A stretch of 63,192 nt of DNA, filler included, from Olpidium bornovanus S191 (GCA_017911155.1; 29 parts of 29 records of this genome joined end to end with filler, not necessarily neighbours in it), one strand, 5' to 3'; counted from the first letter of the whole stretch, positions 1 to 63,192 are shown. The notes: generated by a model not told the origin, from the letters alone. Numbers and translations: made by a program.

Positions 1-880
1 GGAAAAGTACTGCACCTACGAGAGGCGTTGTACGGGCTGAAGCAGGCAGGAAGAGCCTGGGCGCAGCACCTGAACCGCGCATTGACCAGACGGGGCTGTA
101 AGCACCTTCAAACCAACCATGGCATGTCCGCCCCGAAAGAGGGCGACGGGACAACCACGTGGCTTCTGACCTGGGTGGACGACCTGCCCGTATTTTCTCT
201 GAAGAAAGAGCACGTTCGCCGGGTGAAGAGCGAGTTCCGCGAAGAGTTTGGAATTACCGACTTCCCACCCCCCACCTCGCTCCTGGGAATCCGCATCATC
301 CGCGAGAATGAAACTGGGAGCATAAGATTGAACCAGGGGGCGTTATCGAAACTCGGGCGGAGGGTTTTCGGGGTGGCCGGAGCCCATCCTGTGAAGACGG
401 CCAGAGGCATATGCGAAAAAGGGACCCCGGAGGAACGAGGCAAAGCCTCACAGGTCGGCTGATTGGCTACAGCGGTGCGGACCACGCCGAATGCCGAGAA
501 ACCCGGAAACCTACCAGCGGATACATCTACACTGTCGCCGGGGTGTCATCGATTGGAGGAGTAAGCGTCAGGAAGTCGCTGCAACTTCCACATGCGAGGC
601 CGAGCATGTGGCGCTCGCCGAAGCCGTAAAAGAATGGATGTGGATCAGACGCCTTCTGGCTGGGTTGGGGCGCAGAAAACGAAAGAGGATATGCCGTGAT
701 GATCCGCGTATCCAACCACGGGGTCAATGCAATGGGCCGGGAATCCCAAGCGTCACTCGCGATGCGAGCACATTGTTCCGGTCACTTTCTGCGGGAACAA
801 ACTGAGCGCGGGGAGGGAGCGCCCGTAAGCAGTCGCGTCGGAGAAAATGACGGCCGACGTGCTGACGGCGGGAAGCCGGG
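1..880 (+). mobile_element. Degenerate Ty1/copia retrotransposon pol fragment (RT C-terminal part and RNase H), frameshifted
   Basis: Copia motifs spread over several frames: LREALYGLKQAGRAW, LLTWVDDL (YVDD-like), LIGYSGADHAECRETRKPTSGY, IDWRSKRQEVAATSTCEAEHVAL, HFLREQTERGE and EMTADVLT. Confidence 0.93.
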
Positions 881-1027
881 AGGCGGACGGGGCTCCTTCC
901 TCACTCCGGAGGGGGAAGGAGGGGGAAGGAAAGAAGAAGACGGAGAGAAAAAAGCAGAAAAGAAAAAAAAAAAAAAAAAAAGCAGAGAGAGAACGAGAGA
1001 GAGCAGAAGAACGCGCAGTCGTCGACT

Positions 1028-1112
1028 CTTCTCGTCTCTCTCTCATCTCTCTCATCTCTCTCGTCTCTCTCTCATCTCTCTCATCTCTCTCGTCTCTCTC
1101 TCTCTCTCTCTC
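1028..1112. repeat. Compound (TC)n microsatellite with periodic CAT/CGT interruptions
   Basis: The tract ctctctctcatctctctcatctctctcgtctctctctcatc... is read directly from the sequence. Confidence 0.9.
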
Positions 1113-1287
1113 GCCCGCCCGTCCGCGGGGAAAGAAAACGTGCGGCCATTCCTCGCCCCCGCCCCGCCTCGCCCATCCCCGTCCCCAAACCCCCCCCCCC
1201 CCGACGAGAGAGAAAGGAAACGGAAGGGAAAAGAAACCCGGCGGGACGACGCACGACCGCGTGCACCTCCGTGCTGCCCTGCCGGAC

Positions 1288-3546
1288 GATGCAGCCGCCG
1301 GACAATGTCTTCCTCCAGCACCAGCCTCGGCCTCAGCAGCAGCCTCAGCAGCAGCCTCAGCAGCAGCCTCAGCAGCAGCCTCAGCAGCAGCACCAGCAGC
1401 ACCAGCAGCAGCACCAGCAGCACCAGCAGCAGCACCAGCAGCACCAGCAGAACCCGCTCCACCACCACTGCCAGCAGCCGGCGGATGGCTTGCAGCAAGG
1501 TTGGGGCTGGTTCCAGGGAAGATCGACCCCGGCTATCGCGGCCGCCGGCCGCGGATACTCCGACGCGGACGCCTTGGGCGCCCTGTCGCCCGCCAAGGCG
1601 ACGACGCCCCTCGAGCGCGGCACGTTCGTCGCCTCGGCGCCCTCCGGCGCCCCTTCCTCCTCCGCCGGCGGCGCGTCGTGCGCGGCCGACCCCGCGAAGT
1701 TCCGCCCCGACGGCGGCGTGCGGGACGCCGGCCACAGCAGCAAAAAGAGCAGGCACGGCAGCGGGATCGACGCCGACCCGGCGGCCGGGTGCGGCCCGTC
1801 CGCGTCGTCTCCCCTCTCCCCTTCGTTCCCGTCGGCGGCGTACGCTTCGGCCGCCGCAGAACAGCCGTTTCCCGTCCCAACGGCCGCCGGGGCGATGCAG
1901 CCGCCGCCGCCTCAGCCCTGGCCGTTGCCGGGAGGGCCGCTCCCGGCCCGGGGATCGTCGCAGATCGGCGGCACCCTGCCGGTGCTGGCAACGGCGCTGC
2001 CGGGAATTCCGACGGGCAGGCCCGAGCCGCCGCATTTCTCCCGGTCCTACTACGCCCCGGCCAGTTCCAACGACCACGGGGTGCTCGGCACGGATTACCA
2101 GGCCATCACGATCGCCGACGACTCGCCCACCGACCAGGCCGTCTACCCGAAGAGGCTTTCCGACGGCGCTGTGCAGCTCGGGGGCGCGAACGCGCGGGAA
2201 CCTCGGTTCGGCGGAGTTAATCCGGACGCGGGGGAACGTGCGGAAACGTCGTCGGTGCCGAAGCGCTGGCCGAAAGGGCTCCACAAGCGATCTCACTCTT
2301 CGACGACCACGCTGGGCGGCGGAGACTCCTTCGCGTCGATGCGGCCGCTCGCTTACCTGAACCAGCCGCCTGCGGCCCGACCACCGCAGCAGGTTCCGTC
2401 GGCCGGCGGCCCGCCTTCGGTCTCCTCGCCGTTCGGTTCCTCCAAGCAGGGCGCACTCTTCCTTTCGCTGACGCATCCGTCCCAGCAGCCGCAACCGCAG
2501 CCGCAACCGCAGCCGCAGCCGGAGCCGCCGCAGGCGCGGCGGAAAAGCCGGCCCGATCTGCAGCACGTCCAGCAGCCGCAGCAGGGTCCGCACCCGCAGC
2601 AGGCGCCACACCACCTGCGCGTGTTGCAGCGGCGCGCGTCCTCCTTCTCGCTGTCGAACCTGCCGTCTTCCGTGCAATACCACGTCGCCGCGACTTCCGG
2701 GCCTCAAAATAGCCCGCAACACAGCGCCCTTGCTCCGCCTCATACGTACCCGGCGCCTCCGCCCAATTACGCCTCTCTGCAGGCGGCGGCGGCGCCTGGC
2801 CGAGCGCCGTCTGGATTTGCGCCGGGATCCTCCCCTTATGCCCCGAACGTGGCTCAGGCGAGCGGGTACAGTTCTCCGGGGAGAGGGTACCCGTTCCCGG
2901 CAGGCCCCTTTCCCAACGCCGGATCTTTGGTTCCCGCCGTCGCACCGCCGGCTACCGCGTTGGACGCCGCGCCCCAAGCCGCCAACATGCAGTTATCATC
3001 CGGCCCCTTTTCGCACAGTTCCGGAATCGCGTCTTCCAAATCTCCCTCACGACAGCCGCATCACCACCAGCTGGCACCTCCCCAACAGCACACGGCCGCG
3101 CAAACGGCGGACGCGTCCCCGCGGTCTTCCGTCTCGTTGTCGCTCCCTCAGTCCGCCTCCTCCTTGACGCCGGCCGCGGACGGCGGCAACGCGAACTCGA
3201 AGGTGTCGGCCAGAAATGTCAGCGCGTCGCCGAACACGTGGGCTCGCGACGGCTACCCCCACCACGGCACCGGCGCCGCGATCCCCACGATGACCGCCGG
3301 CGGCGTCGGCGCGTCTCCGATCGCCGCTTCTTCGCCGTCGCCGTCCCCGGCGCCCGGCATGATGGCCCTACGCCACCGCGGCGACGCTATACCGCGCAGG
3401 GAGCCGGTGGTCGCCGGCCCGAAGACCGAACTCCGAGGGTCCCATGCCGTCCGGAGGGTGCGCTCCAAGGCGGACCTGCAGCCGGTGATCAACCCCGTGC
3501 CGGCCTACCGGCAAAGGGATCCCTCCACGGGAGAGTACGTCAGCGT
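1288..3546 (+). CDS. yak1: Yak1/YakA-like DYRK kinase, long Q/P/S-rich N-terminal exon (kinase domain beyond the contig end)
   Basis: The ORF of about 750 codons ends VRRVRSKADLQPVINPVPAYRQRDPSTGEYVS, then a GTACGT donor. This matches from memory the pre-kinase motif of fungal Yak1 (FRRVKSKSDLxPxxNxxPxFRRAxxxGxxISPL). The catalytic domain is not visible. Confidence 0.68.
1321..1450 (+). repeat. Coding polyglutamine tract built from (CCT CAG CAG CAG)n then (CAC CAG CAG [CAG])n units
   Basis: Translates as PQQQPQQQPQQQPQQQPQQQHQQHQQQHQQHQQQHQQHQQ within the Yak1-like ORF. Confidence 0.95.
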
Positions 3547-3563
3547 ACGTCCGTCGCGCGCCC

Positions 3564-3663
3564 NNNNNNNNNNNNNNNNNNNNNNNNNNNNNNNNNNNNN
3601 NNNNNNNTTAATTAATTAANNNNNNNNNNNNNNNNNNNNNNNNNNNNNNNNNNNNNNNNNNNN
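3564..3663. other. Artificial contig-joining spacer N44-TTAATTAATTAA-N44 (first of 28)
   Basis: The same 100-nt block starts at 3564, 7558, 9446, 10548, 13148, 15240, 18936, 20468, 22135, 23322, 24461, 26532, 27708, 30445, 34420, 36547, 37800, 39330, 43456, 45655, 47288, 48613, 49978, 51582, 52972, 54797, 56235 and 59038. TTAATTAATTAA puts stops in all six frames. Genes are cut off at these spacers. Confidence 0.99.
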
Positions 3664-6600
3664 CATGGCCCGCACCGCCAGGTCCATTCGCCCCGCCCGC
3701 TTGAACAGAAGGGCCGCCTTCTTTGACTGCGCGAGGCACGCTTCCACGCCCTGGAGATACTTCGGCAGGGTCAGGATGCCCGCTTGGACGTACGTCGCCA
3801 GGAGGTTCATCTTCAGCTCCAGCTGCTGCCGCCGGTCTTCGGCCTCGGTCGGCGGAAGACCGCTGCGACCTGAGGAAATTAAGGAAAGGTCGTGTTCCAA
3901 CAACGCGCTGGAGGCGATGTTGTCAACGCTTTGAGGTGCGCGGAGGCGATTGCCAAAAAAAGACAATGGGAGAAATGAGGAGTAAGAATAAATTTCGGAC
4001 GGGCCAGAGGAAAGAAATTAGCATGGCGATTCTGGAAATTTAACCCTTCCGCAGTTAAATGGAACGAATGTGCTTCCGCAGCGAGAAAAACCGTACCTTT
4101 CAAACCACTCGATGGTGGTTTCCAATTCCTCATTGTTTTCCACGGGTCTCACTGCCGAGGCACCAACTGCCGGTGGGGCGACCAGGTTGACGGACGGGGA
4201 AGCAACTTTCGGCGCCTCCACGGGCCCCTTTGCGCCCGTCGTCGCTTTTTTTGCCGCCGCCGTGGGATACTTTGCTGGCGACACCGGGACCGCAGCTACC
4301 GGCACCGGCAGTCGTGGCGCTACGGGAGACGTCGTGCCTGATCTCTGGGACGGGGTCGGCAACGAGGGCGTCGCGGGAGAAGCCATCGGCGACCCGGCGG
4401 CGAGAGTCGATGCGCCCGACGAAAAGTCGTCCATGACCACCCACTGGTCCGTGCGGGTGTCCACCTCGCTCTTCAGCAGCGGCGTTCTTAGCCGCAGCCG
4501 CACCTCGAGCTTCCCGCCTGTCGGCCGGCGGTTCGCGTCCGTAAGCTTTTTACAACGATTAGCGTTGTCCCAGTGAGCACCGCGCCGGTTCGGCCGAATG
4601 CCGGATAAAAAGGATGGGCCAGAAATGTTGCGCACGGCGGGGCGGTGGCCGGAAAAAGTAGCGCAAAACGCACCTGCAATATCTCATGCACCTCACATTT
4701 CGACAACAGCGAATCTATTTTTAATTGACATTTTCCCAGGTGGATTTTGCTCCGGAAAAAACCACGGTAGTGCATAACTTCAAACTGGACCTTTTTTCGC
4801 TCCACGTAGCGCTGGAACGCTTTCGTGCGCTCGATCGGAATGCGCTTTGCGAACCTAAACTCTGGGCACGAAGGGAAGAGATAGCAGCACAGCGCATAGT
4901 CAGACGTAATGTGCTGCTTGAAATAAACACCGTTAGGAAAGCTTTCCGCACCAGGGTCCATGCCCCGCTTCGCCACGAGAGTATCGCCCTTGCCAGCGGC
5001 GGCGGTGGCACCGCCGGCGTCGGTGGGCCATCCGGCATCCCAGCTGACATATGCCTCGACATCTTGACCAAGCACCTCCTTATTCCCAAGGCCGAACGCA
5101 CGATCAATAGCGAGTTCCATCTCGCCCGGCGAGACATCGAAGTTCGCCGCGGCGACGGTATGGGATACTGAAACGTAGCGGAACCGGGGCACGGGTTGGC
5201 CCGAGGATGCATAGGAGCGCACGGACTCAAGGTCTGCCAGGAAGCTCTTGCGGTGTTTGTGGAAGGCCAGCGCGTTCGCCTTGTCGCCAGATTTGAGGAA
5301 GTGAGCCGCTATGGACGAGCAAAGAGCGGCCTGCGACTCTAGTTGCTGCTCCAGCTTCGCGTAGGCCTGGGATACGTTCTGGGGAGTGGGGGAAGGGTAA
5401 GAGGAAAGGGGAAGGGAAGAATAAAAAACGAGAAGAGCGCTCAGGCGCTCCACATGTCAACTGGCGCGGTCGCGATGTTGATCGGCAGCCATACCGGCAT
5501 GGTTACTCCTTCGTCCGAAGGCCCGGGCAGGACGAGTGTCGGGAGATTCCCCGCCGAATTCACTCTCGAGCCGGCAGCAGAAATCTGCTTCGCCGGGGTC
5601 GCCTGCTTGGACGACAAGGAAGCCGTTGACGGTGTCCGTGGAATATGGTTCGTGTCGTTTTCAGCAACCGCCTCCACGGTAATGGCCGGTGTCGCCACAG
5701 CGGCAGGTGCCGGTGGGACCGTCGCTACGACCGTTGTCGCCAACAAGTCCGCGACTGCCGACTTCAACTCGCAACCCGCCGGCTTCGCCGGCTCGGTCAG
5801 CCGCGCCTCCAACGCTTTGTACGCTCTCAGGGCCTTCGCCGCGCCGGCTTTGTCACCTGCCCGATTCCTGGCGATCGCCGTCTTCTTCTCTTCTGCGATC
5901 CGCCGCCGTATTTCGTCCGTGTCGGAAGACATCGTCAGGTCTTCCAAGGGCACACTGCGGGTGTCTTGCGTACCGTCGCTGGCGGCTTCCTGAGTCGGTG
6001 TCGCAGTCGGCAAAGACAATGGCGCTCCCTTCCCAACGTCCGGTTCTGGTGCCGATTCCCTGAGATCCTTTCCCGAGGCCAGGACACCAGCGGAATCCGC
6101 CGGGGGTTCGGGCAGCCGCGGTAGGGCGGGCTCTGCCAGCGCCGCTTGTTGGCGTGCCGGAGCGGGCACTGGAACCTGGTTGGCCGCTGGAGACATTGCT
6201 GCTACAGCAACCTGGCCGGTCGTCAGCAAGCTTCGCTGCCAGCATATTCTGGTGGACAGGCACAGGCTCTTGTCCGAAAATCGTGGTTTTCACCTACAGT
6301 GCACCTTTTCCCCTCGTCGACCTCTTCCTCCTCCTCGCTGACGTAGCCCATGGCCTTGAGTTCTCCCTGGGGGTTCCCCGAAAAACGGAACGCGTTCGGC
6401 GGTCAGCCGGGCCACGGCCGGGCGGCCGGGCGACCCCGCCGCACTCCCAGAACATTGCGGTCAGGTGATCCTTTGGCCCGCGTTCCTTGGAAACTTCGAA
6501 GGAGAGGAATTTAATCGACGTACCAGCAGCACAGGGTCATTCATGTCCGCCTCAGTCAATTCCACGTCCAAGTGGTCGGCATGTTCTGTGCCGAGCTGAC

Positions 6601-7044
6601 GGAACTCGTCCAAGTCAAGCTCGGTGGCAACCTCGGGCTTTGGCGTGTGTTTTGCATCCGACCGCTGAGGTGGCGGCTCGCGCCTCGCCTTTGGCAGAGC
6701 GTGCGAAGGGCTTGGTCGGGCGAGCTCTTGTAGCTGGGCCTGTAAGGTGGCCAAAGCGGAAATCTCCTCAGCTTGGCTGCGAAGGACAGTGCGCGCGGCG
6801 GGGGTCGCTGGCGCACCAGCAGCTCCGGGTCGTCCAGGTCATTGTCGTCCACGACGATGTCCTCCGTCCCGCCTATGCCGGCGAGGTCGAGATCAAGGCC
6901 GAAGTGCGCCACTTGATCAACCTCCGATCGTGAGCCGCGCACTCCTTCTCCTCGCTGCTGGCGTTGTCCGGCTCCTTCGCCGGGTGTCCTGGGGGCGGGC
7001 GCAAGCTGCTGGTTCTGCGGCCTGTCCTTCCTGAGCGCGAACAT
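3664..7044 (-). CDS. cc2d1: CC2D1A/B (Lgd/Freud-1)-like protein with DM14 repeats and a C2 domain; multi-exon, 3' end truncated
   Basis: ATG at 7044 (MFALRK). DM14-like helix EIRRRIAEEKKTAIARNRAGDKAGAAKALRAYKALEARL (about 5800-5925). C2 segments MELAIDRAFGL, VEAYVSWD and FEVMHYRGFFRSKIHLGK. Signature NRRPTGGKLEVRLRLRTPL...QWVVMD (about 4430-4560) resembles the metazoan CC2D1 motif RRPTGGxLEVxVRIRxPL. C-terminal helical region at 3664-3900. Confidence 0.85.
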
Positions 7045-7707
7045 GGAGCTGGCCAGCGGGGAACAGTCTGTCCGCAGAGCGGGCCGAAAGCACCGCCGCA
7101 CCAAGGCCTTTGACAACTCCAGCCACACCGCAAAAACGCCGAGCCATCCCGCCCAGGCCCACGACCCAAGTGCGCACGCGCCGTATCAAAACTCCGGGCA
7201 TCGCGAGAAATATGGCCCAATGTTTTTTGTTTCACGCCGTGCAATGATGTGCCTTTTATTATGCTCTAGCTTTAATTGGCGTCACGCCCATGCCGCTATG
7301 GGACAACCCCGTGCAATTGAGTGCTTTGTGAACTCGATCCTGCGAGAAATGAGCAACGTGCGCAGTGTACAGTGTGCGGGGTGCGGTGCGGCTGGGGGAT
7401 GACTTAAGGCTGGCAATTAGCTACCACCTCGTTTGGCGCCATGGGACCGACAAGGCAGCTCGCGGGGTTCCAGCGCGGGCTTGAATCCAATCTTTTGCAC
7501 TTTCTGATCAACGCCAGTCCAGTCTTTACCCTACCCTCACTGGAACACTGTTAGCCANNNNNNNNNNNNNNNNNNNNNNNNNNNNNNNNNNNNNNNNNNN
7601 NTTAATTAATTAANNNNNNNNNNNNNNNNNNNNNNNNNNNNNNNNNNNNNNNNNNNNCGACCCGCCCCGCGGCAAAAACCACCCCCCCCCCCCCCCCGGG
7701 CCCGGGG

Positions 7708-7744
<37 letters not shown>

Positions 7745-7881
7745 CTTTTGCCGCCCGCCGCCCCGCCCGCCGCCGCCCCCCTCCCTCCTCTCGCTCTTCC
7801 GACCCGCCCCGCGGCAAAAACCACCCCCCCCCCCCCCCGGGGCAAGGGAAAAAAAAAACCAAAAAAAAAAAAAAAAAAAAA

Positions 7882-8998
7882 ATGGCCGCGCCAACCGACC
7901 CGAAGCTCGTCGTCGACGTCGCCGCAAAGGGCGCGGAAAAGTTCGTCGAGTTCTACTACAAGACGTTCGACACGCAGCGACACGTGCGTCCGTCCCGCCC
8001 CTCCCACCAGGGTTTTTTGCCAGTCAAACAAAAAAAAAACAAAAGGGATTCGAAAGGCGACGAGAGAGCGGGGGAGGAGAAGAGGAGGGGGGGGGCGCCT
8101 TCTCCGGAGTGTACTTTCCCCTCAAGCGGGTTCGGTGTGTGCGCAACACTGGAAGAGCGCAGCGCGCGGACGATCTCCCCAAGCAACCCGCCGGCCGTAC
8201 TCCGCCGGCCCTGGCCTGCGCCGGTCGGCTTGTTACTCGAGCTTGCCGCCACCGTTGCTCGGTTCGGGCGTGCGAACAGAACCTTCCTTTTCCCTAACAG
8301 AATTCCCTCCCGTTTTCGCTCCTCGCAGCTCCTCAGCAAGTTCTACAGGGACACTTCGGCCATAGTCTGGAACGGTTAGGTCCCGTCTGCTCAGTGAGGT
8401 TGGAGCGCGTTTGAGCGCAACCAGGAGAGCAATCTCCCTGGGCAGCCTCGGCCGCAAAAGTACTGACGTCGTCCCGTCTCCTTTGCGTTTCCAAAAGGCA
8501 ACCCTTTTTCGGGTGTTGGCGTTTACTCCGAATTCTGCCTCAAATTACCGGCAACGGTTCATGAGGTACATGCGTACGACTGCCAGCCGCTGATGGGTAA
8601 ATTCGCCTGCTTTGCCGCCGGCGCTTTGTGGGCGCCGCGTGTCCTTCCTATCCGCTCGTCGCACGCCTGATGCCGCGGCGATTTTTCAGAGCCTGTGACG
8701 CGCGCACCTCTGCGGCCTTTTAGTCGGCAAAGGGGGGGGGGGGGGCCGTTTCTCCGACAGCAACACCCCTAATTTTTGCAACTTTTGACTCCGTTACCCA
8801 GGTTCGCTGAACTCTTCGGGAACCTGCCCGATGGTCGTTACTGTGTGCGGAACAGTGAAGCTGGGCGACTTTCCGCCGCGCGGGTTTAGCCAGAGCTTCG
8901 TGTTGCAACCGGATCCGCAAAAGAATGGCAACTTCTTTGTCCGCAGCGACTGTCACCGCTTTGTCGGTCCGGATTTTGACGCGACGCCGAGAAGATGA
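7882..8998 (+). CDS. nxt1: NTF2-related export protein Nxt1/p15, complete, 4 exons (7882-7983, 8329-8374, 8498-8596, 8802-8998)
   Basis: Splices in phase at GT-AG sites to MAAPTDPKLVVDVAAKGAEKFVEFYYKTFDTQRH-LLSKFYRDTSAIVWNG-NPFSG...VHAYDCQPLM-...VVTVCGTVKLG...FSQSFVLQPD...FFVRSDCHRFV. These are NTF2-fold Nxt1 motifs. Confidence 0.9.
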
Positions 8999-9579
8999 TA
9001 GGAAGCTGGCAATATGATCCTCCGTATAAATCCCCCTCCCTCCCCCTCCCTGTTCCCGCTGCAGGTCCCCGTTTCATCTTATAGAAGTTCAAGCATGCTT
9101 TACACCATTCATAATGATATTTCGTTACGTTTTTGGCCGGCGGAGACTTCCCGGTCGCGGTTGACTCTGTTGTCGTGTCGTTCGAAATGGCGATCGGTTC
9201 GGCCTCCGGCCTTTTTGGACAAACTTTTTGCAAGCGAACGCACAAGCGCGATGGCCATGAGCGGCAGGGCGGAGCGGCCGCAGGTCCTGGGGGATAAGCG
9301 AGGCTCTTCCGCTCGACTCGGTTCGCCGACCGCTCCGCCGTGACCTCTTTCGTGACAAGCCCGGGAGGGCGAGAAGGGGTGTACGCGTCTACTGATCTTC
9401 AAATTCACGCGTCCCGACCCGTCCGATCTTTGAAAAGGATTGCAGNNNNNNNNNNNNNNNNNNNNNNNNNNNNNNNNNNNNNNNNNNNNTTAATTAATTA
9501 ANNNNNNNNNNNNNNNNNNNNNNNNNNNNNNNNNNNNNNNNNNNNGCCACACACCACCCCCCCCCCGTTCGAGAAAACC

Positions 9580-10460
9580 ATGAGCGCGCCGCGCCACTCG
9601 CTCGCCGACTCCCTCTGCGCCTGCGCCGCCTGCGCCCTGCGCGGCGTCGCAGACGCCTCCGCCTGGCCCTCGGCCCTCGCCGCAGTCTGCGGCTCCAGGA
9701 CCGTCCAGGTGCGCTTGCTCAAGTGCCTCGTCATGAACGGTGAGGGGGGACAGACGAATCTCTTTTCGAGGGTGACGCGCGGCCTTTTTTCTTTTTTCTT
9801 TTCTTTTTCTTTTTTTTTGCCCCCCTTTTTTTTTCTTTTTTTTGCCCTTTTTTTTTTTTTTTTTTTTCCCTTTCCTGCGTGCCAGCAGTCTTCCCTTACC
9901 CTCTTCCGCTTTTCCTTCGCTCCCTCCCCCGATTTCGGCAGGGTGCATTTTCCTCGGGAGCATTTTGCTTTTCGAGAAACTGGTGGTGCCCGGGCTGCAG
10001 CTCTTTCTGGGCAGGGCCGCGTCGCTGGCGCAGGAGATGCACGCGCGGCCCCCGCACGGCCGGGAGGACGCGCTGCCGCTTTTGCCCGGGATGCGGAATA
10101 TCTTAAGCCTCACCGTCGGGATCGCGTACAACGTTCGTGTTCCAAAAAATATATATATATAAAATAAAAAAATAAGAAAAAAAAATAAAAGAGAAACGGC
10201 GTTGCTTACTGCGCGGTCCGTTCGCCTTCCGGACGGCGGAGATGTGTTTCCGATGTTATCGTATCCTTTTTTTTTTTTTTTTTTTTTTTTGCCGGGCACG
10301 GCGAGGCTGAACAGACGAGCCGTCCTGCTCAGGTTCTGTGGGTGTACCCAATATACTGCGTGTCGTTCATACTCAACAGCATCTGGTATCAGGAGATAGC
10401 CGACCGCGCTTACGAGCTCCAAGTCGGAAAGCCGGCCACCCGGTCCGTGTCTTATGACAG
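9580..10460 (+). CDS. ei24: EI24/EPG4-like autophagy membrane protein, 5' three exons (9580-9739, 9942-10132, 10333-10460)
   Basis: Contains GVADASAWPSALAAVCGSRTVQVRLLKCLVMNG-CIFLGSILLF and LWVYPIYCVSFILNSIWYQEIADRAYEL (EI24 motif WxxPxxxxSxxxNxIWxQxIADxA). Intron phases are consistent. Confidence 0.88.
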
Positions 10461-10490
10461 GTACCTCCACCCCCCCCCCCCCCCGCCCCG

Positions 10491-10541
<51 letters not shown>

Positions 10542-10647
10542 CGAGCCNNNNNNNNNNNNNNNNNNNNNNNNNNNNNNNNNNNNNNNNNNNNTTAATTAAT
10601 TAANNNNNNNNNNNNNNNNNNNNNNNNNNNNNNNNNNNNNNNNNNNN

Positions 10648-12087
10648 CATGATGGCCTTGTTTCGGACAGAAGAAGAAAACGATGGGCGGAAAGGTGACG
10701 CACAGTCCCGTTCGTGACCGGGACAGATCGGAAACGGCCGGCCCACATCGCGCCGACATTCGTCGAGACCACGTCTTCGAAGACGGCTACACCTACTTGA
10801 GTAGCCTCGGGAGCAAGCTAAAGGGCAGGGTCGCCATCAGGTTCATCGACGAGTACGGCATGCACGAAGCGGGAATTGACGGAGGCGGAGTCTTCAAGGA
10901 GTTCATGACTGCGTAGGTATCCCCCCGGAGGCCGCTGCCGTTGGCGTCTTATTCAGGGCTTGCTGTAACGACATGTTGACTCTTTCGTCACTGCTTCCAA
11001 GGCTACTCAAAGAAGCGTTGGACACGAACTGCGGCCTATTCACATCGACGCCGGACCAGATGCTTTACCCCAACCCTCATGCTTACGCGAAGGAGGAGCG
11101 ACAGCTCGATCACTTTAAGTTTCTTGGCCTTGTTCTCGGAAAAGCACTATACGAAGGGATCCTGGTTGATGCAGTGTTCGCCCCGTTCTTTCTGAACAAA
11201 TGGCTGGGGAGACTGAATTATTGTGAGGTTACCCTTTCATTTCATCTTCATCCAGTCGTGCGTCCTCAACGCCGATGCTAACGTCGCCATCTTTGCTGCT
11301 GTAGTGGATGATCTCCTTTCACTGGACAAGGATCTCTATAACGGCCTGATATATCTCAAGAACTACACTGGGGATGCCGAAGATTTAGCTCTGAATTTTA
11401 CGACAACCGTTTCAGGTAGAAGTGGGCGTGGCATTTGGAACACCACGAAGCCGCCGGCTCGCTGACGCCCCTTTTTCCCCGTCCCCGTACCCCACACGAA
11501 AAGAGTTTGGATCCACCAAAATCATCGAGCTTATTTCAGACGGCGCAAACGTACCGGTGACAAACGCGAACAAGATCCGCTACATCTACCTGGTGGCAAA
11601 TTACCGGCTGAACGTCGAGATTGACCAACAGTGCCGCGCGTTCTTTTCGGGGCTCGTGCAGCTGATCAACCCGAAGTGGCTGCGGATGTTCAACCAGCTG
11701 GAGCTCCAGGTGCTCCTGTCGGGCGCGCAGCGGCCGATCGACGTGGAAGACCTGAGGGCGAACGTGGTCTACACGAGCGGCTACGACGAGGACCACCCGG
11801 TCATCCACAACTTCTGGGCCGTCGTCCGCGCAATGTCTGACGAGGAGCGGAGGCGCCTCGTCAGGTTCGTCACCAGCGTCGAAAGGCCGCCCCTGCTCGG
11901 CTTCAGGGAGATGAACCCGCTCATCACGATCCAAAACACGGGCGGCACCGGCGGCAGGCCGGACCGCCTGCCCACCAGCTCGACGTGCGTCAACCTGCTC
12001 AAGCTCCCGCCCTACCCCGACCAGACGATGATGCGGGACAAGCTCCTGTACGCCATCTACTCCGGAGCCGGATTTGACCTGTCATAA
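10648..12087 (+). CDS. hul5: HECT E3 ubiquitin ligase, UBE3C/Hul5-like, C-terminal HECT domain (4 exons visible)
   Basis: Contains IRRDHVFEDG, EAGIDGGGVFKEF, LYPNP, FLGLVLGKALYEGILVD, FVTSVERPPLLGF and the catalytic region RLPTSSTCVNLLKLPPY...KLLYAIYSGAGFDLS*. Introns at 10913-11001, 11223-11304 and 11416-11503. Confidence 0.95.
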
Positions 12088-14950
12088 GTGAACGCGAATG
12101 TTCAACCGTAGCGCCGCTCACCCGTAATTGCGTCCGACAGTCCTGGATACCGCCTTTCTTTTCCTTCCTGCCACCGGTCGACTGCAATCCCGCTTGCAGA
12201 TGCGGGTCGGTGTTGTACGTAAGTGTAGAAGCGTCCTTGCTCGTCGAATTGAGATCTTCGCGCACACCGCGCGTTCAACTCGCTCGGGCATCGGCAGCCC
12301 AAATTGCGGCAGCCGGTGGTGGTCTTTACTGCACCCCCGTTGTTGATGGCCCCAATTTTGCTTATGCAGCCAACTTACCCGGGAATTGGCTCCATTTTGG
12401 AAGGTTTACGGGGGGCGGCATTATGGTGAAGGAGCAACGCTACTGGTTGATAATCAAGCGATGCCATTTCTGCCACCGGGTAAACGGTAGTTGGGGCCGA
12501 GAAATGGGTGGCTGCGCTGCAGTGAAGGCGGGCCACAGACCTGCGCACGCAAAAGCGAGCTGGCCCTTCGCCAGACGCGGGTGTAACGCGGATCGCCAAG
12601 TGCAACTGAGAAAGAATGCCCGCGCCGCCAGTAACCTGAAGACGTGAACGGGACAAAAAGCGATCTGGGTGGTTTGCCGTGCCGGAAAATGGGGTCGACT
12701 GCTCCGTGGAGTGACAATAAACAAAAACCGCGGGGTATTACGTGATGCTTCATCCGGGTTGCAGGACGGCGAAGCTGGGGGGACTGGGTGCCATTAGAGA
12801 AGGCGACAGCCAACCTATGTAACATCAAACCCTGTGGCTCAGAAGGTTCGAAACCCTGGCCCTCGACACCCGAACGAGAGAGATGGCTCGTCCCACTCAG
12901 AAGGCGGGGAGGGGGGAAGGGGAATCTGTGGTTTCCAGACAACCCCCTGTACGCTCAACGCACGGAGGTTCGCCCGCGCACGGTCACATGATGCCCGCTT
13001 GAGTCACGCGTGACCGCACCGTGATATCCGGCGAACTGTGATGACCACCAGAGCCAGCACACCTCTCTCTTCGCCCCGCCTTTTTTTTCCCCGGTTTTAA
13101 CCGTCCAGACAAAAAAAAAAACGCATCAGTCGACTCGCAGGGCAAAANNNNNNNNNNNNNNNNNNNNNNNNNNNNNNNNNNNNNNNNNNNNTTAATTAAT
13201 TAANNNNNNNNNNNNNNNNNNNNNNNNNNNNNNNNNNNNNNNNNNNNAGCGGTGTACCCTAAACACCGCTCCCGTCCAGGATGACCCGGCAGCTAAGCCG
13301 GCTGTGGAGACGTCGGTTTACCTTTCCCGGCGGTGATGTTGCTCGTCCTGACCTCCACAGGTTTTCCCTTGTCCTGAAAGCCCTTCACGCCGGACTTCCC
13401 GGCCGCGGCGGACCTCGCCGCGGCGGGTCCCGGTATGGTGGCGGCAGGCAGCGGCTGAGTCATGGCGCGGCGTGCCTGGCAGGGGCGTGCGGACGAACGG
13501 GGTTCCTCTCGATGTCCAGCACGGGGCGCCCGTTTTGTTTTGGGGGTTGGGGAATTTTTTGGGGCGGGGAAAGATGTGTTAGGAATAAAGAACCCGAGCC
13601 ACCGTGGTGCTCACTGCGCGCGCCCCGGCCGGAAATTTCTCCTTTTTTTCCTTCTATGATACGTAAAAACCCGGAACAGATCGGGCGGAATACAGAAAGA
13701 AGAGCTCTTTGAGCTGCTCCTACTCAAAAACCTCATAATATTCTACTTAAACAACAACAACCCATAGGTAGCAAGATATTACTTACACTATACCTATTGG
13801 GCAATAAATTAATTCGATCGGATTGCATTTATCCTCCCCCCCGCCCCACACTCCGCCTGCGACGAGCGGCACGAAATAACGCGACGTTCCCGGCCATCCC
13901 GTCTGCGGACGCACCGTTCCTCACCGACAGTACCGTAAGCCTAAACGCGCCGTGTAAAGCGGTGGGCGCGCGCGCGAATACTGCATGCTCAGAGCGAATA
14001 CTGTATACTGTATGCTCAGAGCGCCGACAGACTGGCATGCTCCCTCAACGTCGCCTGCACCCATGACGCGTCACGAAGATACGAACAACAGCCCGAGTCT
14101 TCGGACTTCGCGGGCCCCGCTATATCCCGCGCAAGCCTGCTCAGAGCGCCCACGCCACCCACCCCCGCCGGCTTACGGATTCCGCCATGCATCCGCCGCC
14201 CGAATCCGTGGTGTTTTCCCGAGTACCGGTCCGTTGGAGCTGGGAACAGACTCTGTGACGCCGGACAACCGCAAGACGAAGTTCTCGGGCAACGCCAATT
14301 TCCGGCGAGAGCGGGGAGAAGGTCGGAACCCGCTTTGCGCCGTTTCCGACAAGACCTTCGCGTTCGAAGGGGCTATTAAACTTGCCTTTAGTCCCAGTTG
14401 AAGCGCCGGAACGCGCCATGTACCGCGAGCGCAATATCATCGCGTCAAGGTACTTGATGATTACCAAAGGAGACGTCTCTTTTGGCGCCTTCCTCTCGTG
14501 GACGAAACGCGCCTACGGCAGTCACGTCGTTTTCCGGCACTTGCTTGCAGACTGGAACTGTACCTGTGGCCGTTCGTCCAGGAACACTGGCCGTTGCCTC
14601 ATTAAGGCGAGTTGATCTGGATCCCCCTCTCGTGCGAGGATTCTGGACTCCTTCATTCCGCAGTAGGGCGGCATCCGCGCGACTACGCCTCTGTCCGGCC
14701 CCCTGTCCTATCCCGGGTGGAAGAAGTAACGTTTCGCGTTAATGTTGGATGCCACTGGTCGGCCCGCGGCGACTACGCCTCTGTCGCGGATACCCTGATC
14801 TTTACCATGCCACTTCGCACTTCGAAACCCCCAACGAGAGGTGCCCGTTTTACCGTAACATGGTTGAATACTAACAGTCTTCCCCTCTCTGTGCCACTCA
14901 TCCTATTTGTGTGCTGCGTTTATGCCCAAATTGAAGGATGTCGTTGTTAA

Positions 14951-15217
14951 AGATTTCGAACGCCTAGCTACCCTGCTGTGGAAAGGTGCTCAGAACGGAG
15001 CGAGGAGCTGGCGGACGATCCCTTGTACCGGGACTACGGAAACCGCCTGTACAAGAGAGACGTCTATGAGGCCATCGGGCAGGTAGGATAAACGAGGGAA
15101 GGTCTATGTCGGGATATAGCATGTTTCGATGGCCGGTTCTAAATGCTTCGCACACAGATGCCTCCTAAACGGACGATGACGCACACATCGAGTTGCAAGA
15201 AGAGCAGCTGGCAGAGG
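14951..15217 (+). CDS. Possible short exons of an unidentified gene
   Basis: An AG-flanked open segment FRTPSYPAVERCSERSEELADDPLYRDYGNRLYKRDVYEAIGQ ends at a GTAGGA donor. A second AG...GTAAGT-flanked segment follows. No family recognised. Confidence 0.3.
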
Positions 15218-15339
15218 TAAGTTAAACGAGAAAATGATCNNNNNNNNNNNNNNNNNNNNNNNNNNNNNNNNNNNNNNNNNNNNTTAATTAATTAANNNNN
15301 NNNNNNNNNNNNNNNNNNNNNNNNNNNNNNNNNNNNNNN

Positions 15340-15421
<82 letters not shown>

Positions 15422-15663
15422 AACCGAGTTTGGACCACGTGCGCGCGGGGTTGCGCGGGGTTGCGGGGTTGCGCGGGGTTGCGGGGTTGCAGGGTGGAGG
15501 GAGTGGAGGGGGGGCGGGAAGGGGGTTCCACACCCCCCTTTTTTGCCCCTCCGGCGGAGTGTCCCCCCTTCCCCTCCGCGGGTGTGTGCGCATGACGCGG
15601 AAAAATTTCCCAGGGGAAGGAAGGCGGCGGCGGCGAAACGAGCATGTTTTTTTTTTTTTTTTT

Positions 15664-15703
15664 TTCTTCTTCTTCTTCTTCTTCTTCTTCTTCTTCTTCT
15701 TCT
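15664..15703. repeat. (TTC)n microsatellite just downstream of the RGS gene stop codon
   Basis: About 13 TTC units read directly. Confidence 0.9.
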
Positions 15704-15704
15704 T

Positions 15705-18700
15705 TCACGGCGCAGACGCGGCGGGGCCCTCCCGGGCGGCGACCGCGGGCGGCCGCAGCGGGCTGCTGCCGAGAGGGCGGAGGCTCGTCGACGCCCGCCG
15801 CTGCGACCGCGGGGTCGCCCACGGCGGCGTCGGCGGCGGCGGGGCGGCGTACTCGTCCGACGGCGAGGGGGCGAGCAGCGCCTGGCGCCCCGCGGCGTGG
15901 TCGTGGTGGTGGTGGCGGTGCGCCTCTGCCTCCTCGCCGATCTCCGGGAACGACAGCGACGAGCCGGCCTTCCGCAGCTCCTGGCGGAGCTGCCCGACCT
16001 GCTGCTTGAGGTCGCGCAGGTCTTTCCCCGAGCTGATCTCGTCGTCGATGGACTTCTCCAGGTCGTCGAGGATGACCGCCTCGACGTGCGCGACGGGGTC
16101 GAAGTTGCTCCCGAAGAACCTCTGCAGCTTCTTCAGCTTCCGGATCCGCGCCATCCGCACCGCCGCGGGGTCGCCGCCGGCGCCGCCGCCCTCGCCGAAC
16201 GGCGGCCCCGCGCCCGCGCCGCCCCCGGCCCCGTCGCCGCCGGCGTCGAAGTCGGTCATGCAGCCCATCAGCTCCAGGAGGCTGTCCGGGTCTTGGACGA
16301 TGCTCGTCAGGCTGGCGATGGACTCGCGCGCGAGCTGGCTGGTGTCGGATTTCGCCAGCAGTTCCGGGGGCAGCCGTTGCCCGAGCATCCGCTCGAGCTT
16401 GTTCGACCTCTTGAGGATCACCTTCTTTGTCGTCGGCGACATCGCCTGTTTGAACCTGCTCTCCCTCGGCGACCGGTCGGCCGGACCCGGCTGCTGCTGA
16501 AGCTGCTGCTGCTGCTGCGACGGGGGGTACGACGCGCTGACCACCGGCCAGCCCAAAAGGGATTCCTCTGGCACCTGCTCGCCCAGGAAGGCCACCAGCT
16601 TCTCGAGCTTCTTCCGCCTGTACTCCTTCGAATCGCGGGCGACGGTCGGGCCGCCGCCGAAGGGCCCCGCCGCCGCCGCTTCGCCTCCGGGAAGGCCAGC
16701 GGACAGAGGGCCGCCCGGAGAAACCGGACTGTCGGCGAGCACGCCGCCGCCGCCGCTCCCGGCTTCCCGCTCGGCCTCCGCGGCGCCCGCGGACGGCCCG
16801 CCGTCCTCGCGGGCGGCGGACGGCACGCCGGCGTCCGATTCCGCGATCGACGACGACGTGAGGTCCTCGGCCGACTGGGCCGTCTTGGCGAGCATCGTTA
16901 TTGCTGTGGCGACCACGCTCTCCCGCAGCGGCTCGCCGAGGATGCCCCTCAGCTTTTTGCTCCTCTTGGCCAGGACCCTGCGCTCGTCGGCCGAGAGGTC
17001 GTTCGCGTTCATCGCGCCGGCGGGCTCGTCCGCGGAGGACATGCTCGTGTCGGACGCGCGCCGGAGGATCGTCGAGACGGCCCCTCCGAGCCGCGTCTGC
17101 GTCGGCGGCGGCGGCGGCGGCGGCGGCGGCTGCGGCTGCCCCGCGCACGCCGCCGAATCGTACGGCGTGTACAGCTTCTGGTCGGCGAGCTGGTTGGTGC
17201 CGAGCCGGTCTCCGAAGAAGCCCTCGAGCTTCTCCATCCGCTTCTTTTTGCTCCACAAGTCCGACTCTTCGGCGGTCGCGGAGACCGGGGTGACGACGCC
17301 GGCGTCGGGGAGCCCGAACAAGCTGTCGCCCGGCAGGGGCTCCCCTTGCGGCCCGGTGCCGTGGAGGTGCTGGCCGGCCAGCAGCTCGCTCGACGGCTTC
17401 GCGCCGAAGAACTTCGCCAGCTTTTTTTCCTTCTGGATCGTCGTCAGCTTCTGCGCGGTCGTCAGCCGGTTAGAATCCTCGAAGTAGCCCTCCACCGGGC
17501 GGGAGCGCGGGAAGAACAGGTTCATCGCCCGCTTCAGGAACTGCTCCTTCACCCCGCCCGGAGCCTTCGCGAACGACTGCGACACCCATTTCGTCGAATT
17601 GTCCGCCATCTCGACCGCCGACTGCATGACCTCCAGGTTCGGCTCGAAGTAGTCGCTTATTGGGCCTCTCATCTGTCCGTCCGCGTACCGCTCTGTCCGA
17701 CAACCCCCATTTACCCCCCCCCCCCCCCCCCCCCCACCCGCCAACCCCCGCGCGATGACAAGGGATGATCAGGTCATTTCGTCGGAAATGAACGAAAGGG
17801 GGGGGGAGGGAGAAAGAGAACGAAAACAGAAAAAAAAAAACGTGCTCTCAGCTTCTCACCATCGTTTTGGATGGCCAGGAGCTCGCGATACATGTTGCTC
17901 TTGAAGAACCTTACGAAGGAGTGGCCTTTCAGGATTGCATACACGCAATCCTGCACCTCGTCGAACATGGCGCGGTCGACCAGCCAGCCGCTCTGCAGCG
18001 GCCACGGCACGTCGCGGATGACGTCTTCCCTGAGGTTGACCTGGAGCGGGGCGCTCTCCGCCAAGTAGGTGAGGTAAATGTAGCGCGCGTGGGTGAGGAA
18101 CGTCGCCGGGTCCTTCAAGCTGGTGAACATCTCGACGTCGAGCCACAGCAGCAGGTTCTCCACGCTGAAGTCGCGGGTGCAGAACTCCTGGAAGATCTCC
18201 AGGCCGACCAGGTTGCGCAGGACGGCGAGGCACGGGTCGTGCGGCGGCTGCGGCCGGCGGGCCGGGCCGGCGTTCGCGTCTGGCTCCTCGCCGTCTCCGG
18301 CGCCCGCCGCACCGGAATCTCCGCCGCCGCCGTCAGTCCGCAGCGGCTCGCCGTCGCGGACCGGCTCCAAGAGTTGAGACGTACGGCGGTCCCCGCGGTG
18401 GACCTGGTAGGAGAACTGGCCCGCCGGCACCTGCGGGCAAACCTGGCCGCCTTGCGAGCGCACTGAAACGGGGTTTCCGATTTCTTAGGGCGAGCGGGCG
18501 CTCCCTTCCCCCCGCCTCCCCGCCCCGCGCGACGGAAATAAAACCAGAAGGAAAAAAAAAACGGGTCGGGGCGAAAACGCAAAAGGGGGAGGGGGCCCCC
18601 GGGGACGCCCCCCCGAAACATACCGTCGGCGGCGTTCAGAACGTTGACGACGTCGTCCATGTTCAGCACGTCGCCGATTTTTTCCCGGAACTTGAGCGGC

Positions 18701-18935
18701 ACCGTGCCGACGTCGTACAGGAGGCAGACCTCGAGCGGCTCGTACGGGTCCTCGGCGATGTCGGCCACGTCCGACACGACGGACGACCTCCGCTTGTAAT
18801 ACGGCGCGCCCGCGGCGTTCGAGCCCCGGCGCCCGACGGTATTGTACCTGAACGCGTGCTCGGCCTCGATGAGCCTGGCCAGGTGCTCGATGTCTCTCCC
18901 GTACTGGACGGTCACGGGGAACGAGCGGCCGGGGG
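15705..18935 (-). CDS. RGS-domain signalling protein with a long C-terminal tail of KLxxFFG repeats; 5' end truncated
   Basis: RGS box: LAVLRNLVGLEIFQEFCTRDFSVENLLLWLDVEMF...ARYIYLTYLAESAPLQVNL...MFDEVQDCVYAILKGHSFVRFFKSNMY (about 17870-18240). Exons at about 18935-18624, 18462-17860 and 17692-15705 splice in phase. Stop at 15705. Confidence 0.85.
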
Positions 18936-19580
18936 NNNNNNNNNNNNNNNNNNNNNNNNNNNNNNNNNNNNNNNNNNNNTTAATTAATTAANNNNNNNNN
19001 NNNNNNNNNNNNNNNNNNNNNNNNNNNNNNNNNNNCAGCGGAGAGAGCGCCTTTTACAGTGTGCGGGGAGAGGGGTGGAAGAGCCGGGAGAGGGCGGGGA
19101 AGGGGACAGGGGGAAGAGAAGGGCGGGGGGATGGTGGCGGGGGAAGAGCGCGCGGGGGGGGGGGGGGGGGGGGGGCGGGGGGAGGGGGGGGGGGAAAATA
19201 TTCCCAAAAAATTAGCAGATTTCGCAACGATTTAAGCGGCGGTAACTAATACTAATATTCCGGATTTGCAAATTGGGGGGGGGCGAGGGGGAATCTCCGA
19301 GAGGCCGTTTTTTTCCATTTCGGAGATCAAAGGGGTGGGGGAGAGGGGGGGTGGGGCCGTAAAGTGAGGGCGTGTTTTTTGTTGTTGTTGTTGTTGTGGT
19401 AGCCGTTTCCCCCATTATCTATAACTGCCCCTGCTGCGAAAGTGCAACCTGAGCCAGCATCAAGTATCCGCGAAGCGGGGAGGGAGGGTGGGGGTGGGGG
19501 AGAAGTGGCCGAGCCATCACTCGGTCTAACAGCCCCTCGCTCCACCCTCCTCCACCCGAGCGCCTGATTTGCTGGGGCTT

Positions 19581-20274
19581 TCACGACCGGAGGAACTCTG
19601 CGTACACGGGCTGCGGTGGGTGGGTGGGGGGGTGTGGGGGGGGGAGAAGGGTGAGAGGGGGGCGGACGGGACGCCGAACGAGGCGAAACCGAATGGTCAG
19701 CGAACGCGAAAACCGGGGTGTTAGTAGCAAAAAAAAAAAGCGACGAAAACCGATAGCCGAGGCAGGACGAGCAGCGGTCCAACGACGCTCCTTTCGACCG
19801 GTTTTTAGCAGTTTTTTTTGTAAAAAAAAAAAAAAAAAAAAAATGTTCAAAACCTCAAGTTCCACTCACGTTGTTGCTCTCGTCAGTGTACGGGTACTGG
19901 AGGCGCTTCAGGAACCCCGCGAACTCGGCTTCGTCCTCCCCGGGAACTTGAATGCCGACTAACACCTTGGCCATATCTAGAGCGTGAGTGAGAATGAGAG
20001 AGAGAGAAAGAGTGAGGGAGGGGGGAAAGGAGAGGGGAGGGGTGGAGGGGGGGTGAGAGATTGGCAAGACCACGTTGACCGAGAGAGAAAGAAAACGCTT
20101 CGCGGCCAACCGGCCGCCGGCGCAACGACGTGGGAACGGGAAGTGCGCGCGCCACGCGTGTGTAGACCCTACGCTCACCGGAACCGTAGTTCCTGTAATG
20201 CCACATGGAGATGTTCCAACCGGTCTGGACGCCGTCCAGGAACTGTTTCAGGGCGCCCGGCCGTTCGGGAAAAA
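19581..20274 (-). CDS. ilv1: Threonine dehydratase Ilv1, C-terminal regulatory ACT-like domain (exons 20274-20179, 19976-19870, 19610-19581)
   Basis: Splices to [76 protein letters not shown], the typical Ilv1/IlvA C-terminus. Confidence 0.93.
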
Positions 20275-20567
20275 CTGTGCGGGCGTCCGCAGAAAACGAA
20301 AACAAAAAAAAAGAAAGTAAGGGTATATCCAAAGCCGGCCCTTACCGCATGAGGCAACGAGAAAGAGAGAGAAGAGAAAAAGATTGAGAGAGCCCGGGAA
20401 AATCGTGGTGACTTGAGGCAAAAACAAAAGTTGTTTTGGTCTCCGGCACCAGGCCGCCCAAAAAAGGNNNNNNNNNNNNNNNNNNNNNNNNNNNNNNNNN
20501 NNNNNNNNNNNTTAATTAATTAANNNNNNNNNNNNNNNNNNNNNNNNNNNNNNNNNNNNNNNNNNNN

Positions 20568-21746
20568 CATGCAAACAAACGCGAGGATGTTATCTGTGAT
20601 CTGAAAAGGCTTCTTTTCCCGGCAAAACCACGTGTACAGCGCCGGCGGGAAGACGGACGTGGCGATAGTGAGGCCAAAATTGAAAAGCTGGTAGACGTCT
20701 GGCCTAGGTTGGTTTCCCAGTATTCGCCCATCCTTTTTTTCGGCGCACAGGGGAATAGAGAGGGGGTGCCGGGCGCGGATCAGATTCCTGGCCGTTCTTC
20801 CACCCCTTTCACGCAGGGAAGCGCCCCAAGACAAAAAACCGCTTTTGCCAGGAACAACAATAACAACCCTTTCCTTCTCCCACATCCCCCCCGCCCCCCA
20901 CCCCCGGGGCAGAGGATGGTGCGGAGGGATGGTTTTTTTTAAAAAAAGGAAAAAAAAGAAAAACAACAAAAAGCAGATTTGGGATGCGATCAGCACGCTG
21001 ACGATGCTGCAAATTTTGCGAATGGCGAATGGGCCGGGGAAAAGGGATGGGGAGACGAGTAAAAAAAAATTCATTCGGGTGGCGCGGTGGACGTCATATC
21101 CTTTAAGGGATCCGGGTGCGCGGCGGCGGCGGCGGCGCGTGCGCGGGCCAGCCGACGATCTTTTCTCTCTCCTTCCCCCCCCCCTTCACCTCCGACGTTT
21201 ACGGTCCGCTCGGCAGCTGAGAGGGAGGACGGGAGTGGGCGGAGGGGTCAAGCGACGATGAGCGGAAGGGTTAAGTGCAGGGGATTTTTGTTTTGTTGTT
21301 TCTGTTAAGCCGCGCGTACCCAGAGGATCGTCGCGGTGGCGAATATGCGGCCGGCGCGGGCGGACCCCAGCCCGTACTTCCGCCCCGCGAATGCGCCAGA
21401 CGACGTCGACCGACAGCGTTCTGTTCGATTCGCCATTGCGGACGTTCTCCTCGCGCGCAATTTCTTTTTTTGGCGGGCCGCGCGGGAGTGCGCCCGCGCG
21501 CGCGTGTGCGTGTGAGTGTGTGGTGGCGGCGGGTCAAATCGTCCCGTCAGTCCCCGTGTCGGCAGCGAGACAAAAAAAAAACAAAAAAAAACGGAGGATC
21601 ATCCCCCGTTTACCGTCTCACGATGCCGACGAAACTGACCACGGCGAAAACGGCGATCCCCGCCGCGAGGCACGCCAGGACCACGCGGTAAAAGCCGAGC
21701 ATCCTTGCCCGGTAGAAGCAGTAGAAGAAAGGTGCTGGAGTAACCG
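20568..21746 (-). CDS. Fragments of a hypothetical multi-pass membrane protein
   Basis: Hydrophobic exon-like segments PFFYCFYRARMLGFYRVVLACLAAGIAVFAVVSFVGI and PDVYQLFNFGLTIATSVFPPAL are bounded by AG/GT. There is a faint resemblance to the M3-M4 (PPAL) region of P5-type ATPases, not established. Confidence 0.3.
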
Positions 21747-22577
21747 CCCTTGGGAGGAGAAAGAAAAAAAAAACAAAAAAAACAGACAAACAAATGCGCA
21801 AGCGCGCGCTGACACGAAAGAAAAAAAAACCAACGCGCGCGCGTGCCCACCGCACAGCCGGGGGAGCAAATAAGCAAAACAGAAGCAAAAAACGCAAAAC
21901 AAAAACAAAACAAAAGCGAGACAAAAAGTCGGGGAGTTTGTTAAAGACAACCAAAAAGCATAAAAGTTTTTGGCAAACAAACAGAAAAAAAAAAAAACAA
22001 AAAATTTAAAAAATGCATGCCCACACGCACAGTTACACGCCAACGTGTGTGTTTCTTCCGGCGCGAGGCGCTTTTTTCTTTTTCGCCCGCTCGCCCGGTC
22101 GCCAAAAATGTACAGCGGCCCGTTTCTCGTTTTCNNNNNNNNNNNNNNNNNNNNNNNNNNNNNNNNNNNNNNNNNNNNTTAATTAATTAANNNNNNNNNN
22201 NNNNNNNNNNNNNNNNNNNNNNNNNNNNNNNNNNAGCTACACGGACCTCCAGAATCCTGTACTTTTATGTACTGCCAGACCCAGATCCAGAGCTAGACGG
22301 CAAATACAAATCTCCAGATAACGCCACGCGCAGATTAAGTATTTCGCACGTTACACGCAGGCGGAGGAGCGGTGAACCTGTAAGACAGGTAGAAAGAAGA
22401 AAACTGTATATTGTTGTCGACTTTCTAGCTCGGCGAGGCCTACTTTATATTTTGGGGATCTGGCGATTTTACAAGTGCGCACAGGGGCTGGTGTGCGTAG
22501 TGTGCCCGCTGCGCAGCGTCCCCCTTTATTTTTACCCCTTTATTCCAACAGGTAGTAGGGCGGGGGTGGGGTGGGGT

Positions 22578-22609
<32 letters not shown>

Positions 22610-22773
22610 AGGGGGGAGGCGCGGCGAGCAGACGAACGGAGTGTTGGGAGTTTTTGTCGCGTCCGCCCCCGGTCCCGCTGGCCTGCCGCGCCCCCCCGGG
22701 CGCGCGCTTCCGGACGCGGCTCGGCCCGGCCCCCCACGGCGGGAGAGCCCGGAAGGCAAGGGAAGGACTCAAC

Positions 22774-23065
22774 TGAAGTGACGATCCAGTCCGGGCCGTG
22801 CACGAATGGGTACTTGCAGTAGATGTTGTCGAAGTCCGAAAACCGCGAGCGCCAAGGAGGGCAGGGGAAGGGAGGAAGAAGGGTTCGGCGCGTTTTGCGG
22901 TCCGACCAGCGAGGACGCTGTTACCGCTTCGGGCTTCGCACGTTCTCCTTCCCCTCCTTCCCGATCCTCCTCTCCACTTCCTTGTTTTCGCTCGCTCACG
23001 TATGCCGACTCGACCTGCCCGGTGACTGTCACCGGGAAGTACGACGTCTCGGCCGCCGTTGGCAT
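22774..23065 (-). CDS. b9d1: B9 domain-containing protein 1 (B9D1/MKSR1), ciliary transition zone; first two exons (23065-23000, 22842-22774)
   Basis: MPTAAETSYFPVTVTGQVESAY plus FSDFDNIYCKYPFVHGPDWIVTS aligns by eye to the B9D1 N-terminus (F.L.VxGQVESAxFxxxDxLYCKYxFVxGxDW). Confidence 0.87.
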
Positions 23066-23422
23066 TTTTTTTTTTTTTTTTTTTTTTTTTTTGGCCGCCC
23101 AGAAGAGCCGCTAGGTGGCCCCCCCGGCCCGACGCAACCCAACAACACTTGCGCAAACGGCGCTGGCGCCCGCCAAATTCCGAAGGAGGGCCTGAGAGAA
23201 CCATGATACATAACCGGCGAGGCGAGGAGCCGGCCGTCGTCGGACCCCCTCCCCCCCTCTCGGAAAATAGTCCTGCAACCGACCGATTGGCTTTTGCTCT
23301 CTTTCTTCCCCGCAGGAGGCGNNNNNNNNNNNNNNNNNNNNNNNNNNNNNNNNNNNNNNNNNNNNTTAATTAATTAANNNNNNNNNNNNNNNNNNNNNNN
23401 NNNNNNNNNNNNNNNNNNNNNC

Positions 23423-23824
23423 ACCGATACTTGTCTGGACCCCAAAATCTTTTCTCCTACCGGAGAAAGGACTGAATTTTCTGAGATCGGAAAAGGGGAC
23501 AAAGTGGCCGTGCTTATCAGCGTGGGAATTTTTCCTGATGGAAAACGTGGGGTCGGAATCAAATTTGTGCTTCAAGAAGTGCGGATTTTTGAGAAGGGTC
23601 ATGGGTATGTGAAAGAAGAGAGTACAATCCCCAAAACAAGGGCCGGAGATCTCCAGGAAATAGATGTACCTATGACCCGCACTATACAAAATATATTTTC
23701 TGGCACATGCCATTTCCATATGCCGGGGTTGTTTAAAGTCATTGCTTGTGTCTTGATATCTGTGCCTAACCTTGGTGTCAAGTTCCGGGTCAGCCTCTCC
23801 GCCAAGCATTGCACATCCAATTGA
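23423..23824 (+). CDS. Intronless lower-GC ORF fragment with possible OB-fold ssDNA-binding-protein similarity; 5' truncated
   Basis: Open from the contig start: PKIFSPTGERTEFSEIGKGDKVAVLISVGIFPDGKRGVGIKFVLQEVRIFEKG. The alternating beta-strand pattern recalls the C-terminal half of T7 gp2.5-like or NCLDV SSBs. Judged by eye only. Confidence 0.4.
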   Translation, partial: TDTCLDPKIFSPTGERTEFSEIGKGDKVAVLISVGIFPDGKRGVGIKFVLQEVRIFEKGHGYVKEESTIPKTRAGDLQEIDVPMTRTIQNIFSGTCHFHMPGLFKVIACVLISVPNLGVKFRVSLSAKHCTSN

Positions 23825-24110
23825 GTCGCCGCGGCTCACCGGCCGCTCACCGGCCCATCACCCGCTGCTCACCGGCCCCTCACCCGCCGCTCCCCAGCAG
23901 CTCACCGGCCTCTCACCGGCTGCCGCTCATCGCCGGCCATCCCTGGCCGCCGCCGTCGCTGCTGCCCCTCTTCCCAGCCGCCGCTGACTGGCCGCCGCTG
24001 CCGCAGCTGGCGGTGTCGGCGCCCAAATTGGCCTTGGCGGACATGGACCCCGCCTTCGATTACCTTAGCTTCGAACCCCATTTCCCTCGATTTCCCTCCG
24101 GTTTTGTCCG

Positions 24111-24190
24111 TTTGCATCGTTTTGCTCCCTTTGCATCGCTTTGCTCCCTTTGCATCGTTTTGCTCCCTTTGCATCGTTTTGCCCTTTGCA
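24111..24190. repeat. 19-bp minisatellite TTTGCATCGYTTTGCTCCC, about 4 copies
   Basis: Units start at 24111, 24130, 24149 and 24168 (last unit shortened). Confidence 0.92.
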
Positions 24191-24560
24191 CTTTTTGCTC
24201 GTCTTGCAGTATTTTGCTCGCTTGCGCCCGTCGTTTACTTTTGCTTACCGGGGTCACGTGCGGCGACGCCGTCCACTTGCTCGAAGTGTTTTGGTTTCGC
24301 CACCCCTTATTTTTCCTGCCGAACGCAAAACCCTCGACGTCAAACGCAACGCAAAACCACCCAAACTCTACCATAGCTGATCCGTTCGCTTCAAAATAAA
24401 CAAAGCCGTCAGGCTTATTCGAGCGTCGTATTCCCCTTCGGTCCCGTTCGAGCAGAGGCGNNNNNNNNNNNNNNNNNNNNNNNNNNNNNNNNNNNNNNNN
24501 NNNNTTAATTAATTAANNNNNNNNNNNNNNNNNNNNNNNNNNNNNNNNNNNNNNNNNNNN

Positions 24561-24742
24561 CATGACCTTACTAACCAACCTCTTGAAGAAGGACACCCTG
24601 TTTACCTGGACGACGGACTGCCAGACCGGCTTCGACGCCATCAAAGCCAAGATCGCCTCGGTGCCGGTCCTGGAATTCTTCGACCCTGCCAAGGCAACAA
24701 CCCTGTACTTCAGCGCCTCCGCCTTCGCCATTGGCGGATGGA
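24561..24742 (+). mobile_element. Ty3/gypsy RT-RNase H connection remnant
   Basis: LTNLLKKDTLFTWTTDCQTGFDAIKAKIASVPVLEFFDPAKATTLYFSASAFAIGG matches the gypsy pattern LLKKxxxFxWxxxxxxAFxxLKxxLxSAPVLxxxDxxxxxxLxxDASxxAIG. The catalytic D of DAS is lost. Confidence 0.88.
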
Positions 24743-25294
24743 ACCGTTGCGGCTTCGGGTGGGAATGACGACAGAAAGGAGTCGCCGGCTGTCATCACGT
24801 CCGCCGGTCATTTTTTAATCTACGGGAACTACTGCCCCGCGTTGTAAATGGGGGGGGGGGGGGGGAAGGGGGAAGGACCGCGCGCTTTCCGGGTGGTAAC
24901 GTCGCCGCCCAAAACGGCGGGCCCGAAAAGAGACATGGAACAAGGACGCCTCGGGGGGTAAAATTTCAAAAAGCCCGGCGGTCGCCGGCGGCGGCGGTGG
25001 CGACGCCCCGGTTCCTCCCCGTTCCTCCTCCCCTCCCTTTCTCCCGTTTTGCTCGACCGTTCGGGGAAAATCCCCGGGAAAAAACCCCGCCAAAACGATC
25101 TGATCAACCGTGATCCCACCCGAAAAACGTTTTTTTCGAATCCCGAACAACCCCCCCCCCCCCCCTCTTCCCGGTCCGGTTACGCCCCGATCGCGCCCGT
25201 GTCCTCCGTTTTCCCCAATATTCGAGCCGAACCGGGAGAACTTCCCCTTTCGTTTTTGAGGGTTCGCCGACACCTCGGGGAAGGGGCGCCAATT

Positions 25295-26394
25295 ATGCGG
25301 CGCGCCACCTGGGCCCCGAGCGAATCCCGCCGAACGTCGGCGGCGTCCGCCGGCCGCTTTCTGGGCTCGGCGTTCGGGAGCGACGGCCGCCGCCCGAGGC
25401 CCCCGCCGCCCGCGGCCGTCGTCGTCGTCGCCGTCGTTGTCGCCGTCACGTCCGTCCTCGCGGGCCTCCCGCCGTCACGGGCGGCCGCTTCTCCCACCAA
25501 CCCGATGGGCTTCTTCCTCAGGTACTCCGTCGGGTGGCTCAACGCGCAAACCGGCCAATTCGGCGGGAACTTGACGATCTCGCGCCCGGCGGCGGCGGCG
25601 GCAACGGCGGAGGAGGGGTGGGCGGTGGTCGTGGCGTTTCCGAACAACAGCACCGCGGTGCAGACGTTCTCGGACCCGAGACAGTTCACGGTTGTGACAG
25701 ACCGAGCCGGGACCGTCTACGTCGTGAAGAACAACGAGACGGACGGCCCGGCGGCCGAGCGTCTCCGTTCCCGGGAAACCGCGCAGGGCGCCGTTCCGTT
25801 GTGCGTCTACTTGAACGTGAAAATTTCCGGTGAGATCGGGGGTGCGGGTGTGGGTCGGGGTGGGTGGCTGTGAATGATGGGAATGGTCGAGAGGGAAAAG
25901 AAAATCCGGGCCGGCCTTCCCCAACAAATTCTCACCCTTATTTTTTTTTTTTTTTTTTTTGGTTTTGTGGGGTTTAACACCACCCCACCCTGCCAGCCCG
26001 CCATTCCCGGCCGGTTGCGGGGGAGGAAAGCCCGGGCCCGGCGAACCGGGCGGACTTCGTCCCGTCCTCGTTCTTCCTCGCCCTTCCGTCCGAGAGCACC
26101 CTGGTTGCCCTCGTGGAAGGCCGGGACTTCGCCGTCGAGCCGCCGCCGCCGGCCGAGGGCCTCCCCCGCGCGCCGTTCGGCCCGTTCGCCGGCGAGGCGG
26201 CGGTGGACACCTCGGAGCCGGCGCCGGTCGCCGCCGACGTTCCCAGCCCGCGGGGCACCGACCTGGTGTACAAGGCCGGGCTGGCGTTGTACCTCGCTGT
26301 CGCGATAACGTCGGGGACGGCCTTTGGAATAGGACTCGCGGACAAAATGCGCGCGGCGAGGGACTTCAGAGGAAGCGGCGGCCGCGGAAAGTAA
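25295..26394 (+). CDS. Predicted membrane-anchored surface protein with a CBM2-like beta-sandwich ectodomain (exons 25295-25829, 25996-26394)
   Basis: N-terminal hydrophobic stretch AAVVVVAVVVAVTSVLAGL; LRYSVGW...FGGNLTI...GWAVVVAFP; N-glycosylation sequons (NLT, NNS, NET); Pro-rich linker; C-terminal TM LVYKAGLALYLAVAITSGTAFGIGL followed by a basic tail. The phase-1 intron splices in frame. Confidence 0.62.
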
Positions 26395-27626
26395 AAAAAG
26401 ACTACTTAAAAACGAAAAAAAAAATGCAAATAAAAAATGGAATTTCTGCCGTCCGGGAGAACGAGTTTGCCTTCTCAACGTGGAACTAGCTGAACTACGG
26501 ATAGAAAATGGAAAAGAAAACAAAAAAAAAANNNNNNNNNNNNNNNNNNNNNNNNNNNNNNNNNNNNNNNNNNNNTTAATTAATTAANNNNNNNNNNNNN
26601 NNNNNNNNNNNNNNNNNNNNNNNNNNNNNNNCCTTACTTGGGGGGGGGGGGGGGTTGTGGGGGTTTTTTTTTTTTTTTTTTTTTTTTGGTTTCTTTTCCT
26701 CGTTGCTCTTTCTCACTCTCCCTTCTCCGGCCGGGGCGGGGAACGGGGAGAGGGAGGGAGGGGGAAAGGGGGAAAGCGAGAGCGGGAGGGAGAGTAGAGG
26801 AAACGGGGGGAGGAGGAGGAGGAGGAGGAGGAGGAGGAGGAACGGGCCGGAACACACGCGGTGCCGAATAGATGCGGAAAAACACACGTACTGCGGCGCC
26901 TCGCGCCTGCCGCACGAGGAAAGAGTGCAAAAGGTCGAGAGCTGGGCGCCGAGGTCCTGGCGCTTTGACGAAGAAGCTGGCACGGATTCAACGGCCAGAA
27001 CTGTCCGTCTCGCATTCTGCCAGCCACCCAAGGAACACCGGAATCCAACCGGGTGTTGCTTTATTGGTTCATTCGCGTTATTTATTACGCGCGGTGCAAA
27101 GCTGGGAAAGCTCCGCGCAACACCACTCGCCCTTAAGTCTAACGAAAATTTTGAAAAAGCACACACAATCGTGATTCCGAAACAACACCAAAAAGAGGCG
27201 GGAAATTTTTGCTGGTTGCAAAGGAGTCGTTCAAAAAGAACACCAGGATTGTAAACATCTATCAGCCGACTGGTCGCAGGAGAGTACAGCAACCAAAGGT
27301 TCGGATCGGATCCGCGCATCTACATTAGAAGGATGTGGCCATCTGTGCCTATGTTGATCATCTAATGACAAAATGAACCGGTGGCGCGGACGCGGCCATT
27401 TGGAGAGGCGCAGCACTGCATTGTGGAAAGTATCGTTAATAGAAGGGTGCAAAATGAGAAGGGATTCGCGTTGTGAAAGCGGAAATTTTCCACGGATGGT
27501 TTTCCGTGTTTTTATTTTAGACAGCGAGATCGTACCACTACAACACGTCTCCTCGAACAAACAGCCAAATGAGCAATGGCGAACAAGAATCTACGTGAAA
27601 TGCGGATGGAAAGAAACAGGAAATTC

Positions 27627-27666
<40 letters not shown>

Positions 27667-28985
27667 CCCCCCCCCCAACAAAAAAAAAAAAAAATAAAAC
27701 AACCCCCNNNNNNNNNNNNNNNNNNNNNNNNNNNNNNNNNNNNNNNNNNNNTTAATTAATTAANNNNNNNNNNNNNNNNNNNNNNNNNNNNNNNNNNNNN
27801 NNNNNNNGCATGGAGGCCCCGCCTGCTACTGAGTATGTCGGAATAGCCGACAGGAGTGTCCAAGCTAGTTGGTCGCTCCCACTTTTGCGGTCGTTGACGC
27901 CGTGGAAACCCTCCTTTGTCGGGGCGTCTGTAGTTTTCCTGCTGGGGTCGCCGGTCTCGTGGGTCCTGGGCGACAAACTCCTTAATGGTTTGCTGACTTT
28001 TCTGGACGTGCTCCGTCAGCATCTCGACTTGATGACGGAAGGTTTGTATTTTCCCGTCGGCGTGCAGCCCGTGCGCTTCGTGCCTGGCTCTTTCCCTTCG
28101 GAGTAGGATCGAGTCGACGACCCTTCGGGGCTGCGTCCCCAGTCTGGTCATCCTGGTCGAGAATGAGTCCCTTGACTCGCTGCAGGCGGCCAATTGTGCC
28201 ATCCCGCGCGTCTCGTGTCACGGTATGCCCTTTTTCGCCCCCAGTGGCCGCATGGTGAGTCGACCTGTTGTCCTCGTTCTCGCCTACGGTGTTTTGCAGA
28301 GGGTCCCAGGCATCATGCATGTCACTGTCTTCCCCCTCCGTCCGGCACAGCGGTTGTGCTGAACTGCAAGTACGGGCAGATTGATTCCCTCCACGGTTCT
28401 ACGGGCGGACGAGAGAGAGACGGGTTGTCGTCTGCTTTGACGGGCAGTCCGCGGTTTGGGGCTCATGACCTGTTTGTATTGTATTCCGGAGCCAAGAAGT
28501 GTAGTGCCCACCCGGCGTTGTCACGGAGACGAGAAGAGACCGCAGCAAGAAGTTGGGTTTGTATTTGCGTCATTTACATTTAGCCTCTTTAATAATAAAA
28601 AAACCCCCGGCGTCCTGATAGCGATTCTACGGCCACCAAAGCGAAAAAAGGGGGTTGAGCCGCGGTATATCCTGTGGTACATAGTTAGTGTCGCTTCAGG
28701 TTAAAGGGGGGGGGGGGAAGGGGCGGGAAAGGCGCTCCCTCTTTGTTTCTCTGCACCCGCCGGCCTCTCCCATTAATAATTTCCCGCCCCGCCGCCTCCT
28801 GAAATCCCCTTCCCCCCCCCCCCTCTTCCCTTACCCCCCTTCCTCTCCTTGCCCCCTTCCCCGCATCCCTTTCCGCTATAATAATCCCGACCCCCCCACA
28901 CCCGCCCTTCCCCCGTCTCGTCCGTCCGAAACGATCCCCGCAGTCTCCGCGTCTTTCCTTTTCCGCCTTCCCGCCCGGCGTCCCG

Positions 28986-30444
28986 ATGAGAACGCCCGTC
29001 CCCGTTTCCGTCGTCCTCTGCTGCCTCTCCGCCGTTGCCGCCGCCGCCCCGGTTTTCAGCGGCCTCAACCCGCCCTCCGCCTCGCGCGGCGAGCTGGACG
29101 GCGCGCCGCCGCCCCTTCTCTCTGCCGTCTACGAGGAGCAAGGTGCGCCCTCCGCGGTCAGGGTCTTCCTCGTAGCGCGCCTTGAGACCAGAACAGCAAA
29201 AATCATTTATCCGCTTTTTTTGTTTCTTTTTTTGTATACTCGTCCATCGCTCGTTTTCGTGCCTCGCCAGGCGCCGAAGCTCAAGAGGACTTGGACGACG
29301 TTCGGCTTCAATATCACAATGCTGTCGTCGATTTTCTAGACTGGCTTGACGGTGAAACGACGCCGATGCTGCCCTATTGTGAGCAGAACGGAGTTAGAGG
29401 GGAGGGGACGTGGGGGTCTAGGCCAGGACGCGCGGAGACTTATCCGTTTCCTTGTTGCCTCCAGCGGAAGATGACAACGATATGAAACAGACCGCGGAAA
29501 ACGACCCCTACGGTTGGGCCGGTCCGCCAGTTGACGAATATCAGCGGGGTCCGCTGGAGGTTGTAAACACTCCTGTCAGCGGCAGCCCGGACGATCCGGG
29601 CGACCCCGACGGTTGGGCCGTTCCGCCAGTTGGCCAACGTCAGCGGGGTCCGCTGGCGGCTGAAAATCCCTTTGTCAGCGGCAGCCCGGGCGATCCGGAC
29701 GACCCCTACGGCTGGGCCGGTCCGCCAGTTGGCCAACGTCATTGGGATCCGACGGCGGTTAAAAACACCCCTGTTAGCGGCAGCCCGGACGATCCGGCGA
29801 AGAGGAAATACCACGAGGCGATGGGAAGCACCGTCGGCGGAAGCCCAGACGATTTAGCAATGTGGAAATGTTGCGAGACGATGGTAAGCACCGTACTAGC
29901 AGCCTGGACGATCCTGCAACGAGGAAAGGCGATTGGACGGCGGCGGAAATCGCCGTCGCTTGCGGCCCGTATGGTCCTGCAGCTGGCCTATGCCGGACGA
30001 GTTCGCTGCGGCCGTTGACGGGGAGCCTCGTCGGCGGCGGTTCGGATGGCACGGCTGGCTGGCCCGGCGAGGCGCCGCGGCTGACAGCACCCTACGATTA
30101 CGCTGACGACCAGCACCAAGCGGACATGCGCGCTCGAGCGGAGCCAGGCTGGCCTGCCAAAGATTTTCGCACGCTGGAGTCCGATTACGCCTATAGGGAT
30201 GCCCAAGCAGGGGTCAGTGGCTTTCGGTTGGCTCGAGACGAGCGGGCCGGGTACTCCGGCCTGCCGAGCGAAGCGTCCGCCGGCACCGATTCCGCCAATG
30301 CGGAGGCCCTTGCAGGAATTGGCGGCTTTCCATTAACACCAGATAATCGGTCCGGCTGGTCTCCCAACGGACTGATTATACTTTCCGATTCCGAGGACGA
30401 CGGATACCAGAGCAATCCACGTTCCGGCGGTACCGGAGGGAACC
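28986..30444 (+). CDS. Secreted repeat-containing protein (signal peptide plus 33-aa repeats) with an apparent frameshift near 29895; 3' truncated
   Basis: Signal peptide MRTPVPVSVVLCCLSAVAAA. Exons 28986-29142, 29271-29378 and 29465 onward splice in phase (phase 1/1). The repeat block is continued by ORF 29862-30444 in another frame. Confidence 0.66.
29503..29799 (+). repeat. 99-bp coding tandem repeat, 3 copies
   Basis: Units at 29503, 29602 and 29701 encode DPYGWAGPPVDEYQRGPLEVVNTPVSGSPDDPG, DPDGWAVPPVGQRQRGPLAAENPFVSGSPGDPD and DPYGWAGPPVGQRHWDPTAVKNTPVSGSPDDPA. Confidence 0.95.
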
Positions 30445-30544
30445 NNNNNNNNNNNNNNNNNNNNNNNNNNNNNNNNNNNNNNNNNNNNTTAATTAATTAA
30501 NNNNNNNNNNNNNNNNNNNNNNNNNNNNNNNNNNNNNNNNNNNN

Positions 30545-30712
30545 GCAATTCACAGCAATGAAGCGCAACAATGGCTTCAAGCAATGCAATTGGAAATTGA
30601 CACTCTGAATAGCTTCCCGGCGTGGGAACTAGTTACACAACCAAAGAATCAACAAGTTTTCCATGGGAAATGGGTCTTCAAGAGGAAACTAGGCCCCAGG
30701 CGGCGGTGGTAA
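30545..30712 (+). mobile_element. Ty1/copia RT N-terminal remnant
   Basis: Frame from the contig start reads AIHSNEAQQWLQAMQLEIDTLNSFPAWELVTQPKNQQVFHGKWVFKRKLG (copia WxxAMxxEIxSL...WELV...KWVFKxK). Not in the ORF track. Confidence 0.88.
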
Positions 30713-32021
30713 TCCGGTTGTTGTCAACCCTGTCTTCAACCAGCTCGAACTCTTGCGTCCCCGCTCCGACTCGGGCTTTCACCCGGCTTCGCCCCGCACG
30801 TACCTCCCACTCCCGGCGGCCATCGGCCGTGGTCCACCATCCTCTCCGTCGAGATCCTCGACGTCGTCTTTCGTATGCCCCGAAGCTCTTCCTCGTCATG
30901 GTCTTCTCGTCCTCCCCCTCTCTTTCCACCTCTCACCCTGGGGTAAATCCTCGGCGGACGCGCTTCGTGAGTCCCACGAGTGTGGGCGGCACGACGATCA
31001 ACAAGCTCGCACCAGTCCCTCCCCCCGAACAAGTTGCGCTCGTCGTCAATATCGTGGCGCAATTGGACGACGAAGCTAGGAACTTCTTCGCGGAGTCTCT
31101 GCTGGCAAAGTCACCGCGAAGAACGGCGGAGTGACATTCGAGCCGGTGAGCGTAACTCCTCTCGGCACATCAGCAGCCTCGGGCAGTGGACCTGGAGCTG
31201 ATGTACTCGGCGGCCGGCGGCGACCAAAAGCAGGATACGGGCGGCGGCGCGATCAAGGCTAGACAACGACGGCGGCAATCAAACGCGAGATGACGGCGGC
31301 GACGATCAGCGGATGACGGCAGCAGCAGCAATCAAAAGCGAACGACGGCGGCGGAGAGTCAAAATGCATGATGTCGGCGGCGGTCAGAGGAAATTCTTTG
31401 CTGTATTCTACTGGGGGTATTCACTGCGCGCCAGCTCGCCAACGTGCGTTCCCCCTTACCAGCTTTAACGGAGGCCAATTTGAGCGCACAACTTTGTTGG
31501 GCATTGGAGGCAGCAGTCCTTGCGGCTTCCTTTTGCTCTTGCTATCCCCAGTTGGCTTCCTGGTCAGTTGCGGGCGAGGGGGAAACCTGTTGCGGCTGTC
31601 CAAAGGGGTTCTTCGGTGTGGCACGGGAGCTGCGGTCGAAGCGCCGCGGCCAAGAACCAAACCTGAAAAAAACACGCTTGAAAACCCCAAATTCAATGGC
31701 CCCCGTCAGGGGCTGGCAGGTTGCCGTCTCTTCCGTGGGAAAACTAAGTTGCTCGGTTGACAGTTAACCATGGTTCTCGAAGGCGTCTACCGTTGGATAC
31801 GCTCTCTTCACAACGGCTTGCTCTACACTAAGTGCAGGATTTGGGACAAACACGGAAGGGCGTTCCGAAGCAGCGCACGTAAAAAGTAGGACTAGGCGGC
31901 ACACAAGGTGACATGTTGGTGACAGGCAATGTGTATATAAGGCGTCGACAAGGAAAAACAAAAAAAAAGAAAAACTTGGGCTATGATGATATGTGATTCC
32001 CAGACTTCTATTTTTCCTCGT

Positions 32022-33265
<1,244 letters not shown>

Positions 33266-33959
33266 TTCGCCCCCCGGGCGCCCCGACCCGCAGCAGCAGC
33301 ACCGCCCGGGACGGCGCGCGCCGGCGGGAGCGGGAAAACGGCGGACGGCAAACGACCGCGGCGCCAGGGCTACGCGTCGTTCCGGCCGCGCGCTCCTTCC
33401 CGCGCACGGCGTTTCTCCTCCCCCGCTTTGCCCATCCCGCTGCTGCTGCAGCGCAGCAGCCCCGCCTTCAGCCCCGCGCCCTCGAGCCCCTTCCCCCCCC
33501 CACCCCGCACGACCCCGCGCCCCACCTGCGGCGCGCGCGTTGTGGGATCTTTGCACGTGCCACACACGTGCCCGCAGCCGAAAAGGCAGGGAAGCGCCCG
33601 AGGGAGGCGGAGGGGACTTTACTGCGCGGCCGTCTCCCCATCCTTTCCGCTTTTGCTTTGTGAAGGCTGGCGCCCAACGTACCTGGGTGATGGTGCGCGT
33701 CCGGACTTCCGGGTGAGGGGTGACCGTCCCGAACGCTATCTACGTGACCTGCTGCGTCTCGGCGGGGGGCTTCACCACCTGCAATGAATTCGAACCGTTG
33801 GCTGCATTTGCAGCGGGGCAGACATTTCTGGTTCGCTGTGCGTCCTACACACCGATGTGGCGGCGACGGTCTCGACCACGGGCGGAAGGGTCTTGTCACG
33901 AAAACTGTTTCGTTACGCTTTCTGCGTCTCGGCAGGCAATAACGCAGTCTGTTTGTCGT

Positions 33960-34290
33960 GAAAAGTAAGCCGCGATGACGTCCATCAGGCGCATCTCGAG
34001 GCCATGAGCGACTGCCATGCCAATCAGGAGGCGGAACTACATCCAATCTATGGCCGGACTGTATGTCCGGTCAAAATTAATGCCGGGGCGCTGGGAGAAC
34101 CCCTGGGCCACCAACCATCTCTACAACATGTCACCCGTCCGTCGAGCGAATCGTAGCGGTTTCTGATCCATCGAAAATGCATGCTAATTTTGTTCAAGGA
34201 TAATGTCGTATCCCATATTTTTCTGGACGAACACGTGTACCTGCGCAGTGATGTCCCCCACGGTAAGTTCCACTCTGGACACACAGCTTT
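33960..34290 (-). pseudogene. Degenerate Ty1/copia RT remnant with an in-frame stop
   Basis: The minus strand reads WLVAQGFSQRPGINFDRTYSPAIDWM*FRLLIGMAVAHGLEMRLMDVIAAYF (copia RLVAQGFSQRPGIDYxETYSPV...MDVxTAYL). Not in the ORF track. Confidence 0.9.
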
Positions 34291-35172
34291 TAAGGGTACC
34301 GAGCCTGTAGCTGTCTGCACGCTCGACCCAGGTTGTGGGTCACGTGGCCACCCCGCCAATCCTGCTATCCGCGGATCAATGACTGTAATCTCGGACCCGG
34401 GGATCTATCAAGGCCCGAANNNNNNNNNNNNNNNNNNNNNNNNNNNNNNNNNNNNNNNNNNNNTTAATTAATTAANNNNNNNNNNNNNNNNNNNNNNNNN
34501 NNNNNNNNNNNNNNNNNNNCATGCCGAAGATGACAACGAGCCAAATCCCGAACTAGCCTTTGCCGGCTTTACTTCCGCGTTTTTGCTTTATTACTCAGCG
34601 CCCGTTTCCCGGCCATTTTACGGCGCTTTCTGCTAGCCGGCAACTGTTGGCGTCAAAATGTTGTGTGAGCTTTTTGGGGTTGACGGAGTCAATTTCTTCG
34701 TGACTACTTGGGCCGCCCCAAAATGATCTTCTGCCGAGCCAAGCAGATCGCGCGATACCTCTGGCCACAGATGTCTAATGACGTACTTTCTACAGACATA
34801 TCAAGGCTCGTTTTATCCAGATGTCTCAAAGAATAGACGTCTAATGACATCTTGGATTGCCATAATTAGATTTGTACGGGGGTTTCTCTATGCAAAGATG
34901 TCCCCTGTGGGGACGTACCCAAACATATCTAGGGATACCTCTTGATACAAACCTAGACCATCGAAGGGGGATCGGCTTTGTGTAGTGACCGGGGGAAGAG
35001 CGGTTCATTTCTTATGCCGGATCTTACGTGCGGCGTCTTGGCCAGCTCGGCCATTCCAGCGGACTCCCGCGGCTGTGCTGTTCCTTGTGGGCCCTCCTGT
35101 GCTCGCCCCTTTCGGCCTCCCCTTTCCGTCCGCGGTTCCCCGTCCAGCCACAAAATCCACGAGAACGCAAAC

Positions 35173-35182
35173 AAAAAAAAAA
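35173..35182 (-). terminator. RNA polymerase III oligo-T terminator of tRNA-Leu
   Basis: A run of 10 T follows the discriminator base directly on the minus strand. Confidence 0.85.
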
Positions 35183-35267
35183 TGCTGGAAGAGGGGTTCG
35201 AACCCTCGCATCATTTCTGATACCGCATCTTAAGTGCAGCGCCTTAGACCCACTCGGCCATTCCAGC
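35183..35267 (-). tRNA. tRNA-Leu(UAA): tRNA-Leu (anticodon TAA), intronless, long variable arm
   Basis: Acceptor stem GCTGGAA/TTCCAGC plus discriminator A; D-arm GCCGAGTGGGTCTAAGGC; anticodon arm CTGCA-CTTAAGA-TGCGG; T-arm GAGGG-TTCGAAC-CCCTC. Confidence 0.97.
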
Positions 35268-36646
35268 GTAAAATGTTTGCAAGCCTTTCGCGTTTTGCTA
35301 ACTTTAACCGCTTTCGTCGGCCCACCCCAACCCAGCGTTTTCTGGGTCCCCAACTCCCCCTACGTCTCCCTCCCCACGGCGGTCCCTCATGCGGTCCCTA
35401 ATGGCGGTCACTCATGGCGGTCACGCAAACTAAGGTAGCCGGGACGCCGAACAAAGTGGGGGCTTCCGCTGGCCTGCCGGGCGACGGCCTCCCCCCCGAC
35501 TCCCTCTCTCTTTCCCCTTTTTCCCACGAGAGTCCCCGATGGTTTTCGGCGCCTTTCGCTCGGCACCCCCGGCCGGGCTTCGCCGCGATCTCGGGCCCAG
35601 CCACCCTGGTTTATGCCCCCCTTCCCCCCCCCAGCAAGTAGATCTGTTGCCGACAAACAGCAACCTGCGGCTCCTCACGACCCAGCTTGTCGAGGAGGGC
35701 GTTGCTGCTGTTGGGCGTTTTGTGTTCTGCCGAGGCTAGTGGCCCCGTGGGTGCGGTCGGCTGAGGCGGGTTGGGGGGGGGAGGGGTTTGGGATGGAGGG
35801 GAGTGGGGGCCTGTAGGGTCACGCAGGGGTTCCAAAGCGAAACACCCTTTAAATCCCTAAACTCTACCCAGGGAGGAAAGACGGTCGGTGACCAGGTCCT
35901 TTTCGACGTGTCGGTTGGAATGACGGGACGAGGTGAAAATATGTAATTAAGATCAGCACCTCATCGTTTTACAGTGCAAGATGGATTCGAACGTGCCCAG
36001 TGCACAGGAAATATCCTTTGCCTAACTCGTGGCATCCCGTTACGAAACGTGCGAAAAGTAGACTTGAAACCCAGTAGGGAGATCGGGCTCTAACACAGCC
36101 GTGGCACAGAGCAGACTTGGGCGGCCCTGCCTCCAAATCATTATTTTAGGAAGATTTTTAGCGATTTTGCCGAACGCTATTTACCAATTGGGATAACCAG
36201 ACAATGTGGTAAGGGACCTAGCGGGGTAGGCATTCCCAAGTGCGGAGTTCGAAGTTAAACGAGATCCTGTAGAACTACCGGCCGCCGTCATTTCTTCTTG
36301 AGCAGCTTCAACTTCTCCGCGTGGATCTGCTCCGGCGTCATCCTCCCATGAGACGTGTAGACCCGCATAGTCGTCCGTTTCAAAGACACAGCCTTTTTCT
36401 TCTTGACCTCTCCCTTCGACCGCGCCCTGACGACATGCTTCGCAGGTCTCTTGCGGGTCTTTTCGTAGTGCCTGCCGCCCCACGGGCTCATTTCCACGCC
36501 CCGCGCGATCGTCTTGCGGAGCCCGCGCCCTCCTCCGTGCGGGTGGNNNNNNNNNNNNNNNNNNNNNNNNNNNNNNNNNNNNNNNNNNNNTTAATTAATT
36601 AANNNNNNNNNNNNNNNNNNNNNNNNNNNNNNNNNNNNNNNNNNNN

Positions 36647-37759
36647 AGAGCAAGGTACGGGATCTGAAATACAACCGCAATACAAAGGCAAGTATCTGCC
36701 CCATTTCTTTTACCTCGCAAATCTTACTGGTGCTTCGGATCTGCGGACCGGCCTGAGATTTCCACGCCCCCCCCTCCCCAATCTCCGCGGGCTTGCCTCC
36801 TCCTCGGACCCCACTAACCAATCTCCCTACCATTATTTCAGCAAATCATGTCGCTGTCGACGGACGGATGCGTGAAATTTTGGGATAGCACTCGGTTCAC
36901 GCCGGTGCGTCTCCCCCCCCCCCCACCCTTTCCGCCGCTTCGCCCGCGTCCACACAACGCTTCTCCCTTTTGCTGCCCCGCGGCGTATTCGCGCCGCACA
37001 CCCGTTTCGGCGGCCGCCGAGAAATCTGACGTTTTGCCAATTTCCCGCCGGCTCCCGGTTGCACCGACAGCTAGGCACCGTGTCCCTGTACCACACGAAC
37101 GAGACCGTCGCGATCGGAATGAACGAGAAACAAAATCTTTACTCCGTGGGCTCGCTGGAACACGTCTCCGTGGTCGACCCGCGGGTAGGCACTGCCGTGC
37201 ACGACTGGCCGACGGTTGACGAGAGCTGGGGTGAGAGTTTCCGGTTTTTTGCAAGTTTTTGTTTTGGGAACCTCGTACTCAAATATTCGAGCTCCCCGCC
37301 CTCCGAGGGGCGGTTAAGATTCCCCCTTTTGGCAGGGCCTTTTTTGACTTCCCTCTTGGTTCATGATTTTAGGCGTCCGGTCTCTAAGCTTTGACGAGCA
37401 TGTCGTCACCACCGGGGGCGGCATGGGTCGGATTTCGTTCTACGACCTGAGATCTATGAAACACGTGCTTCTTGCGGACGGAAACCCCTTCTTCCAGACA
37501 GGGCCCGGATGGCTGGTACGTACGAGGCTTTAAATCTTTAACGCCGGCTTGCGTCTTAACCACAACGGGGGCCGGGGAGGAGTAGGGGGGGGGGAGGGTG
37601 TTGGCCCTCGCGCCAGCGAGTGCCGGCGGTGACACAACGCCCCGGATCGGCCGCAGGATCACGATTCCACGTACACCGGCATGTTCCAAGGAGTCACCAT
37701 ATACAACGCCGTGTACACTCTTCTGTACGACGCAAGCGGAACGAAACTTTTTGCGGCAG
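36647..37759 (+). CDS. dcaf12: DCAF12 (WDR40A)-like WD40 CRL4 substrate receptor, internal exons (both ends truncated)
   Basis: Splices to KVRDLKYNRNTK-QIMSLSTDGCVKFWD...LYSVGSLEHVSVVDPR...GVRSLSFDEHVVTTGGGMGRISFYDLR...TGPGWL-DHD...NAVYTLLYDASGTKLFAAG. This parallels the DCAF12 motifs VGSxxHVSFxDPR, GIRSVSF...GxGxGxLxFYDIR, TGxGWL and NAVYTHCYDxSGTKLFVAGG. Confidence 0.9.
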
Positions 37760-37900
37760 GTCCGTCCTTGCTTTTTTCTGGAAAAAAAAAACGGAAAAAN
37801 NNNNNNNNNNNNNNNNNNNNNNNNNNNNNNNNNNNNNNNNNNNTTAATTAATTAANNNNNNNNNNNNNNNNNNNNNNNNNNNNNNNNNNNNNNNNNNNNC

Positions 37901-38158
37901 ATGACGCAGGCGAAGAAGATGGTCGAGCACGAGATGGAGAAGGAGATGCAAGCAAAGGCGGAACAGGCAGCGACTGAGGAAGAGAAAGAGCGATGGCGGC
38001 GGAAGCAGCGCGAAAAGGCTGAGGCTGCGACTCGCGAAGCCGTTGAGCGCGCTCGCGCCGACAGGATCCGGGAAGAGCTTATCAGACAGGAGGAAAAAGA
38101 GAAAAAGAGTAGGCAGGGAAAGCAGGTCGCGGCGGGCAAGAAGTCCAAAAGAAAATAG
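37901..38158 (+). CDS. C-terminal charged coiled-coil fragment of an unidentified protein
   Basis: E/K/R-rich helical ORF from the contig start, ending KKSKRK*. Confidence 0.4.
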   Translation: MTQAKKMVEHEMEKEMQAKAEQAATEEEKERWRRKQREKAEAATREAVERARADRIREELIRQEEKEKKSRQGKQVAAGKKSKRK

Positions 38159-38209
38159 CACCACGTCTTCTTCGTTTTCCTCTTCCCCTTCCCCCCCCCC
38201 TTTCCCGGC

Positions 38210-38265
38210 TAACTACAAGCTTCACGTTAGACGAGATTAACTACAAGCTTCACGTTAGACCAGAT
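38210..38265. repeat. 28-bp tandem duplication TAACTACAAGCTTCACGTTAGAC(G/C)AGAT, 2 copies
   Basis: 27 of 28 bases identical; copies adjacent, no spacer. Confidence 0.92.
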
Positions 38266-39711
38266 TAGAGTCGCGGCTTGTCCCGTGACGCAGCGGAAAA
38301 AGAGAAGGATTGCGCCGAAACGGAGGCGCTGCCCGTTCTCTAAAATGGCGCGTCCCAGCGGCACCACTTTAACCCAAGATGATCATCGACTGCGCCGCTG
38401 GCTCTGAATTTGCAGTCAAGCGGAAGTGTGTCCGAAACAAACAGTCATCGCACGGTATGCCGTGACGTCGTGCGGTCCAGCTCCCCGCAGGACGCGTGTT
38501 AAAGCTGAACGGACAGATCATCTTTTAAATGGAAATTACATTTACATTTAAGTAGATTACCATTACTTATATGTTTTATATAAATATTATATCTATAATA
38601 ATTATAGTAATATTTTACCTCTGACGCCGGATGCAAAGGCAAATGCGACGGGCAGATTTGAAGCCGGGGTAAAGCCGAATTTGCTGACCGGCTGCGATGC
38701 CGGATGCGAAGACAAATGCGACAGCCGGATTTGACGCCGTATTTGATGCTGGATGCGAAGGCAAGGTGCAAAGGACCGTGAAGGGCAGCTTCGGCTGTGG
38801 CGGCTGGCGTGCCGGATGTTCCTTATGTTTTTTGGTTTTGCGACCCTGTCGCGCGGGAGGTTTAGTTATTTGATTGTCGATGAAAGCGTTGGCTTTTTTT
38901 TTGTGCGCCTCAAAGTGGTGGCCGATTCGGCTACCGGGAATGGGTTTTCACTCGCAACCGGGGAAAAAGGTAGGTTAGGAAATGCAAGCAGCCAATCAGC
39001 GCTTGGAATGGAGCACAGGCGTAGAACTATCCTCTGAGAGGACCAATGGAAACCAGGATCAAGGCCCCCTTTATTAACTTTTTAAAGGAAGCATTTGGGG
39101 GGGGGGGGGGGGGGGGGCTGACCAATCGTCAAGAATTCAAGCATGTGTTACGGACTCTATATCCCGGCGTTGTTTCCCTTCTCCCAATACACAAAATATT
39201 AAACAAAGCATGTTATCAGCACCCGCTGCTCTCGACACCGTCGACAAAATCCCCCCTTTCCCCCATCTCCCCTCCACTTCCCCGCCGCCGCCGTGTTTTC
39301 GCCTCCGCTGCGCAGCGCTACATCCCGCGNNNNNNNNNNNNNNNNNNNNNNNNNNNNNNNNNNNNNNNNNNNNTTAATTAATTAANNNNNNNNNNNNNNN
39401 NNNNNNNNNNNNNNNNNNNNNNNNNNNNNTTGGTTTTGGACACGAGAAGAAAAACAATGATATCACCATTTCTCGGCGCCGTACGCCCGCCCACACGGAA
39501 AGGGGTTAGGCGAGACCCAGCATAAAATGGACCGCGGTTTTTCAGCCATGTGGCGGCGCTGCGTTTTCCGTAGCCTCGGACACGAGAAGCCCTTCCCTGC
39601 TCCTCGCCTCGCCTTTCCACAAGTTGCCGCAGTTTCGACAGAATTTTAGTTTGTGCGTGCGCTTCCTTTTCACCCTCCTTCCGCGCTTCTCGCTGGGAAA
39701 ACAAAACAAAA

Positions 39712-39754
<43 letters not shown>

Positions 39755-40008
39755 GCGGGGAAAAAGACGGGGAAAGAGCACGGGGCCGGGCGGAAGGGCG
39801 GGCCCGCGCACAAAACATACATAAAAAAAACGGCGTCGTCGTGAAATCCCGCCCCACTTCGGGCGCGATTCGGAGACCCGGCGGAAAAAGAGGAGAGGAG
39901 AGGAGAGGACGAGGGCGGAGGGGCGCGGAAACGCAAGCAGCCGCAGAAGCAGAAGCAGAAGCAGCAGCAGCAGCAGCAGCGCCAGTTTCACGCGCTTTGT
40001 CCCCTTCC

Positions 40009-42739
40009 ATGGCCTCGTCCGCCGTGCACGTCTTCTCCGAGAAGACGTTCGCCAGGCCCAGCCGCTGCGCTCATTGCTCCAGAATGCTCTGGGGGCTGAC
40101 CAAGCAGGGCCTGAGGTGCCGAGGTGAGCGGGGAGAGCCCAAACGGGCGATGGCGGGGAACAATTGTAAAAGAAAGAAGAAACCACCCGCATAAAACAAA
40201 ACGCCGGAAGGACGGTCGCAGAACGCTGGTTCGCGTCGTCGTCCGCGCCGGCGCGGTGGAAAAGAGCTTCAGGTTTTATTCTGGCGCAGCCGGTTTTTCT
40301 GCCGGGGTGTCCGGGAATAAGCGGCGGCGGCGCCTCATACAAACTGTGGACTGGCCCGGGGTTGCGGCCTTTACCGGAGCCTTGTCGCGCCGGCTGTTGA
40401 CTTCGCTTCCCGCTCGCGCCTTCTCCTTCTTATCCATTTTTTGTTCGTTTTTCTTTGCAAATTGGCTGTTCTGGTCAGCTTGTGGCACCGTCTGCCACAA
40501 GAGGTGCGAAGATCTGATCTCCCCATCGTGTTCTCGGACCCCGCGCTGGAGCGGAAGGAGGGACCGCCGCCCGCCCCGCGACGGCGCCGGCTTGGCCGAA
40601 GTGGTCCCCGCGAACTGTCGTCGCGCCCGCAGCCCGGCACCGTTTGCGGTCGACCCGCGCCGCGAGGACTCCACGGACTGCAGAAAACCCGCGTCGCGGA
40701 AGAGCCGTCGGCCCTTCGCGAGCGTCGCCGCCGAACCGAACAGGGCCAGAACGGACGCCGGCGGCAGCCGCATAGTACAAGAGCTTTTTGTATGTTTGGC
40801 TGCGCATGCTTTTCCCGCGACTTTGATTCCCGGGGGGGATACGCCCGCCCTCTTTTTTTTTCGTTCTTTTTTTGTCTTTTTTATTTTTTATTTTTATCTT
40901 TCTTTTTTGGTTTTCTTTCTGTGCTTATGTTTTTCTTTTTGTTTTTTTCCTTTTTTCTTTATTTTTTCTTTCTTTTTTCGTTAACAATGCGTTATAGCAA
41001 ATAATTGCATTAAGTATGCGTTAATTATTGATTCATCATATATTTTTTCACTCCTTTTCTTTTCGTTCTTTTTTCTTTTCTTTTTTTCCATTTTTCTACT
41101 CTTTTTTTCCTGTTTCATTTTTTTCCTGTTTTTTTTTCCCTTTTTTCCCTTTTTTCCCTTTTTTCCCTTTTTTCCCTTTTTTCCCTTTTTTCCCTTTTTT
41201 CCCGTTTTTCCCGTTTTTCCTGTTTGTATTCTTTTTTTCTGGCGGTGTGTTTGCTAAAACGCGGCGTCGGCGCCTGTTGCTGCTGCTTTGGGCCCAGGTT
41301 TCGACCGCTCGCAATCACGTCGAAGCCGAAAAGCTCAGCCAGGAGCCGGCTCTGAACCTGCTCACAACCACTCCGAAAAATCTCGTCGGGTTTGTCGTGA
41401 GAATAGGGCCGGTATTCTCTTTCAAGCATGCGGTCGAAAAGGTGGTCGCTTGGGAAGACCCCGTCTTCACGATGCTGATAATGGCCTTGTGGGTTCTCGT
41501 ATGTGAGTATTTCGTTCGTATTGTGCCTGGTGGGCAGTATCCGGTAACGTTCGCGTAAGGAAACGCCCCTGCGGATTTGTCGCGGCCTGGCGCGTACTGG
41601 CGTCGGTGGCATCCGCAGTCGGACGCACATGGTGTTGTTTGCCTGCGTTCGGGGGGCATCCGCAGTCCGGCGCACGCGGTGTTGTTTTCCCGTGTTCGGG
41701 TGGCGTCCGCAGCCCGACTCATATGGCGGTGTTTTCCTCTGCGCCGCCCCTAGGCCTTCACCCAATTGTCCTCGTCGTTCTCCCCCAAGTATTACTTTTG
41801 CGCAAAATCCTTTACAACTACTATGCCCGCGCCCGTGCCCTTGCGGTCAAAGACCATTGGAAACCGTCGGCATCGTCGCCCACCCGCGGAGCAGACGTGG
41901 CGCTGTACAAGAGAAACCTGCAGCACATCCAGAACTCTATGGGACAGTACGTTGACCTGTACGACGCCCTGAACGGACAGTACAAAATGCTCGACTGGTC
42001 GGACGAGCAGGTCACCTTGGCCGTCACCAAGTTCATCATCGTTACGATACCGCTCTCCGTGGTCCTTTTTTGGGTCTTCCCGCTCAAGCTCGTCCTCCTG
42101 GTCGGCGGCCTGTACCCGTTCGTCGCCAACACCGTCGTGTTACGCGCGGCCGTCTCGACGCTGGTCCCGTACCTCGAGGGCCACATACGCGACAAGCTGC
42201 GGAATGTCAGAAAATCCATCGAGAAGCGCGTCTCCATCGGCACCTGCCGCGAGAGGAGGCAGGTGCGGCTGTACGAGGCGCAGAGGTGGTGGGCCGGCGT
42301 CGGCTTCACGTCGCGCCGCATGCTCGGCTTCGACCCCGCGCCCTGGGCGGACGAGTCGGGCGCGCGGGCGCTCCCGCCGAAGGAGCTGTGCGTCCCGCCG
42401 CCGGGCTACGCGTTCGCCGTTGGCTCGGAGTGGACGGTGGACCGCGGGTTCCGCCCCGACCGCGACGGCGACGAGAACGGCTGGGTGTACACCGACTTCA
42501 ACTGGAACCACCCGCGCAAGCGCACCAACGTCTTCTCCGCCACCCGCCGGCGGTGCTGGGTGCGCGACCTCGTTCACGTCTGCTGCGACGGCGACGCACC
42601 TTCCGGCGACTCCGCCGCCTTGTCGGTCTACGCCGGTTCCCCGCGCCACGGGGATTTTCTGGCGACAGCCCCCGCGAGTCACGGGGCCGACGCCGAAACG
42701 GCGTGCTTGTGCAAAGAGCGCAACGCGGCTCTGAGATAA
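40009..42739 (+). CDS. C1-domain / Pex24-Pex29-family peroxin fusion (reticulon-like TM region plus DysF), complete (exons 40009-40123, 40479-40789, 41298-41502, 41754-42739)
   Basis: Exons 1-2 give a C1 zinc finger: HVFSEKTFARPSRCAHCSRMLWGLTKQGLRCR-ACGTVCHKRCEDLISPSC. Later exons give Pex24p-type WEDPVFT, NLQHIQNSMG and LDWSDE, hydrophobic hairpins, and DysF motifs LYEAQRWWAGVGF, EWTVD, ENGWVYTDFNW and TRRRCWVR. All intron phases are consistent. Confidence 0.88.
41138..41220. repeat. Intronic 9-bp tandem repeat (TTTTTTCCC)n, about 9 copies
   Basis: Read directly in intron 2 of the C1-Pex gene. Confidence 0.9.
41608..41745. repeat. Intronic 47-bp imperfect tandem repeat, 3 copies
   Basis: Units starting GGC(A/G)TCCGCAG at 41608, 41655 and 41702 in intron 3 of the C1-Pex gene. 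Confidence 0.85.
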
Positions 42740-43586
42740 TGTTGACGCGCGCCGCCCGACCCTTCCCGCCCCCGACGAAGAACCTCCCGGCGGAGAGAAA
42801 TCGCGCGCGTGCGCGCGGTGTGTTGTAACAGTAGTGCAGTTAGACAGCGCACGTCTATTTTTCCAGACGTTAGAACCCCCCCCCCCCGCACAACGAGTTC
42901 CCGACTGCCGTTTTTTCCGTTTTCTAGATTTTGTCAATCCTCTTCCCCGGCATACCCCTTCCCCCCCTTCCCCCCTTCCAATTCGGTTCCCCGCCGGATC
43001 TCACGTCGCTTTCTTTTGTTTTGTTTTTTGTTTTTTTTGTTGTTGTTTTTGCCGCGCAGGAAAAAAAAAAAAAGAAAAGAAAAGAAATCATTTCATCTAG
43101 TCGTTTGTCCTTTTTCCTCCCCTCCGCCACCTTCCTCCTCCTCCTCCTCCTTCTTTTCTTTCTTCCTTCCCCCTCCTCCCCACCTCCCTTCCTCCCTTCC
43201 CCCTGGTCCTCTCTCATCCAGCGGGTCCCCTCGCCACGCAGCTGCGCCTCATCCGTCGAAAACACAATGTGACGCACAGCCGACATTTCGTCAGCCACTT
43301 TTCGGAGGGGATTTCATGAGACGGCAGCGCACCGTCCGGGGCACAGCCGCTGGGAGGGGCGCGCGCGCTCTGCTCGCGGGTCGGAGCCAGACCACCCCCC
43401 CCCCCCCCCCCCCCCCCGGGGGGGGGGTGTTTTTTTTTTTTTTTTCTTTCGAAAANNNNNNNNNNNNNNNNNNNNNNNNNNNNNNNNNNNNNNNNNNNNT
43501 TAATTAATTAANNNNNNNNNNNNNNNNNNNNNNNNNNNNNNNNNNNNNNNNNNNNGGCGGGGGGGGGCGCGGGGGGGGGGGGGGGG

Positions 43587-43623
<37 letters not shown>

Positions 43624-43956
43624 GAAAGGCGGAAGGCGAGGGGAGAGGTCCCAGGAGAGTACCCCGCTGAGAAGGGGAGGGCTCTCCGGCGCTTCGCGTC
43701 GAAGTTGGCGTTCGCATCGAAGAAAGAAAGGGGAGTGGCGGGGGGGAAGAGGTGGAGCGGCTGCGAGGGGCGACGCCGTTTTCCTCACCGCGCGGGCGAA
43801 ATGCCGCCGTGTCGTCATTTATTTCCTCTTTTTTTTGGGGGGGGAGAGGGGGGGCGGGGGAAGCGGTGTTATTACCCGAACGACTTCTGTTTCAACTGGC
43901 CACCGCCGACCGTTTTCTTCCTTTTTTTTGGTTTGCCCCCCGGCGCCCCGCTGCAG

Positions 43957-45140
43957 TTGATCAGACTCGCAATAAAGGATAATAACGAGGCACACAGGGC
44001 CATCGTCCAGTTCATCAGGGTGCGTGTGGAGTTCTGCGCCAGCTGTCCGGCGCGCTGTTTCCGAATTGCGCGGGAGGGGAGAACAGGGAAAGGATGACCA
44101 AGTTTTTGCACGGCCGGGTACTTTTTTTTGGCTTTTCTGGCTTGACACGACTCTCGTGCGCGTCTTTTTCGTTTCGCCTGCCCTTTTCTTTCCGCTGTTT
44201 CGCCGTGGTGGCGTCGCGCGGGCAGATCAAGCACCCCGACGTCCTGCCCAACCTGTACCGGGCGGCGTCGCTGCTGAAGGACGTCCCAGAGCGGGTGATC
44301 TCCCTGAAGGCCGTGACCAGCATCTTCGACCGGGGCGAGCAGCGGCTGCTCGTCATCCCGGGGAGGGAGCGCTGCGTCGCGTGGGAGCTGCTCGTGCGGG
44401 AGGAAGCGCGGCGGCAGCTGGAGAAAGAGGGGGCGGTGCGGACCGTTGACGACCTGTGGATCGCGGAGCCGACCCGGGCCGAGCACGAAGTGTGGACGGC
44501 GGCGCCGGCGACGCGGTTAGACCGCGGGCGCGAGAAGAAGTTTGAGGCGCTGTTGGGCGAGAAGGAGCGGCGCGCGAGCTTCGCCGAGCGCGTCCGCGTC
44601 GCGTGCGCGCAGCGCGGGGTGACGGCGGCCGACTTCCGGGCGGCCGTCGAGCGGACGAGCCGGAGCGGGCCGTTCCGCGCGTACATCGAGGCGACCCAGC
44701 TGGAGGCGCTGGACCCGGAGCCCCTCGTGGGCGACAGCCCGCTCAAGGCGGTCGAGAACCGCAACCCGCGCAGCAGGTGGAGGTTTGCGGAGGGCATCCA
44801 CCGCTGGAAGTTTGAGAAGGAGGGCCTCGCGCACCACGAGGTCCTGCCGCGCGCGGTCCTCGAGGACTTCGACGACCGTTGCGACCAGGTCGTGGCCGGC
44901 TGGCACCGGTGGGACCGCGGGAAGTTCATTGAGCTCGTCAAGGAGAAGGGCGGCGGGTGGGGCCGCCGCGACGTCGAGAAGGCGGAGTACTACCGCCGCA
45001 AGACCGCCGACGGCACCCTGTCCGACGCGGACCTCTTCGACCTCCGCCGCGAGAAGCTCACGCCGGCGTCGGCCAGGGACCCGCCGAGAAAGTACCGCAG
45101 GTACAGGCAGTTCTGGCGCCGGGAGGGCTTGTACTTCTGA
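43957..45140 (+). CDS. 3' part of an unidentified protein (exons 43957-44019 and 44226-45140)
   Basis: AG/GT-bounded phase-0 exons with strong GC3 codon bias and globular-looking sequence, ending KYRRYRQFWRREGLYF*. Family not recognised. Confidence 0.6.
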
Positions 45141-45754
45141 TGTCGACGCCGCGGACCTCGCGAGCGGCGGCAAACAGCGCCGGCACCAGCACCAGCACCA
45201 GCACCAGCAGATTGATGATGGTGATAATATACGGCGGAAAAAAAAAAATTTAAAAAAAGAGAACGGCACCTTCTTCGGCCCCCACCACTTTCCCCTCCCC
45301 CACCCCACAAAAATAATTCCCAAAAGAACAAAAAAAAACAAAAAACAAAAACAAAAACCGAATCACCCGGTTGGCCCCGCCGCTGCGCGGGTGGTGGGGG
45401 AGGGTGAGGGGCGGTGGTGTGGGGGAGGGCGGGTGGGACCCCCTTCCTTGTAAACGGGCATCCCGTTTCTCAAGCCTAAACAATTTAGGGGAGGGCGAGA
45501 AGGGGGGCAAGGGGAGTTTTGCCTCGAGCGTTTTGCTGAAGGAATTTTTTTTTTAACTTTTCTTTTGTTTTCTTTCAAGTTTGCGAGAAAAGGCGTAGGG
45601 AAGAGACGAAAAGAAACCCCCCCCCCCCCCCCCCCCTCCCCCCTTCCCGCCCACNNNNNNNNNNNNNNNNNNNNNNNNNNNNNNNNNNNNNNNNNNNNTT
45701 AATTAATTAANNNNNNNNNNNNNNNNNNNNNNNNNNNNNNNNNNNNNNNNNNNN

Positions 45755-46999
45755 CCTGCTGAGGGAGCCGGGGTCCAGGGACCCGACAATACCTCCAGGA
45801 TCCCGCCGACGGGGGCGGTGAGGTCCATTTCCACCTCTTCTTCGTCGACGGAATCCCTGATACAAACAGGAACAAATCAAATTACAATGGTTAGATTCCT
45901 CACGCCAAATGGATAAAATCGTCCAAATTCAAGAGATTATCGGTTAGGATTTACTTACTGGTCGGATATTGTCGGATCCGCAGGGATGGCGGCGGCGGCG
46001 GTGCGGGCGGGGGGGGCCGACGGCGGCGAGGCGGGCGGGCGTGCCGGCGGGGGTGCGGGCGGTGGTGCGGGCGGCGAGGCGGGCGGGCGTGCAGGCGGGG
46101 GTGCCGGCGGGGGTTCCGGCGGCGGCGATGCGGGCGGAGGCTCCGGCGAGGGCTCCGGCGTCGGCGAGGCCGGCAAGGGTGTCGGCGGCGGCGAGGCGGG
46201 CGGGGGTGACGGCGGCGGCGCGGACTGTGTCTGCGGCGGGGGCGGGCGTGCGCACGGGCGGGGTGGCGGTGGCGCCGCGGAACAGGCCGGCGGCGGCGGC
46301 GGTGGTGCGCACGGGCGAGGCGGCGGCGGCGCGGGCGAGGTCGGCGGTGGCGGCGCGCACGGGCGGGGCGGCCGTAGGGACGCGGACAGGCGCAGCGGTG
46401 GCGGCGCGCACGGGCGGGGCGGCCGTGGGGACGCGGACAGGCGCAGCGGCAGCGGCGTGGGCGGCGGCGGCGACAGCGAGGCCCACCGCCAGGGCGGCGT
46501 CGGTGGCGGCGGAGGCGGGGTCGGGGTCGGGGACGGAGGGAGCGAGGGCGGGGGCGAAGTCGGAGGCGGAGGGGGAGAGGGCGGGGGCGGAAGGGTAGAG
46601 GGCGGTTACGGTGAGGGCGGCGGCCGCGGGCGCGCAGGGCGCCGGCGCGGGGTTCGCCCGGCGCCGCTCACCCGCGTCGCCTGCGGCGTCCTCGCCTCCC
46701 CGCGACCGCTTCCTCCTCGCGGGCGAGGCGGCGGCCGCCTGGGCGACGGGCGCCCCGCGCAGGGCTCCGGAGAGCGCAGCCAGCCGCCCGGAGCAACGGG
46801 GCGGCCCGGCGGGCGGAACGGGGCTCACGCGCCGCCGGATACGCCGCGCGTCTCCGTCCCCGGCGCACGGATCACGCTTCCTGGGGTTCTCGGGGGCGCC
46901 CAGGTCGCGGTGGGGACGGTCCGGGCGGCCGGCACCCGCGCAGGGGCCTTCAGCGGCCGCGAGCCTCGCAGCGAGCCTTTCCGAGCGACGAGGAGCCAT
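45755..46999 (-). CDS. Low-complexity Ala/Pro-rich protein, reading frame ambiguous; downstream exon may carry a MELT-like motif
   Basis: ATG at 46999 (MAPRRSERLAAR). Strong CA|GTAAGT donor at 45958 and CAG acceptor at 45857. Both the Ala-rich and Pro-rich frames stay open across this intron. Confidence 0.4.
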
Positions 47000-47030
47000 G
47001 CTGGGTTGGTGGTGATGTGTTTGTGTGTGC

Positions 47031-47149
47031 GGGTGTGTGTGTGTGTGTGTGTGTGTGGGATGGGGGAGGGAAGGCGGGGGAAAAGAGGAAGGGGCGGTTG
47101 TGCGGGTGCGCGTGAATCTCCCTGTTGTTGTTGTTGTTGTTGTTGTTGT
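47031..47149. repeat. Adjacent (GT)n and (GTT)n microsatellites
   Basis: A gtgtgt run at about 47031-47054 and a gttgtt run at about 47123-47149. Confidence 0.9.
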
Positions 47150-47387
47150 TTTTCTCTTTTTGTTTTTTTTTTCTCTCTCCCCTCCCCTCTGTCTCTTTTC
47201 TCTTTTTTCTGCTGGGGAGAAAAAAAAAAAAACTCCTGCGCGCCGGGCACATACGCTACAGCAAGTCTCGATGGGAGGCGCCCGTCCNNNNNNNNNNNNN
47301 NNNNNNNNNNNNNNNNNNNNNNNNNNNNNNNTTAATTAATTAANNNNNNNNNNNNNNNNNNNNNNNNNNNNNNNNNNNNNNNNNNNN

Positions 47388-48558
47388 CCATGCGCGGAGG
47401 ATGTGGGCTATGATCTCGTCCATCCCCACGCCGTGCTTGACCTGCGCGAACACGGTGGGCCCGTCGTCGCGCATGCGCCGGGCGTCGCGGTCCATGACGG
47501 ACAGGTCCGCCCCGACGAACGGGGCCAAGTCGGTCTTGTTGATGATCAGGAGGTCCGACTGGGTTATACCTGCATCGTGTAAGGGGAGAGCGGCGGGGCG
47601 GGGAGGGAAGGAAGGCAAGAGGGGGAGAGTGGGGAGGTGAGAAGCAGAAAGACGTCTAGCGGAAGGTTTGACGAAGCGGCGACGCAGCGCACGGTTTTTC
47701 GATGCGACGGCCTGCGCTCTTTTCACCCCGACCCCCGAATATTACCTGGGCCTCCCTTCCGGGGGATCTTGTCGCCGCCTGAAAGGTATTTTCGCCGGGA
47801 CGCAGCGAACGCACCACCGAAGAGAGCGGGTTGAGGGGAAGCAGAGTCAAACTACGTTCTTTCTTCATTCCGCAAAACGACGCGACGGCAGGCTCCGTAC
47901 CCGACACGTCCTAGTCAACGGCCCCCGGGATTGCGTGAAAACCGCACGCGGCGACAGCTTAGAACTTTCCGCTTCAACAACCCGCCTCGGTCCCTTCAAC
48001 AGCTTTACGCAAGCCCCCCCCCCCCCCCGCACCTCGACTCACGATAACGTAGATGATGTAATCAGCAAGCTCCCGCGAAAAGTTCGCTGGTTTAGCGCGA
48101 ATTTTTTTTGCCCCGCGGCGGTAAAACGCGTCAACCGGTGGCCGAACGGAATTTTTTTCTGTTCTTGCGCGGGCGCACCGCGCATAGAGGCAACCCCCCG
48201 GGAAACAGTCTTGTCCCCTACCGGCCAGGTTGTCCCCTCCGGACTCGACGAGCAGGAGGTCTGGGTTGAACTGGGCGTGGAGCTCCTCCAGGGCGGTCAG
48301 ATTCACACTGATGTCCTCGCGGATGGCTTTTTTTGGGAAGAGGGGGGAGCACGGGGGGGAGGGGGGGAGGGCGGGGAGGGCGGGGAGGGGTGGGACGGAA
48401 GAGAAACAGGTAGAAATGGCGCCGGGCACGATTCGGGCGCCGCAGTAATTAGCGACACCGAGGGGTGCGCCGGGCGCGCTTACCTGCGTGGGGACAGCCG
48501 CCGGTCTCCACGGCGCGAATCCGCTCTGGCGGAAGTGCCTGGTTCCGGACCAGGAACC
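47388..48558 (-). CDS. ureG: Urease accessory GTPase UreG, at least 6 exons including a 10-nt microexon; both ends truncated
   Basis: Splices to [31 protein letters not shown]...[64 protein letters not shown]...FAQVKHGVG. Contains the diagnostic CPH, ESGGDNL and NKTD motifs. Confidence 0.96.
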
Positions 48559-48743
48559 TGGTTCGGGGAATTTCCGCTCGCACATCAAACGGAACAGTTC
48601 GCCAGGTCTCGCNNNNNNNNNNNNNNNNNNNNNNNNNNNNNNNNNNNNNNNNNNNNTTAATTAATTAANNNNNNNNNNNNNNNNNNNNNNNNNNNNNNNN
48701 NNNNNNNNNNNNGTTGGAAAGGGGGAGACATAGTAAAGGGGCA

Positions 48744-48819
48744 CTGCGCACTCTCCGCCCCTGGACCGTAGTTCCCCTTCCCTGCGCACTCTCCGCCCCT
48801 GGACCGTAGTCCCCTTTCC
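48744..48819. repeat. 38-bp tandem duplication CTGCGCACTCTCCGCCCCTGGACCGTAGT..., 2 copies
   Basis: Units at 48744 and 48782; the first 29 nt are identical. Confidence 0.9.
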
Positions 48820-50077
48820 TGTACACATATAGAGTAAACAAAGGTGGCGGAAAATACAGCCCCGGTAGAGCTCCTCCGTCCCCCCCGAAAAACCGTCTAA
48901 GTTCTTCAGGGGGGGCAACCGAGCCATACGTCAAATCTGGTTTATCGTCCTCTGTGTTGATTTCCGTCTCGCGGTTTCGTCTTGGTCTGGCCCCGGTCGC
49001 TGCCGTCAGTAACTGGCCTTCCGCGACGTACAAAATTGCTCGGACTCAGGGCGAACCGTTCAACAGGAAGATTCTATTGTGCCTGCGCAGCTCACGAAGT
49101 CCAAACGCCGAAAGTAAAAAATTCAGATTTGATCAAGTTCGAATCAAATAATTCCGGTGATAATTTTCACACAAGAAGGTAAGCATTCTTTGCGATGAAC
49201 TCCTGTAACGTTTGTCTTGGTCTCATTCTTGCTGGCCGAGTTTCGTCCGGTCGTAGTCGCACAACCAGACGTAATTCTTTCGTTCGTTGGGCCGATCTGG
49301 ATTTTGATACAATGCTCGGCCAAACTGTCGCCAGACCACGGGTCCCGACCGGCCCCAAATTTCCCCTCCTTGTCCGATGCTGAAGACTGCTGCTCTCTCG
49401 CAAATTTAAGATTACCACGAGTTCCCAAGCTCACCGGTCGCTCTCATCGCGCTCGTCGCATCTCGTCGCGTCGTCGTCGCTCTGGTTGCCATCGTCGTCA
49501 CTCACGTCGTCGTCCTCGTCCTCACCGCCACTCTCGTGTTGTCGCCGTTGTCATCATTGCCGTCCTTGTCGCTCTCACCGTCCTCATCGCTCTCGCCATC
49601 GTCGTCATTTGTCGCGCGCATCACTCTCCAAAAGTGCCGGTCCTACGGGTGCCCTCCTGCCCGGGAGCGCGCCAACTGCAGTGGGGCAGAATAGCAGTTG
49701 TCAGGCGGCACAGCGCCTTCTAGATTCGAGACCTGCTCTTTTCTCAAAATGCGTCACTTTTCATTCTACTCTAACAATTTTCGTCGTTCGCCGAAGATCC
49801 CGCCCGTGAGGGAGGGTTCTTCGTCAGCTGTCGTCTAAAGTCAACAGAAAGGGGAAGCCGCCTCGCACACGTGTGTTTGGGCGTATGGGGTGCGCAGTGT
49901 ACAAGGAAATATTCATCGCGATGATTTCGGCGCCCAAGATTTCGGCTTCAAGAATGACTCCCGCGCACGCCTCATGANNNNNNNNNNNNNNNNNNNNNNN
50001 NNNNNNNNNNNNNNNNNNNNNTTAATTAATTAANNNNNNNNNNNNNNNNNNNNNNNNNNNNNNNNNNNNNNNNNNNN

Positions 50078-50867
50078 AAACCTTCGCCGGACACACCACC
50101 CACACAACACCGGTCCTCGTCTGATTCCTCTTCCTCGGCCGCCCCCTGCAGTGCCGCGGCAGCCTTCGCCCGGGCCCCTCTCGCCGGTCTGCTCTGTGCG
50201 ATACTTCCTCCCTCAGCTTCTTCCTCGCGGTCCCTGCCCGTAAGCTGCTCGCCTTCACGGTGGCCTTCGGGCCCCGCGCCACGTTGCTTCTTCTGCGAAG
50301 AAGGCCCCGTCGCAGAGGTAGTCCGCTTAGTGATCTTCGAAGTCCCCTTTGAAGCGGCAGTCGCGCTTGAGGCGGCGCCAGAGGCTGCCGCCGCTCGCGG
50401 CCTCTTCCCGGCGGTTAGCGCAGCCATAGCTCCCCTCTCTACCGTCGCATTCCAGGGGGTGGCGCGCGTGCCGCGCGACGTAAGGTCGGACGAAGAGGCC
50501 GCCTGAGGGCCTCTTCCTCCGCTCTCCAAGGCGCTCCTGGTGCTACTGGTGTCAATCCTTGCCGCCAAAGGTCCTCCCATGGCCGTAGCTTCGCTTGCGC
50601 TTTCCCCTGTCGCCCCCGGTCCTTCCCCGGCCCGTCGCGGCAGCCTCCCGTCCTGGCTTGGGCTGCTCATCACAACCGCAGGCGACATTGGCGCAGAATC
50701 GGAGCAGGAGGCCCGGCGCCGAGGCAACGGGGGGGCAAACTCCTCATCTCTACGGGGCTCCTGAGGCGGCGCGGCCTCGTGCCCGCCGGCCGTGGTGGCG
50801 TCGCTCTGCCGCGGCTGCGCAGTGCCTCCCGCAGCAGTGCCCCCGGCGGTGTCCGCCCGGGGTTCCA
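50078..50867 (-). CDS. Possible low-complexity exon of an unidentified protein
   Basis: Long open frame (MEPRADTAGG...EEEESDED) running to the contig end. Ala/Ser/Gly/Arg-rich, no recognisable domain. Confidence 0.3.
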
Positions 50868-53198
50868 TCGTACCGCCCTTCCGCTGGGAGGTAAGGAGCC
50901 AGCGCAAGGTAAGAAAAAGAAAACGTAATCCAAAAAAAAAATATATGCGTATACACCCTTTGCCACCCCCCGACCCCTTCCCCCTCGCCCCAACCAACCG
51001 ACCTACAACCAACTAACCAACCAACCAAGCACGCGCGAGCCAGGCGGGAACGGGGGGACGCCAACGGGCAAACGCGCGGGGCATTAGGCGCGCGCCCAAG
51101 GGACGCCGAATCGGAGCGAGGAAAACACGGCCGCGCCCCGCCCCGCAGCCAACTGGGCATATATGCGCCCGGTTCCACGCCGAGCGAACCGGCCGGCGAT
51201 TGGGGGAGCCGTTTCGGCACGGGAGGCCGGAGACGCCGGTCCGCTTGCGCCCGACCGACCGCGTCAGAGCACCGATGAAGAAAATTCGCAACAAACTGCC
51301 CTGCGGCCCATGGCTGCGACAAGCCACATGGGAGAAGGGGAAAGGGGGGGGGGGGCCGGAGAACCGGCAGTTGCGGCGCCCGTGAACTACCGTTGCCTTT
51401 GCAGACGGCGCGCAGCGTCCGCTTACTTTCCCCCTGGGGGTCGGGCGGCCGCGGGCGTTCCTGTCGAATTGTGCGCGCGCGGGTGCGTGGTGGATTTGCG
51501 TGCCTTCGACTGCCGGAGGTGAGAAAGGGAGTTCGAACTCGGCGCTGCAGTGAGAGCCGGGGGGGGGGGGGGGGGGGGGGTNNNNNNNNNNNNNNNNNNN
51601 NNNNNNNNNNNNNNNNNNNNNNNNNTTAATTAATTAANNNNNNNNNNNNNNNNNNNNNNNNNNNNNNNNNNNNNNNNNNNNATTGTCAAGGGGTTAGAAA
51701 CGCACGAGCGTTCGTTTGGTCGGCGACGGTTGCGGCCTGTAATATATGGAATATGGAGTGGAACCTGGCGAAGGCGCTGCACTTTCCGATTACAACACCA
51801 TGCAAAAGCCCGCGGATCTTATCTTTGTTGTTGCATCCTGACGACCGAGTTTTGCCCACGAAACCTGATCTCCACGTACCAATGCAATAATACCCCCGCG
51901 GGCCTCAAACAATATCTTTCTTCAGAAATTTACTTTTTTATTTTTTCCGACGTCGACACCGGTATCCGTTTATCGGTTTTTGGAGGCGCCGGGACACGTT
52001 GCGGGTGGAAAGTCTAGGCGGACGGTCATACGTGACGTGACGTACGCAGCGGAAGAGGGCGACCCGCGCGGGCGCTTTCCCGCGTCGACGATGAGAGACG
52101 CTGATGGGGGCCATTCAGCAACTTGAGGTAACGCGAGGGAAATATCACGGCGGCGTGTTACTTCGTCATCGAACGGTCTCCGGCCGGCGCGGTCGGATGG
52201 GGCTGCCCGCGCGACTTGCGAAAGCAACCTGACACGCTGAACTGACGGGCTTGAAGCGTGACTCATCTCGTTTTAGGCAATTGTAGAAATTACCCCGCGA
52301 GCGAGCCTCCCGCGGATCGCGGGCAAACAAAAAAAAATGCCTGCCGAAAAGTGTCGCATTTATTTGGCTGAACGCTGGATGGGTAGAAGGTTGGAGGAGA
52401 GGGAACGGTTGCGGCTTTGATTGGGCGGGGCGATTTTCGCTCGTTTCGGGGAATTTTTCGTGAGAGAAATGCCCGGAACAGCTAGCCCCAATCCGGTCAT
52501 TTAACCCTGTGTTTTCGACAAATTTAGAGTTTGTGGAAAAATTCTTTGACAGTGTCTCAGACACAGCGCCGGTTAATTTTTGCCAAATGTTCCGCCGGAC
52601 GGGAAAGGCGTGTTTCCTCGAGAGGGGAGCGGCTTCGCAGGCCGGGGGGCTTCTCGTTTAAGGTGGAGGTTGGGGGGCGGTTGGGGGTTCAGTTACCAGG
52701 GCTATTTATCGGTTGTGTGTGGCCGCAAATCGCGCTCGACGTCCACCCGACCGAATGCCGTGCGCAAAGCTTTTTTTTCCTTCTTTCTCTTGTCGTTACT
52801 TGTCGGGCCGGCGCGGCAACGTCGAATGTAACTACGAGAGCGGCGGTGTCCGATTGTTCCAACATCTCTGCAACGACGTCACCGAAACCTCCCCCATGGC
52901 CTACCGGACGCACGATTTGACGGCAGCGACCTGCTTTTGGCGAAAAATCCCAAGAGCACGCGTAGATCGACNNNNNNNNNNNNNNNNNNNNNNNNNNNNN
53001 NNNNNNNNNNNNNNNTTAATTAATTAANNNNNNNNNNNNNNNNNNNNNNNNNNNNNNNNNNNNNNNNNNNNAGGCATCTAATAACAAGCAGAAATTTCAA
53101 AAGCAAAGTCAATTTTCTTTTTGTTTTGTCTCAAAACAAACTCGCAGCATTTTCGTGAAGAACCCGAGCTCCGTTTTTTTTTTTTTTTTTTTTCTCAC

Positions 53199-53256
<58 letters not shown>

Positions 53257-54902
53257 GGCGCGCCTAGGGCCCCCCCCCCCCCTCTTCCCCTCCGCCCGCT
53301 GCAGCGTCGCGTAACAGCGCCCCCCCGCGGCAAACCCTCCGGAACGCCCCACCACCCCCCATCCCGCGTAGCCGCTGCACCGCGCTTCGTTCTTTTTCTT
53401 CCTTGTTTGGTTCCGTGCCCGCACACAACACACGGGAGCAACGCGGGGTGACGACGACATCACGGACCGTTGGGCCCGTCGCCGCCGCCGTTTGCTCCTG
53501 TTGCGCCCCTGAGGTTTTGGGGGCGCGCGCAAGGTTTGCCGTTCGCGCCCTTGCACGGTGGCGGAAAGTCCCGATTTCTTTTTTCGTCCCTTGGAGCCAG
53601 AAAGTGTGCGCGTGCGGTGCGCCGTGCGTCGGGACGCACTTCTCCAAGTTCCCCCCATTCACGTTTTGTGCTGGGAGAGGTGGCAGAAGGGCCGCTCGAT
53701 CTCTTGAGGTTGTGATCGACCGGGAAAGAATTTTGACTCAAAAAGTCCCGGTCTTGAGTCGTGGCCAATTTTTTCCACCGGCGGGTTCGCCGGGCCTGTA
53801 GTCCTTGCCGTGGGTCTACCCGCGGATGGCGGCTTGTCCCCTCGGGCGCAGTGAAGCAAATGCCGACATTGCCTTCTTTTGTCAAGGTCGGCGTGTTCTG
53901 ACGCAACTTCAAGTTTGCAAGGCGGAGCCAGCAGTTTATATCGTGATTGAATAAATTGAATAGTAACCAACAAACATTTAGATTACGCGAAAATGATCTT
54001 GCTGCATTTTATACTTAAACTTGGTTAGCTCAGCGGGGCTCGCCCTGCGTCTGAGTATGCGGGAACCCGCTGCCGGGCGTGGGCGCTGGTTACTCGCCTT
54101 TATTGCTCTTCCCGCCCCTTCCCGGGGCCCCCCGGCCGAGGCCGCTTCCACCGGAGTCGGGACCGAGCGTCGCGCGCGTCCTGCAGCCGCCGTCCCGGGG
54201 AGGCAGCCCCCGCGGGAGCCTCCGGTGATTGCTGTCTCTTCGTCGGGGAGCTTTTGGAAGAACGTTCCGCACGTCGGCTCGTTCGTCGTCCCCGACGCTT
54301 CCTGCGCATTCCGAGGCCGGCCCCCCCCCCTCCCCTTTATCGAGGGGACTTTTCGCCGTTTTCTTCCTGGGTTGCGCGCGCACGCTTTCCTCGTGTCACG
54401 GCTGGATTCGTTCCTTCCACGGTTCTCGATGGGAGGGGGAGGGGGGGGGGGTGGTTGGCGTCCGGGGGTTCTCTTCTCCAGGGCACTCTCCTTTGACAAG
54501 GAGTCTGCCGGTCGAGCTCATTAACCTGCCGCAGCGCGACAGCCGACCCCGAAAGACGGAGACAGTTGCAGGACACTGTTCGATCGGCGTGGAATCTGCG
54601 TCTGGTTCTGGCCCCTCTCGTTACTGTGGGCTCCCCTAGTGGACGCGCGGGGGGCGTCATCCCGGCGCGCGCGATGCGCACGTGTCCAGGCAGCTCGCCC
54701 CTATCCCCCTTAAGCCCCTTCTTTCGGGAGAAAGAGGGGTGGTGGGGTGGGGGGCCGAAAGGGGGGGGGGGGGGGGGGGGGGGGGACAGAAAAAAANNNN
54801 NNNNNNNNNNNNNNNNNNNNNNNNNNNNNNNNNNNNNNNNTTAATTAATTAANNNNNNNNNNNNNNNNNNNNNNNNNNNNNNNNNNNNNNNNNNNNAGCA
54901 CA

Positions 54903-54936
<34 letters not shown>

Positions 54937-55279
54937 CCCTGCCCCCCCCCCCCCCCCCCGCCACACCCCCCCCGCCCCCCCCCCCCCCCCCCCCCCCCCC
55001 TTCCTTCATCTCCTTCCCCCCTGCCCCGCCGCGTTGGCCGTTGACCGTCTACGGGCACGGACACGCGGCTGCCGACCGCCAGCGGGGCAAACCCCGCGCG
55101 CGTGCGAAACTAGATGATGGCGGGTTTTGCTCGCCCGGATTCGTTTGCCGCGGGCTTTCCCTCCCCTTGTGGGACCGGAGAATTGGAATCTTTCCCCGAG
55201 AACGCCGCACGCAGCATCCCCACCCCCTCTCCTCCCCCAACCGGGTCAAACGCCAAATAGAACAGAACATCCGCGCGCC

Positions 55280-56234
55280 ATGACCGGATCGACCGCCACC
55301 CTGAACATCGCCCTCGTCGGCGTCGGCCTGGTAAGGACGGCGAGGTCGGGAGGCAAGGAAAGAGTCATCGTGATCCTCTGGCGGTGCTAAAAAGAAAAAG
55401 TAAACAAATAACATAAAATAACAACAACGTTCGGCCTTACCCCGACCGCTTTAACCGGCCCCGCAGGTGGGCTCGGAACTGCTGAGGCAGCTGGACGGGC
55501 TGTCAAGAAACGGCGCCGGGTGCCCGTTCAGGCTTGTGGCCGTTGCGAGCTCGTCGTCCCTTGTGACGGGCTTTTCGCTGCCGTTTGCCGGACCCTTCGC
55601 GCTCAAAAAGGATGATCCTGGACGGGTCCCGCTGAACTTCGACGCGCTGGTGGGCCACCTCGCGGCCCTGGACGGGCCGTCCATCATCGTGGACTGCACT
55701 GCCAGCGACCGCGTTCCGGAACTCTACCCGGGCTGGCTGCGCGCGGGTGTGAGCGTCGTCGCCGCCAACAAGAAGGGCTTCGCCGGACCTGCGCGGCTCT
55801 TCCGCAACATCTACGACGCGTCCTCGCAGGGCGGCGGCGGCGGCAAGCGCGCGTGCGTGTACCACGAGTCGAGCGTGGGCGCGGGTTTGCCCGTTATCAG
55901 CACCGTGCGGGACCTGATAAAGACGGGCGACATCATCAAGAAGATCGAAGGCGTCTTTTCCGGCACGCTGAGCTACCTGTTCAACGTCTTCTCCCCGGCC
56001 TTTCCGTCGCCGGGTGCCGCCCCGCCGAAATTTTCGCAGGTGGTCAGGGCGGCGAAGGAGATGGGCTTCACCGAACCGGACCCTCGCGACGACCTGAACG
56101 GCATGGACGTCGCGAGGAAGGTGACCATCCTCGCGCGCCTCGCTGGGCTTTCCGACGCGGAGACGTCTTCGCTCGACGTCGCCTCCCTCGTTCCAAAGCC
56201 CCTTGAGAATGCCGGCACCGCGGAAGAGTTCATG
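55280..56234 (+). CDS. hom6: Homoserine dehydrogenase Hom6 (exons 55280-55330 and 55467 onward; 3' truncated)
   Basis: Rossmann motif NIALVGVGL-VGSELL, then IIVDCTAS, VVAANKKG, HESSVGAGLPVI, IEGVFSGTLSYLFN and GFTEPDPRDDLNGMDVARKVTILAR. Confidence 0.97.
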
Positions 56235-56431
56235 NNNNNNNNNNNNNNNNNNNNNNNNNNNNNNNNNNNNNNNNNNNNTTAATTAATTAANNNNNNNNNN
56301 NNNNNNNNNNNNNNNNNNNNNNNNNNNNNNNNNNACATGTGGTTGAGATGAACATTAGCGGATAAATAAAAAAAAAATCAGAAAACGAAGTAACGGTGTT
56401 ATTTCTTTTCTTCCCCCCCGCAAATTCCTAG

Positions 56432-58669
56432 TCTCCGCCAATATGGTCGTCTAACGACCACAACGAGGGCATTGTGTACGCCCCTCACTGGTACGACTTA
56501 GGCAGCGTCTTCGCGAAAAGCTTCTCCGGCGTCATGACGCACGACGTGCAGGCGTTATCTCGGGTGCGGTAGCTTGGCGACTTTTTAGTCGTGTGTATCA
56601 CGCGAGGCGCCGTGTATTCCAGACGCGGTCAAGCGTACTGCCGAAGCGGAAAATTGAAACTGTCCGTCTTTTCCTGCGCGTTGTTGCCGTCCTGCGTTTG
56701 CCTAACAGGGCAAGAACGTCTGGTCTGCCACCTATTTTGGCCTGGCGGGCGCGCGGAAGAACTACGAGAAGCAGGTCCGCAACGTGATCAAGGCCGGCCT
56801 GGCCAACGTCGGTGACAAGCCCTGCCTGATCGGGGAGTGCGGCATTCCGTTTGATATAAACCAAAAGAGTGGGTTCAAGACCGGGGACTACACTCACCAT
56901 AGCAACTTTCTCGACGCCGTCATCCGCGCCATGGAGAGCAACTTGGTCCACTTTTCGTTGTGGAATTACAACACCAATAACGGTGAGCGCGAGCGCGAGC
57001 GCGGTTGGGCCCGTCGGCTCGTGTGGTGTTTCTTTCGTCTCCTAACTTCCGGCCCCATTGACGCGCGCAGATACGCGCTTCGGCGACCACTGGAACGGCG
57101 AGGACTTCTCCATCTACTCGTCACCCCGGCAGCTGCGGCAAGCAATCGCGTCCGGGGCCGCCGCCGACCTACGGGAACGTTCGAGCCTCGCGAAGGAGTT
57201 GGGAGAAGGCATGGGGGCCGACGCGCAGGAGGATGAATCGCGGAAGGCTGAGCCGCACCGTTCGATCGCCTTGACGCCCCACGCCTGCGCCGGACCGGCC
57301 AAGGTTACTGTCGTCGCCAAGGGCAAAGACGTGGGAGCCGTCTGCCCTTCTTCCCTGGTCGACGATTCGCCGGCGGTTGTCTCGCCTTCCTCGCCGTTTG
57401 ACCTTAACCTTGTGCACTTTGGCGAACCCGATCCGCATTACCACCACCATATTGGCGGGAGGGCGCTGGAAGCCGTCCTGGTAAGTTTGCTAATTATATC
57501 CGTTGGCTGACCAAAAAACACGGGGGAAAAAACCCCGATCATATTTCCATGATAACAGCTGCTTCCTTAAATACCAGCGTCCGTACGCCGCCAAAATTGC
57601 CGGAGACCCTGTGCACATGCAATTTGAATTGGAGACTCTAGACTTCCTTTTGGAGTTCGTGAACCCAGGCGCGCTACCGCACGACGCCCCACTAGGCGGC
57701 GAGGGCAACCGATCTCGGAAAAAATTATCGCCCGAAGGCCGATCACAGATTTCCCGGTCGCGCAAGCGATCGCCGTTATGGGGGAAGTTCGGGCCAGCCG
57801 GCGGACGGAAACGCTCATCGAGCCGGCTCAGGTTGCAGCCCGCCTCCTCCGGGAACCGGTCCAACAACAACTCGGACACGACCCCGGACGCCCCGCCGTG
57901 GCCGCCGGCGGAAAAGGACGAGTGCTACCAGCGGTGGCAGGCGGGGGAACTGGCGAAGGAAGAGCAGGAAGGGGCGGGCTCGGCGGAAGACTTCGAAGAC
58001 CTGTCGGCGGTGACGGAGATATTTATCCCGCAGTACCACTACGGTCACGAGACCCTGGACGTGCAGCTGTCCGACGGCGACTTCACTTACGACCGCGAAC
58101 TCCAGGCACTGTACTACCGGCACGCGAACCGCGAGCCCGGGTTCCGCCACGTCGTGCGCATCGGCGTCGTCGACAGGGCGGAGAGCACCGAGGACCTCGC
58201 GGACGGGGCGGAGGGCGACGACGAGAGCGAGGACGAGAGCGAGGACGGGGCGCGGAACGCGCCGGCGGAGAGTGCCGGCGGGAGGCGAGCAAAAGCGGAC
58301 AGCCACCCGCACCGCCACCGCCACCATCACGTGCATCACCTCCGCGCCGTGCAAACCCCCGCGCAATCCGGCTTCCGCTTCCTGCGGCGTCGCACGACGA
58401 TTGCCTCCGGCATCCGCAGCGCGACGGCCGGATCGTCGTCGTCGTCTTCGGCGGAGGCGGCGGGCGCCGCCGCACCCGAGAAGGGGGCGGCGTCTTCCCC
58501 GGTCGGCGGCATCCCCGCCGCGATCCAGAGCTACCTGTCCCACCCGAAATACAAGCTCGCGTTCGACTACTACGAACACCGCCGCCGGCTTAAAAAGAAG
58601 CGGCAAGAGCTCAAGAATCGCGGCCGCAAGCGCTGCAAGGACTGGACGGCGTCGTGTGCAATTATATAG
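56432..58669 (+). CDS. Glycoside hydrolase family 5 subfamily 12-like enzyme (EGCrP/Egh1 glucosylceramidase or sterylglucosidase), C-terminal two-thirds
   Basis: Contains IVYAPHWYD, PCLIGECGIPFD (nucleophile Glu), FSLWNYN, GDHWNGEDFSIYS, GGRALEAVL-RPYAAKIAG and the GH5_C-like TEIFIPQYHY...VQLSDG. Ends in a polybasic stretch plus CAII*. Confidence 0.9.
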
Positions 58670-58891
58670 AGCCAGCCACCCACCCCGCCTTCCACCCCTC
58701 CCCCAACGCGGAAAAGGAAGCGGGGTGGGGCTGGAGGGGGTTTTTACCCTCACTTTCATCGCGTTCTGATTTTTCTCCTCACCGTCCCTTGTCGCTCGTT
58801 GTCTTTTTCTTCCCGGCGGTTCAACTTTTTTTTTTTATCTGTATTTTTTTTTTTTTCTTCCTTTGCGCCGTCCGCAAAATTTTCACCTCGA

Positions 58892-58935
<44 letters not shown>

Positions 58936-59137
58936 GGAGCCCCCCCAATTTTCCCCCGCGAATCTCCTCCCGCCACCCCCGGGGGGCACCCGCCGCGGGG
59001 GGCGGGGCAAAGGAAGAAAAAAAAAAAAAAAAAAAAANNNNNNNNNNNNNNNNNNNNNNNNNNNNNNNNNNNNNNNNNNNNTTAATTAATTAANNNNNNN
59101 NNNNNNNNNNNNNNNNNNNNNNNNNNNNNNNNNNNNN

Positions 59138-60075
59138 ACCTCCACACTGGAGTGCATTGTCCCACACGAGAGACATGCGGACGCGGCGGCCATGAGGGAC
59201 GACACGGGAAACGCCGGTCGACGCAGCACCACCAGAGGGATGGCGGGAATATCGGAGACGGCGAGCGATCTTCCTCCGAATCGAAAGACGACGATTTGGA
59301 CGAGCTTTCGGTCGACGAGGAGGACGATTGTCGGCGGCGGCGGCGGTTCGTCGAAGAACGACGACGAGACCGAGCCGGGGGCGAGCGCGAGGGAATACGC
59401 GCGGTTGCGGTCAACGGGCGAACGGTCGTCGATGGGTCCGCAAGTCGAGCAGCCGTGCGGTCGAGGCTTGCCTGGAGAAGCGACAGGGAGCGGCTCGGCG
59501 CACGGTACGAGGCAGCCATCTCAATGAGGTGCTCGTCGAGTGAGGCGCAGGTAACGCTCAACTCCTGCAACGAAATGGACGGGTCGTCGACGATGGCGGG
59601 AAGAGCGGCGTCAATGTCGGTTAAAAGCGCAACCGCGGTAACAGCACCAACGCGGGCAACGATCGAAGCGAGCCACTCAGCGAGTCCAGCAAGCTTCTGC
59701 TGACGAAGGACGGCGTCAAGAGCGTTTGCGGTATTGTTGAGCCCGACACGAGCGGACGAAGCGGCGGGCGCAGCGGCGGGCGTGGCGGCGGGCGTGGCAT
59801 CGAGTGCCTGTTCAGGGACGAACATGGGGACGCGAAGCGGCGGTAGATCCATCCGGGTGTCGAAGGACGGCGACAGCGGGATGGGGACGGCGGCGGGGTC
59901 AACGGGTGCGGAGGACGACGCGGCAACGGGCGCGGGGGAAGACGCGGCCGAACGAACTGCGGAGTTTGAAGGGTTTGACGCCGGCGGGAGAGCGGTGCGG
60001 GTCGCCGTTATGTGGGGCGACAGCGGCAGCGGCAGCGGCATTGCGCCCTTGCGGCGTCGACAACGCGGGGAGGGC
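59138..60075 (-). CDS. Intronless ORF of unknown function, possibly gag-like, downstream of the dUTPase-MTase-protease ORF
   Basis: About 310 open codons: Pro/Ala-rich start, helical core (LNNTANALDAVLRQQKLAGLAEWLASIV), Arg/Ser-rich tail. No zinc knuckle visible. Confidence 0.35.
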
Positions 60076-60737
60076 ATCGTCAACGGCTGTCGTCGACGGC
60101 AAAAACAATAGAGCAAACGAGGACGAAAGCGCAGGGAGCGAAAATAAGCTCAGTGAGCAAAAATAAGCTCGAAAAACAAACGCGGCGGCGGCCGAGCGCA
60201 GGCGCAGCGGGGGCAGAGCGCGGGCGCAGCGACGGCGGAGCGCGAGCGCGGCGGGGGCCGAGCGACGAAAGCGATGGGAAGCGGCGTTTCGAAGCAAAAA
60301 TGGGCGTCGTTTCGGCGGCGAAAAGAAACGAACGCAAGGGCGGAAACGAACGCAAGCACGAGAACGAACACAAGCGCAAAAACAAGCAGGCAACAAAAGC
60401 GAAAACGGGTGCTGCGGCGGAAGGTGGCGCGGCGGAAGCCGAGCGCGGGCGCGGCGGACGCGAAGCGCAGGCGACGAAGCGCGGGCGCGGCAGAGGGCGA
60501 AGCGCGGCGGAAGCCGAGCGCGAGCGCAGCGGGGACAGCGCGGGCGCGGCGGGGAGCAAAGCGAAAGAGCTGGTCGAAAAGGGAGCTGGTCGGAAGGGAT
60601 GGTTCTTCCTCGGATTCCCCACTTTGTAGTGATACGTTCAAAGGAGGAAGGACAGTCGGAGTCTATTCAGGTGGGGCCGGGGGCCGACTGGCTATATAGG
60701 TACAAGTCACGTGCCCAGTCGACGTCGAGAGGGCCCA

Positions 60738-63032
60738 CTACAGCTCGCCGATCGTAATTCGAACATGCGCATGGCCTATCGGCTCGGTGATAGTACCGTT
60801 GAGGCCTTGGATCTTTGTTACAGGCCCTCGGATCGGATATTTTCGCAAGTGTTTCTTCCAATAGGTGAAGTCTACACAGTCACCCTGGGACGCCGTATCA
60901 AGTAATCCCGTATGCATTTGGCCATCGATTGTAAGTGGTGCATATGCCTTCTTTTTCGGCCGCTGTCTCAGTTCGAGTATCTCGAACCCTTCTTCATCAA
61001 ACTCATCCGTTCCATCGGTCGCTACTGGCTCCGTACTGGAGGCCGCTACCTTTATGTGTGTGCTTGATACTTGCACCGCCGTCCGTCCCGGGGGCGTACG
61101 CGCATCAAATTTGACAGGTACTTCATTGTCAACATAATAGAAAGGTAGTTTTCTTTGGTTTGGATAAAACGTCGCTGCCCGCGTAGTCGGGACATGTGCC
61201 GTCTGCGTTAACCGCTTGATAAACTCTGCGCGCTTCGCACCATCTCCGGATATCCGGACGACCATTGTCTCTGCCCATGGGGGTACTCCCACACCGATAT
61301 CATTTGTCGTTCCCGGCAAGAACAAGTCCTTGCTGTGCGGCAGCAACCGCGGATAGTCGCAACTCAGCCACAACAGGTGTTTGTACCATGACGCGCTCTT
61401 CCATACCGGTGCTACTACCGTCATTGTTACTTGCTCTAACAATGCCTTGTCAATTATTTTCCAGAACGTTGGCTCGTCAAAGGGTGGGTTAGCCCACGCA
61501 TTCTCGTTCGACCACCGGTGCGCAAAGGCATTATAGCCGGTTGCCTCCACATCGCTACGCGTGTGAGTGTATCGCCGTGGTACGTGTCCGTTATTCGGAT
61601 CTGAGAAAAGGTCAATGGTATGTGGATCCCACAATTTCTCGCACGTTTGGCACCATTGCGGGTTCAACTTCCAATCATTCTTGTCCTGCTGCGTTACTGC
61701 CGGGTGCGTGCACGCATGACCAACCTGCCTTGCGGCTATGCCAGTTGATCCAAACCCGTTCGACCCTCTGGCCGTGTCTGCGTCTACTACGCCAGTATCA
61801 TCCGCTGCTTGAAGAGTAATCTTCGGGATTGCTTGCACAACAAGCTGCGCCAGTCTATCGCCGGCCTTGAAGAAGAATTCCTTCCGAGAACTTTTCATAG
61901 CGATAATTGCCAGCTCGCCCCAGTAGTCGGAGTCGATCAAGCCCGGGTGTACATCGATACTTTGCAAGGCTAGTCCGCTTTGACCCATAATTTTGCCTGC
62001 ATATCCGCCGGGGATTGCTAATGACAGTCCCGTATTAATCTTCCTCCGTTCGCCTGGCGGGATAGATCCGCTCTCGCACATGTGCAAGTCTAGACTCGAC
62101 GCTCCTTCTGTTGCGCGTTCCGGCCATTGCGCCCACGTTTGCACTCTTCGCATGTGGACGGTAGTGTCCTCGGTCGCCCACCTTTGCCATTTGTCGATAT
62201 TGAGAGCGGACGCATACGTTGCTGCCCCTTGCACTCTCTCGAGCGCCGCCATGAACAGAATACTTCCTGCATTGAACGTAACCGTTCTCTTCTTCATTTT
62301 GTTGCGGAGGCGTATTGCCTCGTCGCCTGGTGCAAATGGCTCTACGACCTCGACGCGATGATGTCCCGGTATTACAACAAGTTGATACTGCTCGTTTGGT
62401 ATTCTTACATTCAAGGGCACCGGGATACTCGCGGCTTTGCCCGGTTGGAGGGTAACCGTCCAAATTGCCTGGACGTCTACGACGTCGTCGCACTGTATGA
62501 CCAACTTGCCCTTTTGCCACTCCGGCTTCCGATATTGGAACGCAATGACAGGTGCGAATACGTCGCTCGTTTGCGGACGTGATTGCAGACGCAATTCTGA
62601 TTTTTCTTCCGGACGCGATTCCGGCCGCGATTTTACTTCCGCTGGAATCAAAGGGACTACGTCCCCCCTCGCTTCTTGCCCAACCGGTCGCCGCCCCTGC
62701 TGGTACTCCAGCTTCCCGAGGGCTAGTTCTCGGCTCCGTGTTCCTAATCGCAAGGCATTAACGCTCGTCACATTTCCCGTCGTTTTCCCGACCTGGTTCA
62801 CACCGTGAACCGCGTCGGGTGGCGCAATAGTGCTGCCTGGTGGAAACTCTGGTGGAAATCTACATGTGGCCACTGTTGTGGTGTGTGTGGTTCCGGTGAA
62901 GGCTCTTCCGTTTATTAGAAGGGGGGGCACCAGGGGTTTACGTACGGGGCCCACTCGATTGGAGCCCAACAGTAAGGAGAAGCGGGCGGTACATCGAGCT
63001 CGAGCGGGGGTATCGAAGTCGGGCAAGAGCAT
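60738..63032 (-). mobile_element. Retroelement polyprotein fragment: degenerate dUTPase-like domain, dUTPase, Dam-type N6-adenine DNA methyltransferase, retropepsin-like protease
   Basis: One intronless 764-codon ORF. dUTPase at about 62110-61741 (SLDL, GQSG, GLIDSDYWG, GDRLAQ, RGSNGFGSTG). MTase at about 61680-61245 (DWKLNP, TIDLFS, AWANPPF, VVAPVWKSASWY). Protease at about 60950-60738 (LTIDGQMHTGLLDTASQGDCV...IQGLNG). Confidence 0.92.
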
Positions 63033-63033
63033 T

Positions 63034-63157
63034 GGGATCGAGCGAGGGCTCTGAGGCCGAGCGAGAGGTCCCGGGATCGAACGGAAGCGTCGAGAGCGAA
63101 CGGGAAGCCTTGGGATCGAGCGGGAGGCATCGAGATCGAATGGAGGGCATCGAGATC
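63034..63157. repeat. Degenerate 39-bp tandem repeat (GGGATCGA-anchored), 3 or more copies, upstream of the retroelement ORF
   Basis: GGGATCGA occurs at 63034, 63073 and 63112. The minus strand is Arg/Ser/Pro-rich, as expected for a gag tail. Confidence 0.7.
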
Positions 63158-63192
63158 AAGCGGTACATCGATGGAAAGGCGGTGCGTTGGGC

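Follow-up and report, generated by a model that had tools for sequence, protein, structure and literature searches.

A polyprotein frame on the last contig

The window, by which we mean the whole stretch of 63,192 nucleotides analysed here, comprises 29 contigs of 1-4 kb from the Olpidium bornovanus assembly that are joined by 100-base spacers containing TTAATTAATTAA, and contigs on either side of a spacer are not necessarily genomic neighbours. The element described in this work is located on the last contig (59138-63192, 4,055 bases). Its minus strand contains a stop-to-stop open frame of 805 codons (60738..63155, hereafter P0001), which almost certainly represents the beginning of a Ty3/gypsy Pol polyprotein, cut short inside its protease. 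From the N to the C terminus the frame encodes an all-beta region termed domain X, a dUTPase, a methyltransferase and a partial protease. An earlier note on this DNA had claimed that the motifs of a dUTPase, a Dam-type methyltransferase and a retropepsin follow one another in a single frame, and all of the motifs it quoted are indeed found on the minus strand in this order: the dUTPase motifs at 62099-61740, DWKLNP at 61676-61659, IDLFS at 61616-61602, ANPPF at 61493-61479, APVWKSASWY at 61412-61383 and LLDTAS at 60905-60888. In Pfam searches the dUTPase matches PF00692 (E 3e-25), the methyltransferase reaches 19.9 bits on Dam PF05869 (E 6.5e-4) and thereby misses the curated threshold of 28.1, and the window protease alone has no match. 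Two features go beyond the earlier note, namely that the protease is cut by a probable nested LTR element and that an extra, likely dUTPase-like fold lies upstream of the dUTPase.

In the approximately 800 bases between domain X and the contig end we found neither a gag match nor a zinc knuckle, and a tblastn search with the full-length relative P0002 revealed no RT or integrase piece in the window. The public gene model of the region (P0009, 60738-63155) joins a different N-terminus to the P0001 frame and bears the UniRef name dUTP diphosphatase; a transposon fragment has thus been catalogued as a host gene. Elsewhere in the window, the plus strand carries an open frame at 55455-56282 which by eye resembles a homoserine dehydrogenase.

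Relatives share the domain order

Two full-length relatives carry the assignment. P0002 (2,122 aa, ENA) was found with the methyltransferase-protease part as query, is 52% identical to P0001 over amino acids 487-804 and has the order Dam, protease, RT, RNase H and integrase in one frame. P0160 (2,174 aa, Logan), which was found with the protease-spacer region of P0002, matches amino acids 210-804 of P0001 in one BLASTP stretch (31% identity, E 3e-94) and is composed of domain X, a degenerate dUTPase, Dam, protease, a dUTPase-like spacer, RT, RNase H and integrase. Because P0160 matches P0001 in a single stretch and then continues into RT, RNase H and a DDE integrase, the domain order is no chance join and the polyprotein is a Ty3/gypsy Pol rather than one of DIRS type; as the window copy itself ends inside the protease, its own assignment to gypsy is by collinear homology. 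The proposal of the earlier note that this is a protease-type, probably Ty3/gypsy-like element is thereby borne out, and the full copies have turned out to be neither ordinary DIRS elements nor products of chance nesting.

The order Dam-PR-RT-RH-IN is also found in P0007, and in P0084 (JGI) a dUTPase is followed by Dam. Alignment places five fragments, P0013, P0014, P0021, P0057 and P0084, in this family as well. The C-termini of P0002, P0160 and P0161 contain a stretch that by eye looks like a chromodomain, with Pfam Chromo not reported for them. Searches with the family alignment against metagenome and viral contigs, and with P0160 against metagenome contigs, yielded no confirmed relatives and no DNA loci of known ones.

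The Dam profile is matched by 154 of the 156 proteins examined, which are the best matches of one query collected before P0160. Within these 154 the domain is mostly of DIRS-type context (94) or stands alone (41), it follows a gypsy RNase H or precedes an integrase in 12, precedes a protease in 5, and in one case each follows a dUTPase or lies between an endonuclease and RT. Some proteins of this set combine the domain in other ways. P0004 (ENA, 1,465 aa) is a dual-methyltransferase element, with a C5 cytosine methyltransferase and Dam in the same frame as a DIRS-type RT, and looks DIRS-like, not LTR-like. The order in P0148 (2,382 aa), whose RT is highly divergent, is protease, exonuclease/endonuclease/phosphatase, Dam, RT, RNase H and integrase.

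The prevalence of DIRS-type contexts and the presence of one probable nested insertion at 60742 on this very contig are what might be expected if the three domains were a chance fusion of nested insertions, such as a DIRS piece in a gypsy element, or an assembly chimera. However, independent proteins from Logan (P0160), ENA (P0002) and JGI (P0013 and P0084) have this order too, and no DIRS RT, RNase H or recombinase was found beside the methyltransferase domain in the window. A fortuitous join, largely refuted by P0160, is therefore extremely improbable, and we assign the frame with high confidence to the front end of a Ty3/gypsy Pol with the order domain X, dUTPase, methyltransferase and protease.

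The dUTPase and dUTPase-like folds

The dUTPase domain (amino acids 343-472, 61740..62129, minus strand) scores above the cut-offs of TIGR00576 (113 bits, cut-off 102.55) and PRK00601. When aligned with PDB 3c3i (alignment E 5.5e-25), three of the five conserved motifs of trimeric dUTPases (3, 4 and 5) are intact; in motif 1 a Ser replaces Gly and in motif 2 a Gln replaces Arg, with the motif numbering checked against this alignment. The relatives differ in this domain as judged from alignment: in P0160 it is degenerate, with motif 5 missing and motifs 2 and 4 damaged, P0084 has lost the aspartate of motif 3, and in P0002 the dUTPase is absent. Because the dUTPase is thus degenerate or absent in relatives that keep the methyltransferase motif, the idea of the earlier note that the element carries the two enzymes as a paired kit is weakened, and since the dUTPase has been lost in relatives it is not needed.

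Domain X (amino acids 216-307, 62235..62510, minus strand) was delimited by alignment and has counterparts in P0002 and P0160. Model comparison suggests a likely dUTPase-like fold that has degenerated and lacks the catalytic motifs. The strands of its predicted structure resemble those of the adjoining dUTPase, in a model based on 6 sequences that reaches a pLDDT of only 61 overall; its ESM Atlas matches, at 0.92, belong to dUTPase-rich clusters, one set being 37% PF00692; and a VIA comparison matched it to Tlp20 (Z 6.5, rmsd 2.8, 85 aligned), which we take to be of the dUTPase fold class. By hhalign, domain X showed no significant similarity to dUTPases or to the spacer between protease and RT (probabilities of 0.8 and 2.1, respectively). 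This spacer, as present in the full-length relatives, is itself degenerate and dUTPase-like (hhalign probability 88.6, E 3e-6); up to three such folds seem to be present in the family.

The methyltransferase domain and its possible substrates

Profiles, the IDLFS and NPPF motifs and a structural model together identify amino acids 486-654 (61194..61700, minus strand) as a Dam-like N6-adenine methyltransferase domain of PCIF1 fold. It is followed by a family-specific extension (amino acids 655-688, 61092..61193, minus strand) that is conserved in alignments of the close relatives. The domain matches phrog_111 with an E-value of 1.4e-6. NPPF is located at amino acids 556-559, the NPP triplet is present in all 8 family proteins that span the site, and NPP(F/Y) as well as DxFS are kept across family Dam domains that are only about 50-65% identical.

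The AlphaFold2 model of the domain (205 residues, from a 63-sequence alignment) has a pLDDT of 91.9. Among predicted viral structures its best matches are phage N6-adenine methyltransferases (top E 2e-9), with PCIF1-like proteins ranking lower than the phage DNA adenine methyltransferases. Among solved structures, by contrast, PCIF1 is the best match both by Foldseek (E 1e-5) and by VIA (Z 11.3, rmsd 3.8, 159 aligned; next DNA enzyme 8.6; T4 Dam 7.6). Sequence searches of PDB with the methyltransferase gave nothing significant, with PCIF1 appearing only at E 0.52, and tblastn against annotated phages gave no match at E 0.01. As the closest solved structure is that of an RNA cap methyltransferase, DNA is not the sole candidate substrate.

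The general kind of element is known, as Fernandez-Moreno et al. (bioRxiv 10.64898/2026.05.21.726589) have described gypsy elements with a Dam domain as DAM-LTRs. According to the main text of this preprint, DAM-LTRs of two ichthyosporeans carry more 6mA and are more transcribed than other LTR elements, those of Euglena show no rise in expression, and Dam-deficient E. coli gained no 6mA from the DAM proteins. The negative E. coli result would be accounted for if the domain worked like PCIF1 and methylated the element's own RNA, at the cap-adjacent adenosine or in the template strand, thereby stabilising or disguising the transcript. This possibility draws on the agreement of the two structural methods and on the placement of DIRS-type domains in the PCIF1 clade by Iyer et al. 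(PMC4738411, in the part of that article concerned with these domains). We nevertheless consider it unlikely. The model covers only about one quarter of the length of PCIF1 (TM by target 0.24-0.26), with no counterpart shown for the cap-binding parts, a shared fold shows no substrate, the ranking of the predicted viral structures points to DNA enzymes, and it is the DNA of DAM-LTRs that is reported to be enriched in 6mA.

It is likewise doubtful that the domain is a non-catalytic module binding nucleic acid or SAM, with the dUTPase folds serving as structural spacers or oligomerisation modules of Pol. Iyer et al. judged DIRS-type domains likely inactive (PMC4738411, same part), and of the three dUTPase-like folds, two are devoid of catalytic motifs and the middle one is variably decayed or gone in the relatives. 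Then again, the retention of NPP(F/Y) and DxFS in the family, and of NPP in 125 of the 154 Dam-profile matches, speaks against such a role.

The protease and a probable nested LTR element

The frame ends with the N-terminal two-thirds of a retropepsin protease (amino acids 735-805, 60741..60953, minus strand) whose catalytic Asp lies in LLDTAS and which is collinear with P0002, P0160 and P0021; the C-terminal strand present in the relatives is missing. On a profile built from 9 outside gypsy proteases it scores 2.3 bits, a value reached by one of 500 shuffles, as compared to 19-27 bits for the complete proteases of the relatives, which match aspartyl-protease families weakly (E about 1e-3). 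What identifies the window protease is accordingly its unbroken alignment to these complete, better scoring proteases, whose second half continues at exactly the break point in the window. The end of the fragment P0013 (JGI/IMG, 316 aa) lies no more than one residue from this cut, probably because of a contig end or by coincidence.

At the break point lies a candidate 5' LTR of 118 bp (60625..60742, minus strand) with a 7-bp perfect terminal inverted repeat, which begins with TGTAGTG, ends with CACTACA and supplies with its first bases the stop codon of P0001. Each terminal 7-mer occurs once on the minus strand of the contig, and no second copy of the candidate LTR is present in the window. 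Three bases behind it follows a primer-binding-site-like TGG... stretch (60608..60621, minus strand), which does not match the 3' end of the only tRNA that ARAGORN reports in the window, tRNA-Leu (TAA) at 35183-35267 on the minus strand. Further downstream (59138..60607, minus strand) a GC-rich repetitive leader (66% GC) leads into a frame of 337 codons that runs off the contig end and that received no Pfam, NCBIfam or Atlas assignment; from its position, this would be the probable gag region of the nested element. As the far end lies off the contig and the 337-codon frame has no family match, it is these hallmarks that point to the insertion of a probable second LTR element in the same orientation as the Pol frame. 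A candidate LTR of 118 bp is unusually short.

Two other explanations of the repeat were rejected. A solo LTR does not fit, for the 5 bases preceding the repeat are not found again behind it and protease coding does not resume, and neither does the 3' LTR of the Pol element itself, for the protease codons reach the repeat directly and the preceding 20 bases contain only 11 purines. Since the TG...CA repeat of the probable second element cuts the protease, the copy is dead, and as RT and integrase do not follow it cannot transpose on its own.

Phylogenetic position of the family

With 82-83% identity among their RT-RNase H regions, P0002, P0160 and P0161 group as a clade (100/100) that adjoins the Dam-less element P0162 (88/96); P0161 starts inside the protease and hence gives no view of its Dam region. 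The RT-RNase H of P0002 is 37-54% identical to 23 Dam-less RT-RNase H-integrase polyproteins, a set without named reference clades, and the identity of all three to the set's 10 other gypsy proteins with Dam is 25-37%. A tree in which their RT is held together with 8 other Dam-bearing gypsy proteins was rejected (AU p 0.02), for a group that was chosen after the tree had been seen, that leaves out P0140 and P0148 and that was drawn from our own search results.

In the tree of the Dam domain (46 rows, unrooted and without phage rows) the five family rows form one clade (100/99). A split of 96/99 separates the family, all gypsy-borne domains and the DIRS-type P0017 from 22 DIRS-type rows and one orphan. 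P0084, which covers half of the domain and was unstable in its placement, was left out of the final tree. Three ENA proteins, P0010, P0020 and P0094, form a separate Dam clade (100/97), and in P0010 the Dam domain is followed by a protease motif of weak score and by the beginning of an RT, possibly a second pre-protease lineage.

In the main text of the preprint DAM-LTRs are divided into five lineages, namely chlorophyte, chloro-ochrophyte, ichthyosporean, Pyropia and Euglena. Because its RT lies apart from the other DAM-LTRs that we found, the present family is probably a further lineage of these elements, as far as can be read from the sequence comparisons. The preprint's Dam screen at E 1e-5 could have missed it, as the family members reach 9e-6 to 8e-4 on Pfam Dam, with the proviso that E-values of different searches are not comparable. 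The gain is therefore a new lineage and a new architecture and not a new class, the general kind having already been published.

The host

Does the element reside in Olpidium, a root-parasitic fungus? The architecture might be real but the contig derived from another eukaryote and binned with Olpidium, in which case the family would not be a fungal lineage. The NCBI record of the same protein region (P0009, 100% identity) is labelled 'MAG: hypothetical protein [Olpidium bornovanus]', and a published O. bornovanus genome was binned from non-axenic zoospores, as stated in the sections of its publication that deal with assembly (PMC7865070). In tetranucleotide composition the P0001 frame correlates with the remainder of the window at 0.20, towards the bottom of the range of 12 other contigs (0.16-0.69). 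This test, however, is too noisy on pieces of 2-4 kb to decide, the GC content of 53-55% is near the range of the window, and the same sections of PMC7865070 describe conservative binning. We regard a foreign origin of the contig as quite unlikely. If the host is Olpidium, the family extends DAM-LTRs to the sister group of the terrestrial fungi, in which active genes carry 6mA; for early-diverging fungi, 6mA at ApT is an established finding (PMC12695648). A literature search found no publication joining Olpidium with 6mA.

Proposed function

For DAM-carrying retroelements the open question is what, if anything, the domain methylates. On balance we favour a reading in which the frame is a gypsy Pol front end broken by a likely second LTR element, the Dam-like domain likely methylates adenines on the reverse-transcription intermediates of its own element, and the dUTPase is a dispensable extra. 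As to the job of the Dam-like domain itself, DNA-directed self-methylation is our leading mechanism, put forward tentatively and by analogy. Against it stand the negative E. coli assay, the lack of raised expression in Euglena, the view of Iyer et al. that DIRS-type domains are likely inactive, and the closer structural match to PCIF1 than to solved DNA enzymes.

In retrotransposons generally, Gag and Pol are produced together, Pol is taken up into the particle and the protease cleaves it. Packaged Pol of the present family would in this way release methyltransferase and dUTPase within the particle, which would bring both enzymes to the site of cDNA synthesis. There the Dam-like domain may lay 6mA on the RNA-DNA hybrid or the cDNA, and the dUTPase may lower dUTP during reverse transcription, as extrapolated from what the consulted sections of PMC4531489 say of retroviral dUTPases. 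According to the model in the main text of the preprint (bioRxiv 10.64898/2026.05.21.726589), 6mA is placed on RNA-DNA intermediates and later maintained by AMT1, which was found in 9 of 13 DAM-LTR species; by this model the host AMT1 would keep up the mark after integration and the new copy would stay transcribed.

As the Dam-like domain lies ahead of the protease, cleavage would likely set it free as a separate protein whose ends can be defined. Because of this position, because the catalytic motif is kept and because full-length members (P0160, P0002) are at hand, the family offers a practical subject for the methylation assay that was negative in E. coli.

A bolder proposal, which we hold to be distinctly improbable, is that of a separate zoosporic-fungal DAM-LTR lineage with a nucleotide-chemistry cassette at the start of Pol. 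Three dUTPase-type folds, able to assemble in a single chain, would surround an active methyltransferase of PCIF1 type, whose target would be the RNA or the RNA-DNA hybrid of the element itself and not double-stranded DNA. If true, it would explain the failure on E. coli DNA, and retrotransposons would gain an RNA-directed adenine writer of their own.

Comparison with known systems

With the published DAM-LTRs the family shares the Ty3/gypsy type, a DIRS-related Dam domain with an intact Asn-Pro-Pro triplet and a proposed exploitation of host 6mA chromatin. It differs in that the wording of the preprint's main text places Dam between RT and integrase, whereas here the domain stands before the protease and after a dUTPase; Fig. 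2B of the preprint may show a pre-protease Dam. The main text makes no mention of fungi, dUTPase, protease, gag, PCIF1 or Olpidium. The suspicion of the earlier note that the architecture had not been described is thus correct only in part: gypsy elements with Dam and the model of 6mA mimicry have already been published, but the order dUTPase-Dam-protease is absent from that main text. Our literature search, with Repbase and GyDB outside its scope, found no published report that joins dUTPase and Dam in a gypsy Pol.

Elements of the DIRS1 group carry a homologous methyltransferase domain (PF05869) but, according to the passages of PMC3783388 that describe them, in the order RT-RH-MT together with a tyrosine recombinase and without protease or DDE integrase. 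In the present family, by contrast, the domain precedes the protease and the relatives carry an rve (DDE) integrase, features at variance with membership in this group, and the DIRS Pol P0011 matches the window over the methyltransferase domain only. To PCIF1/CAPAM (PDB 6irx, 6irv), the best structural match among solved structures, the domain is only 13% identical in sequence, and PCIF1 is a much larger cellular enzyme that acts on capped RNA.

A dUTPase in a gypsy Pol has precedents in the fungal elements PosPlaTy3-3, -4 and -5 (PMC2864245, in the text on these elements; also PMC6431247) and in Juno, Vesta and TelKA of bdelloid rotifers (PMC5408684, likewise). As here, the dUTPase lies inside Pol and in PosPlaTy3-3 is amino-terminal (PMC2864245); in others it is found between protease and RT, the very site of the dUTPase-like spacer in our relatives. 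Unlike these elements, the present family has a methyltransferase and apparently up to three dUTPase-like folds, and the term 'methyl' does not occur in the available text of PMC2864245 or PMC5408684. Finally, the family resembles betaretroviruses, with their order NC-dUTPase-protease, in that a dUTPase lies upstream of the protease (PMC4531489, same sections). It differs from them in that the upstream frames contain no CCHC zinc knuckle, that a methyltransferase intervenes and that the RT of the relatives is of gypsy type. The betaretroviral layout is a parallel to that of the present family and no sign of kinship.
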